From: Candidatus Thorarchaeota archaeon
GTDB lineage: Archaea; Asgardarchaeota; Thorarchaeia; Thorarchaeales; Thorarchaeaceae
Reading direction: 5' to 3'
Length of the DNA stretch: 30,627 nt
NCBI GenBank assembly: GCA_016933575.1
Contig: JAFGAR010000076.1
Span: 1 to 30,627 of the forward strand
A program made the position numbers and the translations under genes. This document shows, piece after piece, positions 1-30,627 of this stretch. How positions within the stretch are numbered: position 1 is the first letter of the stretch; every line of letters starts with the position of its first letter. The notes under the pieces were generated by a model. It saw only the letters and a list, made by a program, of their open reading frames with translations. It made no database searches and was not told the DNA's origin.

Positions 1-41
1 TAGAGCCATAATAGTTCACAAGAGATACTGCTCAGAATTAG

Positions 42-96
42 TATATATAGCGAAGCCACTTGTGAGGGTCACAATAGAGAGTCACATCTTGTGACT
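42..96 (+). promoter_or_regulatory. TATA-like box followed by two TGTGA/TCACA palindromes (candidate operators)
   Basis: TATATATA at 42-49; TTGTGA-GGG-TCACAA at 60-74; AGTCACA-TCT-TGTGACT at 80-96, upstream of the small ORF starting at 132. Confidence 0.45.
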
Positions 97-131
97 AGTT
101 TGAAATGTTCCAGATTGGGTTGTTTGATGCT

Positions 132-353
132 ATGGAAGAGGTCGAAATTGTCGGATTAATTACGAAGAAGAATGAAATGTTTGCACTAACTACGGATGAT
201 GGGAAGACCTACTACCTATCTGCAATTTTGCCTTGGGAGGCTGTTTCTGCTGACTTTAATTCAGGGAAATTCATCCCTTTTCTTGGAAAAAGAGTCAGAG
301 CTCGAGGGCTCTGTAACGGATCAACAATATACAAAGCTGCGTTAGAGGAATAG
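132..353 (+). CDS. Small hypothetical protein (beta-rich, possibly OB-fold-like)
   Basis: ORF 105..353; second ATG at 132 gives 73 aa with alternating hydrophobic strands (VEIVGLI, FALTTDDGKTYYL, GKRVRARG). Confidence 0.6.
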   Translation: MEEVEIVGLITKKNEMFALTTDDGKTYYLSAILPWEAVSADFNSGKFIPFLGKRVRARGLCNGSTIYKAALEE

Positions 354-524
354 AATCTCTTGACACTCTTAGGATTCAAGAGGCAGGGCTTCCCTACTAT
401 ACAACTCTCAAAGATTCTTAAGATAATTGGATTCAGATTTCGCAACGAAGATAAAAACGGAAGGTGGATGTCTGACTACTTGATCATAGGCAGACTCCAA
501 CCAGCACAAATTAGTAACATTGGT

Positions 525-905
525 TTAGAGTTTGAGTTCTTCCTCACTCTTCCAAAGACCATGAATATTGCAATAGGCTGTAGCCATCAGAGTCCCTGAT
601 TTTTTCGTCTTAAAGATGAATTTTGTTATAGGCTCTGTATAGATTGTGCTTGAATCAGCTCCCTTAGCCGATTCACCATGTGCATCAAAACTTATGTATC
701 CAATCTCAATTGGGAAATTCTCTCCCTCTGGCCAGAAGAATAGGTCTATCCATTTGATATGATGAGCTGTCGTGTTTGGATGGGGTATTTCTTTTCCCAC
801 GGACACCTTCACTTTGACTTTGCCATCTTCTAGTTTCTTGACCTCTATTACTGGAACATGTTTCTCACTCTTCCAATCTGCAGTCTGTATCCATTTCTTA
901 CTCAT
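525..905 (-). CDS. sor: Superoxide reductase (neelaredoxin-type, single-iron SOR domain)
   Basis: Fe-ligand motifs EKHVP, HPNTTAHHIKWI and YCNIHGLW; no N-terminal desulforedoxin domain. Confidence 0.92.
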   Translation of the reverse strand: MSKKWIQTADWKSEKHVPVIEVKKLEDGKVKVKVSVGKEIPHPNTTAHHIKWIDLFFWPEGENFPIEIGYISFDAHGESAKGADSSTIYTEPITKFIFKTKKSGTLMATAYCNIHGLWKSEEELKL

Positions 906-1066
906 TCTTCTCTACCTCTCTAATAATATGCAGCAGTATGAGTCACTGCGCACCTATCACAATAAGCCGCTTATGTTAAAATACTTCTCTTCTGACAAGG
1001 CTTACAGTTAAATAGGAACCCCCTTTCTCGCAGAGCGTCGAAAAAACCCAATCTACGGAGGAGAGA

Positions 1067-1618
1067 TTGATGGAATATTTCCACCCCAAACACCCCAATT
1101 CAACAATTTACTTGTCATTACTAGCTATTCTTACTGCACTTACTACCGTGGCTACGATCGTTCTCTTTGTACCATTTCCGACAACTAGTGGTTACTTCAA
1201 TCTAGGTGATGTACTTGTGATGATTAGCGGCCTTCTTCTTGGTCCTGTAGGTGGATTCATAGCTGGCGGCGGTGGTTCTGCAATTGCTGATCTAATCTTG
1301 GCACCACCATACGCCCCCATTACTCTCATTGCTAAAGGTCTTGAAGGAATGATTGTTGGTCTCTTCAGCTCCCGTGTAAGTAAGATGACTAAGTTCAGTC
1401 TGTTGGACGTTGCTGGAGTATTTCTTGCATCTTGTGCGATGTTATTGGGCTATCTCGTTGGAGAGGTTTTCATACTTGGCTATTCATTTGGTGCTGCATT
1501 TGCAGAACTTGTGACTATTAATTCAATCCAAGTCATTGTAGGTTCAATTGTGACTCTATCAATTGGCCCCATCCTCAGGTCATATCTACGAGATCTGAGC
1601 CCTCTCGAAGAGACTTAG
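1067..1618 (+). CDS. ECF transporter S component (substrate unassigned)
   Basis: Highly hydrophobic 183 aa; motifs ALTTVAT, GYFNLGD, LLGPVGGFIAGGGGSAIADL and TLIAKGLEG are typical of ECF S components; GGAGGAG upstream. Confidence 0.85.
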   Translation: MMEYFHPKHPNSTIYLSLLAILTALTTVATIVLFVPFPTTSGYFNLGDVLVMISGLLLGPVGGFIAGGGGSAIADLILAPPYAPITLIAKGLEGMIVGLFSSRVSKMTKFSLLDVAGVFLASCAMLLGYLVGEVFILGYSFGAAFAELVTINSIQVIVGSIVTLSIGPILRSYLRDLSPLEET

Positions 1619-1755
1619 TTGGTATCCATGGTTGTGGACATTTTCAATCATTATCTAATCGCGATGTCAGAACGGTTTTTTAGTACCTATGATTCAGGAT
1701 TATTCATCCCAATATCTTCCAAGTAAAAGCAACTTAAAACGGGCGGCAATTTGAT

Positions 1756-3036
1756 ATGACTGATCGCAAAAAATTAAGAATTGATGAAGAAAGACTGACC
1801 GAAATTAATGACTTTCTTCTCAATCCAGATAATCCCCTTGTGAACAACCTTCTAGAGGTTCTCGATAAATATGGAGGCGTTGAAGAAATCAATAGAAAGG
1901 CCAAGGAAGCCCGCAAATTGGATCACCTAATGGCTATGCTAGAAGAAAAGAAGTCCCCATATGTCGATGATCTTCTCTGGCTTCAGGAACAACGTGATAA
2001 CAATGCATTCATTTCAATTCCTGATTATCGTCGAAAGATACTTGGCGATAAGACCGAATCGATGTCTTTTGATGATAGTTTTGCCATCACCCTCGAGATA
2101 AGCGCCTGCCAATATTTTCCATGGCTTATTGAGGAGGCCAAACAGGCTGTCAAGAATGATGAACTAATGCCAGGACGCTTTATCAGAGTCCGAAATATGG
2201 TTGAGCAGACTGCTGACAACGATGTAATTGCTTTTGCTGCAGCAATGCAAATCGTGGGTTCTTCCTATGTTGAAACACTTGATACAAAGGGAACCTTACC
2301 TGGCTCTGATGGTGCCCCAACGAATGTTCATCTTGGTGGTCCTGCAACAATAACCGGTTACTTTGGAGGAGTAGGAATGCCCAACCACTTTCCACTGAAG
2401 TGGGCAAACGAGTATCTGCACTATCATACAAAGTATGGAATAACCCAAGTGTTGAACATCAATCCTGGTAGCGTATTGGTTGGCTATATGATGCACAAGC
2501 TTGGAATTGACATGGAGTTCAAGATCTCTGTATACATGGGGAATGATAATCCATATGCCTGTCTTTGGACGCTTATGACTGCCAAGTTATTTAGTCGAGA
2601 TGATGGCACGAGCCCACTCATTGGATTTAACTTATCAAATAGTGTCAACAATGAGACCATTGAACTCTCTGCGTACATACGAAAAGAATTCGGATTCGAA
2701 GATGTCGTGCGAATTGAACACCATATCACTGAAACCTACAAGTCAATTGTCCGGCAACCATATGATAGACTACCTGAACTTCTTGATTTGGCAGATCACG
2801 TCAAGAATATCAGCGCAAAACACGAAGGAGGCGTTCCTGAGATAGATGCAGCTCGTGATTATCCTAGTGATATTCTTGATTACTTCAGAAAGAAAGAGGA
2901 TATCATTGAAGCCGGTCATATGCCATTAAATCTTCGAAACTACTTTGATAAACATCACTCTTTGAATCGAACTGCTGAAGAGCTTACAAAACGTGGTCTG
3001 ACGTTTCTTGCTGCTCCTAAGCTACATAGACGTTAA
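1756..3036 (+). CDS. Hypothetical protein, enzyme-like (alpha/beta)
   Basis: 426-aa intact ORF with Gly-rich HLGGPATITGYFGGVG, RIEHHITE and SAKHEGG; no family recognised. Confidence 0.85.
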   Translation: MTDRKKLRIDEERLTEINDFLLNPDNPLVNNLLEVLDKYGGVEEINRKAKEARKLDHLMAMLEEKKSPYVDDLLWLQEQRDNNAFISIPDYRRKILGDKTESMSFDDSFAITLEISACQYFPWLIEEAKQAVKNDELMPGRFIRVRNMVEQTADNDVIAFAAAMQIVGSSYVETLDTKGTLPGSDGAPTNVHLGGPATITGYFGGVGMPNHFPLKWANEYLHYHTKYGITQVLNINPGSVLVGYMMHKLGIDMEFKISVYMGNDNPYACLWTLMTAKLFSRDDGTSPLIGFNLSNSVNNETIELSAYIRKEFGFEDVVRIEHHITETYKSIVRQPYDRLPELLDLADHVKNISAKHEGGVPEIDAARDYPSDILDYFRKKEDIIEAGHMPLNLRNYFDKHHSLNRTAEELTKRGLTFLAAPKLHRR

Positions 3037-3073
3037 TCAACTAATAAACAGGGTTGTCAACAGCTGCTGAAAC

Positions 3074-3236
3074 CTTGGACAATGTTGGACATCTCGTAGA
3101 TGAGTCTTTGAGAGATCATAGTGGAGCTCTTATAGTCCAGTCAGGTGACTCAAGCATGAGGTCGAAACAACACAGCTCTGACCTCACAGAGTCCACCCAG
3201 TGCCGTTTCTGGGAGCACTTCACTCTGGTGTCCAAG
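3074..3236. ncRNA. Candidate structured RNA or miniature element between convergent genes
   Basis: Closing stem CTTGGACA (3074-3081)/TGTCCAAG (3229-3236) encloses stems TGAGTC/GACTCA, TGAGGTC/GACCTCA, CAGAGT/ACTCTG and CCCAG/CTGGG. Confidence 0.45.
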
Positions 3237-3262
3237 ATTGTACAACTTACAATGAACGGTAA

Positions 3263-3282
3263 GGGGAGCCTTTGGCTCTCCC
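3263..3282 (-). terminator. GC-rich hairpin immediately after the ferritin-like gene stop
   Basis: GGGGAGCC-TTT-GGCTCTCCC inverted repeat abutting the TAG at 3282-3284. Confidence 0.45.
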
Positions 3283-3752
3283 TACATATCTGGTTGGAAA
3301 ATATCGTCATACATATTCTGAAGTCTTGTCTTGTGAGCTTCTTCTTCCTTAGCTAGAGTTTCAAATACTGCTCGATGATTTCCACTACTAGTCAGTTCAG
3401 ATAGTGCCTTGTAAAAGCTATGAGCAGCATCCTCTTTCTTGATTGCTACAATAAGGACATCTTGAGGTGTCGAGGACGGTAGAAGGGGGATATCCACCAG
3501 ATAATGGCTCAAATCCATCTTCTCAATCTCATCAACCGTTTCACATGTGAATGTTTCACAGACACCCGCTTTCATTGCAGCCTGAAGTTTCTCTTTATGA
3601 GTGACTTCTTGGTGTGCAAGATCATGGAGTAGTTTATTTGAAGACTTGAATTCCGACTCCTCAGCGGCTTTCATGTAAAACTCGTATGCTTCTTCCTCTC
3701 GTTGAATTGCGAGGGAAACCAATCTTTCGAAAGTCTGTTGGACAGCAGTCAC
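3282..3752 (-). CDS. Ferritin-like / rubrerythrin-family diiron protein
   Basis: Duplicated motifs AIQREEEAYEFY...QEVTH and AIKKEDAAHSFY...KEEEAH; GTG start; internal CETFTC; no C-terminal rubredoxin domain. Confidence 0.88.
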   Translation of the reverse strand: MTAVQQTFERLVSLAIQREEEAYEFYMKAAEESEFKSSNKLLHDLAHQEVTHKEKLQAAMKAGVCETFTCETVDEIEKMDLSHYLVDIPLLPSSTPQDVLIVAIKKEDAAHSFYKALSELTSSGNHRAVFETLAKEEEAHKTRLQNMYDDIFQPDM

Positions 3753-3886
3753 TGATATTACCCAAAATTGAATGTATAGAAGGCCGTTTTAAGCATAATG
3801 TTCGAATATCTTATGAGCTAGATAATTGTCAATACACGAATCTTTTTCTCTTGGTCAGAGATTTTGAGCGCTCTGAGTGGATTCAT

Positions 3887-4336
3887 TTGGAAGAGAAAGA
3901 TGGGCGATCGTTCAATTGTGCTGAGAGTGTAGTGATTAGAGTACATAGAGACAGACCTCTCCCCGGCTTCAGCGATTCCTGTATGAAAGTGGCTTCTAAT
4001 CTTGGTGGCGGGGTTGCAGGGTTCGGAGAGATATGCGGTGCTGTCAGTGGAGCCGTGATGAGTCTGTCCCTTCTATTTGGTACAACTGGTAGTGAACAGA
4101 TTGATGAATTTAAGGCACAGAGAACAAAATCCCGTGAAGCAATCAAACTCTTTCTTCAGAATTTCACTGATGATTGGGGATCGGTTCGTTGTAGTTCTCT
4201 CAAAGCAATGGATGATGGAAAAGCACCACAAGAAGGAGCACATAGAATTGGTACCCCTCCAAGAAATCTCTGTGATACCTATGTTGATTGGGCTGTCAAA
4301 AAGATCATCTCGGTTCGCAATGGATTTGAAAAATAA
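3887..4336 (+). CDS. C-GCAxxG-C-C family putative redox-active protein
   Basis: FNCAES, GGG..GEICGAVSG, GSVRC and NLC motifs. Start moved to TTG at 3887 because the upstream part of ORF 3686 overlaps the divergent gene. Confidence 0.85.
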   Translation: MEEKDGRSFNCAESVVIRVHRDRPLPGFSDSCMKVASNLGGGVAGFGEICGAVSGAVMSLSLLFGTTGSEQIDEFKAQRTKSREAIKLFLQNFTDDWGSVRCSSLKAMDDGKAPQEGAHRIGTPPRNLCDTYVDWAVKKIISVRNGFEK

Positions 4337-4433
4337 CGACAAATCTAGCCTCATTTTGCCTTTAGAAAAGAGTATGACAAAAGACAAGTGCATATGTCTT
4401 GAATACAATACGTACCTCTTGAGCTGATGTAAG

Positions 4434-4865
4434 ATGAAACTCTGGAGTAACGATTTTGAAGAGGGGCAACCAATCCCCGCACGGTGCTCATATCGAAATG
4501 AGAATATCAATCCACACATAGGTTGGGATGATGCTCCTGAGAATACGCAAAGCTTCGCTTTGATATGCAACGATCCTGATGCACCAGTCGGAGATTGGAT
4601 ACACTGGCTTCTGCATGGAATTCCAAGTGGAATCCGAGAAATTCCTTCTGGTGGAAAAGTCCCTGGTGTTGAGGTTCAAAACGACTTTGGAGTATGTCAC
4701 TGGGGTGGTCCTGCTCCTCCCTTTGGTACGCATAGATACTTCTTCACAATTTATGCACTATCTGTTCCAGCTCTTGAAAATGTACACAAAAACAATTTTC
4801 GCGAATTGTGTGAGAAACATAAACTTGCAGTAGCTCAAACAATGGGTACATATACGCGTAAATAA
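4434..4865 (+). CDS. YbhB/YbcL family PEBP (Raf kinase inhibitor-like) protein
   Basis: Motifs DPDAP, WIHW, QNDFG and WGGPAPP.GTHRYFF. Confidence 0.92.
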   Translation: MKLWSNDFEEGQPIPARCSYRNENINPHIGWDDAPENTQSFALICNDPDAPVGDWIHWLLHGIPSGIREIPSGGKVPGVEVQNDFGVCHWGGPAPPFGTHRYFFTIYALSVPALENVHKNNFRELCEKHKLAVAQTMGTYTRK

Positions 4866-4868
4866 GAA

Positions 4869-4900
4869 CCAAAATCATCGGACTGGCGTCTGATTTTTGG
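4869..4900 (+). terminator. Hairpin with T-tract after the PEBP gene
   Basis: ATCGGAC-TGGC-GTCTGAT followed by TTTT, with outer CCAAAA/TTTTGG pairing. Confidence 0.45.
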
Positions 4901-4924
4901 CAACCGTCACCAAATCTTAAGGCT

Positions 4925-5707
4925 TTGATATCAATGAATTCAATTCCCTTACTAGAAACGCGAGACCTACGTGTCGAAGTAAATGGTATACCTATTCTTA
5001 GTGGAGTCGACCTTGAGTTCGAATCAGGTTGTGTTTATGCCATACTAGGTCCAAATGCCTCTGGCAAATCAACAACCGCAAAGGCAATCATGGGACTTCC
5101 AGAATACAAAATAACCAGCGGAGATATTCTCTTCAATGGTGAATCGATACTTGATAAATCAATCACCGAACGTGCAAGACTAGGTATAGCGTATGCATTT
5201 CAGACACCTCCGAGAATCTCAGGTGTCAAATTAGACGATTTCATCTGTAGAATCTGTCCTGAGTATCAATGCAAAGCTGAAGATGATCAACTCATGGGAG
5301 AGAGCTGTTCCTGCAAGCAGGAATTGTATGATGATTTTCGGACCCTAGGTATTGGCAATCTTGCACAACGTGATTTGAATGATGGATTCTCTGGTGGCGA
5401 GTCCAAGAGAAGCGAACTCTTCCAGGTCCTTTCTATGCGACCACGAATCATGTTTCTTGATGAACCGGATAGTGGGCTCGATTATGATTCGTTAAAGGTC
5501 GTAGGCCGAGAACTGAAGACAATCAGAGAGAAAGGTGAAACTACTCTTGTAATAATCAGTCATCATCGGTATGTTCTCGAGTTTCTTGAGGTGGATAAGG
5601 TCTACATTTTGCAGTATGGCAGGGTTGTCTATACGGGCGATATGAGTGCAATACCCTTACTTGAGGAAAAAGGGTATGAAAAATTCCTTACCGACATGAC
5701 TAGTTAA
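4925..5707 (+). CDS. sufC: Fe-S cluster assembly ABC ATPase SufC (SmsC-like)
   Basis: Walker A GPNASGKS, AFQ.P, LNDGFSGGESKRSE signature, Walker B FLDEPDSGLD and ISH; adjacent to sufB. Confidence 0.92.
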   Translation: MISMNSIPLLETRDLRVEVNGIPILSGVDLEFESGCVYAILGPNASGKSTTAKAIMGLPEYKITSGDILFNGESILDKSITERARLGIAYAFQTPPRISGVKLDDFICRICPEYQCKAEDDQLMGESCSCKQELYDDFRTLGIGNLAQRDLNDGFSGGESKRSELFQVLSMRPRIMFLDEPDSGLDYDSLKVVGRELKTIREKGETTLVIISHHRYVLEFLEVDKVYILQYGRVVYTGDMSAIPLLEEKGYEKFLTDMTS

Positions 5708-5719
5708 GGAGGCAGATTA

Positions 5720-6949
5720 GTGACTTCTGATGATACAAAAAAACGAGCACAATCAGCCAAGGAAAAACCTGCACAGTATGGCACAGATATCGATCTTGAG
5801 AACTATGATTATTCTAAATCAAAACCTGGAGAGATTGAGTCACTTGATGACCTATCTGAGAAAGACCGCACTCTCGTGCAAGAGGTTGGTTTTGATCCAT
5901 CACAGAAGAAAGTATCTGGTTCCTTTATGCAGTTTGATAATGAGAGTTTTCTTGCTGATGTCTTACTCCAACAAGAAGGTCTTGAAGTTCTCCCAATGAT
6001 GGAAGCACTTCAGAAATATAGTTGGCTTAATGACTACCTCTGGAATGCAGTACCTGTTGATGCAGACAAATATACCGCAAGGAGCGAGTTGGTTGATTAC
6101 AATGGGTATTTCATTAGGGCAAGAGCAGGTGCTTCAATTAAAATGCCTGTCCAAAGCTGTCTGATAATGAAGAAGAATCAATCTGTACAGAACGTCCATA
6201 ATATCGTTATTGCCGAAGAGGGATCTGAATTGCACATCATCACTGGATGTGCAACCCCTTCAAGTGTTGAACAGTCCCTTCATCTTGGAGTTTCTGAATT
6301 CTACATCAAGAAGAAGGCAAAACTGACTTTCACAATGGTTCACAGATGGAGCGAAAAGACAGATGTTCGCCCGAGGTCTTCAACTATTGTTGAAGAGAAT
6401 GGCATCTTTATCTCGAGTTATGCTATCTTGAGCCCCTTAAAATCGATACAGACCTTCCCAAAAGTAAGACTTGTAGGATCTGGAGCAAAGGCTGACCTTC
6501 ACTCTGTAGTGTATGGAAGTAAGACCTCATTATATGATGTCGGAGGTCTCTTGAGTCTCGAAGCACCAAAGTCCAATGGTAAAGTGATCTCTAGATCAAT
6601 TGCTACCGATGAATCTGAGATTATCGCTCGTGGCGATCTTATCGGTCTCTCGGGAAACACAAAGGCACGATTAGAGTGTGATGGTCTCCTAATCAGTAAC
6701 TCCGCAGTGATTCGAGCGATACCTATGCTCTCAGCTAGAGCCGAAGGAGCTGAGCTTAGCCACGAAGCAACAGTGGGAAAGGTCGGAGCTGAGCAACTTA
6801 GTTATCTCATGAGTCGTGGTCTGGATGAAGATGAGGCAACCTCACTCATCATCCGCGGCTTTATGAAACTGAAGGTTCCAGGTCTTCCACCAGCCCTTCA
6901 GAGTTCAATAGATGATGCAATTAAATTAAGCCTCGAAGGTGGAATGTAA
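5720..6949 (+). CDS. sufB: Fe-S cluster assembly scaffold, SufB/SufD family (archaeal SmsB-like)
   Basis: QNVHNIVIAEEGSELHIITGC, VSEFY, LECDGL and LSHEATVGKV...YLMSRGL motifs; SD AAGGAGG at 5706-5712 and GTG start. Confidence 0.92.
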   Translation: MTSDDTKKRAQSAKEKPAQYGTDIDLENYDYSKSKPGEIESLDDLSEKDRTLVQEVGFDPSQKKVSGSFMQFDNESFLADVLLQQEGLEVLPMMEALQKYSWLNDYLWNAVPVDADKYTARSELVDYNGYFIRARAGASIKMPVQSCLIMKKNQSVQNVHNIVIAEEGSELHIITGCATPSSVEQSLHLGVSEFYIKKKAKLTFTMVHRWSEKTDVRPRSSTIVEENGIFISSYAILSPLKSIQTFPKVRLVGSGAKADLHSVVYGSKTSLYDVGGLLSLEAPKSNGKVISRSIATDESEIIARGDLIGLSGNTKARLECDGLLISNSAVIRAIPMLSARAEGAELSHEATVGKVGAEQLSYLMSRGLDEDEATSLIIRGFMKLKVPGLPPALQSSIDDAIKLSLEGGM

Positions 6950-6950
6950 T

Positions 6951-8243
6951 CTACTCTCGTGGGACTATCTCTTTCATTCCAGTTGGAAGGTACTTTTGCA
7001 ATGCAGTTGGTATCTTGACACTACCATCTGCTTGTTGATATACCTCTAAAATAGCCACCATTGTTCTTGGATTCGCCATCATGGTACTGTTTAGAGTATG
7101 TAAGTAATCCTTCTCTGTTCCACCTTTCTTAATTCTATATTTGATATTCAAGCGTGTGGCTTGGTATGCTGTACAATTACTACAAGAACCACCCTCACGA
7201 TATTTCTGTTGTCCGGGGAACCAAAACTCAAGATCGTATTTCTTAGCAGCAACAATACCAATATCCCCTGTACAGGAGTTCACGATACGGTAAGGAAGTT
7301 TCAGTGCTTGGACGTATTTTTCTTCGTTTTGAATCAATTCTTCATGTATATTCCATGAATCATCGGGATGGCTGAAGACGAATTGTTCCACTTTGTTGAA
7401 TTGGTGGACCCTGAAAATTCCTTTGGTATCTTTTCCATGCGAACCTGCCTCTTTTCTGAAACATGTACTGATACCTGCCAATTTCACTGGTAACTCAGTT
7501 GGCTCAAATACGTTACCCATATACATAGCTGCCATAGGATGTTCTGATGTGGCGATAAGGTATAGGTCCTCCCCTTCTATCTTGTACATCACATCCTCAA
7601 AATCTGCAAGATCCGTGACTCCCTCATATGGTTCACGTCGCATCATAAAGGGTGGGTAAAGCGGAGTATATCCCCTCTTCATTAACATGTCCAGCGCCAT
7701 CTGCTGCATTGCTAATTCAAGGAAAACCAGTTCGTTTTTGAGATAATAGAACCTTGATCCAGCTATTTTTGCAGCACTAGGGATATCTCCTACATCAAGA
7801 GAATCTAACAAATCTACATGACTATGAACCTCAAAATCGAACTCAGGTCTCCCGCCCCATTCTCTCACAACTTCATTGTCTTCGTCATCTATCCCATAGG
7901 GAACACTCTCATGCAGGATGTTGGGAATGCTCATCTGTATCCTCTTCAGCTCTGTTCGCAACTGATCCGTTTCCGTTTCCACATCTAGTATTCTCTTGTT
8001 TACATCATTTGCCCGTGCGACTAGCTCTGGATCTTCCTTTCCAGTCTTCTTTAATTTCCCAATCTCTTTAGAGAGACTATTTCTCTGGGTTCGTAAATCC
8101 TGAATCTCTCGCTGGAGAGCTCTGACTCTATCATCTAATTTGAGAAGCTTTTCAAACTCCTTTAGTTTTGCTTTGTCTCGTCGCCTCTCAAGATTTGTAC
8201 GGATTAGTTCTACGTTCTCACGGATGAATCGGATATCTAACAT
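6951..8243 (-). CDS. serS: Serine--tRNA ligase (standard type)
   Basis: MLDIRFIR start, N-terminal coiled coil, LIATSEHP, CFRKEAGSHGKDTKGIFRVHQFNKVEQF, SCSNC and HTLNST. Confidence 0.97.
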   Translation of the reverse strand: MLDIRFIRENVELIRTNLERRRDKAKLKEFEKLLKLDDRVRALQREIQDLRTQRNSLSKEIGKLKKTGKEDPELVARANDVNKRILDVETETDQLRTELKRIQMSIPNILHESVPYGIDDEDNEVVREWGGRPEFDFEVHSHVDLLDSLDVGDIPSAAKIAGSRFYYLKNELVFLELAMQQMALDMLMKRGYTPLYPPFMMRREPYEGVTDLADFEDVMYKIEGEDLYLIATSEHPMAAMYMGNVFEPTELPVKLAGISTCFRKEAGSHGKDTKGIFRVHQFNKVEQFVFSHPDDSWNIHEELIQNEEKYVQALKLPYRIVNSCTGDIGIVAAKKYDLEFWFPGQQKYREGGSCSNCTAYQATRLNIKYRIKKGGTEKDYLHTLNSTMMANPRTMVAILEVYQQADGSVKIPTALQKYLPTGMKEIVPRE

Positions 8244-8334
8244 TGGTCCTCACATCTTGTCTATAGTCTTCCTCATGCGAAGTCACGAGTTCTAGATAAG
8301 TCGTTTCCTCAAATACAGAAATGGTTTTTCAAGT

Positions 8335-9426
8335 TCACTCAATTGCTCTCTTATAGACATCCTCAATGAGTCCAATCTGATTGTGCCATGAGTATTGTTC
8401 TTCGACCTTCTTTCTACATCGCATACCCATGGACCGTCTGAGCTTCTTGTCTTCTGATAGTAGTCTCATAGCATCAATGACCGCATCAGCATTATCTGGT
8501 TCAACTAAAACCCCCTCATCATCTCCAAGTAGTTTAATCGTTTCACCAATTGCTGTAGTAATCACCGGAAGTCCACAGCTCATTGCTTCCATTACGCTGA
8601 GACCAAGTCCCCCAATATTCTGTGGGATGACAAATGCATCCATCCTTTGAAGAACTGCTGGTATCTTATCATGATCTATAACACCTAACCATCGAAGCGA
8701 TCCATCATTCACACAATCATCAAGCTGGTGTTTGAGCATGCCATCTCCAATGATGGTAAGTCTTGTATTCGGGTTCTCATGATGATATTTTTGATATGCT
8801 TCAAGTAGGAGATGAACTCCCTTATCGTAGCTTAAGCGACCTACATAGACAAAATCGACTATGCCATCATCTATCTGGGCACTGCTATTTGGTCTAAATA
8901 GAGTAGTATCCACCCCATTTCGAATAACAGTCAAATTTTCTCTTGAAAATCCGCTTCTCTCAAAGTATGGTTTTTGCGAAGGGTCTACAAGGATTACTTC
9001 ATCGTATTTCTTACTGGCAAAGAGAGACGCCTTCCAGGCTATACCAAAGAGTGTAGTGTATAAAGATCCACCTGCTGCGTAGGCAAGATGGTATGTGACA
9101 ACGAGGGGCGGTAATGATTTCTTATAATATGGAAGGAAAAACTCTGTACTCCCAGAATTCATCTGAATGTGGAGTACCCGAATATCATGTTTATGACACA
9201 GTTCTGCTATCAATTTTGGCGATGAGATTGAATCCAATGAGAAATGTGGATTCAGTTGGATTGCCCTAAATCTGTGGATATGGTCTTCAGGCAATCCCTC
9301 CACAGTCTTAGACTGGGTTAGTGCATGTACCTCATGCCCTCGACTGACCAGACCCGAGAGGACTGCATTTGCTCTAATACAGAGGCCATCTGGAGCTCCA
9401 AACTTGCTGACCATGCCAATCCTCAT
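8335..9426 (-). CDS. Glycosyltransferase family 4 (GT-B)
   Basis: VIRNGVD, YVGRLSYDKG and GLSVMEAMSCGLPVITT motifs. Confidence 0.92.
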   Translation of the reverse strand: MRIGMVSKFGAPDGLCIRANAVLSGLVSRGHEVHALTQSKTVEGLPEDHIHRFRAIQLNPHFSLDSISSPKLIAELCHKHDIRVLHIQMNSGSTEFFLPYYKKSLPPLVVTYHLAYAAGGSLYTTLFGIAWKASLFASKKYDEVILVDPSQKPYFERSGFSRENLTVIRNGVDTTLFRPNSSAQIDDGIVDFVYVGRLSYDKGVHLLLEAYQKYHHENPNTRLTIIGDGMLKHQLDDCVNDGSLRWLGVIDHDKIPAVLQRMDAFVIPQNIGGLGLSVMEAMSCGLPVITTAIGETIKLLGDDEGVLVEPDNADAVIDAMRLLSEDKKLRRSMGMRCRKKVEEQYSWHNQIGLIEDVYKRAIE

Positions 9427-9488
9427 TTATCATCACACTAACAATGAACGATTCAATTTCACCTGCTTTTAACGTCTTCCGATGAAGA

Positions 9489-10136
9489 CTAATCCGCTAA
9501 CTCTGATGAAGGACATAGATTACTTATTACGCATTCAGAACATCTGGGTCTAGATGATTTGCAGGTTCTTCTTCCATGTGCTCCAATCAGCCGGGCATAA
9601 TCAATCCACTTGTCTTTTGGTAGCAGCGTAATTAGATCCTTCTCGATTTTGTCTGCCTTTTTATCATGTTTACTGAAACCTAGTCTGACGGTCACCCTCA
9701 TGATGTGAGTGTCCACAATTACTCCTTCAGCCAATCCAAATACTACCTGAAGGACCACATTAGCTGTCTTTCTACTGACACCTGGAAATGTGACGAGTGC
9801 TTCCATGGTCTTTGGAATCGTACCGCCAAAATCTGCATCAATCATTCTCGCGGTCTCAATGATATACGAAGTCTTTCGATTATATGCCCCACAAGGTTTG
9901 ATAATCATAGCAACATCCTCAGCATTTGCTTTGGCTAGACTCTTCGGATCTGGATATTTTCCAAAGAGTTCCGGCGTGACCTTATTCACTCCAGCATCTG
10001 TTGCACGAGCAGAAAGAATAGTTGCAATAGTCATCTCAAAGGGATTGCTGAACATTAGGTATGTCTTTGGAGCATCCGGGTATGCCTTGTCAAGTTTCCG
10101 AAGAATCTCAAGTGCTCTCTTTTTGTCTTCGCTCAT
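9489..10136 (-). CDS. nth: Endonuclease III
   Basis: ATILSA, HhH PGVSRKTANVV (catalytic Lys), VDTH and C-terminal Cx6Cx2Cx5C [4Fe-4S] motif. Start taken at ATG 10136 (MSEDKK). Confidence 0.93.
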   Translation of the reverse strand: MSEDKKRALEILRKLDKAYPDAPKTYLMFSNPFEMTIATILSARATDAGVNKVTPELFGKYPDPKSLAKANAEDVAMIIKPCGAYNRKTSYIIETARMIDADFGGTIPKTMEALVTFPGVSRKTANVVLQVVFGLAEGVIVDTHIMRVTVRLGFSKHDKKADKIEKDLITLLPKDKWIDYARLIGAHGRRTCKSSRPRCSECVISNLCPSSELAD

Positions 10137-10173
10137 ATTCACACCTTTGACCTGTATCAATTCGCTATCTGTT

Positions 10174-11610
10174 CTAATTACCAACCTGCGCCTCTTGATT
10201 AATGTGACCTTTCACTGTTAAGTCATAGCGAGCAATTGCTCCAAGAATCAAAATATTGAGAATAAAAACACCAACGAATAGGTACAAAATATTCGTTGCT
10301 TCAGATATAATTCCACCAATTAAGGGACCTAATGACGATGAGAGCCAGACTACAAACCAAAATAGACTTAGAATCTTTGAAGTATCCTGACTTGGAAGTC
10401 TCTTTCGGATAAGAACCAATACGATAGTATACCATAACGTATCGTTAACATATTTGAGGACTACCGCAAGAAACGAGGTCTTGAAAATCACACCAAGCCC
10501 CGGGATCAGTGCATTTGCCGCTAACGAATACCCGGGTAACCAATCTGGAACCCAGTACGCAATAATCAAAAGAGCTGCTGAGATCGGCATCATTGCATAA
10601 ACAAGGAGAGCTGTGGACTTCACACCCTTCCTATCAGTAAGTCTTCCGATTTTCAAGAGAACTGGGACTTGTATCAAGAGAGTTACAATTAACATGATAA
10701 CCATTGAAGGAATATCGATGTAAAGTTCCTCGTACATATAGATCAAAGCACCCAATTTGAAGAATGAATCGCTTATACTATCAAAGATACATACTATCAT
10801 CATTCCCGGGATTACAGTCATAAGGAACTTCAGTGCTCGTTTGTTATCCTCGATAAAAGTTCTCCAAAGCTTTGTGCCTGCTTCTCTCCTATTTTGTTCG
10901 ACACCTTTAAGATATACAGCACGAAGCAGTGTAGAGAACAGGAGTAGAACGCCACCAATGAGATGGAGCAATCGAAATGCCTCGAACTGCATAAATGGAT
11001 ACAGAACCCCAAAGACAAAGAGCGTAATAATTGACAAGACTCTTCCTGCAGTAAATAGTGAAAGAGCTAGTCCACTATGCTCACGAGGAATATTGTCCAT
11101 AATATATGCTGTGGATCCACCTTTGGTAATCTCAATAGAGGCATTGATTGTAAGAGCAATAAATATCAGAATGGGATCGATGAATATCCCAATCATCAAA
11201 TAGTACACAGCCATGAAAAGCATCGATAGAACAGCTAGATCCTTCCGATTTGCTCTATCTCCTACATAACCTCCAAAAAACCGAGCGATTGTTGATACTA
11301 CAGAAGTTATCGAGCCAATTGCACCAATAATTATCAGACCTAGGTCTAGATTCCAAAGATAGAGGTTGAAGAAGCTACTAAGATAAACAAATGCATTGAA
11401 TATCCAAGAAGTTGCAAGATATACTCTGTAATTTTCCCATGAAAAAACAGCACTTAATGATTCGCGGAGTCCAGTTATCTGTTCTGATATTTCTTCGGAT
11501 TCAATGTGGTCCAAATCTTCGGAGTCTGGATGGGTCCTAATCTCTCTATCAATGGCATCTCTTTCCAATATATCTTCACTCCACACGCCATCCTTTTGAA
11601 CCACTTTCAT
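10174..11610 (-). CDS. MFS transporter with acidic N-terminal extension
   Basis: About 12 hydrophobic segments; motif A-like GGYVGDRANRK and GRLTDRKGVK. Start uncertain (11610-11631). Confidence 0.88.
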   Translation of the reverse strand: MKVVQKDGVWSEDILERDAIDREIRTHPDSEDLDHIESEEISEQITGLRESLSAVFSWENYRVYLATSWIFNAFVYLSSFFNLYLWNLDLGLIIIGAIGSITSVVSTIARFFGGYVGDRANRKDLAVLSMLFMAVYYLMIGIFIDPILIFIALTINASIEITKGGSTAYIMDNIPREHSGLALSLFTAGRVLSIITLFVFGVLYPFMQFEAFRLLHLIGGVLLLFSTLLRAVYLKGVEQNRREAGTKLWRTFIEDNKRALKFLMTVIPGMMIVCIFDSISDSFFKLGALIYMYEELYIDIPSMVIMLIVTLLIQVPVLLKIGRLTDRKGVKSTALLVYAMMPISAALLIIAYWVPDWLPGYSLAANALIPGLGVIFKTSFLAVVLKYVNDTLWYTIVLVLIRKRLPSQDTSKILSLFWFVVWLSSSLGPLIGGIISEATNILYLFVGVFILNILILGAIARYDLTVKGHINQEAQVGN

Positions 11611-11649
11611 TATTACTTTCTCTCCGAACAAGACTGTTCTACATCACAG

Positions 11650-11675
11650 ATGATTTCCCTCTTGGAGGAAATCAT
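11650..11675. promoter_or_regulatory. 9-bp inverted repeat upstream of the MFS gene (terminator, attenuator or operator)
   Basis: ATGATTTCC-N8-GGAAATCAT. Confidence 0.45.
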
Positions 11676-11797
11676 TGACGAACTATGAGTATTGTTCGAA
11701 GCTATTTAGTTTCCTTTTCTAATCTCATCTACCATTCACTTGTCCGGAGAACTCGATCTCCCAGACGAGTGGTATTCGTATTCGTCCTACTGAGTGA

Positions 11798-12049
11798 TCA
11801 CGATTCGAACACAAGCACCTTGACCTCCCCATCAGCAGTGGGAACAGCCATTAGTTTGTGGGTGCATATGTCAGCAGTAATCACTAGGCACTCAGGTGGG
11901 GCATTGGCTGTCATGAGATTCTTAACCGCCAGCTCGAGGTTTATTGCTGTCAGTCTCACAACCTCAGAATCAGTAAATGGATCCACCTCTCGACCTGTAT
12001 CAGTAGATAGAAGGTTTCCAAGTATTGGTTCTATTCGTTCTGTTATCAT
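11798..12049 (-). CDS. 83-aa protein, Roadblock/LC7-like pattern
   Basis: ILGNLLSTDTGREV (beta-beta with G), a helix VVRLTAINLELAVKNL, then strands ECLVITA, KLMAVPT and VKVLVFE. The CDS is plausible; the fold is inferred. Confidence 0.65.
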   Translation of the reverse strand: MITERIEPILGNLLSTDTGREVDPFTDSEVVRLTAINLELAVKNLMTANAPPECLVITADICTHKLMAVPTADGEVKVLVFES

Positions 12050-12093
12050 TCGTTTCTTTTCTCCATTTTTTCTTTGCGGCTTCTCCGCTTCAT
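12046..12093 (-). CDS. Candidate 15-aa basic peptide MKRRSRKEKMEKRNE
   Basis: ATG at 12093; its TGA overlaps the ATG of the 83-aa ORF (ATGA). Confidence 0.25.
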   Translation of the reverse strand: MKRRSRKEKMEKRNE

Positions 12094-12097
12094 TTGA

Positions 12098-12139
12098 TTA
12101 CCAGGGCTCTGGGAATTCTTCTTGGGGGGCTTTTTTCAT
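12098..12139 (-). CDS. Candidate 13-aa peptide MKKAPQEEFPEPW
   Basis: ATG overlaps the TGA of the preceding 44-aa ORF (ATGA); next ATG lies 4 nt after its TAA. Confidence 0.25.
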   Translation of the reverse strand: MKKAPQEEFPEPW

Positions 12140-12270
12140 TCTAGTTTCTCTCCGTTTGTTTCTTTGTTCTCTTTCTTTCTCGCGAAAGGTTGGCGAATTG
12201 CTCCTTCGATCGCTCTTGAGAAGCCATCTTGGGATTCTATACGCCGAATTCTCTGTTTTGTTTCTCTCAT
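12136..12270 (-). CDS. Candidate 44-aa charged peptide (MRETKQRIRR...EKLE)
   Basis: ATGA overlaps at both ends. Confidence 0.35.
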   Translation of the reverse strand: MRETKQRIRRIESQDGFSRAIEGAIRQPFARKKENKETNGEKLE

Positions 12271-12410
12271 TGAACTCTCACACTGCAGAGAATTGCTAAG
12301 AATCCCATACCAACCAATGTCCAGCAATGCCGGATCTCAAAGCGAAGTTCATCCACAAGGATCTGTGTTGATATCCACTTGTTCTCTCTAGTTTCCACTA
12401 GAATGGACAA
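12267..12410 (-). CDS. Candidate 47-aa peptide with C-terminal hydrophobic segment
   Basis: TTG start overlaps the end of the upstream ORF; MSILVETRENKWISTQILVDELRFEIRHCWTLVGMGFLAILCSVRVQ. Confidence 0.35.
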   Translation of the reverse strand: MSILVETRENKWISTQILVDELRFEIRHCWTLVGMGFLAILCSVRVQ

Positions 12411-12544
12411 GGATCTTCACAGGGTGGGGGAACTACGGTTGAGATACCGCGCACGACACCAATTGATAACAACTCCAATGCGGCACGATTCTTAGTCATG
12501 CTCTCGTAGAGAGTTCGTATCCGGTTAGTGCTGATCGCTTTCAC
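12398..12544 (-). CDS. Candidate 33-48-aa peptide ending PPPCEDPCPF
   Basis: Perfect SD AAGGAGGTGA at 12541-12550 (minus strand). In-frame starts: GTG 12544, ATC 12535 (best SD spacing) or ATG 12499. Confidence 0.45.
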   Translation of the reverse strand: MKAISTNRIRTLYESMTKNRAALELLSIGVVRGISTVVPPPCEDPCPF

Positions 12545-12640
12545 CTCCTTTCTTGCTGAACATATTGTGATATGGTGGACACACTGATTTTTACTCTAGC
12601 CCATGCGACCTGAATGACCTTATGTAACATAGTCGGCCGC

Positions 12641-12716
12641 CTGCCTCTGACTAGATAGGTAGGATGCTCTGATCTAACTAGGTCAGTATCATCTAACCTA
12701 TGAGCTCAGTCTGCAG
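12641..12716. repeat. Long imperfect inverted repeat (hairpin)
   Basis: Nested pairings CTGC/GCAG, CTGA/TCAG, ATAGGT/ACCTAT and CTGATCT/AGGTCAG around loop AACT. Confidence 0.5.
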
Positions 12717-12846
12717 TGTGAATCCAGTTTCATAATTACCCAATCTGACATAATAAGGGAGTGGTGTGCGGATAGATTTACTAGAATCAAGTCTTACAGC
12801 CATTTGAAGGCTCATCTTTTTTCTATGTTCAGAGTATCATATCAGA

Positions 12847-12868
12847 ATATTACAAGTGTAATATAAAG
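12847..12868. promoter_or_regulatory. Perfect 8-2-8 palindrome overlapping a TATA-like box
   Basis: ATATTACA-AG-TGTAATAT (12847-12864) runs into TATAAAG (12862-12868), about 65 nt upstream of the regulator ATG. Confidence 0.55.
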
Positions 12869-12932
12869 TGGTCTGCCAACACATTCTTATCTTAACATCT
12901 GGCCATATTATCTAGATATTAGGTGGGATATT

Positions 12933-14006
12933 ATGCGACGCCTTGGGTCCGGAGAACTTCGGTTACTCCGTCGTTTGGCGATTGATCCATCCTTACGTCA
13001 AGCAAGTCTAGCAAAGGATTTGGAAGTATCACGATCAGCAGTGAATCAAATATGGCAGAATCTAGAAAGTGAGAATGGATTAAGAATCCGCGGTAACATC
13101 GACTTTGGAAAGACAGGTCTTCAGATGATCTTTGGGTGGGCATACTCCAAAGAAGGTTCTGATGTATTGATGAAGTTTAGTAGGTGGCTTAGCTCAAGTA
13201 GACTAGTCACAAGGTCAATAAATTCACTGATATCATCTACTTTTGATACAAGAGTATATTTCGAAGCAATGCTCCCTGATGATGACCAGGCATCATGGTT
13301 CAATAACCAGATTGAGCGCTTCAGGAAAAAGCCCTACTCTCTCAATATTTACACAAACAAGTGTTCAAAAATTTCAAACCATATGAATCTTGGAATTTTT
13401 GATGGTGCGTTTTGGAATTTTCCTGAGAATTTTAGACTGGAAGCTTCCTTTGGTGCAGCCCGAGGATATGTTGACATTCTTCCTGTTGTTGGCACAGTAA
13501 ATCAAAGCCCATTGGTGCGACTGAATCTTGATGAACTCATAGTTGCATCAGCAATTGAAAAGGACTATTTTACAACCGCCAGTAAACTCTCGGAATACTA
13601 CAAGAAAATTGGAGTACAACCTGATTCTCCTCGCACTCTTCGTAGGAAACTTGCAAGAGTCAGAAGTCAACTTGCAAGTCCATATGTTGATATCGATAGT
13701 GTGGGTCTAGACCAAACCTTGTTGGTAACGATCTATGATAAGGCTCCAGAAGAGTCTCCATTTTCGCGTGTCCTTCATGCTCAGGCTAGTACGTTTCCGA
13801 AGGCACGAGTCACTTCAGGGCTTCATTTGACTATGCTTGAACTTGATATCCCTGAGAGTGTTGAATGGCTTACTGTTTCACAGGTCATGTCCGGGCTTGC
13901 TGGCACTTCATCAGAGACATGTACATTTATAGCCAACCGCAACGAAAAGAGAAATCGACTTGAGAGTGTGGTGTCTTACCTAGCATCACGTACGCCCTCT
14001 GGATGA
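12933..14006 (+). CDS. Winged-HTH / Lrp-AsnC-like regulator with duplicated HTH architecture
   Basis: N-terminal HTH QASLAKDLEVSRSAVNQIWQNLE; second HTH-like segment ASKLSEYY...RTLRRKLARV. Confidence 0.75.
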   Translation: MRRLGSGELRLLRRLAIDPSLRQASLAKDLEVSRSAVNQIWQNLESENGLRIRGNIDFGKTGLQMIFGWAYSKEGSDVLMKFSRWLSSSRLVTRSINSLISSTFDTRVYFEAMLPDDDQASWFNNQIERFRKKPYSLNIYTNKCSKISNHMNLGIFDGAFWNFPENFRLEASFGAARGYVDILPVVGTVNQSPLVRLNLDELIVASAIEKDYFTTASKLSEYYKKIGVQPDSPRTLRRKLARVRSQLASPYVDIDSVGLDQTLLVTIYDKAPEESPFSRVLHAQASTFPKARVTSGLHLTMLELDIPESVEWLTVSQVMSGLAGTSSETCTFIANRNEKRNRLESVVSYLASRTPSG

Positions 14007-14018
14007 AGTCATCCGGCG

Positions 14019-15485
14019 TTGAAAAGTTTGAATAGAACGGGATCTGGCCCTGAAAAGACGGAATATATCTCCAGTCGATATCAGGACTCCTTTCATACAA
14101 GTTATGATGACTTATTACCAGTTGTCGAAGAGCCCGCTGTACAATTCTATCTTGATGCAATGAGAATATACCTTGGTCTCTGTGAAGGCTCTATAACAAT
14201 GGAAGCAGCGATCAATGCAGTTGATATTCTGAAGCAGAATCCTGAGTACACATCATGCCCAACTAATCCCATATACATTCCAATTAACCAACGGTACAAG
14301 ACAAAGATACTGGAAAACCTCAAGACTCTGAATAAATTCAACTTATTCACAAAGAGTGCTATTAGATCAGCATACAATTTTGTCTTTTTGGCTGAACAAG
14401 CCCCAATCAATGATTCCGATCTTTCTGTATTGATGACTCTATCAAAAGATCCATTGATTTCCTTAGTTGATGCCTCAAGTATTCTAAATCTTGCACCAAG
14501 AACAATTGCTCGTTCAATAGAGCGCTTACGAGAACGGCACCAATTTCGTGTATCGAATCTTCTCGATGAATCTGCTTTTAATCTTCAATCCGTAGTGCTG
14601 TTCTTTGAAGTCCGTGATGGAATCGAATGGGACTCTATTGAAAATGGATTCAATCATTATCCGTATGTTAAAAGTATCCTGAAAACAACAATGACTGATA
14701 TTGGATACGCATCATTTCTAATCCCTAATTTTAACCAAAATGAATCATTATTTGTCAATTCAATAAAATCACTTTCAAAGGCTGTCTTCGAATATTCCAG
14801 TCTTCATAAACAAATGCAAATGGGTGCGGTAGCCAATCCGGAATTGTTTGATGGGGAAAGCTGGACATTACCAGAAAATCTAGAAAATATGCTTATCATG
14901 GATAGAGCTGTGAATCCTGAGAACTACCCTCCCCTTCTCAGTTGTTCTGGAACCAAACCCGAATTTAGCAAGGAAGATTTAGCCATAGCTCAGCACTTGA
15001 AACTGGATGCAAGAACATCTCCTAGCAAAATGAGTGATTCTCTGAATATGGGTGGGTGGAATATTGATTCACGAAAGGTTTCTTCTGTTATACGCAGAAT
15101 GCAACAACGAAATCTGATTCTTCCTTACATCATATTCACTTTACCAAAGCTATCTTCAAACTTTTGTTTTGAAATTACTTGCAATAATGACTGCAGATAT
15201 AGAATTCTTGAAACAATTGCTAAGTTTCCTTGGGCTATGTATTATCTCTCTGACCGTGGTATCATCGTATGGACAATGGTTCCTGGTGAGCATCAAGTTG
15301 ATTACTATCAGCTATTTAGAGCCCTCGAACAAAGACCTGGCATAAACGCTGTGCATCCAATTATGACCATCTCTCCAAAGGGCTCTCGATCCCTGATTAA
15401 TGTACTCAAGAATATAAGTTATGAGTCAGGAGTATGGTCTCTAGAACCAGACATCCTTGATATTACTGAGTATTTTGAAATTTGA
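14019..15485 (+). CDS. Large Lrp/AsnC-like regulator with an extra N-terminal domain and two HTH modules
   Basis: DLSVLMTLSKDPLISLVDASSILNLAPRTIARSIERL and DLAIAQHLKLDARTSPSKMS...RKVSSVIRRM. Start uncertain. Confidence 0.78.
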   Translation: MKSLNRTGSGPEKTEYISSRYQDSFHTSYDDLLPVVEEPAVQFYLDAMRIYLGLCEGSITMEAAINAVDILKQNPEYTSCPTNPIYIPINQRYKTKILENLKTLNKFNLFTKSAIRSAYNFVFLAEQAPINDSDLSVLMTLSKDPLISLVDASSILNLAPRTIARSIERLRERHQFRVSNLLDESAFNLQSVVLFFEVRDGIEWDSIENGFNHYPYVKSILKTTMTDIGYASFLIPNFNQNESLFVNSIKSLSKAVFEYSSLHKQMQMGAVANPELFDGESWTLPENLENMLIMDRAVNPENYPPLLSCSGTKPEFSKEDLAIAQHLKLDARTSPSKMSDSLNMGGWNIDSRKVSSVIRRMQQRNLILPYIIFTLPKLSSNFCFEITCNNDCRYRILETIAKFPWAMYYLSDRGIIVWTMVPGEHQVDYYQLFRALEQRPGINAVHPIMTISPKGSRSLINVLKNISYESGVWSLEPDILDITEYFEI

Positions 15486-15499
15486 GCGGCATCTACGAT

Positions 15500-16414
15500 T
15501 TAGATACACTGAATTCTTGCATGATTTATGCATTCTACTCCACTATATGTAGCCCCTTGGGGTGGTCCAAATACGATGATATCTACTCCAAGTTCCTCCA
15601 GTTGAGAGAGATACTCACACAGTTTTTCACTGGGTCCACTTATACAAAATCTATCGAGAATTTTCTGCTCTATCAAGTCTGTAACAATCGGGCTTAGTTT
15701 TCCCTCTCTTTTTAATGCCAATTTTGCGGGTTCTACATACTTGGTTAACCCAAAGTGGTTCAGCAATGATGTATTCATTCCTAATGCCACAACAGCTGCA
15801 GAAGTTCTAATACTAATATCGTTATCACACTTGGTTGAACTACTAATCAAAGCCGGTGGAAATATACCTACTCTAAATCCCTTCATACGGTCATGAATAT
15901 TGGTTATCGCCCACTGTATCATATCTAAGTCTGCATAGTTGAGAAGCACACCATCTACACATGTTGATGCTCTTAACATCTTTGAACCTTGGGCGGCAAA
16001 GAATATCCGACACTCGCTATATTCAGATAACTCCTGATGAATCTCACTTGCCATTGTCTTCATTCGCTGAACTAGACTGGTAATGTCCCCATAATCAACT
16101 CCAATATTCTTTAGTTTTGTTTTGTCTCCTGGGCCAAGAAGCAAATCAAACCTATTACCATAAAGTTCTATGAGGGTTCTCATATATCGCACAATCTGGC
16201 TTGTTGAATATATTAGTGGACTGAGGAGTCCAACCCCGATTCTACACCTTTTCGTATTTTGGGCGACTGCAGAAGCAAGCAAAGGAGACAATCGAACAGC
16301 AGGATAATCTGTAAGCCATATAGTATCTATTCCGCCTCTCTCCGCAAGTACTGCTTTTTCGACGACTTCACCAACAGATTCACGAAGATTAATCGCAATT
16401 CCCCACTCCATCAT
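15500..16414 (-). CDS. LLM-class (luciferase-like / Mer-like) flavin- or F420-dependent oxidoreductase
   Basis: AERGGIDTIWLTD, IGVGLLSP, FAAQGSKML...DGVLLN and LGVDIIVFGPPQG. Confidence 0.85.
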   Translation of the reverse strand: MMEWGIAINLRESVGEVVEKAVLAERGGIDTIWLTDYPAVRLSPLLASAVAQNTKRCRIGVGLLSPLIYSTSQIVRYMRTLIELYGNRFDLLLGPGDKTKLKNIGVDYGDITSLVQRMKTMASEIHQELSEYSECRIFFAAQGSKMLRASTCVDGVLLNYADLDMIQWAITNIHDRMKGFRVGIFPPALISSSTKCDNDISIRTSAAVVALGMNTSLLNHFGLTKYVEPAKLALKREGKLSPIVTDLIEQKILDRFCISGPSEKLCEYLSQLEELGVDIIVFGPPQGATYSGVECINHARIQCI

Positions 16415-17406
16415 ATTTCTCTCCTAGAGTGTATCTCTTGGAAAATCTGTTCCATAGCATCTCTCCAATTCCCGCTGAATGGTGGTCCAAGGACCACCTC
16501 CGTAGCTCCAAGAGTGTGTAATTGTTCAAATCTGTCTACTATCTGCTCTTTTGATCCTGAGATTGCAAATGTTTCAAGAAACTTGTCATTTACAAATTCC
16601 GCAGCAACCTTAGGCCCTGAGGATGCAACAGCTTCACATATCTTAGTTGCCCTTTCGATGTTAATGTCTAAAAGATCCAAGACTTGCCTTGGCGTATCTG
16701 CTACAACAAGAGCAACAACACTTTTTGCAAGTTTTTCATTACCCCCTTCGAATGTTGGAATGGTTGGCGACCATACCACTTTCTCAATAGAGTTCTTCTC
16801 TCTACCTACTTTCTCTGCAGTTTTGTCAACTAAATTAATGGCATACCGAATATATTCTGTTGGTCCGGATAGAATGACTCCATCTGCTATTTCACCTGCT
16901 AGTTTAAGCATTTGAGGTCCTCGTACACCGAAGAAAATGGGAATATTGACAGGTTCACTAACATGCAGGCAAAAATCCTGAAGCGAGAATAGTTCAGTCG
17001 CTTTGGATACCTTCTCTCCATGATAGAGTTGTCTCAATGCCTCTGTAACATCACGCAATGCACTTACTGGTTTTTTTACGTGGATGTTCCGTTTCAATAA
17101 ATCTTGGACCCCGCCAAGACCAACTCCGAGAATATATCTGCCTGCTCCAATCTCATGCAATGTCAAAGCCGCTCTAGCTATTGTTGAAACATTATGAACT
17201 GCAATTGGTATTATCCCAGTGCCCACCCTTACACCAACTGCTTTAGTCAGTAAATCCGCTACTATGACAGTTGTTTCCTGCCCAACATCAATGTCTTCTC
17301 CTACCCATATACCTTCTATCCCTAGGGCGTTAGCATTTTTTCCTATCCAGTTGGTTACACTCAGATTCATACTTGTTGTGACACCAACACTTGCTCTGTA
17401 CATCAC
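16411..17406 (-). CDS. LLM-class Mer-like oxidoreductase
   Basis: VGTGIIP, GRYILGVGLG, PIFFGVRGPQMLKLAGEIADGVIL and GATEVVLGPP. Confidence 0.88.
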   Translation of the reverse strand: MMYRASVGVTTSMNLSVTNWIGKNANALGIEGIWVGEDIDVGQETTVIVADLLTKAVGVRVGTGIIPIAVHNVSTIARAALTLHEIGAGRYILGVGLGGVQDLLKRNIHVKKPVSALRDVTEALRQLYHGEKVSKATELFSLQDFCLHVSEPVNIPIFFGVRGPQMLKLAGEIADGVILSGPTEYIRYAINLVDKTAEKVGREKNSIEKVVWSPTIPTFEGGNEKLAKSVVALVVADTPRQVLDLLDINIERATKICEAVASSGPKVAAEFVNDKFLETFAISGSKEQIVDRFEQLHTLGATEVVLGPPFSGNWRDAMEQIFQEIHSRREI

Positions 17407-17518
17407 AATTACCTACTACATACTGATCTTACGTCTGTATTCTCTCCTTTCAAATATTCGGATATACTACTCCACGCGTATGTATTTCTGCGATGGTGCA
17501 TATCGGTAAACGATTGCA

Positions 17519-18085
17519 TTGATTCGAATTGTATGGGGAATCACTGGTTCTGGCGATAGAATTCATGAGATACTTGATATTATGACTAATCTACACGAAG
17601 AGCAGAACGTCAAGATAACAGTGATACTTTCGAAAGCTGCGGAACAAGTGCTTCGCGGGTATAAACTATGGGAACTACTGCATAGCACATTCGACAAAGT
17701 GCTTCACGAACAAAATGCGAATGCTCCATTTATTGCTGGTTCTCTTCAGATAGGGAAATATGATCTTCTCGTTATTGCTCCTCTCACTGCTAATTCTACA
17801 GCTAAGATTGCTCATGGAATAGCTGACACACTTGTCACAAATGCTGTTGCTCAGACTCTGAAAGGAACTACTCCTGTTCTCCTATATCCAGTTGACCAGT
17901 CACTAGAACCGATTAGAACAATTGGACCTGATGGTATTGAATTTACGATACAACCCCGCGCTATTGATCTTGATAATGTTAATCGATTGCGAAATACCGA
18001 GAGACTTGTAATTGCAAATTCTCCATCTGAGATTGACACAGAAATACGTGTGATGTTAAATTCTAATCGAGGAAATCCTAGATGA
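17519..18085 (+). CDS. afpA: Archaeal flavoprotein AfpA-like (HFCD family)
   Basis: IVWGITGSG, GKYDLLVIAPLTANSTAKIAHGIADTLVTNAVAQ and PVD motifs. Confidence 0.82.
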   Translation: MIRIVWGITGSGDRIHEILDIMTNLHEEQNVKITVILSKAAEQVLRGYKLWELLHSTFDKVLHEQNANAPFIAGSLQIGKYDLLVIAPLTANSTAKIAHGIADTLVTNAVAQTLKGTTPVLLYPVDQSLEPIRTIGPDGIEFTIQPRAIDLDNVNRLRNTERLVIANSPSEIDTEIRVMLNSNRGNPR

Positions 18086-18738
18086 GTAATGTCCCCATTG
18101 AATCAAGAAAAGCGCAGTTTCGTCAATCTATTCTTGATTGGTTCAAGAAGAATGCTCGTGTCTATCCTTGGAGATCTACCAATGATCCCTATCATATACT
18201 GATTGCAGAGATGTTACTCAGGCGAACGACTGCTACTGCTGTATCCCGGGTCTATCCCAATTTCATAAAGATGTTTGATACCCCTGAAAAACTAGCAAGC
18301 TCGAAAATCTCGGATATTGAATCAGTGGTTGGAACACTTGGTCTTCAAGAAATGCGAGCAAAACACCTACATGATATGGCTAGAATAATAGTGACCAACT
18401 ATTCTGGAGTAATTCCAAATGATTTCAGTCAGTTAATAGAATTGCCCGGTGTTGGACGCTATGTTGCATCAGCTGTGCTCAACTTTGCTTTTGTTCAGCC
18501 TATCCCTCTTGTCGATGGGAACATCCAACACTTAATTTCACGCGTCTTTGACATTGCCTTCAAGAATTCCTCAGACCAACGTGTTTGGGATTTTATGGCC
18601 TCATTTGGAATCGAGGCGCAATGTACTGTGTTCTATTGGGGCATTATTGATCTAGTAGCATTGGTATGTCTACGAAAAACTCCACGATGCGGGATTTGTC
18701 CACTAGCTAGTTTCTGTAACTGGAGATACTCGTTATAA
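18082..18738 (+). CDS. HhH-GPD mismatch DNA glycosylase, MIG (T:G) type / short MutY-like
   Basis: YPWRST.DPY.ILIAEMLLRRTTA, LPGVGRY, VDGN and Cx6Cx2Cx5C; no MutY C-terminal domain. Confidence 0.85.
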   Translation: MSNVPIESRKAQFRQSILDWFKKNARVYPWRSTNDPYHILIAEMLLRRTTATAVSRVYPNFIKMFDTPEKLASSKISDIESVVGTLGLQEMRAKHLHDMARIIVTNYSGVIPNDFSQLIELPGVGRYVASAVLNFAFVQPIPLVDGNIQHLISRVFDIAFKNSSDQRVWDFMASFGIEAQCTVFYWGIIDLVALVCLRKTPRCGICPLASFCNWRYSL

Positions 18739-18781
18739 CATAGTAATGTGACCCGCCTTTGATAATTACGAATATGTCTAA

Positions 18782-19159
18782 TCAGTCTAAATCTGGAATT
18801 GGTATTTCGACTGCGAATTTTTGACCACATGGACAATCAGCACTGATTGGATATGTACTTGGTGTATCTATACTAATGGTCGCGCCTTGCATAGCAGCCT
18901 TGTCAATCATTGTCTGCATATTATGAACCATATATTTGGCAAATCCCTGAACAAGAGCTGGAATTGACATATCATCAATCCAATAGATGAACCTGGAGCA
19001 ATTCGGACAATGGCTGATAAGAACCCGGGTGCCATCGCCGCAATTTCTACATTGAACATCAGTATGATGAAATTCCGGAGCATTTGGGCATGGCAGTGTC
19101 AGTTCATTTTTGGTTCCACACCGATAGCAGAAATACTGGAAATTGATGTTTTCTGTCAT
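18782..19159 (-). CDS. Multi-CxxC zinc-ribbon protein
   Basis: From ATG 19159 (125 aa): CYRC, CRNC, CPNC and CPCG. Confidence 0.75.
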   Translation of the reverse strand: MTENINFQYFCYRCGTKNELTLPCPNAPEFHHTDVQCRNCGDGTRVLISHCPNCSRFIYWIDDMSIPALVQGFAKYMVHNMQTMIDKAAMQGATISIDTPSTYPISADCPCGQKFAVEIPIPDLD

Positions 19160-19341
19160 TAGAATCAAGGCGAATGAATAGAATTTCCCAATAAATCTCT
19201 TTGTCACATTGACTAATTGAAAACGAGGATTTCTAGAAATTGGGGAGCTAATAAGGACAGTACTATACAATATTGAGGATGCGATGACTTATGCTAGTAG
19301 AACGATCTAACTTCAAATTACTCTCTCTCCTCCTTGTTTTC

Positions 19342-19485
19342 TTGAGTGAGAACTATGAATCCAGTCAGAATCACTGTAGCATATGTAACTCAACTAATCC
19401 TGATTTTGGTAAGACCTTTTTAGTAAATGGAAGCTGGATTTGTGTTCAGTGCATCCTTCGAAGAATCGAAACAAATTATTGTTGA
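19342..19485 (+). CDS. Small C4 zinc-finger protein
   Basis: CSIC...WICVQCI; likely TTG start at 19342 (ORF track start 19291). Confidence 0.5.
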   Translation: MSENYESSQNHCSICNSTNPDFGKTFLVNGSWICVQCILRRIETNYC

Positions 19486-19541
19486 TAATACATCATCAAA
19501 GCCAACAGTGAAAAGAGAGTATTCCATACTTTTACTACTAG

Positions 19542-20315
19542 GTGAGTTCCTTGAAGACAAGAGTTCAACCACATCTAAGAGTTGGAGAAGGTGATGTAGA
19601 GCGTTTTGTAATCATTACAGGCAATCCTGATCGGGTTCCAGTAATTGCTTCCAAGATGAAGGACCCCGAGGAACGTGCTCGTTATAGAGGTCTTGTGACC
19701 TATCATGCCTACACCCCGAAAGGAAATCCCGTCACAATTTCAGGCACGGGGATGGGTGTCGCTTCAACTCACATCTGCATAGAAGAATTAGCAAATCTGG
19801 GCGCGAAAGCAATCCTTAGACTTGGTAGTTGCGGTGGTATTGATCCAAAGGTGATCACTGGAGATGTTGTTGTGCCTACTGCATGTGTCCGGGATGAACG
19901 CGCCAGTCTCAATTATGCCCCAATTGAATATCCTGCTGTAGCGTCTCCTGTATGGTTCCTGACACTTCATGAAGAAATCTCAAAGATGCTCCCTGCAGAT
20001 AGAGTACATGCAGGAATTTGTCTTACGACTGATATCTACTACACTAATCCTGCCTATGATAAATTGGACCTGTGGACCCGTGCTAGAGTGAAGTGTGTTG
20101 AGATGGAAAGTTCTCTGGTGTTTACTTTTGCTTCAACACGCGGTCTTGATGCGGCCTCTATTCTATCTTGTGATGGAAATCTTCATGGAGCTCAGAAAGG
20201 CGAGCAGAAAGACGAATCGGAAAAGAGTGGCGAACAAGATCCTCTAATAATCGAAGCAATTGAGAAGACAGTACTAGCCACAATTTCATCAATCGATCGT
20301 ATCTCCGATGCATAA
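19542..20315 (+). CDS. Nucleoside phosphorylase (uridine phosphorylase-like, PNP/UDP family)
   Basis: QPHL, GNPDRV, GTGMGVAS, RLGSCGG, RDE and VEMES motifs. Confidence 0.9.
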   Translation: MSSLKTRVQPHLRVGEGDVERFVIITGNPDRVPVIASKMKDPEERARYRGLVTYHAYTPKGNPVTISGTGMGVASTHICIEELANLGAKAILRLGSCGGIDPKVITGDVVVPTACVRDERASLNYAPIEYPAVASPVWFLTLHEEISKMLPADRVHAGICLTTDIYYTNPAYDKLDLWTRARVKCVEMESSLVFTFASTRGLDAASILSCDGNLHGAQKGEQKDESEKSGEQDPLIIEAIEKTVLATISSIDRISDA

Positions 20316-20374
20316 TCTAGGCAAAAGCAACACATTGTTATCGAAGTAGTGATGTATTATTACAGGCGCTAGAG

Positions 20375-21022
20375 ATGTCATCTGATAACACTCAAGATTC
20401 TGTTTCATCTGCGACGAGATCATACTTGATAATGAAGGCCGAGTCTAAGGAAGCTCTCAAGCTTGCAGAAGAGTGGTGGAGTGAAAAGGAGATACCCAGT
20501 TACGTCAAGATATCCACTCTAAATATGGATGACATTGAGGAATTCGTCGACCTCTATAATCGATGTTTCTTGGCCTCTCCCGATCCTTTCTGCCCCCTTA
20601 CTTCCGAGGAAGCATTGAAACTCGATACAGAGGGTATTTTTATTGCAAAGCTTGCTGGAAAAATGGCAGGATTCATTGCATGTTTCGTTGAGAAGAAAAC
20701 TGAGTCAATATATGGTGAAATTACTGGAATCGGAGTTCTCCCCAACCGAAGAAGAAAGGGTGTCGCTACAGCTCTGATTAAACGGGCAACACAATACTTC
20801 CTTGATTCTGGAGCCGAAGAAGTATATTGTGAGGTCTATGAGGAGAATATCCCATCACAGATGTTGATTATGACCTACGGTTTCAAAGAGGCAGGTCGAC
20901 GAGAAGTCCCTCTACAGCCTTCTTCAACGTCCAAGTCCGGATTTGATTTGCCTGGTGGAAAAATCATGAGAAGACTTGGCCTAAGACCTCGCACGGGCTG
21001 TGAAACTTGTCGTGATATCTGA
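20375..21022 (+). CDS. GNAT N-acetyltransferase with C-terminal CxxC tail
   Basis: Acetyl-CoA motif IGVLPNRRRKGVATALI, VYEENIPS and YGF; ends GCETCRDI. Confidence 0.88.
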   Translation: MSSDNTQDSVSSATRSYLIMKAESKEALKLAEEWWSEKEIPSYVKISTLNMDDIEEFVDLYNRCFLASPDPFCPLTSEEALKLDTEGIFIAKLAGKMAGFIACFVEKKTESIYGEITGIGVLPNRRRKGVATALIKRATQYFLDSGAEEVYCEVYEENIPSQMLIMTYGFKEAGRREVPLQPSSTSKSGFDLPGGKIMRRLGLRPRTGCETCRDI

Positions 21023-21071
21023 GTAAGGATTGAACACATTTTTAGACCGGGGACTCTATTCTTAGAATGCA

Positions 21072-22172
21072 ATGTTTGACTCTGAGGTTGAAAGCAGTAG
21101 TTTTTCTGGGTCGCCTAGACGAATCACCTTCAGACAATTCAAGAAAGTTAACAATCCTCATTCAATACATGGTATCTATCCATATAGGGGAAAGATGTCA
21201 TCGCTTGATGCTGCGCATGTAATTGCGCAACTGCCTTGTGGTTCACGGTTGTTAGATCCATTCTGTGGCACTGGAACCATTATCTATGAAGCACAACTGA
21301 GAGGTCTTCGAGCAGTTGGCGTTGATAACAATCCTCTGGCGTGTGTTATTGCCAAGGGGAAAACAGAACCTCTTGATAGAGAAGAAACATTAGCCCGTCT
21401 TGAAGAGACAATCGCAGAAGCTAGAGCTCTTTCAACTACTAAAAGTATGAATGATGCTGCACGCAAGTATTTCCACAACGTGACTGCTGATCAGATTATG
21501 CGTGTTCTTAGATGTTCTTCAGAGTTCTCACCTTTTCTTCTTGCTACGTTTTATGGTTCAATATGTCTTGCAGCTAGAGCATGTAACAATTGGTTATGGA
21601 CCTCGACATCAATAGGTCGGATTAACAAGCCTCTGAGAAAGGTGAACTTCTACTCAGTGCTTCAACGAAAGGCACGAAAGCACATTGACCACATCATCGG
21701 AAATCCTCCTGTTACCATCCACAAACATGATACTCGTCAAATCCAGATGATTCTTCCGAGGAGTTCTGTTGATATCGTTTATACAAGTCCACCGTATTTT
21801 GATGCTCTTGACTACACAGGTTACTATACAAAAATAGTCATGGATATACTAGGTACTGATAGATCGAGTGTTCGTGATGGTCTGATACAGAGATACGCGT
21901 CGTACAAGGAAGAGATGTGGAATGCACTATATGCAATCGATAAGGTTGTCCATGATGAATCCCTGATCATCTTTGTTGTTGGTGACCGTATGGTTCGAAA
22001 GAAATTGATTCGTGGATCCGATCTTTTTTCAGAGATAGCCCCTTGGGCGAATCCGTGTATCATTGAGAGAGAATATACTAAGACCGCAAGTGGATTGTGG
22101 GATACAATCAACACGACCCGCCGTAAAGAACAGGTAATAATATGGGACCTTGCAGCCGGGGGTCGTAAATAG
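21072..22172 (+). CDS. Amino-DNA methyltransferase (probable N4-cytosine; motif I before motif IV)
   Basis: HGIYPYRGK, LLDPFCGTGT, then YTSPPYF. Confidence 0.85.
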   Translation: MFDSEVESSSFSGSPRRITFRQFKKVNNPHSIHGIYPYRGKMSSLDAAHVIAQLPCGSRLLDPFCGTGTIIYEAQLRGLRAVGVDNNPLACVIAKGKTEPLDREETLARLEETIAEARALSTTKSMNDAARKYFHNVTADQIMRVLRCSSEFSPFLLATFYGSICLAARACNNWLWTSTSIGRINKPLRKVNFYSVLQRKARKHIDHIIGNPPVTIHKHDTRQIQMILPRSSVDIVYTSPPYFDALDYTGYYTKIVMDILGTDRSSVRDGLIQRYASYKEEMWNALYAIDKVVHDESLIIFVVGDRMVRKKLIRGSDLFSEIAPWANPCIIEREYTKTASGLWDTINTTRRKEQVIIWDLAAGGRK

Positions 22173-22173
22173 A

Positions 22174-23004
22174 TTGACAAGACACCTAGTTGTCTTTGGT
22201 GACAGTCGACATATGGACTTGGTACCTGATGAATCCGTACATCTAATCGTTACATCGCCTCCTTATTGGCGACTCAAAGATTATGGCAACACCGATGCTA
22301 TTGGTCAAAATGCATCATCATATGAAGGATATCTCAATTCCCTCTACGATGTATTTAGAGAATGCGTGAGAACTCTTGTGCCAGATGGAAAGCTTATAGT
22401 GAACATTATGCCAATTCTACTCCCTGGTACTACTTCGAGATATAAACGGCGTGTAACCAAGACAGTACTTACAGACTTTGAGGATTTCATGAACTCGTTA
22501 GGGAATATGTATTTTCATTCCTTGTATATCTGGGATAAGAGAAAGGCCGTTCGATTCAGTTCATGGGGATCGTATCCATATCCCCCAAATCTGTTGGCTA
22601 CCTATCCCTACGAATGGATAATGGTATTTTCTAAGATCGGTAAACGACCTCGAGTAGACAAGAAACGAAAAGAGGCCTCTACAATAACTCATGATGAATT
22701 CACAAATTGGGTTCAGAATTCTATTTGGGACTTCCAACCAGCCTCTGCAAAACAAGAACAACACCCAGCTCCCTTTCCAGAGGAGCTACCACGAAGATGC
22801 ATCCGCCTCTATTCATTCGTTGGTGATACAGTTCTCGATCCCTTTGCAGGGAGTGGTACAACTCTACGTGTTGCACAAGAACTTGACCGCAACTCAATAG
22901 GATACGAAATAAACCCAGACTACGAACGAATTATTCGTGAGAAAATAGGTGCAAATGACCCTGAAAATGATTCTACCTTTGAATTTTCATTCAGTAAAAG
23001 CTAA
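22174..23004 (+). CDS. Beta-class amino-DNA methyltransferase (N4-C/N6-A)
   Basis: VTSPPYW precedes HPAPFPEELP and VLDPFAGSGTT; TTG start at 22174, one base after the upstream stop. Confidence 0.9.
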   Translation: MTRHLVVFGDSRHMDLVPDESVHLIVTSPPYWRLKDYGNTDAIGQNASSYEGYLNSLYDVFRECVRTLVPDGKLIVNIMPILLPGTTSRYKRRVTKTVLTDFEDFMNSLGNMYFHSLYIWDKRKAVRFSSWGSYPYPPNLLATYPYEWIMVFSKIGKRPRVDKKRKEASTITHDEFTNWVQNSIWDFQPASAKQEQHPAPFPEELPRRCIRLYSFVGDTVLDPFAGSGTTLRVAQELDRNSIGYEINPDYERIIREKIGANDPENDSTFEFSFSKS

Positions 23005-23097
23005 AACTCATTAATGTTCAATCCCCTCAATGAATGTCGTGTTTCATGGTCCTAATCAGTTCCTGTTACAGATTGGTTCCATTGGAGGATTATCAGA

Positions 23098-24321
23098 TTG
23101 GTCATTTATGACGTAATCGTAGTTGGTGCTGGTCCTGCAGGGGGAATAGCAGCTTATGAATGTGCAAAGAAGGGTCTAACGACACTTCTACTGGAAAAAT
23201 GTTCTATTCCTCGGGAGAAAGCATGCGGCGGAGCTGTGATGTACCGAGGAATTAAGATACTTCAAGGTAGAATTCCCAAAGATGTCATAGAACAGAAAAT
23301 CTATGGCTTACGCTTTGTCTTTCCCAATCAGATCCAATCTGAGTTCATTTCTGACAGAATGATTGGAATCACAGTGTCCCGTGATAGATTCGACTCCTAT
23401 CTATCCGACCGAGCCGTTGATTCTGGAGTTGAATTATTCGAGAATGCACGAGTTGTGCATGCATCCACATCTGAAGACCATGCATCAGTTGAACTTCATG
23501 ATGGTCATGAGTACAAATCTAGATTTCTTATCGGTGCTGATGGTGTTAACTCTGTAATTAGTCGCTCACTTGGTCTACGTTCTCAACGAAAAGATCTTAC
23601 ATTGGTTGGACTTGGGATGGAATCTGATTTTCATGTAGGATATGAAGGTGTATTAAGAGCAACCAACAACAACCCCTCAGTCCTCGAGATAATTCCTGAC
23701 GAATCAAGAATCAGTTATGGGTGGGTCTTTCCTAAGAGGGAGAAACTGGCTATTGGTGTTGCAGGGTCCGGAGTTCATATGAGAAATCTCCGAGCCACCT
23801 TTGACCATTTTCATAAGAAAATGGAAGCGCGTCTTGGCGTGCCACTCAAACTTGAAAAACGACGAACATGTTTTCTTGGTGGTGATGGTCTTCATTGCAA
23901 GAATGTCACAAATCGGGCGATACTTGTTGGGGATGCGGCTGGTTTTGTTGATCCAATGATGGGTGAAGGTATTGCTTATGCAATGCAATCTGGGATTTTT
24001 GCAGCTGATGTCATCGAAGAGGCTATGGCAGATGAGAAGTATGATGAAACAACATTGTCAAAATATCAAAATCTTTGCCAGAATGAATTCTCTGCCAATT
24101 TTGAGATGGCCGCTTGGGCAGGTTCCCTAGGGACTTCATTCGCTGAAAAAATCCTATCAAAAGCAAATGGGTATAGGTTCGCAGCGGATATTATGGCTAT
24201 GGTCGCTCGCGGAGATATTGGCTACTCAGCCATCCCATATGTTATCTTAAAGAAACTTCCAAGTGAATTACCAAACATTATCCGTCATATTGTTTACCAA
24301 AGAACAGTGCCTCCGAGCTGA
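23098..24321 (+). CDS. Geranylgeranyl reductase family FAD oxidoreductase
   Basis: YDVIVVGAGPAG, PREKACGG, IGADG, YGWVFPK and GDAAGFVDPMMGEGI; SD GGAGG upstream. Confidence 0.92.
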   Translation: MVIYDVIVVGAGPAGGIAAYECAKKGLTTLLLEKCSIPREKACGGAVMYRGIKILQGRIPKDVIEQKIYGLRFVFPNQIQSEFISDRMIGITVSRDRFDSYLSDRAVDSGVELFENARVVHASTSEDHASVELHDGHEYKSRFLIGADGVNSVISRSLGLRSQRKDLTLVGLGMESDFHVGYEGVLRATNNNPSVLEIIPDESRISYGWVFPKREKLAIGVAGSGVHMRNLRATFDHFHKKMEARLGVPLKLEKRRTCFLGGDGLHCKNVTNRAILVGDAAGFVDPMMGEGIAYAMQSGIFAADVIEEAMADEKYDETTLSKYQNLCQNEFSANFEMAAWAGSLGTSFAEKILSKANGYRFAADIMAMVARGDIGYSAIPYVILKKLPSELPNIIRHIVYQRTVPPS

Positions 24322-24343
24322 AAACCTTCTTAGGTAGTTACCC

Positions 24344-25366
24344 ATGACAAATACATCGATGAGAGTTCTATCACCTGCTGCAATTGTCCTATTGGTCCTA
24401 TCATTCTCAATATTATCTGTGACTGGACAGATCACTCATGTCCCACTCTTTGATGGTGAGAATGCCTATACCTATCTCGTAGATCAATGTGATTTTGGTC
24501 CTCGCCCACCTGGTTCTGAAAACCTCAGTCTATGTGCGGGATATATCGCAGTAACTCTCGAATCCTTTGGATGGAATATCACCTACCAGAACTTCACATA
24601 TCAAGAAACAGCGTGCTCAAACCTAATCGCCACCTGGAATGCAACAGAGAATGCATCACTGGTCTTTGGGGCGCATTATGATACTCGGCCAGAAGCCACA
24701 TCCGACCCTGACCCTCTGAACAGGACTAAGCCTATACTAGGAGCAAACGATGGCGCCAGTGGGACTGCAGTTCTGATAGAACTAGCACGTATCTTGTCAG
24801 AATCTATCCGTTCCTCGGTAGAATTTGTATTTTTTGATGCAGAAGACTCTGGCGGAATAGCTGGATGGAGTTGGATTCAAGGATCTACCTATTATGTATC
24901 TCAGCTTGATAGTGAACGTGTAGACTCAATTGATGCTATGGTTCTTGTTGACATGGTGGGAGATGCAGAATTGCAACTTCCTCGTGAAAGTACTTCTACC
25001 AGATCATTACAAAACACGATTTGGTCTATCGCAAACCAGATGGGCTATAGTGAAACTTTTCTATCGACAAACGGCGGTAGCATTCTTGACGACCATCGTC
25101 CTTTCCTTGATGCAGGTATTGCAGCTGTTGATATCATTCATACACCCTTTCCTTGGTACTGGCATACCCTTGAAGATACTCCTGACAAGTGCAGTGCTGA
25201 AAGTCTAAGCAAAGTTGGTGAAGTCTTAGAAGTATTCATTGTTGAGAATGCTAACACCGATGGTACGTTTCCGTTGGACACACCCTATCTCATCTACATC
25301 GGTATAATTGTAGCAATATCGTTGCCAATCATTGTTGCATTCTATTACTATAGAAAACGTTATTGA
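24344..25366 (+). CDS. M28 family peptidase / glutaminyl cyclase-like, secreted and C-terminally anchored
   Basis: Signal peptide; GAHYDTR, GANDGASG, FFDAED, DMVG, DDHRPF and WHTLEDT; C-terminal TM helix plus RKR. Confidence 0.88.
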   Translation: MTNTSMRVLSPAAIVLLVLSFSILSVTGQITHVPLFDGENAYTYLVDQCDFGPRPPGSENLSLCAGYIAVTLESFGWNITYQNFTYQETACSNLIATWNATENASLVFGAHYDTRPEATSDPDPLNRTKPILGANDGASGTAVLIELARILSESIRSSVEFVFFDAEDSGGIAGWSWIQGSTYYVSQLDSERVDSIDAMVLVDMVGDAELQLPRESTSTRSLQNTIWSIANQMGYSETFLSTNGGSILDDHRPFLDAGIAAVDIIHTPFPWYWHTLEDTPDKCSAESLSKVGEVLEVFIVENANTDGTFPLDTPYLIYIGIIVAISLPIIVAFYYYRKRY

Positions 25367-25426
25367 ATGTTACAAGCTTTTTAAACAGCGATTACATCTA
25401 TCTAGGTGGGTCTTCTATTGCGGTGA

Positions 25427-26314
25427 TTGAGATTGGAGAAGTCATTATTATTTCGTGAAACTAATGGTCTGTCATCTCCACTCTCCTGCCTATCTGTTGA
25501 TAAAAAGGGGCGCTTTCTTGTCTGTGGTGATGCAGACGCAAACATCTATGTGGTAGACATCCGCACTGGAAAACGAAAACAAAAGATCGACGGCCATGAA
25601 GGTCCTATCACAGCAGCTTTTTTCGCAGGAGACAAAAACCACATAATCTCTGCAAGCTGGGATAAGACAACACGACTTTGGGACAGTAAGGGCTCCAAAG
25701 AACCAACAATTCTGAAACATGGAGCTGAGGTCAAATCACTCTCATTAGGACTAGATCAAGGCAAGGGTGCAGCTGGAGACCGAGATGGCGAGGTGAAGGT
25801 TTTTTCTTTGAGTAGCCTCAAATCCATGAGAAATTTGCAAGCGCATAGTACCGATGTTATTGGAATTTCCTTCATCAATGATGGTTCCAATCTTCTGACA
25901 ATGTCTTTGGATGGAGAATGCAAGATCTGGGATCTTAGTTCCTACGAAGTCATCGCAGAATTGCCTAGAATCAAAGATCGCATCAGGTCAGTTGCAACAA
26001 CGGTCGATAGTACGCGGTTGATTCTTGGTCTACATTGTGGTAAAATTCTATCAATCAATCTCGAAGAACCAACACACATTGATGAACTACTTGGTCACTC
26101 GGATGTAATAGCAGGACTCTCCACTGACTCGACCGGAGAGCGTCTAGCTTCGGGTAGTTGGGACCGGACGCTTCGTATCTGGTCTCTGAATAGTCTGAAG
26201 GTGATATCTTCTGGAACTCTACTTTCAGGCATTACAGCTGTTGAATGGGACCCAAAGGATGAGCTTGTCTATTCTGCTGACTTTTCGGGTTCGATTACAT
26301 CATGGGGGATTTAG
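25427..26314 (+). CDS. Stand-alone WD40-repeat protein (about 7 blades)
   Basis: GH...SASWDKTTRLWD, AH...SLDGECKIWD and GH...SGSWDRTLRIWS repeats. Confidence 0.92.
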   Translation: MRLEKSLLFRETNGLSSPLSCLSVDKKGRFLVCGDADANIYVVDIRTGKRKQKIDGHEGPITAAFFAGDKNHIISASWDKTTRLWDSKGSKEPTILKHGAEVKSLSLGLDQGKGAAGDRDGEVKVFSLSSLKSMRNLQAHSTDVIGISFINDGSNLLTMSLDGECKIWDLSSYEVIAELPRIKDRIRSVATTVDSTRLILGLHCGKILSINLEEPTHIDELLGHSDVIAGLSTDSTGERLASGSWDRTLRIWSLNSLKVISSGTLLSGITAVEWDPKDELVYSADFSGSITSWGI

Positions 26315-26925
26315 TCTAGATCCGAAGTATTTCTCTCAGGTAATGATGCTCTAATGTCTATACCCAAAAAACCCTCATTATTCCATGTGAGACGGACTCT
26401 TCCATACCTGCCATTCACTGGTGGTTTTCCATCTATTACAGAGCCTCGTGGTTCTCCTTTCAGAATCTCTGCGATCTGTGATGCAAAGCTATTCCTACTC
26501 CTTTTGTCATAAGGTATTGGAACTTCTGTTCGGTCTTGTAGTTTGAGTGTGATAGTTCTATCATCAATCTTGATGATTGGTTGAGACAGAATCATTCTTC
26601 CAAACTTGAAAAAGGGGATTTTATCCCTCATACTCCTGACATTCACAGCTAGCCTTCTATGAGTAGCAATCTCTGAAATGGCTGTCTTTATAACATTCTC
26701 AAGATAGACTGGTCTTTTGTCATACTTTTCAAAGAACTCGTCTTGGATAATCTCTTGAATTTTAACAAGACTTGTGAGATGATTCTTGACAATAATCTTA
26801 ATGACCCAGTTAGTGCCCATATGGTACCTCTCAAATTCTTCTCTAATGACTAGTTGTTTCTCCCTTGTTAGTGCGACACTCAGAAGTTTTAGGATTTCAA
26901 TGTCCCTCTTTGGCATTATGACCAC
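26311..26925 (-). CDS. TnpB/Cas12f-like N-terminal (REC+WED) region without RuvC
   Basis: LTREKQLVIREEFERYHMGTNW, TSLVKIQ..FFEKY..VYLENVIKTA, KIPFFK, IKIDDRTITL and GRVRLTW..GFLGIDI follow the TnpB N-terminal pattern; stops before any RuvC-I motif. Alternative ATG at 26916. Confidence 0.6.
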   Translation of the reverse strand: MVIMPKRDIEILKLLSVALTREKQLVIREEFERYHMGTNWVIKIIVKNHLTSLVKIQEIIQDEFFEKYDKRPVYLENVIKTAISEIATHRRLAVNVRSMRDKIPFFKFGRMILSQPIIKIDDRTITLKLQDRTEVPIPYDKRSRNSFASQIAEILKGEPRGSVIDGKPPVNGRYGRVRLTWNNEGFLGIDIRASLPERNTSDLD

Positions 26926-26977
26926 AATCCAATACTCACATTGTGGTTCTAATCAATCTAACTAATTAAAAAACATA

Positions 26978-28009
26978 CTAGACACGTCGAATAAGAAACT
27001 CCACCTCATTGATTATCCGGCTAATCTCGGAAGGTTGTATATCATAAGCTCCGTGCTCAACCAGTATATCATGAAAGAATGTTTCTTCAGTATCCCTTAG
27101 TCTGCCAATAAAATCTGTATCGTCAGAAATTGTATCTCCCTTGAGTGCAACTATCGCTTTTCCAAGGGTAGAAGTAGCCTCACGCATTTCAAGTACTGCT
27201 AATTCATAGTCGCTACCGTATGTGAGTCCTAGTGAACCATAATACTGTCGTTGAGCCTGCGCGAGTAATCTTGTTACCTGTGATAATTGACCATGGTCTT
27301 CTGTTTCAGCCAGATGTTTCTCTAAACGTTCCAACCATTCTCTCAAATCTTCAAGAACCTTGAGCAGTCTTGGTTCATCCATCCCCTTCAACTTGTATGT
27401 TCTCAAAAAAAGTTGATATGCTATCGGATTTAGCATACGGACCTCTGTGAGTACTTCAGCAGGCTTTAGCACTGTGAAGATGTCATTTGCCATCACTATT
27501 ACACGACCAAATTGGTAAAGGCCCTCACGCATTTCGTAGATGGCACTTGCAAAGTCATCACGACTTGCGTACGTTTTTGCTAAAGTGAGAGTGTTTAAGG
27601 CAAGTTCCTTCATCTTATTGATGACAGTATCTGACCATGAATATTCCATAGCTTTCTTTTGCCATCTCTTGAGAAGATCATCTGTGTCAAAAAGTATTCT
27701 TGATGATCTGAGTCTATTGACAGCCTCGGAGATTTTGAGTACATCCTCAGTCTTGTAGTTTAGAACATCCTCGATTTCCCCCACTGTCATGAAGGCCATA
27801 TCAATCAGAACTTCCTTGTGGGTAGACATGAGCCGAACAGGTGCTTCACCAGCATCCCAGATTATCCCAATATCCAAGTCTGAGTTTGCGGTAGCAGTCC
27901 CTTTCGCGAAGGATCCATATACGAAGATGCCTTTCACATTCTCATGATTCTTCCATTCTTTGACAGTATCATCAAGTACCATTTTGAAGCGTTTTTGAAT
28001 ATCCGTCAT
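26978..28009 (-). CDS. Pol-beta-type nucleotidyltransferase fused to two HEPN-like helical domains
   Basis: GIFVYGSFAKGTATANSDLDI; repeated DFASAIYEMRE / DYELAVLEMRE helices. Confidence 0.8.
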   Translation of the reverse strand: MTDIQKRFKMVLDDTVKEWKNHENVKGIFVYGSFAKGTATANSDLDIGIIWDAGEAPVRLMSTHKEVLIDMAFMTVGEIEDVLNYKTEDVLKISEAVNRLRSSRILFDTDDLLKRWQKKAMEYSWSDTVINKMKELALNTLTLAKTYASRDDFASAIYEMREGLYQFGRVIVMANDIFTVLKPAEVLTEVRMLNPIAYQLFLRTYKLKGMDEPRLLKVLEDLREWLERLEKHLAETEDHGQLSQVTRLLAQAQRQYYGSLGLTYGSDYELAVLEMREATSTLGKAIVALKGDTISDDTDFIGRLRDTEETFFHDILVEHGAYDIQPSEISRIINEVEFLIRRV

Positions 28010-28147
28010 TCTCTGTTGCCCTTCCCGGCTCTCTTTGTATAATAACCGTATGAAATTTCCGAGGCACGATTATCAATAAAAGTATCTGATATGTTGCCCG
28101 ACACTAATTAATACCCGTATCCCCTCTTAGATTTAGAGGTTTCACTT

Positions 28148-28855
28148 ATGCCCCGGTCTGATGGAAGATCAAATGACGAGCTTAGACCAGTCGAATTCAG
28201 TAGAAACTATCTAACGCACCCTGAAGGATCTGTACTTGTCTGTATGGGCAAGACAAAAGTCATCTGTACTGCGACAGTAGAAGAGGGTGTTCCTAACTGG
28301 CTTAATGGAACTGGTCAAGGTTGGATTACTGCTGAGTATGGAATGCTTCCTCGATCAACAAATGAAAGAATGAATCGTTACAAGGTGAGTGGCAGAACCC
28401 AAGAGATTCAGAGACTCATTGGGCGATCTTTGAGAGCCGCTGTTGATATGCAAAAGATTGGAGACACGACCATAAAGATTGATTGTGATGTCATCCAGGC
28501 TGATGGTGGAACGAGAACCGCATCAATTACAGGGGCATATGTTGCCTTGTGCGATGCCTTAGATTTTATGATAAATCTCGATATGATTAACGAACGACCA
28601 TTACTTGGGAATGTTGCAGCGGTGAGTGTCGGAGTAATCAAAGGAGAGACTCTGCTGGATCTCTGTTATTTTGAAGACTCACAGGCTGATGTTGATATGA
28701 ACATCGTAATGCGCGGTAATGAGTTCGTCGAAGTACAGGGAACGGGAGAAGGTAGTACTTTCAAAAGAGATGTTTTAGATGAGATGCTTGACTTGGCCTC
28801 CAGAGGAATCTCTGAATTAATGGAGCTGCAGAATAAAGCTCTAGCTGTCAAGTAA
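28148..28855 (+). CDS. rph: Ribonuclease PH (bacterial type)
   Basis: [63 protein letters not shown] and EVQGTGE. Confidence 0.93.
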
Positions 28856-28915
28856 TCTTACACAAGCTGAAGTAAAAAAGCCATAGAATTGATTCTCTCG
28901 ACCTGCAGATGGCGG

Positions 28916-28925
28916 AAGCTTTATA
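28916..28925 (+). promoter_or_regulatory. Candidate rRNA promoter P1 TATA box
   Basis: AAGCTTTATA, near-identical to the element at 29048. Confidence 0.45.
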
Positions 28926-29047
28926 CGCAAATTCTGAAGAATTAATGTGCTCTCGTCGAGCAGAGATAGTATTGTCCGGCGGCTATGAAAGGGTTGCCGA
29001 AGACTGATTCTGGTAGACTGGCGACAGAACTACCCTCGACGTATAGC

Positions 29048-29057
29048 AAGCTTTAAA
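29048..29057 (+). promoter_or_regulatory. Candidate rRNA promoter P2 TATA box
   Basis: AAGCTTTAAA, about 360 nt upstream of the 23S. Confidence 0.5.
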
Positions 29058-29079
29058 TCACCGGCCATTTAGGCTGGCG

Positions 29080-29414
29080 GAGCGCTCACTGAAAATTCAG
29101 TGTGGTGCTAAGTTAGGTCCGGAGTTCAGATTTCTTAATCAATGAACGAAGGCTCATCGGAACCAGGTCATGAGAATGGTACCATTTCCGATGAAGGACC
29201 GTCAATGCATAGGCTTTGGTGCTGTGCACTATTAGAAGCATGTGCAGTGATTGCAGAGGATGGAAGTACACTGACCGAGAAACGTAGGATATACACCTAA
29301 CGTTAGTACGAAGTTATTACGAAACTCCTTGGCATGATTGTTCATCAATCAATCATGTTCACAAATTAGTGGACAACAGGTAATACTGTGTCAACACATG
29401 ACTAGGTCCGCAAT
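29080..29414 (+). other. Structured 5' leader of the 23S pre-rRNA
   Basis: No ORF; stems CACTGAA/TTCAGTG (29087-29102), TCATCGGAA/TTCCGATGA (29154-29194) and CATGATTG/CAATCATG (29333-29357). Confidence 0.55.
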
Positions 29415-30627
29415 TTCGCTATACGGCCAGTGGTGGATGACTAGGTTGGCTAGCCGAAGAAGGGCGTGACAAGCAGCGAAATGCCGCGGGTAGACGCATG
29501 AAGTCTTTGAACCGCGGATACCCTAATGGGACTTCCTCACATGGGTTAATACCCCATGTGGATCCGGGGTCATTCTCGGATTGGGAACGCTCGGAATTGA
29601 AGCATCTTAGTACGGGCAGGAAAAGAAAACAACTGTGATTCCCTTAGTAACAGCGAGCGAAAGGGGAACAGGCCAAACCGAATCCCTATACGATGAGTAT
29701 AGGGGGATGTGGTGTAAGGGCCAAGAACAATTGCCTACACATACGAAACTGAAGTTGTCTGGAACGACATGGCATAGAGGGTGACACCCCCGTAGGTGCA
29801 AGATGTCGGCATGTTCATGGATCCAGAGTAGCGCGGGTTGGTTATCTCGCGTGAATGTCGCAAGTACAATTTGCGAAGCCTAAATACTAAGCCAAACCGA
29901 TAGTAAACTATGTAGCGCGAGCGAAAGTTGAAAAGTGCCGCGGAAGCGGGGTGAAAAGCACCTGAAACCACTGGTTTATACAAAGGATGCTGATTACAAG
30001 ATGAGATACTCGGGGAACGAAGCACGAGTGATTGTGTTGTAGGACCTGAGTGGATCGAATCAGCATCATCCGTCTCGAAACACGGGCCAGGGAGTTCATG
30101 GGCGTGGCGAGGATAAGGCGAAGAGCCGTAAACGAAGGGAAACCGATAAGCCCGCAGCTGCTTGCAGTGAGGGGCGGCGTGTGAAAGTGCGCGAAGTCAC
30201 TCCCATGACACGAGAAACCAGTCGATCTAGGCTTGGCCAGGGTGAAGCCGGGCGAAAGCTCGGTGGAGGCCCGAGTGGGTTATGACGTGCAACTCTCTCC
30301 TTTGAGCTGAGCGTAGGGGTAAAAGGCTTATCTAGACTGGTGATTGCTCGTTCTCTGCGAAGTTGGTCGCAGCCAAGCCTCGCTTGAGGTATCATGTGGT
30401 GTAGAGCACTTTCGGATGTGCCCGGGGGGCGTCAAGCCCTTCACCATCCTGAAAACTCCGAAGCTGCATGAACCGTAGACGGCGGGAGACGGGTGCCCGG
30501 GGTAAGCCCGGCAGGCCGAGATGGGGAGAACCGAGAGTATGGTTAAGGTCCCTAAGTACCAGATAAGTGCGGTGAAGAAGGGCGTCGAGAGCCCAAGACA
30601 GTCTGGGGGTGAGCTTAGAAGCAGCTA
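29415..30627 (+). rRNA. rrl: 23S rRNA, 5' part (archaeal type, truncated by window end)
   Basis: GGTGGATG..., GAATTGAAGCATCTTAGTA, AGTAACAGCGAGCGAA, CCGTCTCGAAACACGGGCCAGGGAG, GGTTAAGGTCCCTAA and GCTTAGAAGCAGC; 5' CCAGTGG pairs with CCACTGG near 29968. The 5' end is approximate. Confidence 0.96.

Follow-up and report, generated by a model that had tools for sequence, protein, structure and literature searches.

To our knowledge, every TnpB derivative recruited by a host (Cas12 effectors, Cas12k, TldR and the sigma-associated TnpB) keeps the RuvC lobe, which holds the guide RNA. Structures of Cas12f dimers often show no more of the second protomer than its WED/REC part, which is about the size of the protein described here. 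In TnpB, the WED barrel has seven strands and REC is an insertion that follows the first of them, and in ISDra2 TnpB the WED and REC domains end at residue 176 and RuvC starts at residue 185 (PMC10097598). The TAM duplex is read by WED and REC alone; the omega-RNA scaffold needs WED and RuvC, with WED contacting the stem and pseudoknot, and the heteroduplex needs REC and RuvC (PMC10097598). Here, we describe a gene, called X below, that encodes a RuvC-less TnpB-like protein in an Asgard archaeon, and a long-conserved version of this kind raises the question of whether WED and REC can function alone.

The window, that is, the whole stretch of DNA that was analysed, is 30,627 nucleotides long and contains the following features.

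25427..26314, plus strand: WD40 propeller gene, convergent, its stop overlapping that of X (ORF, Pfam, synteny).
26311..26925, minus strand: gene X, RuvC-less TnpB-like (intact ORF, single copy in the genome, dN/dS 0.11).
26338..26616, minus strand: rest of the predicted WED barrel of X (residues 104-196), six strands and a short helical pair (AF2 model, alignment to 8h1j_A).
26617..26877, minus strand: REC-like helical insert of X (residues 17-103), with predicted helices 21-48, 53-67 and 72-95 (AF2 model, alignment).
26878..26907, minus strand: predicted WED strand 1 of X, residues 7-16 (AF2 model, whole-length TnpB/Cas12f matches).
26920..26925, minus strand: (A/G)GTG-containing, Shine-Dalgarno-like block, 8-11 nt before the ATG (conserved across genera).
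26949..26962, minus strand: box GTTAGATTGATTAG with ATTGATTAG as its core, conserved and lying 32 nt upstream of the ATG (cross-genus comparison).
26978..28009, minus strand: nucleotidyltransferase (NTase) gene, 343 aa, with an MNT/KNTase-type catalytic domain and, C-terminal to it, a long helical region (Pfam, alignment, Foldseek).
28148..28855, plus strand: bacterial-type RNase PH gene, divergent from the NTase gene and followed by the 23S rRNA gene (annotation, outgroup comparison).
29409..30627, plus strand: 23S rRNA gene, of which the 5′ part lies before the window end (Rfam).

A preliminary description of this DNA had reported an intact 204-aa ORF and an overlap between its stop codon and that of the convergent WD40 gene, and we confirmed both points, as the TAA of X (26313-26311, minus strand) and the TAG of the WD40 gene (26312-26314, plus strand) share 2 nt. 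Translation from the GTG at 26925 gives 204 aa, and translation from an in-frame ATG at 26916, three codons later, gives the 201 aa of database entry P0002; the ATG is the likely start, because it is where the homologues begin. The spacer to the NTase gene is 52 nt long if X starts at the GTG and 61 nt long if it starts at the ATG. The protein has a pI of 9.8 and no cysteines, and the RY...NW and P-F-K motifs pointed out earlier were located at R33-Y34...N39-W40 and P104-F-F-K107, with invariant SQP, PxDKxSRN and YxRxRxT...G....D motifs in the rest of the barrel. Across 30 aligned sequences, 34 columns are invariant, and the alignment has many invariant Arg/Lys residues. On two counts X is a real gene rather than a chance ORF: 146 homologues, 180-208 aa long, were found, and its median dN/dS is 0.11.

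The AlphaFold2 model of X (pLDDT 90.6, pTM 0.85) predicts strand 1, three long helices (residues 21-95) and six strands with a short helical pair, a secondary structure equal to the published WED/REC layout of TnpB and including the feature of the TnpB/Cas12 N-terminal lobe, a WED OB-barrel with REC between strands 1 and 2. Foldseek returned 24 PDB matches at E<=0.001, all of them Cas12f or TnpB (best E 5e-6). The best 30 rows of the VIA comparison were all Cas12, TnpB or Fanzor (Z 12.8-6.9) and spanned residues 6-204 of X, and the rows that followed were unrelated folds covering only ~60 residues. Against TnpB clusters of the ESM Atlas, the TM score was 0.70-0.75 with an rmsd of 2.6-3.0. Residues 6-204 of the model align to residues 1-184 of ISDra2 TnpB (8h1j_A), and the barrel terminates where the RuvC domain of TnpB would begin. 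The idea that X is the N-terminal half of a TnpB ending before RuvC-I was thereby borne out, with TnpB/Cas12f matches over the whole length of X that cover WED and REC only.

The sequence carries weak echoes of the same relationship. TIGR01765 (TnpB N-terminal domain) was matched by 4 of the 29 members scanned, at E 1e-4 and under the NCBIfam cut-off, and Cas12f2 by 5 of 29; these were the two most frequent families among the members, and the weak matches fall on the LTREKQ...RY...NW motif of the REC-like insert. Neither X nor its alignment found a significant family in Pfam, NCBIfam or PDB sequences: X had no Pfam match at E<=1, the 30 relatives had none at E<=10, and X did not reach the gathering thresholds of PF12323 (HTH_OrfB_IS605), PF27234 (MJ0013) and PF27142 (Aq_aa04). 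An hhalign comparison of the X profile with the genome's own three TnpBs was also insignificant. We consider it very probable that X is a domesticated, RuvC-less half of a TnpB.

The protein stops at the WED/RuvC junction, so that a RuvC domain with its D-E-D triad is absent, as is the TNB CCCC zinc finger (zero cysteines), and because both are wholly lost, X is predicted to be unable to cut nucleic acid. An exhaustive HMMER search of 1.84 billion representative proteins found 20 representatives, none with RuvC or TNB, and a search for longer relatives (421-2000 aa), weak as evidence, found none. In the genome, PF07282 matched three full-length TnpBs and, weakly, one site elsewhere. That no IS or RuvC remnant is visible at the locus agrees with our searches of the window, where tblastn with the genome's own full-length TnpB gave nothing at E<=10, no copy of the omega-RNA-like scaffold core that belongs to the resident TnpBs was present, and Rfam recognised the 23S rRNA gene only. 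At or after the 3′ end of X, where its stop overlaps the WD40 stop, there was no omega-RNA by Rfam or scaffold core. The traits of a mobile IS200/605/607 element were not found in X, which is single-copy and fixed in synteny.

Within one GTDB family, whose NCBI records carry the label Thorarchaeota, X was found in 79 of 85 genomes, once in the source genome; among other Asgard genomes it was found in 0 of 315. All six family genomes without X lack an RNase PH match and five lack an NTase match, so these assemblies probably miss the rRNA-adjacent locus. The neighbours of X are unchanged down to 34% identity, and the whole ~12 kb region around it is syntenic within the X-bearing family. Median dN/dS is 0.11 for X, 0.075 for the NTase and 0.126 for the WD40 gene, and pairwise distances of X track those of the NTase (r = 0.92). 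By this measure of purifying selection, X is domesticated rather than recently truncated; its orthologs occur once per genome, share its length and keep its synteny, and no full-length TnpB was found among its relatives.

The source genome also holds three resident full-length TnpBs, of the 556-aa type, and five copies of a conserved omega-RNA-like scaffold. In relatives, the locus has been struck repeatedly by TnpB-type elements (L008, L021), and in one species (L008/L009) an omega-RNA-like scaffold and a TnpB C-terminal fragment lie directly upstream of X. No other species has a scaffold beside X, and this one resembles the decayed remnant of an inserted IS.

Directly upstream of X, on the same strand, an intact NTase of ~340 aa was found in all of the more than 40 genomes with coordinates that were compared and in distant members. 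It matches Pfam Polbeta and NTP_transf_2, carries an invariant GS...DxD...D motif (G32-S33, D44-x-D46, D70), and has the GS-x(9-13)-DxD pattern, third carboxylate, and NTase fold followed by a helical domain of the MNT/KNTase type. Foldseek matched it to ANT(4')/KNTase (E 1e-6), and the folds closest to it are those of NTases acting on small molecules and oligonucleotides (KNTase, LinB, HalB) rather than of RNA-tailing enzymes. It had been called an NTase-HEPN protein in the preliminary description; its helical part matches the helical domain of the kanamycin-nucleotidyltransferase type, and the HEPN label was not supported. The order of RNase PH and then 23S rRNA, divergent from the NTase gene, is kept in the outgroup too. 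In G311, a genome of the sister family, an NTase orthologue (E 7e-82) and RNase PH are present but X is missing, and the NTase gene is followed by genes for a small membrane protein and a profilin. Two candidate partners were rejected: RNase PH as a co-acquired partner, since it occurs in 192 of 400 Asgard genomes, far wider than X, and the WD40 gene as an obligate one, since it adjoins X in many genera, not all, and is absent beside it in L005, L006 and L010.

A conserved 9-nt box, ATTGATTAG, which is new in the present analysis, lies 30-39 nt before the X start codon; it is exact in 9 of the 15 genera examined, and one genus (g8) is without it. The box and the Shine-Dalgarno-like block keep their distance to the X start when the spacer to the NTase gene is 164-692 nt. 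Because the box stays with X as this spacer grows, it is a candidate promoter (BRE/TATA-like) or operator and suggests that X has one of its own. A promoter of its own therefore appears at least as likely as the co-transcription with the NTase gene envisaged earlier, both elements being fixed to the X start at spacers of 164 or 692 nt. The source genome uses GGAGG/AGGTG at -15..-10 as its Shine-Dalgarno signal, which was the only signal to emerge when a TATA consensus was sought in 1,966 ORF upstream regions, and RNAalifold found no consensus structure in the 5′ spacers of X. A large regulon under the box was rejected, since its 13-mer is not enriched in the genome (12 matches with <=1 mismatch versus 9 for the control) and the one further exact copy falls within a coding sequence. 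The box contains TTGAT, the ISDra2 TAM, and this match may be a coincidence.

We propose that X is the exapted, vertically inherited N-terminal half (WED barrel and REC helices) of a TnpB/Cas12f-type RNA-guided nuclease. It probably acts as a nuclease-free, small basic, stand-alone nucleic-acid binder. Its WED/REC cleft would read a short duplex-DNA motif in a TAM-like manner, independently of a guide, and this specific mechanism, drawn by analogy with TnpB, is put forward tentatively. The first candidate target would be the ATTGATTAG box before its own gene, giving autoregulation and perhaps a very small regulon. We infer that X binds nucleic acid, that its ligand is DNA rather than RNA, and that the box is a candidate binding site; DNA is preferred because the TAM cleft of TnpB works without help from RuvC. 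For this explanation overall, an exapted WED and REC half that reads DNA without a guide, we estimate a probability of about 0.5. Against it, reading of a PAM or TAM alone is usually weak and transient, the box could simply belong to a promoter or be bound by a different regulator, and the strict adjacency to the NTase gene, near RNase PH and the 23S rRNA gene, fits an RNA-related role equally well.

Such a role would make X an RNA-binding adaptor of the NTase, with the surfaces of WED (an OB-fold) and REC gripping a structured RNA, for instance the 3′ end of a tRNA or rRNA, and presenting it to the NTase within an RNA 3′-end module that includes RNase PH. We hold this to be unlikely, although the fixed position of X after an NTase with an invariant active site, their correlated evolutionary rates, the divergent RNase PH gene followed by the 23S rRNA gene, and the contacts of TnpB WED with the omega-RNA stem and pseudoknot (PMC10097598) all speak for it. 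The adjacency is weak evidence of coupling because the whole ~12 kb is syntenic, and X has its own upstream box and tolerates 164-692 nt inserted before it. Moreover, G311 keeps the NTase and RNase PH without X, and the NTase folds nearest to enzymes other than RNA-tailing ones.

It is more doubtful that X binds complementary DNA without cutting, as TldR does, using an omega-RNA-like guide supplied from elsewhere, for example by the resident TnpB elements. The genome does hold three full-length TnpBs and five scaffold copies, a scaffold with a TnpB C-terminal fragment lies right upstream of X in the L008/L009 species, and WED contributes to scaffold binding in TnpB (PMC10097598). The trans RNA proposed in the preliminary description was nevertheless not found, and RuvC, which is missing from X, is what largely holds the scaffold and the guide-target duplex in TnpB (PMC10097598). 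Known TldRs retain the RuvC fold, a cis RNA has no room because the X stop overlaps the WD40 gene, the 5′ spacer has neither a conserved RNA fold nor an Rfam match, no similarity in sequence could be detected between X and the resident TnpBs, and the one scaffold adjoining X has the look of a decayed IS.

Truncated transposases are known to repress their parent elements, and X could likewise be a domesticated TnpB antagonist that competes for TAM sites or omega-RNA and damps IS200/605-type activity. Full-length TnpBs share the genome with X, such elements have hit the locus more than once in related genomes (L008, L021), and the TAM-reading domains are retained. We regard this as improbable, as the lack of detectable similarity between X and the resident TnpBs makes a shared TAM or RNA specificity doubtful, and long strict synteny with strong family-wide constraint would be unusual for an arms-race factor. 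Least of all do we credit an origin outside TnpB, be it a convergent OB-barrel with a helical insert or a decaying gene fragment: X itself has no Pfam or PDB sequence match, its profile comparison with the resident TnpBs was insignificant, and databases contain many short "fragment" ORFs of the TnpB N-terminus, but the full-length, topology-specific matches are solely to Cas12/TnpB/Fanzor, the weak TnpB N-terminal and Cas12f2 matches recur, and decay is excluded by a dN/dS of 0.11, by the 34 columns that are invariant among 30 sequences and by the occurrence of X in 79 of the 85 genomes.

The preferred reading, guide-free DNA recognition by WED and REC, offers testable objects in a small soluble-looking protein, a 9-nt conserved box and an adjacent enzyme. 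If WED and REC do work alone, X would represent a new minimal nucleic-acid-recognition module (~190 aa) of possible engineering value, a new route from transposon protein to host factor, and a gene that marks the lineage of Thorarchaeaceae-like Asgard archaea, and the X-bearing family belongs to the archaea close to the eukaryotic stem. The broadest claim would be that an Asgard family turned the TAM-reading half into a guide-free, sequence-specific DNA-binding regulator, or into an RNA-recognition subunit of the NTase, as the first TnpB exaptation to discard the RuvC lobe, with WED and REC forming an autonomous, evolvable nucleic-acid-recognition module; we see this as possible though somewhat against the odds. 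A literature search on TnpB in Asgard archaea or Thorarchaeota and on RuvC-less or domesticated forms found nothing relevant, which does not prove that they are undescribed, and the searched parts of PMC10691335 make no mention of a RuvC-less form such as X.

Compared with ISDra2 TnpB (PDB 8H1J/8EXA), X shares the WED barrel with REC after strand 1, the order and size of residues 1-184 and an N-terminal motif of the LTxxxQ...RY...N[WY] type, whereas it is without RuvC, the TNB zinc finger, a 3′ omega-RNA, IS ends and tnpA, and is a single-copy, immobile core gene of one archaeal family. Cas12f proteins, the miniature type V-F effectors (8DZJ, 9I8Y), are its best structural matches (Z 12.8), but X has no CRISPR array, RuvC or zinc-finger insert. 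The same predicted fold occurs in the short "transposase (fragment)" ORFs (165-260 aa) MJ0013 (PF27234), Aq_aa04 (PF27142) and SSO2105_N (PF27229), the nearest ESM Atlas clusters to X; these clusters are named fragments or N-terminal domains of full TnpBs, whereas X is a conserved host gene with no match to those Pfam models at E<=10. Short clusters of the WED-REC-only kind in the ESM Atlas come from Bacillota, Cyanobacteriota and Methanobacteriota. A TldR is recognised by an inactive RuvC fold and an adjacent guide RNA gene, neither of which X has, and no conserved RNA structure or family was found around the gene; for the further TldR trait of repressing transcription from bound promoters, the box at 26949-26962 is the one candidate site. 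The described cases of TldR and the other exapted TnpBs (sigma-, SpoIIE- and RHH-associated; PMC10691335) are bacterial, keep a mutated or trimmed RuvC fold and have an adjacent guide RNA. X differs from TldR in that its whole C-terminal lobe is gone, a guide RNA was not found and its host is an Asgard archaeon, and what it has in common with these exapted proteins is that it is a TnpB derivative that is immobilised, nuclease-free and kept by its host beside a fixed partner gene.

X, the gene for a RuvC-less TnpB-like protein, is, as a preliminary description of this DNA had it, an intact ORF whose stop codon overlaps that of the convergent WD40 gene; the overlap is 2 nt (TAA at 26313-26311, TAG at 26312-26314). 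The features of the locus are:

25427-26314: WD40 gene, intact, convergent with X
26311-26925, minus strand: X, intact ORF, 204 aa from a GTG
26949-26962, minus strand: conserved box GTTAGATTGATTAG, 80-100% conserved among 22 distinct sequences
26978-28009, minus strand: nucleotidyltransferase (NTase) gene, 343 aa
28148-28855: bacterial-type RNase PH gene; next after it, in the same direction, comes a stand-alone 23S rRNA gene (29409-30627)

The in-frame ATG at 26916 is the start of the X homologues and yields a 201-aa protein identical (100%) to database entry P0002; the NTase gene ends 61 nt before this ATG and 52 nt before the GTG. Cysteine is absent from the protein, which carries the RY...NW and P-F-F-K motifs quoted in the preliminary description. 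The claim there that no RuvC remnant is visible also held: a tblastn query with a full-length TnpB of the same genome hit nothing in the window at E<=10.

The protein had no match in Pfam, NCBIfam or PDB sequences. When 29 relatives were scanned singly, the most frequent weak matches were to Cas12f2 (5 members) and to TIGR01765, the N-terminal domain of TnpB (4 members, best E 1e-4), both mapping to the first strand and first helix. The AlphaFold2 model, built on an alignment of 30 relatives, reached pLDDT 90.6 and pTM 0.85, and all 24 of its Foldseek matches to the PDB at E<=0.001 were Cas12f or TnpB. VIA, which is independent of Foldseek and was run over 48,161 chains, placed Cas12/TnpB/Fanzor entries in the top 30 (Z 12.8 to 6.9), with 159-191 residues aligned and spanning X residues 6-204, and the first unrelated row had Z 6.3 over merely 64 residues. 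Against TnpB clusters of the ESM Atlas the model gave TM 0.70-0.75 and rmsd 2.6-3.0, so that all three comparisons bear out the proposed TnpB/Cas12f likeness over WED and REC. In ISDra2 TnpB, WED comprises residues 1-12 and 117-176 and forms a seven-stranded barrel with a helix at its flank, REC (residues 13-116) is inserted after strand 1, and RuvC begins at residue 185, with catalytic D191 (Nakagawa et al., PMC10097598). The X model aligns to residues 1-184 of this protein (8h1j_A). Because it has the TnpB layout (strand 1, three long helices, six strands and a short helical pair) and stops at the WED/RuvC junction, X is, as modelled, WED plus REC and nothing else.

A word-indexed search returned 146 relatives, 180-208 aa long and 47-64% identical, many of them under the name Candidatus Thorarchaeota; when 1.84 billion representatives were scanned exhaustively with HMMER, only 20 reached E<=0.001. 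None of these 20 has a RuvC or TNB domain, which argues against a recent truncation of full-length TnpBs, and a search limited to longer proteins returned no longer relatives. Two variants were seen: P0136 (L010:6001-7134, 377 aa) extends X at the C-terminus by some four helical repeats of ~35 aa each, whose RPWEV... motif has no Pfam match, and a subgroup of ~232-240 aa (P0123-P0125, P0129, P0131, P0132; genera g3, g4, g7, g9 and g10) has a ~45-residue insertion between REC helices 2 and 3. Contig C64 of the window's genome (G000), a different contig from that of X, carries three full-length TnpB paralogues (L012, L013, L014; 556-558 aa, 64-67% identical), each with a long acidic C-terminal tail, a conserved ~110-nt 3' scaffold and a 14-16-nt upstream unit, repeated at about -118 and -25, that differs among the copies. 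Databases contain many short N-terminal TnpB-like ORFs, mostly named fragments, and ESM Atlas clusters with a WED-REC-only predicted fold (165-196 aa) occur in Bacillota, Cyanobacteriota and Methanobacteriota.

Of 400 genomes in the phylum, 85 belong to a single GTDB family (16 genera); X was found in 79 of these and in none of the other 315. The six family genomes without X all lack an RNase PH match and five lack an NTase match; the locus is probably unassembled there rather than lost, because it abuts an rRNA gene. RNase PH (divergent), NTase and X stand in this order in all fetched loci, down to 34% X identity, except one (L008, where a TnpB-like gene replaces RNase PH), and WD40 adjoins X in many genera, not all. 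X has one copy in the window's genome. X had a median dN/dS of 0.11 over 31 orthologue pairs (dS from 0.05 to 2), against 0.075 for NTase and 0.126 for WD40, and 34 columns were invariant across 30 X sequences; the single-copy, syntenic orthologues and the purifying selection to be looked for were thus both found. In genome G328 there are two complete RNase PH-NTase-X loci, each of its own subtype and on its own contig (C82 and C67); the bin is probably mixed, and a duplication less likely. The only sister-family genome, G311 (96% complete), has RNase PH and a 23S gene near its NTase orthologue (E 7e-82) and no X, so that X seems to have joined, at the base of its family, a neighbourhood that was already there; its loss in the sister lineage instead is conceivable. 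In this sister-family genome, a small two-TM protein gene and a profilin-like gene (Pfam Profilin, E 1.4e-5) lie downstream of NTase, in the place of X (L035:4111-4497).

RNase PH (bacterial-type equivalog, 353 bits) is followed by the 23S rRNA gene in the window, in loci L001, L004 and L010 and in the outgroup L035, a linkage conserved across the order. We rejected the idea that it is special to the X-bearing family, since 192 of 400 Asgard genomes have it above the cut-off of its protein family.

An alignment of the NTase-X spacers, from stop codon to start codon, revealed the box, which is followed by 20 variable nt in the same 22-sequence alignment. Its core, ATTGATTAG, is exact in 9 of 15 genera examined, has 1-2 changes in five and is missing in one; it always lies 30-39 nt before the X ATG and, in the longer spacers of L018 (164 nt) and L008 (692 nt), travels with X and not with NTase. 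A second conserved block, (A/G)GTG at -11 to -8, agrees with the genome's Shine-Dalgarno usage, and a distant member without the box (L010) has a canonical TTTATAG at the same place. The simplest reading of these alignments is that X would have its own promoter (a BRE/TATA-like box) and ribosome-binding site; the unusually strict conservation leaves room for an operator as well. The box 13-mer is not enriched in the genome, its sole other exact copy lying inside a gene.

The X locus seems to have been hit repeatedly by one TnpB-bearing IS family. In one relative, represented by GCA_030592715.1 and a Logan contig (L008:4211-4680 and L009:1-130), the NTase-X spacer contains TnpB-related DNA: a fragment similar to residues 456-556, the C-terminal tail, of Thorarchaeal full-length TnpB, and a complete conserved omega-RNA-like scaffold (core GGGTGGAACACAGAAGTTTC) that ends ~40 nt before the box. 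The TnpB-like gene upstream of NTase in this relative encodes 720 aa, and in G346 (L021:169-188) the scaffold core lies upstream of NTase.

In the published TnpB structure, reading of the TAM duplex involves WED and REC alone, WED and RuvC together hold the omega-RNA scaffold, and REC and RuvC enclose the guide-target duplex (PMC10097598). Given these contacts, loss of RuvC would spare the reading of a duplex motif and cripple canonical guide loading. We therefore tentatively favor (probability about 0.35) a protein without nuclease that binds a short DNA motif independently of a guide, for which the box before its own gene would be the first candidate site. The main rival, that X is an RNA adaptor for the NTase, is possible if doubtful. 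The NTase-X pairing is kept in more than 40 genomes with compared coordinates, and X protein distances correlate with those of NTase (r = 0.92) and also of WD40 (r = 0.88), as would be expected for vertical inheritance. The neighbor had been described as an NTase-HEPN gene; the NTase part stands, with an invariant catalytic set GS...DxD...D, and the HEPN part found no support: the model (pLDDT 88.8, with an extra helical bundle) resembles kanamycin/ANT(4') nucleotidyltransferases most closely, along with LinB and the Hailong HalB enzyme. A trans-guided binder is unlikely: it would depend on the guide loading that RuvC loss should cripple, the NTase-X spacer showed no conserved RNA fold, and the sole Rfam match in the window was the 23S rRNA gene. 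Least probable is a competitor of the resident TnpBs, to none of which X has detectable similarity in profile-profile comparison.

Judged by its modelled fold, X derives from the TnpB/Cas12 superfamily. It has none of the features of a working TnpB (RuvC, TNB, omega-RNA, mobility) and neither the retained RuvC fold nor the adjacent guide of a TldR. The exapted TnpBs in the searched passages of one survey (PMC10691335) are forms with an inactivated or trimmed RuvC, and those passages describe none that is RuvC-less; we found no description of the X family in the literature. What is new here is a WED-REC-only TnpB-like ORF shown to be conserved, immobile and under constraint, where similar ORFs mostly pass as fragments.
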